From Podarcis muralis (Eukaryota): 64,000 bases of DNA. Within the stretch, counting starts at the first letter, position 1; every line of letters begins with the position of its first letter. Below, piece after piece: positions 1 to 64,000 of the stretch. Where the stretch lies: NCBI RefSeq assembly GCF_964188315.1, contig NC_135655.1, positions 111,414,001-111,478,000 of the forward strand, in the 5' to 3' direction. The notes below the pieces were generated by a model. That model was not told where the DNA came from. It worked only from the letters and a program-made list of their open reading frames with translations, and made no database searches. The translations under genes were made by a program, and so were the position numbers.

Positions 1-56
1 TTTGAGACTCCGTTGGGTAGTGATAAAGCGGGATATCAAATCCAAACTCCTCTTCT
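1..56 (+). mobile_element. 3' tail of MIR-derived Squam3-like SINE (cut by window start)
   Basis: Matches the 3' end of the full copies at 24585 and 27294 (tttgagactcc...gggatatcaaatccaaactc). Confidence 0.85.
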
Positions 57-129
57 ATGTACCAAAGGAAAGGTTACTGGATGCAAATAGTACATCACAT
101 CTAGAATCCACAGTTGGAGGGTCCTAGTA

Positions 130-250
130 CAGGGATGGTGAACCTGTGACCCTCCAGATAGTCTTGGACTCCAACTCCCATCAACCCCAGCCAGCATGGA
201 CAATAGTCAGTGATGATGGGAGTTGTAGTCCAGCAACCTCTCCCCATCCT
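130..250. mobile_element. Small palindromic MITE (hAT-like); relatives near 2870, 8520, 18000, 31560, 44600, 63245
   Basis: cagggatgg...ccccatcctg termini; internal inverted caactcccatca/tgatgggagttg motif recurring across the window. Confidence 0.6.
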
Positions 251-259
251 GGAATGTCT

Positions 260-660
260 TAGACATTTGAGGTTGCCGTGGTCCAGAAACACATTTACAA
301 CAGAGATAAAGGATATTATGTTGTGTCGAAGTCTTCGGGTTTGGCCACATTTCTTGACAGCTTGGATTTATGAGTCAATTTGTACAGTAGAGATACATCT
401 CATCCACAAGTGTACAAGATCTTAGGAGTCCTAGCGTTTTGCAACTTCTAAGTGAAGTGCAGCCATCAAGGAGATTATCAGGTCTTAACAAAGAGGTAAA
501 CCTGTATACCCAGTCTCTTCTGAAAGCTTATGAGCTAATCTCTTAATGGATGCAATGGGGCCACTATTCAGGTGCCTTCAGCTCTGCAGTTCTCTGATCT
601 CTTATGAAATATAACTTTGCTTTTAGCATTTTGATTCTCATAGATTTTTCTAAGGATATC
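260..660 (-). pseudogene. Highly degenerate L1-type reverse transcriptase remnant
   Basis: Minus-strand translation across stops/frameshifts gives ILRKIYENQNAK, GT*IVAPLHPL (cf. GTRQGCPLSPL) and LVDEMYLY (cf. ADDMILY) in the expected order. Confidence 0.35.
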
Positions 661-1930
661 AACTTTGTTTCCAATTTAAAGAATGTGCAACATGCAGCAT
701 TGAGCATGCGGATATTTGAGCTCTTACATTTTTATTGTTTACCATAAAGAAGCACTTAGGAAAATTGGAACACATTATGTTCATGTATTTACACTGCATG
801 GAAAGCACTATTAGAAATGTCACTGTTTTTACATTGATGAAAAATAAGATTAACAACTTAAGGAAGCACAGTGCACAAGGTCTGCTGTTCAAGATTTGTC
901 ATTGGGATTTTTATTCTGTTTAATTTTGCTGGGGGGGGTTCAGTGTCATTTGAACATCTTTTTAATTCTTTATTTATTTCCAATTAATCGAATGACCTTT
1001 ATCTATTTCCAAATAATCACAATCATACCCAAACCATATCAATTTCAGTGAGAGAGTTAATGTTGAGTAAACCTTCATACTATGGACTCAGCTACATTAG
1101 TAAAGAAAAAGCGTTTAAAATGTGTTATAACACTGATACCTCAGATGGCGCTGTGGAATTCCATCTTTTGGCAACGTGATTTCCCATTATGAGGTTTACA
1201 ACACCTTTTCCTTATTATTATTTTTTAATGTGCCTAAATCCAGCCTATATCTCAAGCCCTGTTCAGGTGTTGTTCCCCACTGCATAAGGGGAAGTGTGGG
1301 GAGAGTGTTCCCTGGACCAGCAACTCAATCACATTCTCACAAGACTCCACATGAACTTGTGCAGTGGTGAGTCTTTTCCACTCTGTGTGGCTGAGGCCAT
1401 ATCTGCACCATGCATTCAAAGCATTTTTATATCACTTTAAAAGCCATGGTTTCTCTTCCGCCTCGAAGAATCCCAGGATCTGGTGAAGGGTGCTGAGAGC
1501 TATCATTAGGAGAACCTTATTCCCCTCTAACAAAGCTACAGTTTCCAGAGTTTCCTAGGAAGAGGGGTTGACTTTTAAACCATATTGTGAATTGTAGTTC
1601 TATGAGGGGAATGGGGCCCTCTAACAACTCTCAACACTTTTAGCAAACTGGATTCTTTCAGACAGGGAACCACGACTGATAAAGTGCTGAGATGAGAAGT
1701 CTGGAGATGATCCTCCAGACTTCTGAACAGTGTGAAGAGCCTTGCATGCTGCTATGTTTTACTCAGAGTAGAGCCACTGAAATTGATGACCCCAGGTTAG
1801 CCATGCCTGTTAATTGCAATGGGTCTACTCTGAGTTGGACTTGCACTGAATGCAACTCTGAATGAGAGGTGCAAGCTCCCTGCTGCAGAAGAGCAACCCT
1901 CTCAGCATGTGGAGGAGTGCAAAAGCAGTG

Positions 1931-2300
1931 GTGATGATGATGATGATGATGATGATGATAATTTATCATTTATACCCCACCCATCTGGCTGGGTTTCCCC
2001 AGCCACTCTGGGCAGCTCCTGACAGAATATTAAAAACATGATAAAACATCAACATTTAAAAGCTTCCCTAAACAGGGCTGCCTTCAGATGTCTTCTCAAA
2101 GTCAGATAGTTGAATATTTCCTTGACATCTGATGGGAGGGCATTCCACAGGGCGGGTGCCACTACCAAGAAGGCCCTCTGCCTGGTTCCCCGTAACCTCA
2201 CAGGAAGGGAACTGCCAGAAGGCCCTCGGAGCTGGACCTCAGTATCTGGGCTGAATGATGGGGGTGGAGATGCTCCTTCAGATATACTGGGCCGAGGCTG
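1931..2300 (-). mobile_element. L2-clade LINE 3' end with (ATC)n tail
   Basis: Near-identical to copies at 11284 and 41084; minus frame reads QRAFLVVAPALWNALP (L2 ORF2 end). Confidence 0.85.
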
Positions 2301-3369
2301 CCTCTGATGCAGCACAGGGGTCTGAGCCAAATATCCCTCTCCCTCTCTCCCCCTATCTGATCGCAATGGTGCAGGGTGAAAAATAGGGTTTTTCTGACCA
2401 GAATCAATGGAAGTGGAAAGTGTTTATCTGCAGCTATATTGTGCACTATATTTTCTGATTAGCTTCATGTTGTGGTTTTTCTTTATCCATCAGGGGCTCA
2501 TAATTCATAGGGAACTGCAACTGTAAATGCTATTTAGTTGAATGCAACTTGAACACCAAAACAATTTAAAAAGTGAAATGCAAGACACAGTTCTGGGTAG
2601 ACCCACACCAGCACATTTAGTGCACATTTAAAGAACATGACTTCTCATAGTTAATCTTGGGAACTGTAGCTTGTTAAGAGTGCTGGGAATCACAGTTTTG
2701 TGGTGGGAAACTACACTTCCCAAGATTCTTTTGAGGAAGTCATGTGCTTTAAATGTTGGTTGGTTGTGCTTTAGATGTATGGTGTGGTTGGAGGCAGCAG
2801 AAGTTAATCTCACCTCCAGAACAGCACACATGGGAAGGAAGAAAGTGGTAAGACAGTCAATCAGGAGTAGCCAACGGGGTGTTCTCCATGTACTGTTAGA
2901 CTACAACTCCCATCAGCCCTTGTCAGCATGGCCAATGGTCATGAATGATGGGAACTAGAGTCCAACAACATCCAAAGGACACCACATTGGCTACCTCTAG
3001 ACTAGCTTATCCACACAATTGGCCAGCGATGCTGTGGCATCCTTTTGGGCAAAAGCTAATTAGAATTGGTATAATGGAGAAAATGGGGGGGAAGAGGCCA
3101 GAAGCTGCTTTGATATTTCCAATAATATCACTTAGGAAAACTGAGGTGAGAAGAAAACAATTCAAATGTGATTAACACTGAGGGACATGGTGATGCAATA
3201 TGAAGGAACATGCAGAGAGGATAGAGATTTGAAATATGAATCTAATTGGGAAGAAAGTCTTGCATTTCAATCTCATAGTAGAGATGGACAGATCAATCAG
3301 TTGCCAGTCCATGACACTTTCACATGCCCCCATTCCTAATTCACAAGTCTTCTGTTAATGTGTAAGTCC

Positions 3370-3705
3370 CTTGATGATTTGGGTCCAGGATCAGTGAGGT
3401 CTTTGGGGGAGACTCTGTTAGTGGTCCTCCATGGCTCAGATGCATAGCTCACAACCACCAGGAACCATGCATTGAATACTGCGGGCCCAATCCTGTGGAT
3501 AGGCCTCCACCCTCTTGAACTTCTGGCACTTGGTGAAGACCATTCTTATTTTACCAGGCATATTAAATAAGTTTTTTTTTCTGATTGTGTGAGTTAATTT
3601 TAACTGATCTGTCTTTATTGTATGTTTTGTTATTGTACATCCCTTAGAGGCTATACTGTTAAGTGATATATAAATTGCCAAAAATAATAACATTAACAAT
3701 AAGAA
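3370..3705 (+). mobile_element. Older L2-clade LINE 3' fragment
   Basis: Decayed L2-like 3' sequence ending in an A-rich tail. Confidence 0.45.
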
Positions 3706-6700
3706 ATCCATTCCATCCCATTATGACATCAATTTGCCATTTTAAAAAAATCTTCATGAGACTAGTCATTATTTAAACATGTATTTTTCCAAATATGCAT
3801 TGTTGACTCATGTATCTTATCATAAAACATGCAATTCGAGTGTATCTTTTGAGCCAAAATCTGAATTGCAAAATCTGAAGAAATGTGGATTTTGTAGGAT
3901 TAGTGCTTATTAGTGCAAAATCCTGAGGATAACTATGTTTCGATCCACACATTAGCCTGGGAGGTGTAGGTTAAATCAGTTTGTATCAGAATTTGCAAAG
4001 TCCTCAAGCATCCCTATCTCAGAGTAACATGTTTTACAGATACAAGACTGGCCCTAGAGAGTCTATGCATATTACGTTGATAGAACATCGATAGAAGTTT
4101 TGTGTTAACACTGCTACATTCCACTTAAGATTTTTTCAATAAATAGTACCAGCACAGCTACTGCACATATAATCAAAAAGAGACTGACTTCATACTTATT
4201 TGGTGGTAGTATAAATATGCAGGATTCTTCTGGAAAGATATTTCTGGGAAATGTAAAAGAGATAATTGGATATGAAATCCCATTAAGACCCGCAGTAATT
4301 CACTGGGTAACTCTACCATTAGAATATTGTGGGGGAAATGCACAGGAATCTAGTTGGGGGTTAATTAAGTGCTGCCCAAAGCTTGCTCACAAAATACTGG
4401 AAGCAGAGAAAACTACCTGCCTTCAATGAAGGTATTGATTAAGAAACTGTTGCATAGCACAGTAGCATTTACACATTTTGAAGGCATCTGGGAAAGCTAA
4501 ATTTACTCTGGTGAGTTCCTCTTAGAACAATCAAGTCCTAATATTTATATGAATTTTTGCCCTGCTTTCTACTGCATAGGCATGACTCATGGTGGCTCAC
4601 AAAAAAACCAAAAACAGATGGCAAATTTATAATAAAACCCCAATATCAAAACAAAATGCAGACAATTCAAGAAAATACACCAGAGTACCATAGAACAGCA
4701 TAGAATAGAATACACATTAGAATACATACAAATAAGTGGAGAAAATCTGAGGAGGGATTTACAGTTGCCTTGGAGCCATGTTTTCTAGCTTCCATAGAGT
4801 CAGTGTGGAAATAGTTATACAGTATCAGGGACCTCTAGCGAGGGACAAAGGTAAATGGCATAAATTATTGAGTGTTTGTTGTTCTGAATAGCTTTTTTGC
4901 ACACCGCCCCCTCCCCCTTGATTTTCCATGCCTTTCACTCTTCCCTCTTGGGTTGCTTTTGTTTTAATTTTGATTATGTATTTTGTATTTTTATATTGCG
5001 ATTTTATCCTGTGAACTTCCCTGAGACCTGCAGGTATAGGGTGGTCTACAAATTTAAATAATAATAATAATAATAATAGATGCAGGGCTGGAAGATAGCA
5101 CTAGACAGACAGTCAGCACTCACTATGATATGTGTGCTTCTGTGGTCGCTCAAGATTGCTTGCATTATTCTAATTATATGTTAAAAAATCAATAAAGGTT
5201 AAATATTAAGATGTTGATTAATCTGAAGAAATAAGATTAGCTTCAGTTTACTAATCTGGTTTTAAGGGTGATTGTTTAAGGGTGTGATCCTGTGCTAGAG
5301 ATAAGCCGGCTGAGAATTCAGTTGAAGTCCTGCTGTGCCAATGGAAAATTAGCTGTGCTGCTGCAGTGACAGAGATGCCAAAAAAACATGGTGCTGGTAA
5401 AGCCATTCTGCCAATCACTGGCGGAATGAATGAAATGGGGTGGAATCCTAGGCAGAACTTGGGTCCTGGATGATTTATTGTAAACCACAATATTTCAAAA
5501 TCTCTAAGTAGCAAACAACAACAACCTACAGTAAAAGACTATTAATATTATTATTATTTAAAGAATTCAGTAATAACAGGGTGCAGTCCTATGGACAGGG
5601 TAAACCTGAACAAAAAATTATGTCTTTACAAGCAAATGATAGATGATGCTTCATGTATGGGAGTGGGAAGGGACAATTAAAAATTCCTGTTCCCAGGCCG
5701 TCCACTATAGTTTAGGATGAGAGAGTCCTTCATTGGCTGCTTATGTTTACCTGGTCAGGTGTGTCAATTAGTGCCTGGTGGCTGTCCACTTCTTTCACAC
5801 AAGGAATTTGGTCAAAACAGCAGAATGTGTGGAAAGTAACATAGCTAAGTAATAAGTAGGTGAGTGTTCTTGATGGTGATGGGGGAATCTTGAGGCTTAC
5901 CAATCAGAGGTGTACAACACAGGGAATGGGATACGTAACCCCTTTGAGGCCAACTTGTCTCTCTCACCAAGAGTTATGGAAGAGAGAGAGACTCAACCCC
6001 TGAACAGGTGTGGTCCAAGGGAAGGAAGCGTTTGAGAAGTGAATAACTACAAGATGGCTCCTGCGTAGTAAGTACCTCACACAGAGGGTGGGATCAAAAG
6101 AATGAGTTCCATCAGCAGAACCCCACACTAGGAATTCTACTTGTGCAATGGGGCTTTCCCCCTCTCTTCCCCCCACGTACATGCCCTGAAATTGGATTGG
6201 GAGGTGGAAGAACCCCCCCAAAAAACAGCACATGGGTGGAGAAGGAGGGGCAATTCCATCTGACAAACTGAAAAGCTTGCATTGATGGAACGATGCCCAT
6301 AGCCTCCCAGCTTCAGGATTGGTGCTGATCCTGTAAAGTAAAATGCAGTTTTGTCCCTAGTTAAACCAATGGCATATATCTTATCTTGTCCTTCTGGTTG
6401 TGATCACAATCGTATAGTTCTGTCCTTCCATTGTTTAGGACTGCTAGAGAACCAGAAGACAAATAACCTTTGGATATCATTCATTAGCATCCACCATATC
6501 TCTTTCTACAGACAGTTGGCATTGAACTGGCACCCTGGGTTCACCTTGCTGAGTACTTTGCTCTTGGAAAGACTGTTCCAATTAATATGCACTGATATTG
6601 CTTCCCCACCCCCAAGCATCGTATTGGGCCTTAAAATGAAAGATAATGCAATTTTCCGTTACTTAATGTGACCCTTTTTGGGATGCATTGAAGATCTGAT

Positions 6701-7303
6701 GGCAATTTTTCATTTTACTGCTCAAGTATAAGATGGCCATTCACATTTAATCATATCAACAGATTACCTCAATGAATACAAATGCGTTATATAATCTTTA
6801 AATAAATGAATATCAATATGTTCTAGAGTAACCAAGGTAATTGCATATTGATAACAGTTATTATCATATGTCATGGTTGCCAGCAGAAAATGCACTTGTA
6901 TTTTTTTAATAAGGTGCAATAAGATGGTCTATTTTGAGCTGATAGAAAAGCTATTTCCCATACATAATATGGCATCATTTTAATATAGCCGACAGACCCA
7001 GAGCATAGATAAAATGCAAAATGTAAACTTGTGAATTGCAAGATTTTATAGTCTTTTGAAACTGGGCTGGATATTACGAAGGCCTTAGCATAGCTAATAT
7101 GTAGAGGAGTCATTATCTGAAGCAGGCTGCAGAAGTTTCCATTCCGCTCACCCACCATAGCTGATAACAGGAACAAGCCCATTACTATGAATTTATACAA
7201 CAAGATATAGATCAGATTTGGTGTTGTACTTTATTACAGTTTGCAAAGTAATCTGAAAGACACTAGAGAAAGAAGAAGAAAATTCTACTCAAATATTTTT
7301 CTT

Positions 7304-7307
<4 letters not shown>

Positions 7308-7367
<60 letters not shown>
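7308..7367. repeat. (CT)n(CA)n compound microsatellite
   Basis: Read directly. Confidence 0.95.
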
Positions 7368-7374
<7 letters not shown>

Positions 7375-8675
7375 AACACCTACGCAGGTGTCTTATCCGT
7401 AACAATGAGCCATGCGTTCCATTCTGCAACAACGCTTTCATGCTCTCTCTTCCTGCTGTAGCCCCTTGTGCCTTCCAAAAAGCCATTTTTAAGGATTGGG
7501 GACCTGCAACATGATGTGTGATGAAGGAAATTTGGTGGCATTGGGATTTGAATGAGCAGAAATTGATGAGCTCTGCCTGCTTGCGCTTCTTCGTTTGATT
7601 GTGGAGGCTCTTCGGATACAAGCCAATGTGTTTGGCAATATCAAGTCCTAAAGCATAAAAGGTCTCCCAAAAGTGGGCCAGAATTCCTCTTTGATGAACA
7701 CAAGAAGCTCTGTGCAGGCAACATGCCACATTCAATGAAAGCATACTGTGCCATGTATGATTAGGCCCCTATCCTAATAGGTTCATCCAACCTATTGAAC
7801 ACAACCTATGTACTTTGTTCAGAAGGTTGGGTGCAAGAACAGAGGTTCATTGAGAGGTCTGTGGCTGTGCTCCTCACCTTCCTTCCGCATGTTCCTCTTT
7901 GCAACAAATCTCTCTTGTCATTATATATGAGTGCAGCACATAAAACAGACACTGTACTTCATTTTCCTCGCCTTACCATTAATGGACAATTTGGCACTTT
8001 TTTCTTTTGCTTTAAAAAAAGCCCCTATAACACTTGTTATTCCTGCAACAAGATGTGAGGGCATGCTCACAGCCCAAATGTTGACAGCATAAATGCTGCA
8101 CACATTTCTGATGCGGCAAAGGCAACATGAGATTATTTCATCTCATTAGTTTTATACATTTGCCCTAAGCCTGATAGAGGTAATACTCAGCAGGCTTCCT
8201 CCAGCCGCTGTCCTTGTTGAGATGAATGTACAGTAACTCCCCTGCCCAGCTCAGTAGCTGGGACTCTAGACACTTAGCCTAGCCCTGGTTAGATTAACTT
8301 AGTGGAGTTGGAGAACTGGGGAAACAATCACATCTGGTAACCAATGCTCCCCTTGGGTTTCAGACAGTAAGTGGGTAGATGAGTCTAAAAAGCCTGCAAT
8401 GGAAATTTTCACGGCCCTCTAGCGGCTATAGTGGCTAATGTAATGTATTTAGTGTTAACTCTGGACATGTATACTCGATTCTGATCAAACTAAGCCTCCT
8501 AGAGGCCGTTGATGGTACTAGCTGGGGCTGATGGGAGTTGGAGCCCAATATTTGACTTGGCAGCACATTGACTATCCCTGATCTAAGATGGCTTTATAAT
8601 CTGTTTTTGGCACAGCATTATAAAGAAGAAATGAAAAAGAGGCATAGTGGAGGAAAATACCATGTATCGAAACAA

Positions 8676-8822
8676 TGGTTCACCCACAATTCATATCACA
8701 CACTGAATAATTAGCATCAACTATGTAAGCAGTTTGATAAATACATTTTGGTTCACCCACAATTCATATCACACACTGGATAACTAGTATCAGCTATGCA
8801 AACAGTTTGATAAATACATTTT
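8676..8822. repeat. 73-bp direct tandem duplication (2 copies)
   Basis: tggttcacccacaattcatatcacacactg...gataaatacatttt at 8676 and 8749. Confidence 0.95.
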
Positions 8823-10199
8823 CCCAATAACTTCTCAATATGAGGCCTATCCAAAACTCTATTTCAGTAAAACAACTTAATCAGGAACACTAGTGATATG
8901 AGAATGGGATGTAGAAATTTTCCTGTTTCACAATGAAATGCAAGTGTATATTCTGAAAAATGGTGCCCTTATTATACAGCATGATTGCAAGCACGTTTCT
9001 CCCGATGAAAATACCGCTGCGTTCAACTACCTATGTGTAAATGAATGTAAGATGGAAACCATGGAGATATGTACATCTGTACTTTTTAAAAAATCATCCT
9101 AAAACCATTTTTAAAGTCTTCTGCTCTAATAATTTGTTTTTAGTTTCTTTTTGTTGTTGTTGTTGGTAAATAACCCTCCATGCCTTATTTCATAGAGATG
9201 AAAAAGTCATTGATTAGCAGCTACTTCTTGCATTCATAACAAATAATGTCTGAATTTCAGTGTGTGCAACTTTCAGCCTAGCCCTACAGACTGACTTCTG
9301 ACAGGGCTGGGTGGGGCTCTTGTGCAATAAAAACTGGATCGTGCTAAAGTTTGGCATGAAAATTTATTTATCTCCGTGTGCTCAGCTGAGAAACACTGTT
9401 GACCTTAAACAGTACAATCCTTTACATGTCTGCTGAAAAGATAGCCAAGTCCATGGACGATTGTTCCCAGGTAAATGTTCATATGTGTGTGTGTGTGTGT
9501 GTAGGATTGTAGTCAAACAGTGCAAACATAGGCATGTCTACTCAAAAGCAAACTTCACTAAATTAATTGGAACTTACTCCTAGTCAGTATGTGTAGAATT
9601 CTAGTAACTTGTGCATAAGCGTGCTTGCTCAAAAATTAATCCACACAATATTGAATAGGCTTTACTCCCGGGTAAATATCCACATGACTACAACCCTAGG
9701 ATTCAAGAAGATCCAATAATTCTGATCAACAAAATCCCCCACTCCCCCCCCCCGGCAAGGCTTTTCCATTTGTTTCACTAGCATAAGAAAAGGATTTGTC
9801 ATAATACCCTTCAAATGTTCACTCTTTCCATCTTTTACTAGTTTGTGCTGTCAGCACTCTCAAAATGCCTTTTCCCAACAAACCTTCCCATCCTTCACTT
9901 CTAATAAATTGGTATCTATCCTAATAATTAGCTGTTCAGGATTTTTCTGTGTTTTATGGTAGTGTCACTTTTCTGCATGAATGCTCTTGTCCAAATTGTG
10001 CCTGATGTTTGCATCTATTCCAGCTTGATATGTTTTTCAGTATCTGTGTTTCTAACATCAGCTTATGCAATTGTGTAGCAAATAAATAGATGTATGTAGA
10101 ATGAATTTGGAGGCTGTGTGGAATCAGTTATGAATTAATGAGATCAGGGATGATCAGGATTCGTATTAATAACTTCAGGATCAACAACACAAAGGTTGT

Positions 10200-10580
10200 G
10201 TGAAAACAAAACAAAACAATGACATATGGATTTGAGGACTGAAGATAATGTTGATTTATAGAAAGTGGGTTTTTTGGGTGTTATCTTGGAGTGGATGAAG
10301 CGACTATTGTTTATATATCGCAGACAGATGAAGAATCAGAAGTTCTTTAATTTCTGTGTTTTATCTTTTCTATTTTCTCTTTCAGGTTCTTTCTTCTTAT
10401 CGTTTTTTCTCGGGGGGTTTTCCTCTCTTCTCTTCTTTTCTTTTCTCCTTTCCTTTTTCTTTTCCTCTTTCCCTCTTATGTTTTTATTTTATTTAGATTA
10501 ATATTGGATAAAAAAGATAGCTTAATTAAGTTTTGTATCTCTCTTTACAGGCGCTAATAAAATTTATTCAAAGAAAAGAA
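10200..10580 (+). mobile_element. Probable L1 3' end/3' UTR fragment
   Basis: T-rich UTR-like tract ending aataaaatttattcaaagaaaagaag; architecture like the L1 at 57370. Confidence 0.35.
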
Positions 10581-10669
10581 GAGGGATTGACACCATTTAG
10601 GTTCATTTCCCAACCAGCCAGTTTTATGCATATTTTTGGAGTGCTTCTATGTTCCACAAGCAGATTACA

Positions 10670-10935
10670 GAACCAGTTGATAGTGATACTTTCCAACTTG
10701 GATGGCTTTAAAAGAAGATTAGACAAGCTACTAGTCATGATGACTTATCCACGACCTCCAGCATCAGAGCTGCCACGTGAATCTGATACCAGTTGTTGGG
10801 GTACCAAAGCATTGCACTCAGGTCTTGCTTGTGAACGCCCCACAGGCATCCGCTTGGCTGTTGTGAGACCAAGATACTGGACAACCAGACTGGCCGTTGA
10901 CCTGATCCAGAAGTGCTTTTCTTATATTCTTTATT
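10670..10935 (+). mobile_element. CR1 LINE 3' end
   Basis: aacttggatggctttaaaagaagattagacaag...gacctgatccag...ttcttatattctt; same motifs at 28.8 and 46.3 kb. Confidence 0.75.
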
Positions 10936-11281
10936 AAATGAAGTGCACTCAGTTGCTTCAATCAAGGTGAGTGAAAAGCAACTCAGACTGCAGGCATCCC
11001 ATCAGCTACAATTAAGCCTGCTTTTCAGAGACTGTGACCAAAAAAATGGTGGGGGAAAATTAAACACAGCTATTTACATCCAGCTTACAATGGTAGCCTG
11101 GAGTAGAGATGTGAGGATCATCTTTTCTTCCCTTTGATAAATTTTGCTAGCATTACCAACTCTCAGTATGCTTCCATCAGAACTCCTCGGATGTTTATAC
11201 CAAGCAAGCCCTTCCAAATTCATCTCTGGATTTCACTTTCAGTCAAAATTCTGCTACCAGAATTTATTCTATGTTCATTCT

Positions 11282-11283
<2 letters not shown>

Positions 11284-11332
<49 letters not shown>

Positions 11333-11637
11333 TCATACCCTGCCCATCTGGGCGGCTCCCAACAGAATATTAAAAATATGATAAAACAAATAAACATTAA
11401 AAACTTTCCTAAACAGGGCTGCCTTCAGGTATCTTCTAAAAGTCGGATAATTGTTTGTTTCCTTGACATCTGATGGGAGGGTGTTCCACAGGGCGGGTGC
11501 CACTACCGAGAAAGCCCTCTGCCTCATTCCCTGTAATTTGGCTTCTTGCAATGAGGGAACTGCCAGAAGGCCCTTAGAGCTGGACCTCAGTGTCCATGCC
11601 GAACAATGGAGGTGGAGACGCTCCTTCAGGTATACTG
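11284..11637 (-). mobile_element. L2-clade LINE 3' end with (ATT)n tail
   Basis: Homologous to 1931-2300; minus frame QRAFSVVAPALWNTLP. Confidence 0.85.
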
Positions 11638-12769
11638 TTTGTTCAGAATGTTTTCAATTTTCTACAAAATAGCACTAAAGCAATAGCTTAGGCCTCAAAA
11701 TGGAGAGAAGACTAATCTCTCCCTCTTTAATACTTAAAAAGAGAGAGATATGGTTAATCTAAGTAATGATTTAAATGTGGAGCTAAAAAAAACCTCAGGA
11801 GCTCTTCATGTAGTGTGTGGATATATAACAGTCTGAATATATCCATACATAATTAGACAGGTGTATAAAGACAGGCAGGAGGCTTCATCCCATGATTAAC
11901 AAGAAATGAGCTGTGATTATTTTATTTTACTTTTTTGAAAAAAAGTAAAGTAAAGTAAAATGCCTTAAACATGAGAATTTATTTGCAGTCATTTAAGTCA
12001 CCTAGTTCTAAATCCAAGACCTTTGATCATATTTAATCCTGTCGAAAGGCTGAATTGTAATCAGACCAAGATCCATTATATTGTGGGGCTGTAGTACCGG
12101 TGCATGACAGAATGCTATTTTCCATTAGTTCATTGTTGCAGGTAATACAAATGTTGGATGTGCTTAATAGCTCCCTGCCCACCCCCCTTCTATTGCATTT
12201 TAGGACTGGTCACTAATGTGAATTTTTGCTTGTTCTTAAATAAATTAATTAAAGTGCTCAGGTCCATTTCTTTTTTTAAAAAACACACGAAAAAGCTTGA
12301 CACTCATTTGCAACATCAGCAAAATTCAACAATCAGGACATCATTCCAAATTACAACTTCTTAGTAACAGCAACCGCATGTCCTCTCTGTCTGATGAAAA
12401 TGGATGTTTACAGGGTCTTTTGACTTGGGATTGATTTCCTTAATAGTTTTTATTGAGCTATGAAGAATTTCTCTCCGGCACCAGGATGCCTGTAAGAGTT
12501 TTACGAAAGGAGACTTGGAAGTTTTCTTTCGAAGGCCTCACTCGTGGAAAGCAGTTTTGCATGGCACCTAAGGTCAGCTCTCCAAATGGCATATTTATTT
12601 ATCTATTTGTCTATAAATGTATTTATAGGCTGCCTTTATGAGCACACCCTAATCCCATTTTCTTGATGCACTTTACTGAATATTATATCAGCAGCTTGGT
12701 GGAATAAGGGAAGGGCGTTGCTTAGAAAATTGCACTAAATTTAAAGAATGGGTTCATATCTACTGTAGT

Positions 12770-12920
12770 GGCTGCATGGTGTAGCCTGAGGAAAGTCACT
12801 ATCTCTGAGCCTCAGTTCCCAATTTATAAAACGGAAGCAAGAGTGACCTCCTTCCATCATAGGGTGATTCTTAGAAGAAGACGCGATAGAGATGGGAAAG
12901 TGATTTGCAGATTTCAAATG
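12770..12920 (+). mobile_element. MIR/CORE-SINE fragment
   Basis: aaagtcactatctctgagcctcagttcccaatttataaaac matches the CORE motif. Confidence 0.55.
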
Positions 12921-13056
12921 CCTGTGCAAATGCTAAGTGATAACACCACTATGCAGCCACCTACATGAGATTTGTTCTTATAATACATGAGATTTGTTCT
13001 TATAGTACACCAATCCTCAGACATTGGGACTGAGGGCCATTCTTCAGGTCACATCT

Positions 13057-13539
13057 TGTCAGGATTAACCATCTCCCTCTCACACCAAGAGACGGGAGGC
13101 TGACGGTTTTATTGCAGTCTGATTTATTAGTGTTTACACTTAGTTTCAGTCTGAGCACACAGCTCAATCTTCCGCACCCAATGAGTCAGTTGAGCCCGCT
13201 GAAAGGCGGGCTTCCCACCAACAGGAGATCCTCCATTGGCTGCCCCTCCTCCTGTAGGATTGACGCCAAGCCTGGACTCTACTCCTCCTACTACTACGAG
13301 GAGATTCGGGAGCAGCTTGCCCATTTTGCCGCTACTCCCCTGAGAACGTGTCTGAGAGCTGCGGCCCCTCTGTCTGCCTTATGCTGTATTGGGAATTTAT
13401 GACATGCATTCCAGAACAGGGGGGCCTCTTTTCACTGTCTATATGGGAAGAAAGCAAGCCTCTGTCTCTTTCTACCTGCCACCCGCCCCCTTCATCTTCG
13501 GAGCCCTCACTGTCACCCTGGGAAGGAACCTTCCTGACA
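13057..13539 (-). mobile_element. Solo LTR (Gypsy-like), 483 bp
   Basis: TGTCAGG...CCTGACA termini; 5-bp TSD CATCT on both sides; two AATAAA near the minus-strand 3' end. Confidence 0.85.
13164..13538 (-). pseudogene. LTR-internal reading frame (124 codons, one internal TAG) ending in SP..RRRx7CWx9TDS motif
   Basis: Frame from LTR nt 2: VRKVPSQGDSEGSEDEGG...FSGE*RQNGQAAPESPRSSRRSRVQAWRQSYRRRGSQWRISCWWEARLSAGSTDSLGAED*; same motif spacing as ORFs at 52811 and 59756. Confidence 0.55.
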
Positions 13540-13954
13540 CATCTGATCTGTCTTTCAGCAAATCAAGACATAGAGCTCACACAATAACTGAACCAAGGTA
13601 ACCCAAGGGAACTTGCTCCCATGCACTGGGTGGTAAAGCATGCACATTTTGATTAAGCTAGAGGGGACAGAGAGCAAGAGAGAAGGTTGTTGTATCCAAT
13701 AGAGAAGACTGCTGCATGCAAATGACAGCCCAAATTCATGCCAGGTAGCTTAGTCATCTGTAGCATCCTGTATAGAGCAGCTTTCCACAATGCTGTCTGG
13801 AGTTGATGGTTTCTGTAGAATTTTACAGAATGTTAATTTTTTCTGTAGATTTTACCACATCTAAATAGGTTCACACAAATCTTAAACTATGGTCCTATAA
13901 ACACTGATTTTGAAATAAATGTCTCTGAACTCTTTGACGCTTATTACTGGGTAA

Positions 13955-14785
13955 TCATGAACTTTGAGCTACGAACTTCTGTGAGCTGTGAATTTACGTG
14001 AACTGTGAACTTTTTGAGTTGCACACTTTTGCGCACTGTAAACCTTTGCAAACTTTGAGCTGCAATATTCTGGAAACTGAATTTTTGTGAAGAAGCCATG
14101 AACTCATATGAGCTATGGACATTTGCAAGTTGTGAACGTTTGTGAATTGTGAACTTTTGTGAGCTCTTGAAAATATTGAGATGCAAGATTCTGGGAGCTT
14201 CGGGAATCTGTGAACTTTTGCAAACTTTGAGCTGCAACCTTCTGCGAATTGCAAATTTATTTTAGTTGCAAACTTTTGAGAACCTTGTGCTGTGAAATTC
14301 TGGGAATTTCAGGGAGCTGTGTACTTTTGTGCACTGTGAACTTTAATGAACTTTGGGATCTGATATTCTGGAAACTGAACATTTTGCGAGCGTCTACTAG
14401 TTGCGAACTTCTGTGAGATGCAAATTTTTGTGATCTTTTGATAACCTTAAACTGCGAATTTCTGTGAGTGCAAACTTTTGTGAATTTCAGGAACCTTTGA
14501 ACTAACTTTTGTAAGCTTTTCTGAATTTTGAGCTGCAAACTTCTGTGAGTTACAAACTTCTGTGGGTTGCGAACTTTTGTGAGTTGAGAACTTTTGAGAA
14601 CCCTGAACTGTGAAATTCTAGGAGCTTCAGGGAACTGCAAACTTTTGTGAACCTTTGCGTACTGCAAACTTTTGTGGACTTTGAGGTGCACTATTCTGTA
14701 TGTTATGAACTTTTGCAAGTTGTGAACTCCCAACTTTTGAGAACCTTGAACTGCAAAATTATGGGAACTTTGAGGAACTGAACTG
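13955..14785. repeat. Degenerate strand-asymmetric minisatellite (TGTGAACTTT/TGCAAACTTT-like) with higher-order blocks
   Basis: ~49-bp block aacttttgagaacc...ggaactg at 14271, 14589, 14732; second block at ~14026 and ~14325. Confidence 0.8.
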
Positions 14786-14982
14786 CTCCCTGCCACAGGT
14801 TCCTCCCGCTCACTAAACCCTGTTCTCCCTTCAGTATCCCACACCTCCTCCCAATCTTCCCCCTCTGACCTGTCCTCAGTTTCCCACCAACAATCCCCGG
14901 GCTCTAAGTCCTCCTCCTCTGGGATTTCCCTTGGAGATTCCCTGGCTGGCACCACTGCTCTTCAACCGGCCAGTCACTGACA
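14786..14982 (-). mobile_element. Truncated LTR of the same Gypsy-like class (5' part only)
   Basis: Starts TGTCAG on minus; encodes acidic Trp-rich stretch (VSDWPVEEQW, frameshift, PEEEDLEPGDCWWETEDRSEGEDWEEVW); 3' half absent. Confidence 0.65.
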
Positions 14983-16169
14983 CCTTCCCCCACGTCATGC
15001 TTTCCTTATTTATTTTAAATGCAAAATTTGGTTTGGGGGGCAGATTACAACCAGTTTTGCCTGTTTGTACTTGTAGCATCTGTACATACAGCTTTCCTCC
15101 TTGCTTCCAGTCTCTGAGACCAGCTTAAGTAAGTGGGATTCCTTGGGGTCTTCCAGGCTGTTGCTATTTTGAGGTGGGATTCAATTACATCCTCTCAAAT
15201 TCTGGTTGTTCATGATGGTTGATTGAGAGGTCTTGCACAGCAAACCTACTTCAACAAAATAATGGACTTCTTGTGTTAAGGAAAGCACTGCAAAATGTGG
15301 AATTACCTTTGATGCAACACCATCTAGCCTCCCACAAACAAATTAGGATGAATGCTCACTAAACAGCCAACCTCATCAAACCTCAACTGTGTGCATCCCA
15401 TACATTTAAACACATGGCTTCCCCAAAGAATCTTGGGGACTGTAGTCCATCCCCCCACAGTTACAATTTCAAGATCCATTAACAAACTACATTTCCCAGG
15501 ATTCTTTGGGGGATATTGGGGTTTAAATGTGCTTTAAATGTACAGTGTGTTTGCTGTTCTCTGTGGGAACAAATCACGATGAATAATCAATAAGTAGATA
15601 ACCTTTCTAATATCATGTGCATAGGGAAAATGAGATACACATCCACCCCACAGTGAGATGTCTATGAGAACCACATACATATAGAGCTGGCTGCAGGAAA
15701 GATAGAAGACTCCCCCGCTGTCTTTTTTCATGTTACCCAGGAAGCAAGAATGTACTTTGTGTTATGAATAACTTAAGCTTCTCTCACATAAACTAGACTT
15801 GGCTCCTTCCCTGGACTTAGAGAGAAACAAGATTTCTTGCTGCAGAACTTTTCTTTCCTGCTTCAGTTGCAATTTTAAATAAGGACCAAAGCGTACATTT
15901 TGCACAGAAATGTGTAACAAAAAAGCCACTGACAAATCCCACCCCCATGGAAAACAAATCTGAGTGAAAGCAATTTAGAACAAAGAAGCTAGAGGATGTG
16001 TGCTTTATTTTTTCCCTCCCTGCCCTTCTATGGCTTAAATTGCCCCCCGAGCCCCCATTGCCAACCATGTGAGCTCCTCATGAAACACTCACACTATGCT
16101 GAATTTATATACAGTACAGTATATGTTCCTCAGGTGCCAAACTCTACTCTTGTACCTTATTTGAAAAGC

Positions 16170-16410
16170 AAGGGAAAGCACATATGACTTGGATTTTAAA
16201 CAAGTTCACTGGTTGCCAATTGTTTTCCAGGTCCAATTCAAGGCACTTATTCTTATGTGCCCAAATATCAAGGAGAACACCAACTGTCCATAGCTTAAGG
16301 GCAACAGACGGCACCTGACTCATGGTTTCTACTGAGGATGAAGTGTGTAGTACAGGGGCCTGTGGAAGTGCCTTTTCAGTGGTGGCTCCACATTTGTGAA
16401 ATACCAAGCC
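16170..16410 (+). mobile_element. Old L2 ORF2 3' fragment
   Basis: cactggttgccaattgttttccaggtccaattcaag reads HWLPIVFQVQFK, matching the L2 motif seen at 19.6 kb. Confidence 0.55.
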
Positions 16411-16489
16411 GCATCATTTGTTTGTTTATTTATTTATTTTCGAGGAAATAGGTGATGAGGCATGGATCTTTCAGTCGGCTTTTCATGGC

Positions 16490-16730
16490 TGAAGGCAGAG
16501 GGCCTTTTCAGTAGTGGTGCCCTCCCTCTGGTAGTGGCGAAATCCCTCAGATCTCAAGGAAATAAAAAGCTATCTGACTTTTAGAAGACATCTGAAGGCA
16601 GCCCTGTTTAGGGAAGTTTTTAAGGATTGATGTTTTCATTATCTTTTTAGATATGTTGTAAGCCACCCAGAGCGGCTAGGGAAATCCAGCCAGATGGGCG
16701 GGGTATAAATAAAATTAGTAGTAGTAGTAG
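16490..16730 (+). mobile_element. L2-clade LINE 3' end with (TAG)n tail
   Basis: Reverse complement of the 1931/11284 family. Confidence 0.8.
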
Positions 16731-16735
16731 CAATA

Positions 16736-16987
16736 CAGTGGTACCTTGGTTTATAAACTTAATCAGTTCCGGAAGTCCGTTCTTAATCCAAAGCATTCTT
16801 AAACCAAGATGTGCTTTCCCATAGCAGCGGGGGACTCAATTTACAAATGGAACACATTAAACAGGAAGCAAAACATGTTCTGCTTCCAAGGCAATGTTCA
16901 CAAACCAAAACACCTACTTCCAGGTTTGCAGCATTCTTAATCCAAGTTGTTCATAAACTGAGCTGTTCTTAAACCAAGCTACCACTG
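16736..16987. mobile_element. Tc1/mariner (Tigger/pogo-like) MITE
   Basis: TIR CAGTGGTACCTTGGTT / AACCAAGCTACCACTG; TA on both flanks. Confidence 0.85.
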
Positions 16988-18315
16988 TAATAGTTTGACA
17001 CTGCTGCTTTTATTATGAGTTGTACTGAAATAATTGCTTTTGTGTTCTTGTATCATCTGATTGTTATGCTGTTTGTAAATCAGCCTGTGGCCTTTTGGCA
17101 AAGTGTGGTATATACATGTCTAAATAAACAAATAAATACAAAAGATGTTGCCCTAGTCTAGTTGCTAGTCATGTCATATCCTGACCATAAGTAAGAGTCC
17201 ATGGTGTATGGTGGCTGACTGTTGGTATCTCAGGCAAGCAGGTAGAGTATGAAAACATGTGCACTAGTTTTTACAGCTTTGATGCACATGAACACAACAG
17301 AAATTCACGTCAATCCTAATATCTGCATGGGCACAGACCTATGGAAAGAAAGCAATGAGTTGCAGATTCAAGAGTTCTCATATTGAATGGGGGGAAATGC
17401 AAATTAAGTTTTTAAAAGTTGCATCAAACTGAATTTTAAAGAAACAGCTAATCAACACAGTCTGATAATTATGCCCTTTCTTCCTGTTTCTATCATCATA
17501 AAGCCAATTGGGTTGCTCCTTTGTTCAGAGTGCATTCTCCAGTTTCCCACAACTCTATCTGGAAATGCAGATGAAAATGCCTGTTATCTACTGTGTGCCG
17601 AAATAATATCACTGCCATAATGGAATAATCTCTTCAGCTTTCCGCCATCGTATTTATAAGATAAATGTAAGTGCTGAGAGAGAGAGTTCTGTTGTTCCGA
17701 TGTGGAAAATCAGCACAGCTACAGGGAGAGAAGCTGAGTGAAAATGCGACACAGAGGGGTCAAGGGCAGGAGGAAGAATGTAACCCAGAGGAGATGGAGA
17801 AGGTAGGGTGAAATGGGAGGCTGCTGAGGGTGAGGGAGCCAAGAAGCCATCCTGTTCTATGTTACTCCAGAAGGCAAGGTGAGAAGCAGAGAATGGAAAT
17901 TGCAAGGAAACAGAGTTTGGTTAAATATAAAGGTGAAACCACTGAATGGTGAGGCCTGTTACAGTCCAGAAGTAGCCAAAACCATGCCTTCCACATCTTG
18001 CTCAATTCCAGCTTCCATTGATCCTATCCATCATAGTCAATGATCAGGGTTGATAAGAGTTGGAATCCAGCAACATCTAGAGGGCTCCATGTTGGCTGCC
18101 CTTGTGTTAAGATGGTGGGACAGACTCCCTAAAGTGTTGGTGGACTATCCTTTGCTAGGAAGAGAATTAGAAAGAATAGTTTCCAATGCTATAATTCTAG
18201 GAGTACAAGAAAAATAGAGAAGGAAGGAAATATCATAGTAAGGCCTAGGTAAGGAGGTGTGTGTGGTGCGAGGATCAGAGAAGGAAATTTCCAAAGCACT
18301 TTCTGACCTGCCATT

Positions 18316-18357
<42 letters not shown>
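18316..18357. repeat. (GT)n microsatellite
   Basis: Read directly. Confidence 0.95.
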
Positions 18358-18359
<2 letters not shown>

Positions 18360-19214
18360 CAGGGTGTGTGATCTATTCAATGGGAAAGGTCAAAATAATC
18401 TCATTCACCCAGCACAATACCTTTGCATGAGCCTAAGTAGTTTTTTGTTTGGGTTTTTTAAAACCCAGTCTGAGAAAATAACAGAAGCCAATGCTACTTG
18501 GCCAAAGAATACTTTGCAATTTCTTTCGTTTACAAGGAAGGCGTTTGAAAACTCAGGTGGTGAGGTCTGTTCTGATGACATCATTACAAAGCAAGGTCTT
18601 GTTAACATATGAAGCCATGTGATATTCCATTCATGCTACATCAGCTCAGAGAGGCAATTATGAAGACCATCACAATAATGGTGGTGGAGGTGGAGAAGCA
18701 TCAGGAGGAGGGAAAGGGTCTAATTAAAATACTTAAAATCCTGAAGAAGAATTTATTGACCAAGGTCAATAAGATTTGTCATTTTCAGCCCAGCAAAAGT
18801 GATAGGGCAAGAGAGCATTTCATGTTAATTAAACAACAACCAAGAAGGAAAGGGAAAAAAAACCCCACCAAATCTAGAGCAGATGTCGCTAAGCACTTTT
18901 TCATGCAGAGAATTATAATTATAAGGGCATAAAACAGCTTTACTAAATGAGGTTGCAGAGGTTAAAAGAAGTGCTGGATCAGCAAATGAAGAAAACAATG
19001 TAGGCTAACCATAGATCATGAAAATGGGCAAGAGGGGAATTGCAGAGACGTATAATAAGAGACCTAATAGAAAGAGCCATCAAGAGTTCTGGTCAATGTT
19101 TTATTGTGGTGAGGACTCAATGGGCTTTGTGCATGCCCTGTGGTTAGAAAACAGTTGTTATCAAAGTGAACTTTTTACAGTGGGGGCCAGGAGGTTGGAG
19201 GCAGGGCAAATAGA

Positions 19215-20152
19215 ATCAGGTTAGCATTTGGCTTTATCGGGAACTCAGCCAGATTGGAATCTAGATGGTACAGAGTGGCAAGATCTAAGAGCTTTGGAAT
19301 AGAGCCTTAAGAGCTTGGGTGTAACCTTCGACGACGCCCTTTCCATGGAGGCACAGGTTGCAGCCACAGGCAAAGGTGGCACTTTTCCATCTCCGCTGTA
19401 TTAAGCAGTTGGTCCCTTACCTTTTGCCCTGATCTGGGCACAGTGATCCATGCGACGGTCACCTCCAGGCTTGATTATTGTAACTCGCTCTACACGGGGC
19501 TGCCCTTGAAGCTGACCCAGAAACTCCAGCGGGTGCAGAATGCCGTGGCGAGGCTCCTTACGGGGTCCTTGCCGTGGGATCACATTCATCCAGCACTTTA
19601 CCAACTGCACTGGCTCCCAGTGGAGTACAGGGTCAGGTTTAAGGTGCTGGTTTTGACCTTTAAATCCCTATGCGGCCTAGGACCCACCTACCTACGGGAC
19701 TGCCTCTCCTGGTATGCACCAGAGAGGATCTTAAGGTCCACAAATGACAACACTTTGGAGGTCCCAAGTCGCAAGGTGGTTAGATTGGTCTCAACTAGGA
19801 CCAGGGCCTTTTCAGTACTGGTCCCAACTTGGTGGAACATTCTGTCACAAGAGACTAGGGCCCTGCGGGACTTGACATCTTTCCACAGGGCCTGCAAGAC
19901 AGAGCTGTTCCACCTGGCCTTTGATTTGGACTCAGTCTGACCCTTATGTTTCCCTCCCGTTATGGTTTTGATCTATGGGCTACTTTTAAAATGAGGCTGC
20001 ATTTTAAATTGCATTTTAACCTGTATTTTAAATTGGGGTTTTTTCTTTCTCCTCTTATGTTTTTATTGTGATTTTACTGGTGTTAGCCACCCTGAGCCCA
20101 GCTCTGGCCTTGGAGGGCAGGGTATAAATAAAAATTATCATTATTATTATTA
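19215..20152 (+). mobile_element. 5'-truncated L2-clade LINE with ORF2 C-terminal remnant
   Basis: ORF 19443-19940 has TSRLDYCNSLY, LQRVQNAVARLLTG, LHWLPVEYRVRFKVL; 3' UTR and (ATT)n tail. Confidence 0.9.
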
Positions 20153-20229
20153 TAATGGCAGAATCTGGACTTTAAAAGCTTTTCACACCCCAGTACTACT
20201 TACTTGACAGAGCATTAAAAAATACCACA

Positions 20230-20900
20230 ACTGGTTGGCAACACTACAGCGGTGTTTCCATACCTGCCTCAGTGAATTTGCAGTTTCCTGCACTGATCAC
20301 AGCATGTATGAAGGGCTACTCTCAAGGTCTGTTGTGTACCATCACCTCCATGTCTGGACTAGCTCAGAAACAGACAAAAACATATTAGAGGAGGAAGAGC
20401 CCAGCACTGATTGCAGCATCTCGTTCCACCCAGCTCCTGGTTGTTGTTTGAGCTCTGATCCTTTTGTTGTACAGCTTCTTAGCTGTGGGCATCTGCTGGA
20501 CAGCTCCATACGATGTAAAAAGGCAAAGAAACATGAAGAGGAGCTAAGCTCCTTTTTCATCTGAAATAAATGTGAGTTGTGATCCAGTCCTGGTGGATCA
20601 AGAAGGAACTTGCTCACTACAAAGGCAAGATGACAAGATGTTGCCACACATAATATCACCATGATGCAAAATGTAGATGGTATTGTGGAGTCCATTCTGA
20701 GGTAAGTTCCCAGGACATTTGTCCAGCTTTCCCAGAATTATCCAGATGGGGTAGTTGTCTGTCCCAGGTAAGATTCCAGAGTATGACCTGAGGGTAGATG
20801 ATATAACAATTGTACTGAAGTGATGCAATTCTGGATCTTGTCAGTGCCTGGATAGGGGACCAGGTAGCAATTTCCTGTATGTTGCTTTGAGTTTCATGAT
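20230..20900 (-). pseudogene. Ancient non-LTR reverse transcriptase fossil (RTE/CR1-like)
   Basis: Minus frames give NYPI..LGKL (cf. NYRPISLL..GK), KKLY (cf. LRNLY) and LQSVLGSSSSNMF (cf. PQGSVLGPLLFNIF) in RT order, broken by frameshifts. Confidence 0.45.
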
Positions 20901-22469
20901 GAAAGAAAAGTAAAATATGCATATAATTTTAAAAAATGCAAAACACATAGATTCTAAAGTGTTTTACATTGCTGTTTTTTCCTCAATTCTTTTTGATATT
21001 AATAATAAGGGGGGGATCCTAATTAGCTAAGTATCTAGGACCTCCTGTTTTTCAAAAGCCAAGCCATAGACCTCCTACTTTTGAAAATTTTTGATAACTC
21101 TATGGTGGTTTTTGTTGTGGGTCTGCTGACCACCAGTTGTGAACCACTGCTCTGTGGAAATCTTTCCCTCTATTTACTACTGCTTTAAAGATAAAGAAAA
21201 TATAAAATGTCTTGTCCATTTCCCCTTAACACATAGGCCCTAGGTAGGTTCCAAACTAATAAAATAAAGCCAGCCCCAATGAAACTATAATGCTGATAAT
21301 AAAATATAATGCATTGCATCCAAATTAAACCATGCTCATTGAAATGGGTCTACTCTGAAGATGATGTTTTAGAATGTTGTTTTCCACATTTTGCTTTCTA
21401 ACTTTCTTTATTGACATCTAATTGGTTTACTTTTTTTTTTTAAGCAGAGTCCAGCCTTCCTGCTATTGGTTGGGTGGGGAGGGGAGTTAAAACATGTGAA
21501 GATAAACAAGAAATCATTCAAAGTTCTATCCCACAATGAAGATAAGTTACATATAGTTCACCCAGAGGTTATGGGAACTACTTTTAGAGATATTTTGTTG
21601 AACGCCATTGAATTGAACCAGCTTATTCCAAGCACTGCTCTGAACAAGGACATGTTTTCTTTTTCATGTCATTCTGTAATGCATTGTGGACAGAGATTGT
21701 ACTATATAACTAAACTATGGTGATAGAAAAGCCAGTGAACCAAAGAGTCTAGGTAGGGTGGCTTTCATCTGCTATTCTCTTCCCTGGGTTGTGTTTTTGC
21801 ATCAATGCAAGGATAACAAAGGAGATGAGTGATTATTATTTTTACTATCAGTGATGTAAAGCATAAAAGTGCACGACCAAAACTGCATCGTGAACAACCT
21901 TTCAGCTTCCCCCCTTCACATCCTTTCAACCCTAACTGCATTCTGGCTCTGGACCCTAACTGAGCTTCACAAGTGTCCTTCATTTCAGCAACAACTCAGC
22001 CAATCTCACACTTGTGTGAAATTGTTATCGACAAAGTGAGATGTCGCGCAGAATAACTGACTGGGGCTGACACCTTTTATTAGGAATGTAAAAGATGGTA
22101 CATCAGCAAAAACTAAAATATAGATTATTATAGATTCACAGAAAGGAAATCCACCTTTCTTTCTGTCCAGAACATCACAGAATAGCTGATGAATATATAG
22201 TAAAAGGAGTGAAAGAAAGCAATTACTGGTGCCATCTATTGGTCAAGTAATGAACTAAATCACTAGTGTAAGCATATAGAAAGCTTTAAAAAATAGGTCT
22301 CGGTAGATATTGTTGAACACAACCCCAGTCTGTGAGCAGTGCAGGATTCCAGGGGTTCCAGGCACTTATCAAGTTCAAGTTTTCTTTGGAATGCAGTACA
22401 GCAGGAACTGTGGTACCATTATGATTTTTTGTTTATTTACACATATATGCAACCCAAGCCTATGATGGA

Positions 22470-22745
22470 GGGGTTCACAAACACCCCCAAAAGGCCAATT
22501 CACACTTCTCTGAATTTTGCAAAAATGCAGCTATCCAGCCAAGTAATATGTAAAAAAAAAAAAAAATGCATATGCCAGGCTAGTGTTTGTGTGTATGCAA
22601 ATGCATATATTAATGAAAATAACGTATGAAAATTGATTACATTTTGGTCAATTGCTTTGCAAAACTGTGTACAATAGGCAAGTTTGCATAAAAATGTGTA
22701 TATTGGGAGAAATTTGCACTACATGCTGAATTTTCATAAGGACTT
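22470..22745. mobile_element. AT-rich interspersed repeat (probable non-autonomous DNA element); relatives near 3730, 39830, 52330
   Basis: Recurrent aaaatgcatatatt/gggagaaatttgca/aaatgctgaattttcat blocks at several loci. Confidence 0.45.
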
Positions 22746-23171
22746 CTTTTTCAAAAGACAATTGCAGAACGATGTGGAAGTGTGCTTCTGGAAAAACATC
22801 GGTGGCTTCTGGAAGTGTGGCCACAGAGGCTCAGAGAGCTCATGTGAGCCAGGAACATGGTGGCTCTTCCTCTTTCTCCTGATACGGAGCGGAAGCAGTC
22901 CGCAGCCCATGGTAGTGCCAGGAGAAGGAGCCACAGACCATGGAAGCTGAGCTGCCACACAACACCTGGATATTGCAGGCGTTGTCGGTCCCCCCTAATC
23001 TCTAGCAGAGCCTAGCCAGACTCCCAATGCCTGAAGTTCCCAATCCCACCATTTCTGTATATCAACAAATGAGCAATTTAATTGATTTTGACAAATAGTA
23101 GAGATGCAATTTCAAAATCTAAAAACAATTAGTGAAATATGATACAGAGCCAGAAGAGGATAAACGTTATA

Positions 23172-23352
23172 CAGTCATGCTACACGTTGCAGCTTTTCGG
23201 GTTGCGAACATGGCAAACCTGGAAGTGTTGCACATGCGCAAAAGCACTCTGTTGCACTCCACGCTTGTGCAGAAGCGCCGCCCTAGTTGCGGACTTTTCG
23301 GGTGCAAACGGCACCCTGGAATGGATTGTGTCCGCAACTAGAGGTACCACTG
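23172..23352. mobile_element. Tigger/pogo-like MITE, diverged
   Basis: Imperfect TIR CAGTCATGCTACACGTTGC / GCAACTAGAGGTACCACTG; TA at left flank. Confidence 0.6.
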
Positions 23353-24584
23353 TGGGGTCAAATGGGTTCGGGGTGTAGGTGAAAACAGGATATAGGTATC
23401 TGAGGGGAAATGTGGAATAGTGCACATAAATTCTACTTGTAATAAAGAAAATAAACAAAAGTTACCCATTCACACGTTGCAAATGCCCCCCTCAAAAAAG
23501 AAGAAGAGGTGATCTTTGCCACATTGTGGGAATGTGAAGGGGAGAAGGAGAAATAATTCAAAATCGAATAATTTGTATTTTAATGAAACAATGGCATTCT
23601 ACTATGTCTGGGATTTTCTCATAATGTAAGTGTAAGATCTACCAAGAAAAGCCCTCCAAAGCTGTCTCTGTGTGTGAATATACACACGATTTCCTTTTCA
23701 TATAAGCTTTGGAGACAAGTATGCTATAATCCTACCAGGGGCTGGGGGTGGGTCCCATTGAAGTCAATGAGACTAATTTTTGAGTGAATATGCTTTGGAA
23801 TGTACTGTGAAGCTGCAGAATTATACTGGCAATTGTGGTCCTGTATTTCACAGGGTTGTGGTCCTTGAATTGTCCCCAGGGAAGGAGGGAGGAACACATC
23901 CAGGATTGGCGCTGAACACAATGGATTTGATTTTAATTTTATCCTTCTGATCAGGGCCTATTTTGAAAGATACAACTGAAATGCAAAAGCTCCAGGGTTG
24001 ATGTATTACATTAGCATTTCATTCTTCATTCTAGGGAACTCAGAGCAGCTGGCATGATGGCTGGCACAGACCAGCACATTTCCATTCCATGATTGTTCTA
24101 GGATTCCAACATCTGGTTGGTACTACCTCACTCTAATTACGGTGAGAAATCTGGATTTTGGAACCTAGGAGAATGAATTCTCTGCATGGGGCCTTTCCTT
24201 AAAACCAGAAAATTAGCTTCTTATTATTTTATTTCTATGTAATCGTTGCATTTTTATTTTCTAAAAGAAATACATTCTCACAGTTGCAAAGTTCTTGTGA
24301 TAGCTCTGCTGAAATTAATTGGGAAATAGAAAATGCCTAGTTGTTATGGGCAAGAGAGAGAAAAAACTGTCAGTGGTGGTACACCTCCATGTAGCATTTC
24401 TCTGATGGGGACATTCATGGAAGAAATGGTGATCACCAGCTTGCAGTTACTGGGAGGAGCTCTGGTGGTGGCGATGAGTTTCAGCCTACCTTTGAATTCC
24501 CATCCATTCCCCTGAAAAATCAATGAACTGACTGCTCCCCATGTTGCTGCCCATAAATGAAACACCAAGGGAGGAGTGCTTTCT

Positions 24585-24826
24585 GAGAGCCAGTGTGGTG
24601 TAGTGGTTAAGAGCAGTAGACTCATAATCTGGTGAACCGGGTTCGCGTCTCCGTTCCTCCACATGCAGCTGCTGGGTGACCTTGGGCTAGTCACACTTCT
24701 CTGAAGTCTCTCAGCCCCACTCACCTCACAGAGTGTTTGTTGTGGGGGAGGAAGGGAAAGGAGATTGTTAGCCGCTTTGAGACTCCTTTGGACAGTGACA
24801 TATCAAATCCAAACTCTTCTTCTTCT
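24585..24826 (+). mobile_element. Full-length Squam3-like (tRNA/MIR-derived) SINE
   Basis: gagagccagtgtggtgtagtggttaagagc head with A/B-box-like motifs; (CTT)n tail; near-identical to 27294. Confidence 0.88.
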
Positions 24827-24839
24827 GACGGGTGTCAAT

Positions 24840-25250
24840 AGTCAGTGCAAGAGCTAGGCTTTCAAAGTCAAAACCCCCAGCCCTGTGAACTGAACCCAGA
24901 AACTAATTGGCAGCCAGTGTGGTCATGTCAGAACTGGTGTTATATGGTTAGACCACCCTGCCCGGCCAACAATCTGGACTCAAATTCTGTACTGGATACA
25001 GTTTCTGAACCATCTTCCAAGTCATCTGCACATATAATGCATTGCAGTATTCCAAGCTAGACCAAAGTACAGACAACAAAGGTTAGGCTGTCCCTTTCCA
25101 GAAAGTAGCTCAGGTAGGCTACCAGTCAAAGTTGATGGATGGTACTCCAAACCACTGAGACCACTTGAGTCTCAAGCTACAGTAACAGAGCCAGAAACAC
25201 TCCCATGTAAGGAATTTTCTCCTTCATGGAGAGTGTAACCCCATCCAGTG
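24840..25250 (-). mobile_element. Old L2 ORF2 fragment
   Basis: aattggcagccagtg and gcattgcagtattccaagctaga are antisense of the HWLP and RLDYCN motifs. Confidence 0.5.
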
Positions 25251-26774
25251 TAGGCCACATCCCATCCATCCAGTCTAGAGAATGATCCACTAACAGCTAA
25301 TCAATGAGAGTAATTTCTTCACTATTCTCATGAAACTCCTCTGTATCCAGAAAACTTTGGGTAGGTTTTCACAAGTAAACTATCCAAGAGCAAAATAGCA
25401 CAGTTCTTAACTCATACAAACTTTAAATCAAAAGGTTAGAAAAGTGGCTATGAACTAGAAATGACCAGCCCTCAACAAGAAGGCCCAAGAACATGGTGGT
25501 TTCAAGAGGAGCAAAAACACTCAGAGATATGAAAGAGGCTTTCATTTCAGCAATTACACCGGAAAGAAAATTACTCTAGTTTGCTTTGGCCATGCAGGGG
25601 TTTGCAAATACCACAGCAATTGAGAAGATGATGATAGTGAAATATTTCCTTTGCATGACATCCTTATTTCATTTCACTTTTTATAGAGAAAATATTCACC
25701 TGGTTGAATTGCTGAGATGTGAGCAATATTGAGTATAGTTCTAAAGTTCTCCCACCCAGATGTATCCATTACCATTTGTACTCTGTCATCATAGCAATCT
25801 TCATTCAAAGGAGGGAACTGGATGTATAAATGTCAATAAATGAAAATGATGGGGTTTGAATTCTAACGTGGTTTCAGATGTGCTGGCAAATAATCTGATT
25901 GAAGTTCACAAAGTTTTTTTGCAGTATTAACTACTCCCTACTCCCCCCCCCCCCAGATGTTTTGGCATTGGGCAATGTACCAGCTGAAATTCTCTGGGGG
26001 AAATGCTATTAATTCAAATGTGAGTAGAATCCTCTAACCTCTTGTTCCTCTGTAGGTAGACAGGCCTACACTTGCAGAATCTGTTTGAGGACTGAATGCC
26101 TCCTTAATGGCCTTTTAATAGAATCTTACATGTTGCTGCTACATTCTTTATTGACAGCTTAATAGAATCTTGATGAATCAGAAATTAAATTTATTCATAA
26201 AGTCTAGGTCCATTTCATGTAGCTAATAAACTAATTAATACTGAAGCCAGGACAGGCAGGAATCCTACAGCGGGGGCAAAAAAATAATAATAATCTCAAT
26301 TGTCAAATATCAAACACTGTAACCTGAGGGTTTAACCTGAAGGTGACAAGCTTCCAAATGACACCATTATAACAATTCAATTAAAACCTGCGACAAAGTG
26401 AAAGACTTCCAATTTTATTTACTGACCAAAGGGAGAAGAGAAAACCCTAGCATGAATAGCCTCCCAAATGCCAGTGATTGGCAGCTAATTTGGCCAGAGG
26501 CCCAATCCTGAACAGGAGCGAGGCATCAAGTTCCTTTCTCACTCTCTTCATGCTCCCTTTTAATCACAGGAGCTGGGACTGAAAGCTTCAAACCTGCCCT
26601 CGGCCTGTGTTTGAATATGGGGAAGGGGGGAATCACTAGAAATATTTGCCCACTAAAAGCTCCAATTCCTGAAGCCAGCTCAAAGAATACCATTCTCCAA
26701 TGCCTCCTCAAATTCACCCACTGAGCAGGTTAGATCCATTATTCTGTGGTTTCATTCCCATAGGGACATTACAT

Positions 26775-26775
<1 letters not shown>

Positions 26776-26822
<47 letters not shown>

Positions 26823-27000
26823 CCCACTCATGTGACTGAGTTGCCCCAGCCACTTTGGGTGACTTCCAATATATATAAAAACATATATAGAAACACAATA
26901 AAACATTAAACATTGAAAAACTTCCCTATACAGGGCTGCCTTCAGATATCTTCTAAAGGTTGTATAGTTACTTAACTCCTTGGCTCAGGGGTCGCATAAC
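26776..27000 (-). mobile_element. L2-clade LINE 3' end with (AAT)n tail
   Basis: cagggctgccttcagatatcttctaaa shared with the other L2 3' ends. Confidence 0.75.
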
Positions 27001-27002
27001 TC

Positions 27003-27140
27003 CATACCCTCCAACACTTCTCCAATGAAAATAGGGACATCCTAAGAAAAAAAGGGGACATTCCAGGATCAAATCAGAAACTGGGACGGCTTCTGAAAAT
27101 CCAGGACTGTCCCTGGAAAATAGGGACACTTGAAGGGTCA
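27003..27140. mobile_element. Small hAT-like MITE
   Basis: cataccctccaac / ttgaagggtc termini; repeated aaatagggac/gggac subterminal motifs. Confidence 0.55.
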
Positions 27141-27159
27141 ACATTTCACCATCTGGAAA

Positions 27160-27280
27160 CTACTAAGCTCCTTCTTGTGGGTTTCCCATCGGCTTCTGGT
27201 TGACCACTGTGAGACCAGGATGTTAGACTGGGTGGGCCGTTGGCCTGATCCAACAGAGCTCTTGTTAGCTTCTTATTGTC
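27160..27280 (+). mobile_element. CR1 3' end fragment
   Basis: ctggttgaccactgtgagaccaggatgttagact...ggcctgatcca CR1 tail motif. Confidence 0.65.
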
Positions 27281-27293
27281 TCTTCGTAGACAA

Positions 27294-27545
27294 GAGAGCC
27301 AGTGTGGTGTAGTGGTTAAAAGTGGTGGACTCGTAATCTGGTGAACCGGGTTCGCGTCTCCGCTCTTCCACAGGCAGCTGCTGGGTGAACTTGGGCTAGT
27401 CACACTTCTCTGAAGTCTCTCAGCCTCACTCACCTCAAAGAGTGTTTGTTGTGGGGGAGGAAGGGAAAGGAGAATGTTAGCCGCTTTGAGACTCCTTCGG
27501 GTAGTGATAAAGTGGGATATCAAATCCAAACTCTTCTTCTTCTCT
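27294..27545 (+). mobile_element. Full-length Squam3-like SINE with 13-bp TSD
   Basis: TSD TCTTCGTAGACAA at 27281-27293 and 27546-27558. Confidence 0.92.
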
Positions 27546-27789
27546 TCTTCGTAGACAATAAGTCTCCCTGACACTGGGCTACAAGTTTTCAGCAAGCATT
27601 TTCTCCACTTGTTGTCATTGTTGTTGTCAGAGAACACTTAAAAGTTTCCTGTTTCTCATTTTGTCTGTGTTTCTTCTTTGATTAAGCTGCTACTTTTTAA
27701 TTGATCAATCCCTTCACTCTGGCAAATCCCCATCTTCTCTTCTTTCTCTGCCTTTTCTCTTTTGTCACGTCGGCCCTGTCAGTACTTTC

Positions 27790-28030
27790 CTGGTACTTTC
27801 CTACAAGGCTTGTTAAAAAGGAAGGTATAAAAGGCACCCAAAAGACAGTAAAGGTGGGGCCTGTTTAATGTGGTAATGGGAGGATGTTCCAAAGGGCCGA
27901 TTCCACCATACTAAAAGCCCGAGTCCTACATCGTATAGAGCGGACCGCCTGATGAGACGGCATTTGCACAAAGCTCTCTCTCCTCAGAGTGCGGTGATCA
28001 GTTGAGTACATAATGGGTGAGGTGAGGTGT
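27790..28030 (-). mobile_element. Old L2 3' fragment
   Basis: ggatgttccaaagggccgattccaccatactaaaagccc resembles antisense L2 3' region. Confidence 0.4.
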
Positions 28031-28479
28031 TATTTTCTCCATTTCCATATGTTTACTATATAGCAACCAGCCGCTGAGGCACTTTATAGAATAATAACAT
28101 ATTATTTGCATTATTAGAACTCAAACTTATTTTGTACCCTATCAGTTTCTACCTCAATAGAAATGCTGCTGATTATCATGCAGCACCTGAGAGCACGCTA
28201 AATGGACAAAATTTAGTGCATAATATAAAGTTGATGGGCCACAACGCTGAGCTACACAAACAATTTTATCCATAAGCAACATCTTTTTTTTAAAGAGCTT
28301 TTTCACACACTGTACATATTCTGCACCATTAACAAGAAGAGTCAAGGAAGCTGTTAGATACAAGGAGACTTCTTTTGGGTAAATGAAAGTCTTCCTCAAA
28401 TAAGGAGGGCAAAAAAAGAACACAAACTTTGGCAAAAGGAATGCAAGCAGATAATAAGGGATACAAAATAGAGAGAAAG

Positions 28480-29045
28480 GGGTTAGAGGAGCATGTCGGG
28501 GGGGAAATTAAGATCAAGAATAAAAATATCCCTCACCGAAGATTCCTGCGTAAGCTTAGCAGTCATAGGATAGGAGGGCAGGTACTTTTCTGGATGAATA
28601 GCTGGTTAAAGAACAAGAAACAAGAGTCAGAATAAATGGACAATTCTCAAAATGGAGTGGTTTAAGAAATGGATTCTGAAGGAACTGTATTAGGTCTTGG
28701 ACTTTTTTCACGTGTTTATAAATGATCCTAAGTTTGTCATAAATGAGATAGGGGTGAGCACTTAAGTGCAGGGTGACACAGAACATCATTAATCTGTGGG
28801 ATTTGCTACCCAAGGATTTAGTGATGGCTGCCAACTTGGATGGCTTTAAAAGAGGATGTGACAAGTTCGTGGAGGGTAAGGCTATCAATGACCACTAGAC
28901 ATGGTGGCTGTGTGCTACCTCCACTATCCGAGGCTGTATGTCTTTCTGAATACCAATTGCTGGGGTCTGAGCAGAGAACTGGTGTCTTCATGTCCCCCTT
29001 AGAGGTTTCCCATAGGATCTGGTAGACCTTTAATCTGATCTAGTT
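28480..29045 (+). mobile_element. CR1 LINE: RT remnant plus 3' end, internally deleted
   Basis: Translates PHRRFLRKLSSHRIGGQVLFWMNSWLKNKKQ (CR1 RT), followed by a CR1 3' UTR. Confidence 0.8.
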
Positions 29046-29708
29046 GAAACAGTACTGAAACTGTATTCTTTTACATTAGATATCAGTTCCACTGAGACCT
29101 TCTGAACCCAAGTTACTTCAGCTGACAGGAATAATGTGAGTTAATACAATCATTGCTCTTCTTCTCTCAATATTTGAGTGTGTGGCCATGCCGGAGCCTA
29201 ACATTTGTCATTTCCAGCAGCTTACAAACAGTGCAAATGTTTACCGCCATGTGTGGTGAATTAAAATGCAAATCCCCTTAGTACAAAATTGGAGCTGTGC
29301 GTCTAATCCACTGCACGCCAAGCTGAAAATTTGCCCCGGTTTACAAAATAAGATAGCAAAGAGTTGCTCTCTCTCAGACATCTGATTAATATTCTAGTTC
29401 CGACCTGATGTTGCCAAAGATATGAATTATTTCAGAATGATTTGGGTAGCCAAAGCTATGAGGAAAGGGGGAAAATGCTCCCGGGAATTTACATTTTGCT
29501 AGAAGATACATGATATACAACAACAGCATGGTTTTCAGGACTTTCTTTCTTTCTTTCTTTCTTTTGCACTGAAATTTGTAGCTCTTCTCCTTTGCTATTT
29601 CAATAACTCAACAAAGTTTAAGGAAAATAAAAACATCAAAAAACTCTGTTGGTTCAGCCCAGAGATGTCCCTAGTATTGGCCAGGTAAATGTCCTCAAAA
29701 TGTACATA

Positions 29709-29966
29709 CAGTGGTACCTTGGGTTACATAAGCTTCAGGTTACATACGCTTCAGGTTACATATGTTTCAGGTTACAGACTCCGCTAACCCAGAAATATTA
29801 CCTCAGGTTAAGAACTTTGCTTCAGGATGAGAACAGAAATTGTGCTCCGGCGGCGCGACAGCAGCAGGAGGCCCCATTAGCTAAAGTGGTGCTTCAGGTT
29901 AAGAACAGTTTCAGGTTAAGAACGGACCTCCGGAACGAATTAAGTACTTAACCCGAGGTACCACTG
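29709..29966. mobile_element. Tigger/pogo-like MITE
   Basis: TIR CAGTGGTACCTTGGGTTA / TAACCCGAGGTACCACTG; TA TSD; internal (gcttcaggttacata)n. Confidence 0.9.
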
Positions 29967-29997
29967 TATAAGGCACGCTGCATCTGGTACGCCAAGG

Positions 29998-30134
29998 AAG
30001 TGCTATTTTTCTCGGAAAATAGGTGCCGGAACTCACCATGACCACCTCCCTAGTTTTCTTAGAATGGAATGACATTCACCTGAAAGTTGCCAGAACTGTT
30101 TCGGCATGTTCCAACTTGGTGGGGGGAAGCCCTG
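29998..30134. mobile_element. hAT-type MITE
   Basis: agtgctattttt...aagccctg termini; 8-bp TSD CGCCAAGG/CTCCAAGG (7/8). Confidence 0.7.
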
Positions 30135-30278
30135 CTCCAAGGTATCTTAGCTCTGAATCGTATATGGAGCTCTTGTGGCAAAAAGATACTGACAAGAGGA
30201 ACCAACAACATTTTGAGGAGAACCTCACCAAATGCTGGAAAGGGTGCACCCCCACAGCCACATACCTTCACATGGATT

Positions 30279-30436
30279 CAGTGGCGTAGCGTGGGGGGTG
30301 CAGGGGGGGGCGGCCGCACCGGGCGCAACATCTGGGGTTAGGGCAAATCCATGGGTTAGGGGGCGCAAATCCACGGGTTAGGGGGCGCAAATTACTTGCC
30401 TTGCCCCGGGTGCTGACAACCCAAGCTACGCCACTG
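30279..30436 (+). mobile_element. Young hAT-type MITE, 158 bp
   Basis: TIR CAGTGGCGTAGC; perfect 8-bp TSD CATGGATT. Confidence 0.92.
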
Positions 30437-30992
30437 CATGGATTACATTTGGCCTTGAGGCCACAAATAATGTTTAAAATAGCCTTGAACAACACAGTTT
30501 CCAAACTTGGGGATCTTTAAAAAAAAGAAGAAGAAGAAGAAAGAGAGGCAAAATGGCAGGTCTCAAAAATACAGGCATTGTCAGCACCTGTGAACACTGG
30601 TATTGAATTAAAGGCGATGCTTTGCTCATAAAGCATCCCAACATAGCAGACATCCTGCAAGAGTCTTCTGTAAGTCAAAGAGAGTTATTTCATTCATGGC
30701 TGGGAATTCTGATGGGACTCGCCTTACAGGACGTGGTAGAGCTAATCCCCGTCCACTTCAAGTCATAAATCTTAGATTTCTAGCTCTCTTTTTTCCACAC
30801 TTCTATTTTACTGCAGGAAAAGTGTGTTTTGGGGCAGTTGGGGAACACCAACACAATGCTACAAAGGCATCAATCTGCCAGCAGCTTTCTGCAGACTAAG
30901 CTTTGACACGATCTTTTTCAAGCCAACAGGGTTACTTTGAAGTAAAGGGCTCACAGGATGCAATCAAAGACTTGCACAATAAAACACAACTA

Positions 30993-31218
30993 CAGTGGTA
31001 CCTTGGGTTACAGACGCTTCAGGTCACAGACTCCGCTAACCCAGAAATAGTACCTTGGGTTAAGAACTTCGCTTCAGGATGAGAACGGAAATCACGTGGT
31101 GGCGGCGCGACAGCAGCGGGAGGACCCATTAACTAAAGTGGTACCTCGGGTGAAGAACAGTTTCAGGTTAAGAACAGACCTCCGGAATGAATTAAGTTCT
31201 TAACCCGAGGTACCACTG
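30993..31218. mobile_element. Tigger/pogo-like MITE (same family as 29709)
   Basis: Same TIR and body; TA TSD. Confidence 0.9.
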
Positions 31219-32452
31219 TACCTTTAAAGAAGTCGGGCACCTCCTTCAACCTTCTTTCCTATCACATATACTTTTTTCATCAACATAAGAAACACTCAAC
31301 ACCTATGAGGGCTTCTCTTAGTCCATCTGCTGAAAAGAAGTGGGATCACATCCCACTTCAATCAATGAGAGGGACCTACCTTAGTTATGTTCAATACAAA
31401 TGATGGCTGTATCCTTCCAAATAGTCTCCTTGAGTTGGGAGCTGGAAGCCCTGTGTTTTACTTATTCCCTTTACACTTTCTGTTCATCTGATAAGCTCTT
31501 TGACAGGCGTGAAACCCCTCAAAAAATGGCAGCTTCACCATTTTCTGGTGCGATGATGGGGTTGATGAACTGCAACTCCCACCATCCCTAACCAGTGGTC
31601 CTGCGGGCTGATGGGAGTTGCAGTCCAATAATACCTGGAAGAAATTGCCAACGTCTAAACATGGCTCAAAAGATAACTCTGCCTTCTGATTTAATGCATC
31701 TATAAATAGGAATGTACATTTAAAATGTTTTTCTCCACCTCCACCAAAAACACATTTTATCCAAGATCCCTTGGCAATCTTATCTCCAGATAGTTTTAAT
31801 GCTGACTTTTCATGTACAGTTGTAAAAAAGTTATGGCGATTTAGGCAGTATTATCACTAAAGTATTTCCCCCCCATTGCACATTGTTTCCAGAAACAATT
31901 ATATATGTAGGATTTCCTCTGATTATATCAAGATAACTTCCTACTGCTTTATTTTCCATGAAATCCTGATAAGACTTGACTTTTCAAGTAGGGCAGCAAG
32001 TCATGCATCGAATACTAATCTTTTTTTTTACTAGCTTCTGTAAAGAGCTCGTCTCCCTTTGTAAGAGCAAATATTTGTTTCCAACTGTGTGACTGTGGAA
32101 GAGTCTGGAAAATATATAGAAATGAATTAATAACGTTTGACAAATTCTCATACTTTGTTTCCGATTTGATAAAAGTCACATCAACACCATACATTTAAAG
32201 CAGTTTTAAAGTGTATGGCTCCACCCATTAGAATGCCAGGAACTACAATTTATCCCTTACAGAGCTACAAGTCATGTGCTTTAAGCATGCTTTAAATGTA
32301 TGGCAAAACTGATGATAAAACTTGAAATATTACAATTTTTCCTCCATTTTTGATTTATTTTTGTTGATAAATTACCATGAGTGTATCTTTCGTCATATTC
32401 ATTTCTTATACCTTGTGAAATAAATTAAATTTCTGATAAGTAGACAGTGGGT

Positions 32453-32700
32453 TGAACATAAAGAAAAAGGTGGAGCCTTGATGGATCAGACCAAAGACTC
32501 ATCCAGTACAGTGTTCTGTTCCTACACAGGCCAATCACAGATGCCAATAGGAAGACCATAAGCACAAAATAAGGGCAATGGAACTGTTCCACCCGCAATC
32601 TCATGCAACTGATACTGAGATACATACTGAATGCAATCTATAGACCTCTTAACTAGTAGCTGCTGATAACCTTATGCTCCTCTCAGCTATGGAAGAAGTC
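32453..32700 (-). mobile_element. CR1 3' end
   Basis: aacataaag...ggatcagaccaaagactcatccagtacag is the antisense CR1 tail. Confidence 0.65.
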
Positions 32701-33496
32701 TTCTACTCATAGAAGGTGTCTGTCCATTGCCTACTTCTTTTTTAAAATGAGAATTTTCAGATTCAGGTCTGTTAGACAATTACACACTCTGTTCTGGAAG
32801 CCCTTGACCCTAGTCCCAGATTTGTATAGGCTGATCTATGTTTTCATTCGTATGGCAAGCTTTCTTGCTCTTTGACCATATAACTCCATCACACAGTGAA
32901 TTTTACAGCGCACAAGGGGCAGGATTCACACAGCACATTCCACTGACCAATATAGCTGAGGCACAGGACGGTTGCCACAGAGATACTTAAACGACGCTAC
33001 ACTCCGTTTCTACGATTCAGTGAAATATGGTTGTTCCTGCTTAAGTACTCATAAAAATAAAGGACTTCTAGCATAAATCTCAGCACATTAAACAGCAATA
33101 AATGTTACAAGTTAGAGACGAGGAAAATTATAGATTTATTCAGGGTTTCTCCACATTTCTGCTTGCCCCTTGCTGAGAAAGCATGGTTCTGAATGCTTTT
33201 CTGCTTAAACCATGCTTTTTCGGTGTGGGTCCAAGCAGCTTTCTCCTTGCCCCACCCCTTTCCCAAGGAAAACCCACTTGCAGCAAATGCCAATCCGGAG
33301 ATTGAATTGCTGTTTGCTCTGATTAAGCACTAAAGAGAAGTTTTCCCCAGGAACTCTACCACTGACCTACTACCTTCCTATATGTTAGTGGTGGATTGTA
33401 AGAATCAGATTACTGAAGTCCCAAACCCCATCTGCTATTCCACCCAACAGATAACATAGCAATTTCAACTCTATCTGTTCCACTGCTCAAGGGGGA

Positions 33497-33722
33497 AAAG
33501 GTAAAAAGGTAAAGGACCCCTGGATGGTTAAGTCCAGACTATGGGGTTGCAGCACTCCTCTCACTTTCAGACCAAGGGAGCCGGTATTTGTCCATAGACA
33601 GCTTTCCGGGTTGTGTGGCCAGCATGACTAAACTGCTTCTGGTGCAATGGAACACTGTGATGGAAACCAGAGCGCATAGAAATGCTGTTTACCTTCCCGT
33701 TGCAGTGGTACCTATTTATCTA
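33497..33722 (-). mobile_element. Sauria/Squam1 SINE, 3' half (split by DNA transposon)
   Basis: aaaggtaaaggacccc...gtacctatttatcTA; continues at 35610 TActtgca as in the intact copy at 37713. Confidence 0.85.
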
Positions 33723-34084
33723 CCGTATTTTTCGCACCATAGGACGCACTTTTTCCCTCCTAAAAAGCAAGGGAAAATGTGTGTGCGTCCTATGGAGCGA
33801 ATGCAGGGGGGAGGCAGGCGGGAAAAGCCCTCAAGAGCCGCACACAAGCTCCGTGCGCTCTTGCGGGCTTTTCTCCAGGAGGGAGAAGGGACTGACTGGC
33901 TGCAGCAGTCCCTTCTCCCTCCTGGGGGAAAAGCCCCCAAGAGCGGCGCCCTCTTTAAAGGCTGTGCAGCTCCTGCAGGCTTTTCTACGAGGTGGGGGAA
34001 TCCCCCCACCTCCCAGAAAAGCCAGGAGAAGCCGCACAGCCCCTTTAAAGAGCGTGCGGCTTCTGCGGGAGGTGGGGGAAGCTG

Positions 34085-34880
34085 CAGCAGATTCCCTCCT
34101 CCCGGGTTCCCTTTGAAGCGGCAATGTGGGAGGGGAGCAGCTTACACTCGTGTAAACAGCTCCTCTCCCACTTTCCTCCTTCAAAGCAACCACGGAGGAG
34201 GGAAGGAAGGGGACCATGGATCCTCCGCTGCTCCAGGCTTCAGCGGATTCCCCCCTCCGTGATTGCTTTGAAGCAGGAAAGTGGGAGGGGGGCAGCTTAC
34301 ACTCGTGTAAGCAGCTCCTCTCCCACTTTCCTCCTTCAAAGCAACTACGGAGGAGGGAAGGAAGAGGACCATGGATCCTCCGCTGCTGGAGGCTTCAGCA
34401 GATTCCCCCCTCCGTGATTGCTTTGAAGCAGGAAAGTGGGAGGGGGGCAGCTTACACTCGTGTAAGCAGCTCCTCTCCCACTTTCCTCCTTCAAAGCAAC
34501 TACGGAGGAGGGAAGGAAGAGGACCATGGATCCTCCGCTGCTGGAAGCTTCAGCAGATTCCCCCCTCCGTGATTGCTTTGAAGCAGGAAAGTGGGAGGGG
34601 GGCAGCTTACACTCGTGTAAACAGCTCCTCTCCCACTTTCCTCCTTCAAAGCAACTACGGAGGAGGGAAGGAAGGGGACCATGGATCCTCCGCTGCTCCA
34701 GGCTTCAGCGGATTCCCCCCTCCGTGATTGCTTTGAAGCAGGAAAGTGGGAGGGGGGCAGCTTACACTCGTGTAAGCAGCTCCTCTCCCACTTTCCTCCT
34801 TCAAAGCAACTACGGAGGAGGGAAGGAAGGGGACCATGGATCCTCCGCTGCTGGAGGCTTCAGCGGATTTCCCCCCCCCC
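34085..34880. repeat. Tandem array of five ~155-bp units, each with a 49-nt-arm inverted repeat
   Basis: cagc(a/g)gatt unit starts at 34085, 34241, 34396, 34551, 34706, 34861. Confidence 0.95.
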
Positions 34881-35019
34881 AGCTTAAGTGGGGTGGGGGA
34901 AGTGTGGCAGGTAGGGGGGTACCTACCTAGACAGTGAAGCCACATGTCTCTCCAATGAAAATTGGGAGTGGGCATTGTGTGAAGTGGCTGTGGATCTCCT
35001 GCCGCAGAACTGTAGGACT

Positions 35020-35220
35020 GTATAGAGTTGGGAGGGCCACCCGAGGGTCATCTAGCCCAGCCCCCTCACAATGTAGGAATCACAGCTAAAGAACGCCAGG
35101 CAGATGGTCCCCCAACCGCTGCTTAAAAGCCTCCAGTGGTGGAGACCCCAAACACCTTCCGAGGTCATAGAATTGCAGGGTTGGAAGGGAACCCCAGGAG
35201 TCATCTAGTCCAGCCCCGGT
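35020..35220 (-). mobile_element. Two CR1 3'-end fragments inside the DNA transposon
   Basis: atagagttgggagggccacccgagggtcatctagcccagcccc and catagaattgcagggttggaagggaaccccaggagtcatctagtccagcccc. Confidence 0.65.
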
Positions 35221-35609
35221 GGACAGCATGCGCAATCCATCCCGTTGCGCAAGACTAAAGATGCTGCACAAGGCTAAAGAAGAAGCCAAGGCAGCGAGTG
35301 GGATGGATCGCGCTTGCTGCCTTGTCTTCTTCTTTAGCTGCACTGGAGAGGTTTAGCTCCTGGCTGGAGAGGTTGTGCGGCTATGGACCCCGCGCGCTGT
35401 CTTGGCTTCTTTGCTCTTTGGGGCTGGGGGGGGGAACCTGGGCTTCCCCCGCAGCCCCGAGAAGGTCTGGGAGAAGTGGACAGGCTGCGTGCAGCCTGTC
35501 CGTTGCTCTTTGGGGCTGGGGGGGGAATAATATTTTTTCCCTTGATTTCCCCCTCTAAAAACTAGGTGCGTCCTGTGGTCCGGTGCGTCCAATAGAGCGA
35601 AAAATACGG

Positions 35610-35762
35610 TACTTGCATTGGTATGTTTTTGAACTGCTAGGTTGGCAGGAACGGGGACAGAGCAACAGGAGCTCACCCTGTCATGGGGATTCAAACCGCC
35701 GACCTTCTGATCGGCAAGCCCAAGAGGCTCAGTGGTTTAGACCACAGCACCACCTGTGTCCC
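35610..35762 (-). mobile_element. Sauria/Squam1 SINE, 5' half
   Basis: tRNA-like head on minus (gggacacaggtggtgctgtggtctaaaccac). Confidence 0.85.
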
Positions 35763-37169
35763 ATTGCATCCTGCTCTTCTCCAGCAAACAATGATCCCTG
35801 CAAGACCGTACCTGCCAGCATTCCACACCCTTGGGCAGTAAATCTAAAACAATATGCAGCATCCTAATAGCCTTCATAAGTAGAAATTACATAACTAGAA
35901 ATTACATAACTTCCCATCTAATCATGCTGCCTCCTAAGGCCAATCTTAGCCATCTGTGTGTCCTGGGCAGAAGTTCAGGTCTGCACTCCCATCTCAAATC
36001 CACCATCCCACACATTGATTGCATACAGTATTCTAAGCAATCCACATTCTATTTATGAACCAGAAAGTTGCTGCTAGGAAGATGAAGCACAGCCTCATAT
36101 GATATGAAGTTTAGAGAGGAGCCAAGAAGATGAAATTGCAGCACTCACTAGAGGCCCAGAAACATGGTCTTCAAGTTTCTATCTTGCCAAATAAGACAGT
36201 GTGGCAACACATAATTTGGGTTCCATTTATAAGAAAAATAGGATAGGGCCCCTGAAGCACAATTCTTTCATTTGCATGTTTGGTGATGGGAATCATGGAC
36301 AAAAGATTGTGTCTTTTTCTTTCCTTTTAGAGTACTGTGAAGCTACCTGAAGTGTAAAAGTATAATTTAAACACCCCTTTGCTTCCTCTTCCCTACAAGG
36401 GGGGAAAAAAACCTCCTGCAAGATACAAGCTCTTATTTGAAAGCTTTCCAACTTTAAATTCCACCGGCTCATGATACTATGTCTTCCGACTGTTGAATTG
36501 CAAAGCTCACAGAGTTCAGTGGGAAATATATAGTCACACATCACTGAGTCGTCTGTCCCCCCCCCCCCCAAAAAAAAGATCAAATATATTATAACTCATA
36601 TAGAGGAACAACTTTCTGCTACATTATGATGAAAGCAGGGAAAATTTACACAAACATCAATGGATTTGCAAATTCTTGTGCCAAAAGATAATACATTACA
36701 AACACACACACACAAAGTGCAAGGAGCTAATTCTCTTCCCAGTTAATCAACACAAAGGGTGGGATCCAGTTAGTTCTCTTGGAGTTAGAGAAGGGCCTTA
36801 GAGCCAGTGGAGGTGTCTAAAGTGGGCCTGTCCATACTTTTCACTTGACCTGTATTTTTCTTGGCTTGTGTGCTGCTTAATCCCCCCACATCCGAGAGCT
36901 CTTTACACTGCTCTGCTTTTGTGCCATTGGTTTCTTGTGAAAATCTGATATTGCCAGATGTGTGGTGACTCCTGGTATCTTGTGGTTCCCTCTAGTGTCT
37001 GGTGACTCCCTCATTGTGAGAGGTGAAGTTACAGGAAACCAGGCAAAGTGCCTTTTCGGTAGTTGCACCCGCCCTAGAGATCTGCAGGCAGAGGCAGTCT
37101 CCTCCCACCTCCTTGCTTTTCTTCCATGCTTCTCCACTCTTACTTACCATCCCAGGCCTCCCAGCTGAG

Positions 37170-37408
37170 GTCACATTGTTCTTTCTTTTATCAGATCAAA
37201 ATGCTCAGACAATAGCAAAGGTTGCTAGGTTTATTGAAGGTGCAATGAGATCAAGGGCCACTATCTGAGTGATAATCTTGGCCATTTGATTGCCCTTTTT
37301 ACCCATTGCTGTCTTTTTTATTTGTATATATTTTATTTGTATATATTGCTTGTTTTATGTTGCTATGGCCATTGGCTAATGCGAATAAAGTTTATCTTAT
37401 CTTATCTT
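37170..37408 (+). mobile_element. Non-LTR retrotransposon 3' end (Rex/L2-like) with (TATCT)n tail
   Basis: ORF end FLLSDQNAQTIAKVARFIEGAMRSRATI*, then UTR, aataaag and ttatcttatcttatct. Confidence 0.5.
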
Positions 37409-47740: not shown

Positions 47741-50700
47741 GCTCAAACCTTCCTTGTGATATTTCCATAAACATAACCCTGTTTCAAGTCTCTATTCCGG
47801 GTGTGGGGCAATGGGATTAGTTTCAGGAGACTGCAGTTCCATTCCCTTCTTAAGCAATTGCAGTGAAGCTGCACCCATGTGTTGACATTCACTAGCACAT
47901 ACATGTTTCACATCGGGGGGCATCTCTGTTGATTATTCATTAAGGCTTCCTTTGAAGGAGAGGAACAGAACTAGTCCTGTCGGGCAGCAGGGTGGGCAGA
48001 TCCCCACATTTTGGATGCTCTCATCTAAGTGTGGACAAGCAGAGCTATTTCTTGGGGAGGGGGATAATTGGAACACTAGCATGCCTGCAGCCTCTGCTTT
48101 ATTTGGTCCCGAATACAGGAAACTATATTCAGATCTTCCAATAATAGGCCGTACTGTGCACTCTCATCATAAGACCATCTTCAATACAAGATGCCTGTAC
48201 CTTGAGCTTCGGTTATATTAAAGTTTATAATAAACAACCCTGTATAACATCCCCTCTCACGGTGGGAAGAAAATTGCTAGGCTCCAAAGAACAGTTTTTC
48301 AGAGACGGTGTGCGTACTTAAACTGGCAGCGTTGAGCAGAATGCCTAATAAGTTTGATGTCCGTGGCCATTTCAAGGGTACTCCACAGGCTGCAGATGAT
48401 CTTTCCCTACAATACATGGACAAAAGGAGAGATTTGTGTTTGCATCCTTTCCTCCTTCCCAGCTGGCATCAGAAAAACGAAGTGTCTGTATCACAGCCCT
48501 TCAGTTTTAACCCCCATCAAGTTCAACATAGCACGATACGCACCTCTAGTGCTGTAAAGTTTGATTGTGGTTATTCTTGAATGTGTATCACTTTTCTTCC
48601 TTTTCTTTCTAATATTAGTGAGACTACAAAAAGATGAAAATAATATTGGCAGGGGGGCAGATTTCAAGCAGGAAAAGAAAATCTATAGCAGTCACAGAGC
48701 AGAAACAACACTCGTCTAAATGCAGTGATTTCCTTTTCAATAAAATCTCCTTATGGATCACCTTAACCTTGTTTATATATATATATATAAACCCAGCTAT
48801 TTGGGGTCTAATTTTAATTCTATCAGGCTTTATGTGCTGGCCACCCAAATGGATTTTGTGCAGATTATCAATGGCATCAACATGGCAGAAGGGGGAAAGA
48901 GCTACGACAAAGAACAATGGCAGTCACTGAGCCGACTAGATGTAAACACAGGGTAGTCAGGGTCAGCATCAGGCATCAGCTACAAGCTGGTGATTAGACT
49001 CTCTTCTTCTTGCATAGTGCAAAAAAGGGGGGGGGGAGAATGGATGGGCAGGACCAGCCCAACTCAGAAAAGGCATAAGCTACATGTTTATCTGTACAGT
49101 GAAAAGGCAACCTCAAAGAGTAACAGGAACCGAAGGATGGCTGGTAGGGTTTTTAAAAAAGGGAGTACGAGGAAACCTGGAACTTTACTTGATATCTGGA
49201 GTGAACTCCCTGGATTGGTGGGGATAGGGCATATACAGAGTACCGGGTTACAGAGGATAGATATGTAGATGTGTTGTACAAGCATGCAAGCAAACCCTAT
49301 GATGAAAGGAACCCTGAACTTCCTAGTGCAGGAAGTAGGGACACCATTCTGTTAATGTCAGTTAGGGCCTTGGTCCTCTGAAGGTCCTCTGGGCTAGGTG
49401 ATGAGTGTGGAAATGTGAAATAGGCTGGGATTTTGCAAACATGCTGGCCCAACCTCCTCTGACACTATCAGCACCCTCCTCCCATATCTTCTAATCTAAC
49501 ACAACGCAGCCCAAATCTGGGATTCAATCTTCTGAGTCCTCATTCTTACACAAGTCATGAGCCACGAGAGATTGCAGTCTCCCCCCCCAAAAAAAAGGTG
49601 ATTTTTCAGGCACCAAACATACAGCACCCCAAAACGTGTTTTTGGGTGCAGCCCAAATTCACATGAGATCATGGCAGCCATTTTGGCCACTGTCCTCTCG
49701 TGAGAAAAAACAGAATGTCCCGTTCATTCTGGAGGAGCTCACAGGTATGCCCTCCAATGAATTGGAGGGTGGTCGACTGCAGCAGGGGACCTGCTCAGCT
49801 CCTGTAGACAGGAAAAGCAGTGGGAGGGTGGTAGGAGCAGTGTTACGGGATAATCATATCAAGTGACCCACTGAGAATTATACTGGTGGAGGTGGAATGG
49901 GGTCAGAGTGAACACATTCATTTCTAATTCATTTCTAATTATTTCTCCCCCAATATCAGTCACATGGTGAGGCAAGTGCCTGAAGAGGGATAAGGAAGGC
50001 TAACCTGTTGCCACAAAGAAACTCCTACCCTGGGATGATCACATCCCCCTGAAATCCTCCACATCACACATCACTCCATCCACTTCCACATTAGCCCAAG
50101 GGAAAAGAAGCTTCAAGAAAGGAAGCAGGGTTTGGTGTTGGTGCCAAGGAAGAGGCACCCATTTAGCTTTTGCCAAGGCCAGTGCCCCGGGCAAAGACAG
50201 ATCTATGAGTGCTGCTGCTGCTGCATCCTGCATATGTCACTTTATGTGTGCATATTTTCATATTGCTACTGCTGCTGAGGATACAACACTGTTTTTATTA
50301 TTAGTCAATCATTGTGTTGTAGTTGTTGTATTCTTACTGTTCTACTATTAGTTGTTTGGGGGGGTGTTGTGATGTTTTATTTGTTTAGTCATTCATTCAT
50401 TTCTCTAACACTATGGAGTAGTTTAATTTATATCTATTGGTCTCTGTCCGTCTCAGGAGACAATGGAAGCGTGTGCCTTTGGGAATTAAGTCAAACCCTT
50501 GGAGAGTTAGATTGAGGGAAGTAGAGAAGGAATGCTTTCATGAGGAAGCTGTATATATTTTTATGCTCGCTAGGCATTTGTGTAATAGGATTGTATTAAT
50601 ACGATTTGTTGTTGCTGTTATTACTTTAAATAATGTGTTATTCTGCATAATAGCTTATCTAGTGGTTCTTAGCAGCCTTGAGCACCAGACTGAAGGGAAG

Positions 50701-51859
50701 GAGGGAGGGATATAAGAATCTTGAATAAGGAAATAAAATAAGCATAGCAGCTACAGGTTTGAGTGGTCCCAACCTGTCACAGTTGGGTGGGGGGGCAGTT
50801 AGTGACTAAGCAGGATTGAATTCCTTGCACACCAGCTGATGCACAAGGAGTTTAATCCTGATTTCTTCAGCAATCAGCTGTGTGAGTAACCAATACAGCC
50901 ACATCTGTACCGAGCCCACACATGCTATCACATGCAACATCAGGCATTGGCATGGTTTGGGGGAAATGGCCTTGCAGGCCAAAAGTGGAGGCATGGTGGG
51001 CCAAATTTGGCCCATGAGCTGGAGGTCCCCCAACTGGGTTCTAGCAGAAGCTATTCTCCCTTAAGCAGACAAATGGCAAAGTACCATCTCACCTTGCTGT
51101 TTATGAGCAACTGGGGGCACTGGGAAGCAAGGAAGAGAGTCCATTCAATATCCCAGAGTAAGCAAGATGCCACAGCTGGATAGGACCAGGCCCATGAAAG
51201 ATGGGTGGTGTTAATGCCTGAAGGTTTTTTTAACAACCCTCGCATTTTGAGACAGAGAGAATGAAGATATTGCCTGTGCAGCAATCTCTTGGCTTATTTC
51301 TGTTGTTTATTATTATTTTTAATCTCCCAAGCCCAGATAGGGAATTAGGCTCGATACTGAAAATAGAAACATTGATATTCTCATGCCATTTACAGTTTGA
51401 GCTCGGCATTTATTAGCTCTAGATAGCATTACAAGAGTTGTCATGTTTTTGCTAATTTGCTGGAGTGACAAGAATTAAATGGTATTAGTTTCTACTCCAC
51501 TCGATTCCTGAGACTAAAGACGATAGCGACAATAATGCTGGTGGTTGATCACTGCTGGCTTCTAATTATACAGCAACAGAAAATGACATGCATTGCTTTG
51601 GATGCACTTTCTCTTCAAAGAAGGTTGAAATTAAAGTCTCCTCTGTAACAGGCTCCTGTTTGTGTTCATTAAAAAGAACTCTTTGGGCCAGACTAGATGC
51701 AATGTGAAACAAATGCATTAAGTCGTCTAGTGTGTATGTTTTTCCCCCTTCTAAAAACCAGTAGCGTTGAAGCAGGAAGATCAGGACCATGGCACCAGGA
51801 AAAGGAAGTGGCTGACCCTTTCCCCACCTCTAAAATCTTGCCCAGTGCATTTTGCACCC

Positions 51860-52123
51860 TGAAATATACTCGGAGTCGAGTGTGAATTCCATGCTCTTTA
51901 TTCAGCTCGTAGTAGCAATGAATGAAACTTTCCCCAAAACGTCTAGCTAGATATACATTATTTACACAATGTGTGATTGGCTAATTCCTGGCTGCTCCTG
52001 TAGGCCAATTAGGTTGCGGATTCACTTCCACCTGGAGCTGGATTGGGTGGCTCCTGCAAACCAATCAATCAGACTGCTGCATTCTGGATCCTATTGTTCT
52101 AGGATTCAGCTCAGTACATAACA
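51860..52123 (-). mobile_element. Short solo LTR, 264 bp
   Basis: TG...CA termini; 5-bp TSD CACCC; AATAAA on minus (plus ctttatt); CCAAT-like motifs. Confidence 0.85.
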
Positions 52124-52685
52124 CACCCCTTCCTGGAAGTTTACCTCCTGGAGTTGAAAGGAGCATCACAAGACCATGTTTGTAGATGGAGGATTACACC
52201 TCCCCTCCCTATGTGCCAAAATCCTGATCCTAATCAGACCTTTCCCCACAACTGTTATTTAGGGCTAAAAACCGCTAGACACTGATGAACCTTGCTTGAG
52301 AAGCAAGATCTGGCTGAGCTCCATTGTGCCTTGGGTTTCTCATGGGGATCGATCTCCAGTCAAACTGTGTTTATAAAACATGCATATATCAGGAGAAAGT
52401 GTGTATTAAACAGATCTGTTAGTGAAAAGAACATGCAAAAACGTGAAATTAGATGAAATTGCTTGCAAAAAAATCAGTACATTGGTGAAATCTGCATACC
52501 AAAAATGCATATATTGGGAGAATTTCATGCTAAAATGCTGGTGAATTTTCATAATGGTATGATAATGATAATCTCTGTCAAATACAACTTAAACTAAGGT
52601 TGCTTCACAATGACCTGTTCATAGAACACCCATCCTGTTGCACAAAGTTTTCAGCGAGGCTACACAATGCCAGCTGTTTGTTGTG

Positions 52686-53141
52686 TGTTAGGGTTCCAAG
52701 GGGTTGCTCGAGAGCAAGCAGGCAAATGCCTCCCTGCTAGGCTGTGAAGCCTAGCTTTTGATGCCAAAATAAATTTTATCTGTCCAGAGCGCCACTCTCT
52801 CATGGCTTGCTCATTCGCTGACAGAATCCGTGAGTGGGAGGTCCTTAAACCTTCCCCAGCAGAGTAGTTTCTTGACGCCCAGTCTGCGCCTCCCCTCTCG
52901 GTGCAGAAGCTTACTGCGCAAGGAGGGTGTGGGTAACGGAGGACCTCTCTCCTCCCTGCTTTGCCCAGGCAAGGTGTCCTGGTACCGCTTCACCTCCTCC
53001 GAGCCCTGAAGCTCCTCTCCACTGGAGGCGTGGTTACTCTCCTCCGCTGAGGAGGAGCTGCTCCCCACGATCTTTGGGGGCTCTCTGTAATCCATCCGGC
53101 TTTTCCCGTCTCCCCCCTGAGCCAATAGCAGTTCCCTGACA
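52686..53141 (-). mobile_element. Solo LTR (Gypsy-like), 456 bp
   Basis: TGTCAGG...CCTAACA (minus); 5-bp TSD TTGTG. Confidence 0.88.
52811..53140 (-). CDS. LTR-encoded open frame, 109 aa, entered from LTR nt 2; unknown acidic/Arg-rich CW-motif peptide
   Basis: VRELLLAQGG...GPPLPTPSLRSKLLHREGRRRLGVKKLLCWGRFKDLPLTDSVSE*; C-terminus conserved with the 59756 ORF. Expression from this solo copy is not implied. Confidence 0.55.
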   Translation of the reverse strand, partial: VRELLLAQGGDGKSRMDYREPPKIVGSSSSSAEESNHASSGEELQGSEEVKRYQDTLPGQSREERGPPLPTPSLRSKLLHREGRRRLGVKKLLCWGRFKDLPLTDSVSE

Positions 53142-53414
53142 TTGTGCATTTATTCCACTTTGCTCGCAGAGCGGTTAAACAGCATCAGGTTAAGGAATTG
53201 CTATCCGACATTTTCCAGTGAACTTCCCCATCACTTTCCTTTCCCCCACAAAAAGTTTAGAAGTTCATTGGGCAAGAACACTAAATCCATGTTAATTGTG
53301 CAACCTGAATTTGCTAGCATGCCATTGAATCACACCTGTGGAACAGTGATGGTCTGGTCTAAGAGGTTTCCAAAGAAAACCTTATATTTATGTCCATCAG
53401 CAACAACAAAAATA

Positions 53415-53769
53415 CAGTGGTACCTCGCAAGACGAATGCCTCGCAAGACAAAAAACTCGCAAGACAAAAGGGTTTTTGGTTTTTTGAGTTGCTTTGCAAG
53501 ACGATTTTTCCCTATGGGCTTGCTTTGCAAGACGGAAACGTCTTGCAAGTTTGTTTCCTTTTTCTTAACACCGTTAATACAGTTGCGAATTGACTTCAAG
53601 GAGCAACTCATAGCACGCGGTGTGGTAGCCTTTTTGAGGTTTTTGAAGACTTTGGTGATTTTTGAAGCTTTTCCAAAACTTTTCCGAAACCGTGCTTCGC
53701 AAGACGAAAAAAAGCGCAAGACGAAAAAACTTGCGGAACGAATTAATTTCGTCTTGCGAGGCACCACTG
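53415..53769. mobile_element. Tigger/pogo-like MITE
   Basis: TIR CAGTGGTACCTCGCAAGACGAA / TTCGTCTTGCGAGGCACCACTG; TA TSD; repeated gcaagac motif. Confidence 0.9.
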
Positions 53770-55752
53770 TACTCCCAAATTGTTCTACTTCTCATAGGTT
53801 AGACGAGCTGAAATTATGGCAGGAATCTAGCAAACAATACAAGAACTTAGCCATTTGGTGCCACAATAGAATAAATAGCATGTCTCATAAACATATAATT
53901 TCTATCTGTTCCTAGTGCCATTTTGAGGCACTTACCCAAGCTCAGAAATGCTTGGTGTGCAGTTTGAAATCTGTTTATATTTTGGAGGGTGGAACAATAC
54001 CAGGGCAGAGGCAGCAAATAAATACCTACGCCTAAATGCAACTACCTTGCATACTGACGAAAGCACTGACTTTGAAAGGATGCACATGCTATCACAAAGA
54101 TGCAACCTTTCTTAATCCATAGTATCAAAAAAATGGGACATTTACACTCAGTGGAAGCTGGTAGGACAGAAGGCAGGAAGACTGACAGTAGGTTGAACCA
54201 GAGCCAACGTTAGATGGAAACAGAGTCAATGGTAGGCAAAGCCAACAGCTAATTCTGGATTTGTCTCCATCATACTTCCAACTGAATTCCACAGAGGCAA
54301 CAGGGAGACTAAGGAGGAGGAAGCTAACAGGCCTTGGACTGGTTGTAAGTAAGGAGGCAGGCAGGTGGGCTGAGGGTAGATTCAAGTTGGTGGGGCAGTG
54401 CCCCATTTGTCCTAATGGACCACAGTTTACAGTGGAAGCCTAAATCCTGTTTAGTCAGCAGTTCCATTGGTGTCTTTTTCAGGCATTATCACCTAAAGAT
54501 GTGTGTTTAGCGTTTAATATTTGTGAGGCGCCAGGTGCATTTTTCACCTTTTTATTGGCCACTTGTGACCAAGTGAAGATGCCAGGATGGTGCCTGATGT
54601 CTCCACTATTGTGAGGTGCGTGCCTGGGGATCCTTGGATCTTGACTAGCATCCTGTAGAATTCTATCCATTAAATTTTATCTGCACAATCAAAGTGAATT
54701 TCAGGAACCAAAAGGTCGTATTGAAAAATATGACTTTTGAGCCACCTGGCACAAAAATGACAACTGGGCACACCATTTTGGTAACTGTAACCCTGGTTTA
54801 AGAAGCCATTTGGCCCCTAGCTTCTGTATCTGAGTTTCTAATACTGCTCCTGTAGCCCCTTTGCAAGTCTTCCAGAGAATTTTTGTAGAGGGGAGCTTTA
54901 TGTATCAGCGTCCTTGCTCACACAGAGAGCTTCCACAGATACACAAGGGGGGCCCCCACTGCCAAGGTTGTGTAGTCATGTGGATCCAAGGGATGGGACT
55001 AAACATGCAGCCACGCTGCACCTCTGTTTCCCCTTCTAAATAACTCCTGAAGAGGGTTAACCCGGGATGTATTTCCTGATCAGTGTGCTAAAGATAGCAA
55101 CCATGTAGTCCTTGTCTATGCATAGATACGAGAAGTAAGACCCACTGAGGGGGGGGGGAATGATGCCCTGATTTTCCAAAAGGCTTCCTTGCTTTTTATG
55201 AGCAAAAAAGAAAAAAGAAAAATCTTGACCTCCTAAGACAGTGAAACTTTTTAGACTGTCTGCAATACTTTGTATTGAATTTGCTAAATCCACTTTCTCT
55301 CAACTGATTGGCTCGGCTGTTTCCCATCCATCCTGTGGGCTGTTGAAAATGATTTCCGATACTCTCAAAATAACAGGGCCTCTAGACCACAATCAAGCAG
55401 AAGGGCTGCAGTTTAACTCAATAACTGAGTTCCACTTGTGCAGTGCTTTTCTCCTGCCCCTGAGATGTTGGATTATCAATTAGGTTCAGCAATTGAGCTC
55501 TTTAAAGAAAAGAAATGGAAATAAGATGAATCTCTGTAGTTTAACATGGGGGCATGGGAAGTAGCAGTCACAACCGAAAGCAGATTTGGAGAAATGGAAC
55601 AGGAGATAATTAACTCCCACTTCCAACCTGCCCTCACCCCCTTAAATCTAGCTGTGCCCTGTTGGGATCCTATAAATAGGCCTTATTTAAATTGTGTCAT
55701 CACAGTAAGTTTCAAGATAAAACAAATATTTTCTTTGCTATGTTAGAACAAA

Positions 55753-56065
55753 GGCTACATTCACACCATAAGTTTAAAACACTGTGTCACTTTACACAGT
55801 CATGGCTTTCCCCCAATAATTCTGGGAGTTGTAGTTTATTAGGAGACCCCTATTCTCCTCATAGAGCTACCGCTTACAGAATGATATAACAATGAATCCC
55901 CCTCTTCAAGGAACTCTGGGAATGGTAGCTCTCTGTGAGGGGAACAGGGGTCTCCTAGCCACTCTCAGCTACAGCTACAGCTACAGCTCCCAGAATTCTT
56001 TGGAGAAAGACATGAGTGTTTAAAGTGGTATCATAGTACTTCAAATGTATTGTGTGAATGTGGTT
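55753..56065. mobile_element. Palindromic MITE; partial relatives near 1405, 2590, 15380, 32190
   Basis: ggctacattcacac / gtgtgaatgtggtt termini; internal inverted taggagacccct / aggggtctccta. Confidence 0.65.
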
Positions 56066-56100
56066 CAAGGGTCTATAATAACTTAGGGAGCAATCCTAAC

Positions 56101-56369
56101 TAGGGCCAGATTTAGGTTTGATGAGGCCCTAAGCTACTGAAGGTAATGGGGCCCTTTATATGTCCAGATTTGTCACTGTTTTTTTATGTTGAATATATGC
56201 TACATGGTAATTTATGGACCTAATAGGTATCTAAAGTGATTTTATTTGTTTTTTAACTTATATTTTGGAAATGTACATCGAGGTTTTTTTCCTTTAAATT
56301 TTTTTGGGGGGCCAAGAGAGTGGGGCCCTAAGCTATAGCTTGTTTAGCTTATACGTAAATCCAGCACTG
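56101..56369. mobile_element. hAT-type MITE
   Basis: Imperfect TIR TAGGGCCAGATTTA / TAAATCCAGCACTG; perfect 8-bp TSD ATCCTAAC. Confidence 0.85.
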
Positions 56370-56427
56370 ATCCTAACCTCCAGTTTGCTATGCAGGGGGA
56401 GGTATAGTTGTAGAATTCAGCAGAAGT

Positions 56428-56565
56428 NNNNNNNNNNNNNNNNNNNNNNNNNNNNNNNNNNNNNNNNNNNNNNNNNNNNNNNNNNNNNNNNNNNNNNNNN
56501 NNNNNNNNNNNNNNNNNNNNNNNNNNNNNNNNNNNNNNNNNNNNNNNNNNNNNNNNNNNNNNNNN
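56428..56565. other. Assembly gap (138 N)
   Basis: Run of N. Confidence 1.
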
Positions 56566-57369
56566 CCATTCTGCCTCACATCATTTTTAAAGTTTTTGTA
56601 AGAATACAAAATTCACCTAACTGAAGTGATAATTGCTTGACACTGCCCTCAAAACACTGACAAAAACCACTATTGTCTCTCCCCATTCATTAGGACTCTA
56701 CTTTCCCTATATACAATGTCAACTGACAGCACAGCCGTACCCATTTCCACTCAGAAGTAGGTCCTCTTGAATTCAGTGGGGCTTACTCCCAAGTAAGTGG
56801 GTTGAAGATTGCAGTCTTACTCTACAAATATATTGTTCTATTATGCATCAGATTTGATTTCAAGCAGCCTATGCATGATGAGAGGAACTCAGAAAGGCAA
56901 CGCTACATAGAAGTCAGTCATGAAGAAAATGTAATATAGCATTTGCTGGAGGTGCAGGAAATGGTTTGCCAGTGGTCGGATTGCTAATAAAGCACAGCAC
57001 ATCAGGGAGTCAAGATTCAGAAGAAACATGAAAGAGAAACAATAGTCCATAAGTGGAAGGGATAGAATTATGACAGGTCAGGAGAGTAAACAGCAAACTA
57101 GGAAATTAATTGAAGCGCAGCTGAACAAACTGGTTAACTGTGATGTATGGAGGAGTTTAATAAGGTAAGTCCCTCCTGTGTATCGATTCAAGAAAAGGAC
57201 GTGCCAATCAAACAGAACAGCTAAGCAACCAAATAAGACAAATGAGCAAACTGTTCAGATTGCATTGCCTGACATAGCATCATGTGGTCAGGTCAGGAGG
57301 TGTTATGTGATATCAACAGGGAACCAGCAACAAAGAGTCACAGGCAGCACACACCACTCTATGCAGAGC

Positions 57370-58963
57370 TGTGAATGAGCATACTTCCAAAAATGATTTT
57401 CCTATTTCAATCCATTCTGGTGATAGGAATGGCGAGCTGCTTCAAGGACTGTCAGAAGGATATATCAAGATATATTTGGAATAGGGGGGGAAACCAGAAT
57501 CAAACACAAATTGTTGATCGATATAAAAGAAAGAGGAGGATTTGCATTACCCGGCTGGAAATTATACTATGAAGCAGCTTGCCTTTCCTGGATACGAGAA
57601 TGGATGACATTAAATAACACCGACCTGCTAGACTTGGAAGGGTTCGACAATAGATACGGTTGACATGCCTATCTAGGTTATGAGAAGGCTAAGGTGCACA
57701 AAGGTTTCCTAAACCACGTGATCAGAAGATTGTTATATAAAGTGCGGTCCAAACATAAGACTTTATCAGAGCCCCAAACGCCATGGTGGCTGTCCCTGAC
57801 GGAAGCATTCTCAGTTAAAAAGAAGAATATGAAGAGTAATGGCCAACTTACAAATATTTGCTGGAAGAAAAAGATGACAAGTTAAAAAAAATTAAAAATT
57901 GAAGAAATTAGGTACCATTTGACTGACTGGATGCAATATTTACAATTGAATGAGACTTTCCAAAAAGACAAAAAAAAAAGGCTTTTCCACAGAACCTTCA
58001 AGACTCAATAAAGATCTGATTCAAAATAACTATAAACCATTCTCTAAAATGTATAGGTTACTCCTGGACTGGGAGGTCAAGGATGAAGAAGTCAAATCCG
58101 TAATAGTGCAGTGGGCTAAGGATTTTGGCTATAACATTCACATCGAATCTTGGGAGGGACTCTGGAGGGAAGATATTAAATTTACGTCGTGTTAGAACCT
58201 AAAAGAAAACTGTATGAAAATACTTTACAGCTGGCACCTAACACCTATTAAATTGGCTAAAATGTTTGGATCTAGGTCAAGTATTTGTTGGAAATGCAGG
58301 GAGGCAGAAGGCACATGGATCCACATGTGGTGGAACTGTAAAAAGATCAGACAGTTTTGGGAAATGATTTATAATGAACTCAATAAAATGTTTAAATGCT
58401 CTTTCCCTAAAAAGCCTGAAGCCTTCCTGCTAGGAATTATGGGTAACGTAATCTCAAAAAAGTTCAGGAGAGTCTTTATGTATGCTACAGTAGATGTCAG
58501 AATTCTAATCGTAAAAGGTTGGAAGGGAGAAGTTATCCCATCCAAATCAGACTGGCAAAATAAACTAAGAGTATGCTGAACTAGCAAGACTATCAGCAAG
58601 GCTATGAGATGTTACAGATGAAAAATTTACCAGAGTGTGGGACATTTACAGAGTTTATGTAAAAGAATGCTGTCAAAATATTAATCCGTTGGCAGGTTTT
58701 GATTGAGTTTCTGCGTTTAATAGGACAACTTTATAAATTTAAAGTAATTAGAACAATGTGGAGAAAATAAAGTTAAGGAATCCAATTCGGGAACATAATG
58801 GGAAGATCAGAGGTCATCCTAAATTCAATCACAAAATGATGTACAAAACAAGTATCAATTAAGGAATGAACGTTTATTTATTTTTATTTTGTCTTTAACA
58901 TCTGTGGATTATTTCTGTTATACAGCTTTTAAACCAATAAAGCGTTTTTTTAAAAAAAGAAGA
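57370..58963 (+). mobile_element. 5'-truncated L1 LINE (ORF2 C-terminal part with frameshifts/stops, 3' UTR, A tail)
   Basis: ILPKMIFLFQ, GG..LP..KLYY and C-terminal Zn knuckle CWKCREAEGTWIHMWWNC; aataaa plus A-rich end. Confidence 0.9.
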
Positions 58964-59030
58964 ATGTGTGTGTTCTTTTATGCAAGGTAATTCTTCCAGC
59001 TGTAATTTAGAATGATAGTATCCAAAATAA

Positions 59031-59616
59031 TGCGATGAGCCCCACAGCTCTGTTAGGACTGGGATGGGGTTGATAGAAGAAACCAAGGGAGCCTGACTGA
59101 TGGGAAACAGAGTCGAACAAGGAGGGCTCTCCCTAGTGTACCTCGACTTCAACCACCCCTGGCAGAGCAGAGTCTCAGTAAAGGCTGGGGAGGCCTGTGG
59201 GCAGCTGAGGGGGGAAGCAATTCAGGAATCTGAATGGGAGGGTATGGCAATTGCACCTCCATGTTTGAGAGCCCCACCCCACCCCCAACGAGTGCTCATT
59301 TGCAATCCTGACATTCTTGCAAACGGGTCTCAAGAATGAGCCTCATCTTTGAAAGCTTGTTATGCAGGGGTATGGAAGCTACTGGGACATCTCTATCCAG
59401 TCCTGAATGTCTTGTCTGCTTCTGAATCATGACTCCTGAACTCTTTTTCCACTGCCAAGATGGAACCATTACTTGCCTGAATAAAGATCTCTTTGTTACT
59501 TACACATAAGAGACTCCGCGTATGTTGGGCGTGAGATCTACTTCAAAGTGCAAAAGAAACACATGGAGGCCACGGCTGTGACCAGATAACTGGCAGATAG
59601 CTGAAGTTTCATCACA
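59031..59616 (+). mobile_element. Probable older solo LTR
   Basis: Inverted ends TGCGATGA / TCATCACA; AATAAA at 59480; TSD only 3/5, so boundaries uncertain. Confidence 0.45.
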
Positions 59617-59649
59617 GATTAGGGAGCATGCATGACCCTTTAGCAATTC

Positions 59650-60077
59650 TGTAAAGGGAGTTGGGGTTGCTTGTGCGTAAAGGGTGCTACTGTTCTAGGC
59701 AACGTAGCCTGGCTAAACCTTTCCCTGGCTGGACAGCCCTTTCTCCATGGCTGTGTCAGTCACTGGCAGAATCCGTCAGTGGGCGTTTCCTGAACTTCTT
59801 CCAACATAGAAGCTCTTTGACGCCAAGTCTCCTCCTAGCCTCCCTGCGTGGAAGTCTCCTGCGCAGAGTGGGCGTGCCCAACGGAGGTCCTGGGCTCTCC
59901 CCGCTGGTCTCTGTGGAAGAGTCTTGGAGCCCTCTCTCCGCAGTTCCCCCTTGCTTCCTGGTGTCACTCCTATTACCTTCCTCAAAGGAAGTGTTCTCTC
60001 TCCCCCTGCTGGTCCCTTCTCCTGCATCGTTGGGGAGCCTTACCTCCACTCTAGGCTCCGATGGCAGTTCCCTGACA
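59650..60077 (-). mobile_element. Solo LTR (Gypsy-like), 428 bp
   Basis: TGTCAGGGAACTGC start shared with the 52686 LTR; 5-bp TSD AATTC. Confidence 0.88.
59756..60076 (-). CDS. LTR-encoded open frame, 106 aa, no Met; homologue of the 52811 ORF
   Basis: VRELPSEPRVEV...GPPLGTPTLRRRLPRREARRRLGVKELLCWKKFRKRPLTDSASD*. Confidence 0.55.
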   Translation of the reverse strand, partial: VRELPSEPRVEVRLPNDAGEGTSRGRENTSFEEGNRSDTRKQGGTAERGLQDSSTETSGESPGPPLGTPTLRRRLPRREARRRLGVKELLCWKKFRKRPLTDSASD

Positions 60078-61258
60078 AATTCTCACAGAACTGCCTTTCC
60101 CTCTACAAAGAATGCCCTGTATTGCTTTCACACAAGATTTCTGTGGAATGGGGATAATGTGTTCATGCCTGTTATAATCAATCCAGACAAAGTTGTTACC
60201 AAATAGTTGTTTTCTCCCTTTTTTTCAGCTCTAATGTTTGGTTATGTTTGTCTTATAACACAATCACAGCACTAGGCTTTCCAGTGTGTACTAGGCAAGT
60301 GCTGTTGAGGCTTTTCAGGGCTACTGTCCTTTGAGTTAGTTGCTGCCTCCTCACTCCTGATAATTTGCACTCATAAGCAAAAGAAAACAAAATGAGCAAC
60401 TACTGTGGACACAAAATAAAAAAGGAACAGATAGTAATGCCCCTCTCAAAAAGCAAACAAGCCAGGGAGTCCACGGTCATGTAAGTTAACAAGCACAGAA
60501 GCTGCATTAAAAGAAATAAGGAAGGAGGGAGCTACTTTAAAGAGAAAGTAGCAGAGAGAAGCAGAACGTTTGTTGTAACATAACCTACTTCCAAATAAGC
60601 ATATTGTAGGATTTTATCCATGGAGATCACTCTCCAGTGGGACAGAAACATTCCCTTTGCTTGAGGCCAGGCGAGAAATGGGCCAATATGATCACTACAG
60701 GTCAGATAAGTCCACAGTTAAAACTGCAATTTGAGCTTTATCTCCTATAGCAAAAATATTGGGAGTTTTATTTAAATGGAGATATTTTCTTTTTAAAGGC
60801 AAGCAACCTTTTAGCAACTTTTGCTGTTTAAAAGGTTCTGCTTGCCTGGCTTTCAACTCCAGACTGCAATGTTTTAGCAACTTGCACTGTAACATAACCT
60901 TAGCAGCATTTAAATGAAATTGTTTTCCCTTGTAATCGCCATCATAGCATAAAAAAAATACTCAGGTCATCAAAAGTTCTCTCCAAGGACTTCAGCCAAG
61001 CCCATTTCACCTGAAAATTGCCTCAAAACAGAGCCAAGGCTTTGGAACTTAACTCAGAGAAGCAGTGTGACTCCACACACACACACACACACACACACAC
61101 TATACATAAAAATGTAACACTGTCATCACAATCTTGGGTTTCCATGAAGTCAGGGTGGGATACGGAAGGGAAGAAAAAGGCATGAGAATGAGATGGGAGA
61201 AATGCAATATTCTGTTCCGTGAACCAAAGCTTAATCAATGTGACTTGTTCTCTTACAA

Positions 61259-61573
61259 AGAAGGGACCCCTGACCATTAGGTCCAATCACGGACGACTCT
61301 GGGGTTGCGGTGCTCCTCTCGCTTTACTGCCTTCCAGGTCATGTGGCCAGCATGACTAAGTCGCTTCTGGTGAACCAGAGCAGCGCACGGAAACACCGTT
61401 TACCTTCCCGCCTATTTATCTACTTGCACTTTGACGTGCTTTCGAACTGCTAGGTTGGCAGGAGCAGGGTCTGAGCAATGGGAACTCGCCCTGTCGTGGG
61501 GATTCAAACCACCAACCTTCTGATCGGCAAGTCCTAGGCTCTGTGATTTAACCCACAGTGCCACCCGCATCCC
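61259..61573 (-). mobile_element. Sauria/Squam1 SINE with two short internal deletions
   Basis: Colinear with the 37713 copy; lacks the gagggagccggcgtacag and ggagcggta segments. Confidence 0.9.
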
Positions 61574-61713
61574 TATTTTACAGTTACAAAGAGTCATAAG
61601 CAAGCAAAAAAGAAATGATAAGTTTTCAATTCTCAAGTCCATATATAATATTCCAAATAAATATAATCTAAAAATATCACAAATACAATTTTCATAGCAA
61701 GCAGGGCAAGGTA

Positions 61714-61900
61714 CAATATTTTTCGCTCCATAAGACAGCTTTTTCCCTCCTAAAAAGTAAGGGGAAATGTCTGGGCGTCTTATGGAGCGAATGTGTGGTC
61801 CCTAGAGCCATGCTCTTTTTTTTTAGAAAGGGGGAAGAGGGTGTTGAAACAAATCCGCTGAGCAGCTGAGGAGTTAGGTGGCATATCCCTTTCCCTTTAA
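61714..61900. mobile_element. Truncated relative of the pogo/Tc2-like element at 33723
   Basis: TA+caatatttttcgctccataagac...tttttccctcctaaaaag...ttatggagcgaatg matches the 33723 left end. Confidence 0.7.
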
Positions 61901-61970
61901 CATCCCCAGTTTGAGATCTGCTGGATTCTTGTGTTTCACACACCTGACGAGAGTTTCTTGGGTTCTTCTG

Positions 61971-62339
61971 TGTTGCGAGTGCTGGCAAGATGCCGCCTGC
62001 AGGTAGTGGGAGACTCTCAGCCGCTCTGTATTAATCATGAGTAATGCCAGGTGCGCTTGATTACATCAAGGCAGGCTATAAAAGCCATAGGTGGGAGGGG
62101 CCCAGGTGAGCTTCTGCCCAGATCAAAGAACCTGATGCTGGGAGACTGACGGTTGGGGTCTTTCTGCCTGGGGCTCCAGGCAGCTGAAGGGGAGATTGGG
62201 TAGCCCCTGTCGGGTATGTTTTATGTTCTGCTTTGTATGCCTGCTGTTTATTTGTTAATAAAACTGTTTTGGTTCCCCTTCCACCTCCTCATTCCTTTTG
62301 TCCTGATATCCTTGGAAAGAACCGCTGTATTTGGCAGCA
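61971..62339 (+). mobile_element. Probable solo LTR
   Basis: TGTTGC...GCAGCA ends; TATA box ctataaaag (~62097); AATAAA (~62258); no TSD found. Confidence 0.5.
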
Positions 62340-63384
62340 CAGGAGAACTCCCAAATGTGGTTAGATACATGAAGTTTGACGTCCTTTGATCCATCCTTGG
62401 GTTTTCCTCATTTGGGCTCTCATTTCTATGTGTTTTCACTGCACCTAGGCAACAATATACAGTAGGCACTCAAGCTTTGGGCTAAAACTCAGAGCAAAAG
62501 TAATTTTTAAAATTCATTTTGCAGGGCTGTTAAAAGGCTCGCTCACTTCCAAAACACGAAACATTAGATGAATTGATTTTTGCTGGCAGATCTGACAGCG
62601 TTTCCATCTTAGCTAGAATTGGGGGAACAGAAATAAATCACATCTGGGGCCTACTCTGCAAGAACAGTTTTAAGTGAATATGTGGTAGATCAGAGAATTG
62701 AGTTACAGCACAGTACGTCAGGTACGATTTTGTATTGTTTCTTATTCTTTTGTGCTTTCCTCCCCCGTTCATTGTTATTAAATCTGTTTTTGTTGTATGC
62801 TGTCACAACTGGGTTCTTTCACCCTGAGATTTCTGTCCCTGGCAATAAGAAGAAAAACAGATTAGGACGACATGTCTGGTTGTGATCCACAAGTCACTTA
62901 AGTCAGTGTACTTGCGCTTCAGCTCTTTGGATGTCACAAATGTTCCAGATTAACTGGCATGCACATACAGAACATGATTTAGTGGGCCTTTTCAAATTGC
63001 CTCTGCTAGATGTTGTGTCTCAGGTGTTTCCTCACTCAGTTTTCTTCTCAATGAATCCACTGGGTTAAATCAAAACTTAGGTTTAGAGTAAACCCACTGA
63101 AATCAGTAGGTCTCAGATCAACTTATGTTCTGATTTCAATGCGTCTATTTTAAGCACAACTCCATCTGAATCTAACTCATAGCTCTATGTTCAGGAAAAG
63201 GCTAGAGGTTAGGGAAACCCTAAAGTGTGGTCTATGCCATTGGGCCATCCTTTCCCAACTGGGTTCCCTTCATTCAACATGGCCAATAGGCAGGGATGGT
63301 GGGAGTTCTAACCCAACATGATCTGAAGGACACCAGTTCACTTTGGTCAGCAGCCCTACAGATGGTCAAACAAGCACTGTCATG

Positions 63385-63510
63385 CAAGAACATAAGGAGA
63401 TCCCTGCTGAATCAGACTGTGAGCACACCAAATCCAGCATTCTGGTCTCACAGTGGCTAATTGGTGCCTATGGGAAGCCCAAAAGCAGAATCTGAGAGCA
63501 ATAGGGCTAC
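63385..63510 (-). mobile_element. CR1 3' end
   Basis: aagaacataagg...ctgctgaatcag...tccagcattctggtctcacagtggc. Confidence 0.7.
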
Positions 63511-64000
63511 TGAATTTGACACAATGAATGGGCTCATTTGCTTCACACCTTTACTCCACACAGTAATAATTATTCCGACAGTAGTGAAATTGTGATTTAT
63601 ACTGGCAGAGAAATAAAATTTGAAGTAACTCCACCCAAATCAGTGAAATCACAAATCAACAAAAACAAAGACAATTCACAGCAGCATTTGCAACATCACA
63701 CGCAGCTGTTAAAAAAAAATTCCCAAAGGAAGACAATTTGAGCATAAACACAACAAATGAGATGTAAAATTTTAATATACAACATGTCAATATATTTAAA
63801 AATCTTCGAAGAAGCTTAAAAGTACAGAGTTTAAATAACAGCATCTGGAAAGCTAATCGAGAGCACTTCATGCAGGTAATCATCAATATATGGTCACTGG
63901 AGCAAAACGGTAGAAATAATCTTAGAAAACAATTAGACGATACCGGGAGGGACAATGCAGAGGGGGTTTTCAATTTAAAAAATGAAAGATGCCATTGTGC

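What the first reader, a model, noticed from the sequence alone, without database searches (positions are those of the whole stretch)
52686..60077. A conserved protein-coding frame inside solo LTRs, with an excess of synonymous differences
Seen: LTRs 52686-53141 and 59650-60077 each carry a stop-free frame from LTR nt 2 (T|GTC AGG, 109 and 106 aa). The N-terminal halves are acidic/Gly/Ser-rich and unalignable. The last 44 codons align without gaps: GPPLPTPSLRSKLLHREGRRRLGVKKLLCWGRFKDLPLTDSVSE* vs GPPLGTPTLRRRLPRREARRRLGVKELLCWKKFRKRPLTDSASD*. By my count 29/44 residues are identical, 14 of those 29 use different codons, many replacements are conservative (K/R, S/T, V/A, E/D) and the TGA stop is shared. 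The 59756 frame has no ATG. Inference: the protein, not just promoter DNA, was under purifying selection in the active elements, and the frame is probably entered from the internal region across the polypurine tract, i.e. a Pol/integrase C-terminal extension encoded in U3. Established analogues: HIV nef overlapping the 3' LTR, MMTV sag in the LTR, and plant CRM centromeric retrotransposons whose integrase CR motif runs into the 3' LTR. I do not recognise this RRR-x7-CW-TDS module, so it could be an uncharacterised targeting, nuclear-localisation or anti-silencing domain. Whether it is already described needs checking.
Basis: partly seen in the sequence, partly recalled or inferred. Interest (0 to 1): 0.8.

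Follow-up and report, generated by a model that had tools for sequence, protein, structure and literature searches.

The report
Lizard retrotransposon integrase fills its LTR
These two leftover end-repeats of lizard jumping genes encode the last ~105 residues of the element's integrase, kept by selection even though the same DNA sits where the promoter is expected, and this tail, with two neighbouring motifs of the type that bind the HIV cofactor LEDGF, likely tethers new copies to host chromatin.

Summary
Confirmed. Both minus-strand solo LTRs (5-bp target duplications) carry the stated frames: 29/44 identical, 14 by other codons, dN/dS 0.17. They belong to Tf1/sushi-type chromoviruses (Ty3/gypsy) of a lacertid lizard. 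In full-length relatives pol runs integrase, chromodomain, polypurine tract, then 70-120 codons into the 3' LTR, ending beside the self-primer that marks the RNA start; 63 of 74 long-frame matches of the youngest family lie in one 1374-residue frame. Across six subfamilies the block has dN/dS 0.16 without the primer codons. 'TDS' is partly an RNA constraint; Cys-Trp with basic flanks is the deeper motif. New here: between chromodomain and LTR lie one or two acidic F-x7-9-FxGF motifs like LEDGF/HRP2-binding TIMs (18 of 19 copies), and the chromodomains inspected in these families lack two of three cage aromatics. Binding is untested. Pol running into the LTR is known in plant CRM elements; my searches found no vertebrate report. 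The scan noted LTR-coded chromovirus proteins in other genomes, not this module.

The parts
52686..53141 (-). Solo LTR, family A (456 bp), chromovirus Ty3/gypsy; target duplication at 52681-52685 and 53142-53146
   Evidence: other copies 91-94% identical, 1442 first-look candidates
52811..53140 (-). U3-encoded end of pol (109 codons + TGA); not joined to pol in this solo copy
   Evidence: same frame continues from the chromodomain in L096
52814..52945 (-). Conserved basic block of family A (44 codons; Cys-Trp at 52861-52856)
52825..52835 (-). Inferred self-primer (RNA 5' end) of family A, under the P-L-T-D-S codons
   Evidence: inferred by position from families B, E, K, M, H; the A primer-binding site is missing in L096
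59650..60077 (-). Solo LTR, family B (428 bp); target duplication at 59645-59649 and 60078-60082
   Evidence: other copies 96-99% identical, 2243 first-look candidates
59756..60076 (-). U3-encoded end of pol (106 codons + TGA), no Met
   Evidence: same frame continues from integrase in L061 and L062
59759..59890 (-). Conserved basic block of family B (44 codons; Cys-Trp at 59806-59801)
59770..59780 (-). Self-primer site (LTR nt 298-308), complementary to the 11 nt that follow the 5' LTR of full-length B elements

Best explanation
The two repeats are solo LTRs of self-priming lizard chromoviruses whose pol frame runs through the polypurine tract and fills U3, so each LTR encodes the end of the integrase: an acidic spacer and a conserved basic Cys-Trp motif that likely serves as a nuclear/chromatin tether. 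Shown: the frame is part of pol, has been kept by protein-level selection across many subfamilies, ends near the self-primer, and is preceded inside the element by one or two TIM-like FxGF motifs and a chromodomain lacking two cage aromatics. Inferred: the disordered ~200-residue tail stays on integrase; the FxGF motifs would bind the TND/IBD of LEDGF or HRP2 (H3K36me2/3 readers), and the basic U3-coded end would grip nucleosomes or importins, together replacing the chromodomain's own methyl-lysine reading. The solo copies in this window are relics and probably make no protein.
For: Frame continuity: L061 679-aa integrase-chromodomain frame ends at the LTR's TGA; L062, L096; 12 of 23 loci examined gave an LTR pair with the pol stop inside the 3' LTR; 63 of 74 long-frame matches of family K in one 1374-aa frame. 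Selection: omega 0.16 pooled over 15 pairs of 6 subfamilies without the primer codons, against 0.08 for SH3+chromodomain, 0.17 for the FxGF linker and about 0.5 for the spacer; 10 of 14 invariant residues use more than one codon. The Cys sits at codons 62, 63, 69, 84, 85, 87, 91, 94 or 95, always in frame, while the stop-to-LTR-end distance takes all three residues mod 3. Self-primer in 12 of 12 elements tested, with matching changes on both sides. F-x7-9-[FM]xGF in 18 of 19 copies, strict D/ExExFxGF in 11 of 19; definitions from PMC9987994 and PMC8022399 (passages). Cage residues 1 and 3 missing in family B; no aromatic at position 3 in 17 of 18 FxGF-bearing copies (one not parsed); cage intact in family C, which has no FxGF. 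Family C has an unrelated U3 tail with RRSARL, as in the HMGN nucleosome-binding consensus. Family K is transcribed along its length, mostly in the sense direction in two bulk libraries. The host has PSIP1 and a second LEDGF-domain gene.
Against: No binding, localisation or peptide evidence. The U3 peptide matches no Pfam family and gave no usable Atlas hit; the whole-tail profile matched no PDB sequence; the fold is disordered but for one short helix. The basic block matches no tested nucleosome-binding motif exactly; its likeness to LANA, foamy Gag and p12 tethers is by arginine content and partly recalled. The Cys-Trp codons lie 25-31 nt upstream of the self-primer in all 11 elements that have them, where a core promoter would be, so their invariance could be partly DNA-level. 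Cage loss with FxGF gain is one clade, so one event. Insertion into gene bodies could not be tested.
Confidence: 0.6

Rival explanations
1. The tail is pol-encoded and selected, but the Cys-Trp motif is a membrane anchor (a palmitoylated Cys flanked by hydrophobic and basic residues) that holds Gag-Pol or particles at a membrane such as the nuclear envelope.
For: Cys-Trp are the invariant residues of the C-terminal block in all 14 aligned sequences, with hydrophobic residues before and basic ones after; one short helix is predicted there. Likeness to palmitoylation sites is recalled, not tested.
Against: No consistent amphipathic helix: the hydrophobic moment beat shuffles at p<0.05 in 2 of 18 copies. 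Family C has a U3 tail with no Cys-Trp.
Confidence: 0.15
2. The basic block is only a nuclear localisation signal or a general nucleic-acid binder, and the FxGF motifs bind something other than LEDGF/HRP2 or nothing.
For: Net charge +5 to +15 in the block. PMC3605345 (passages) notes NLS-like basic stretches in plant chromovirus integrases and cites the Ty1 integrase NLS.
Against: Conservation of Leu, Val, Cys, Trp, Phe and Pro positions with synonymous change is more than a charge patch needs. The FxGF motifs keep a hydrophobic head, an acidic Ser/Thr linker and near-fixed spacing, often twice.
Confidence: 0.17
3. The frame is a by-product: promoter and RNA-priming sequence is conserved at the DNA level and pol merely reads through it.
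For: The primer overlaps P-L-T-D-S and is fixed by pairing; TGYTGG sits at -25 to -31 from the primer. Family N (L105, L118) stops before the purine tract and has a plain TATA LTR.
Against: Changes pile up at third positions outside the primer (193/98/273 at positions 1/2/3). The TGGCGTCA under L-G-V-K is not kept in other subfamilies while the residues mostly are. All nine distinct spacer lengths keep frame.
Confidence: 0.04
4. The LTR frame is a separate small gene like nef or sag, started at its own ATG or reached by splicing, and possibly made from solo LTRs.
For: Family A has a Met at codon 16 in most copies. Two Podarcis gene models end in this frame (P0004, P0127).
Against: Family B has no Met. 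The frame lies upstream of the inferred RNA start, so a solo LTR's own transcript would not hold it. No splice joint in four RNA runs on family K, at low depth. It is continuous with pol.
Confidence: 0.04

Closest known systems
Tf1/sushi-group chromoviruses (V-clade: sushi-ichi, Amn-ichi/ni/san)
   Same: gag, protease, RT, RNase H, integrase, SH3, chromodomain; gag and pol in overlapping frames; 5-bp target duplications; self-priming (bioRxiv 10.1101/2022.12.06.519325 and PMC6317226, passages).
   Different: A ~200-residue tail after the chromodomain, half of it in U3; FxGF motifs; cage-less chromodomain. I could not read Butler et al. 2001, so whether vertebrate LTR extensions were noted there is open.
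Plant CRM group A chromoviruses (CR motif) and some Reina (Bingo) elements
   Same: [quoted passage not shown]
   Different: CRM group A carry the CR motif in place of an HP1-like chromodomain, are mostly tRNA-primed and centromeric. Here the chromodomain is kept and priming is by self-primer. No Pfam match for the U3 peptide; no CR sequence was compared directly.
TND-interacting motifs (TIM/IBM) of MLL1, JPO2, IWS1, POGZ
   Same: Hydrophobic head, acidic Ser/Thr-rich linker, FxGF; tandem copies (PMC9987994, PMC8022399; passages).
   Different: Found here on a retrotransposon integrase tail; helix and binding not shown; family K has Met for the first Phe in motif 1.
Viral chromatin tethers (LANA, IE1, foamy Gag CBS, MLV p12) and the HMGN motif
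   Same: Short arginine-rich disordered peptides on mobile-element proteins (PMC9040877, passages). Family C's tail holds RRSARL as in the HMGN consensus RRSARLSA (PMC13347269, passages).
   Different: The A/B block has no exact match to any of these and adds a Cys-Trp core.

Membership tests
Ty3/gypsy chromovirus, Tf1/sushi group | PR-RT-RH-IN order with C-terminal chromodomain | tested here: met
   L061 Pfam hits
Ty3/gypsy chromovirus, Tf1/sushi group | Self-priming: primer-binding site pairs with the RNA 5' end in the LTR | tested here: met
   11-nt match in 12 of 12 elements, one with a single mismatch in its 3' LTR copy; family A itself not seen
Ty3/gypsy chromovirus, Tf1/sushi group | RT-IN phylogeny with sushi/Amn references | not testable with these tools
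Group I chromodomain | Three-aromatic cage | tested here: not met
   Family B lacks positions 1 and 3; position 3 non-aromatic in 17 of 18 FxGF-bearing copies, one not parsed; family C meets it
CRM group A (CR motif) | Polyprotein extends into the 3' LTR | tested here: met
CRM group A (CR motif) | CR motif in place of an HP1-like chromodomain; tRNA priming | tested here: not met
   Chromodomain present, self-priming
CRM group A (CR motif) | Centromeric location | tested here: inconclusive
   Family K copies uniform along contigs 1-7, B and C biased to ends; centromere positions unknown
TIM / IBD-binding motif | FxGF after an acidic linker (D/ExExFxGF) | tested here: met
   18 of 19 copies loose, 11 of 19 strict
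TIM / IBD-binding motif | Short amphipathic helix before the linker | not tested
   Hydrophobic head conserved; this part was not folded alone
TIM / IBD-binding motif | Binds a TND (LEDGF, HRP2) | not testable with these tools
   Needs a binding assay
Arginine-anchor nucleosome tether | Acidic-patch-dependent nucleosome binding | not testable with these tools
   Needs a binding assay
Separate LTR gene (nef/sag type) | Own start codon or splice entry, frame separate from pol | tested here: not met
   Continuous with pol; no Met in B; no joints seen at low depth

The most novel reading that the evidence does not exclude
A vertebrate LTR retrotransposon lineage lost its chromodomain's methyl-lysine cage and gained host-type TIM motifs plus a U3-encoded chromatin anchor, so it rides LEDGF/HRP2 into H3K36-methylated gene bodies: the lentiviral cofactor reached independently, by motif mimicry, in an endogenous non-enveloped element.
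Probability: 0.35. Interest if true: 0.85.

Novelty: new variant of a known kind. Interest (0 to 1): 0.62.

Why it matters
Vertebrate chromovirus LTRs are treated as non-coding, yet here thousands of repeats per genome carry a selected coding U3, which matters for annotation (two Podarcis gene models end in this frame) and for LTR evolution (promoter region, self-primer and protein share one stretch). How vertebrate Ty3/gypsy elements choose insertion sites is little studied; this tail gives short, discrete candidate motifs that a peptide assay can test. If the FxGF motifs bind LEDGF or HRP2, an endogenous retrotransposon would share HIV's tethering factor by a different route.

Tried and rejected
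Complex prediction of the two FxGF motifs with the Podarcis LEDGF IBD: no verdict (score 0.28, mark 0.34; alignments not used, controls not folded); it is no evidence either way. AlphaFold2 of the U3 peptide: pLDDT 60, pTM 0.12, one short helix; too poor for a fold search, none run. Pfam, Atlas and PDB-sequence searches blank; a second Atlas query did not complete. Run search listed no holder on record as RNA; raw RNA runs were then laid; five molecule ends at L144 1899 lie about 33 nt past the inferred start and do not fix it. CRE-like TGGCGTCA as the cause of L-G-V-K: rejected, not kept in other subfamilies. Amphipathic helix: 2 of 18 at p<0.05. Chromosome position and flank GC as a proxy for targeting: K uniform, B and C near ends, but confounded by age and by full-length versus solo; not used. 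Within-family omega (A 0.40-0.56, B 0.27-0.53) is biased by top-hit choice and probably CpG decay; not relied on. My recollection that pogo/Passer papers describe an LEDGF-binding motif: the terms do not occur in PMC9976928 or PMC7386202. Three papers were not held.
Full report
Observation. Both repeats are on the minus strand: A 53141->52686 and B 60077->59650, each TG...CA with a 5-bp target duplication, so both are solo LTRs. From LTR nt 2 they read 109 and 106 codons to a TGA. The last 44 codons give 29 identities, 14 through different codons, mismatches 8/10/22 by codon position and omega 0.17; the other sense frames give 1.68 and 0.92, and 0 of 5000 random placements of the same substitutions reached 29 identities. 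The antisense frame that shares third positions gives 0.21, as expected. The host is a 1.52-Gb genome; a PSIP1 exon identical to Podarcis muralis points to a lacertid lizard.

What the repeats belong to. DNA searches gave 1442 and 2243 first-look candidates, 40 scored each. Some B copies flank internal sequence. L061 holds gag, protease, RT, RNase H, integrase, SH3 and chromodomain; this copy has breaks in pol, but its 679-residue integrase frame crosses the purine tract and ends at the LTR's TGA. L062 (B) and L096 (A) do the same. A search with the SH3 family gave 30 loci of many subfamilies. Of 23 longer loci examined, 12 gave an LTR pair with the pol stop 70-120 codons inside the 3' LTR (one of them, L149, by an early stop). 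Of the other 11, L096 was mis-parsed, L140 reads past the LTR, L148, L151 and L153 break early or are interrupted, and L134, L137, L138, L141, L142 and L143 carry the full tail but their own LTR pair was not found in the stretch. In the youngest family (K; LTRs of L144 100% identical), 74 of 150 matches lie in frames over 300 residues, 63 of them in a 1374-residue frame; the other 76 have 102-169 residues, as 5' or solo LTRs would. So the LTR frame is the end of pol.

U3 is coding. No tRNA site follows the 5' LTR. An 11-nt stretch there is complementary to a site in the LTR in 12 of 12 elements tested, with matching changes between subfamilies. This is the Tf1/sushi self-primer, which forms the RNA 5' end (bioRxiv 10.1101/2022.12.06.519325 and PMC6317226, passages). 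The pol stop lies within about 35 nt of it, so the frame spans essentially all of U3.

Selection. For six subfamilies (one natural copy each, 15 pairs, not independent), the 37 codons before the primer give pS 0.67, pN 0.23, omega 0.16; SH3+chromodomain 0.08, the linker before the LTR 0.17, the acidic U3 spacer about 0.5. Five of the 15 pairs are saturated at synonymous sites. Among eight copies 14 of 44 residues are invariant, 10 with more than one codon. The Cys lies at nine different codon numbers, always in frame (about 1.5e-4 if eight length changes were free), while distances after the stop are not held to threes. Against a purely protein reading: the Cys-Trp codons sit 25-31 nt upstream of the primer in all 11 elements that have them, so a promoter role for those two codons is not excluded.

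The rest of the tail. Between chromodomain and purine tract lie one or two motifs: hydrophobic head, Phe, acidic Ser/Thr linker, FxGF. F-x7-9-[FM]xGF occurs in 18 of 19 copies and strict D/ExExFxGF in 11 of 19. TIMs are defined as helix, acidic linker and FxGF, the last essential for LEDGF and HRP2 binding, often in tandem (PMC9987994, passages; consensus in PMC8022399, passages). Family B's chromodomain lacks cage aromatics 1 and 3, and position 3 is non-aromatic in 17 of the 18 FxGF-bearing copies, one not parsed; PMC3605345 (2013; passages) says such chromodomains were then known only from plants. Family C keeps the cage, has no FxGF, and has a different U3 tail with RRSARL, as in the HMGN nucleosome-binding consensus (PMC13347269, passages). 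Family N (2 copies) stops before the purine tract and has a TATA LTR. The FxGF/Cys-Trp families form one supported clade, so cage loss with FxGF gain is a single event. These motifs lie outside the window, in full-length relatives.

Expression and range. Four RNA runs cover family K end to end; in the two bulk libraries first mates lie mostly on the minus strand, which in most stranded libraries means sense RNA; no splice joint was listed at depth of about 10. Protein searches gave few relatives: Podarcis muralis UniRef entries and unnamed Logan/ENA proteins, two of them (P0128, P0130) diverged but keeping L-L-C-W. These libraries hold few transposon tails, so the range is unknown.

Mechanism. 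Shown: pol tail, selection, self-primer overlap, FxGF motifs, cage loss. Inferred: the disordered tail stays on integrase and tethers the integration complex, the FxGF motifs to LEDGF/HRP2 and the basic U3 end to nucleosomes or importins, like the arginine-rich tethers of LANA, IE1, foamy Gag and p12 (PMC9040877, passages). I put 0.95 on the anatomy and 0.6 on the whole. Rivals: NLS only (0.17), lipid anchor at Cys-Trp (0.15), DNA by-product (0.04), separate gene (0.04).

Novelty. Pol running into the 3' LTR with a putative targeting motif is known for plant CRM group A and some Reina elements (PMC3059260, PMC3605345; passages). Ten literature searches (listings, plus the passages cited) showed no vertebrate case and no TIM on a retrotransposon; Butler et al. 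2001 was not held, Repbase and Dfam were not available, and no supplements were read. Earlier scan notes describe LTR-coded proteins in chromoviruses of other genomes; none matched this sequence. Verdict: real, a new variant of a known kind, interest 0.62.

Noticed in passing
window 14983 to about 13940, minus strand: Another LTR-like repeat starting TGTCAG, with an acidic Trp-rich frame near its start followed by degenerate tandem repeats; 150 scored matches of 2952 candidates in the genome. Parent element not identified.
   Followed up: partly
window 34095-35014: Array of 155-bp GC-rich units, each holding an 87% palindrome.
   Followed up: no
window about 57450-58960, plus strand: Looks like the broken 3' end of a LINE (ORF2-like fragments, AATAAA, A-rich tail); by eye only.
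   Followed up: no
L064 1603-7206, minus strand (G000:C20): Family C chromovirus nested in a family B element; its pol runs about 120 codons into its LTR and ends in an HMGN-like RRSARL stretch; 4230 first-look candidates.
   Followed up: partly
L062-L063 (G000:C20:22.09-22.10 Mb): Copia-like elements nested inside a family B element.
   Followed up: no
P0004 and P0127 (Podarcis muralis UniRef): A flippase and a SEC7-domain gene model end in this LTR frame; probably annotation errors, possibly exonised LTRs.
   Followed up: no
G000:C20 (30 Mb): Rich in full-length and nested LTR elements; 24 of 148 family C insertions; could be a W-type chromosome.
   Followed up: no
L105, L118: Family N chromoviruses whose pol stops before the purine tract and whose LTR has a plain TATA box: a natural control.
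   Followed up: partly
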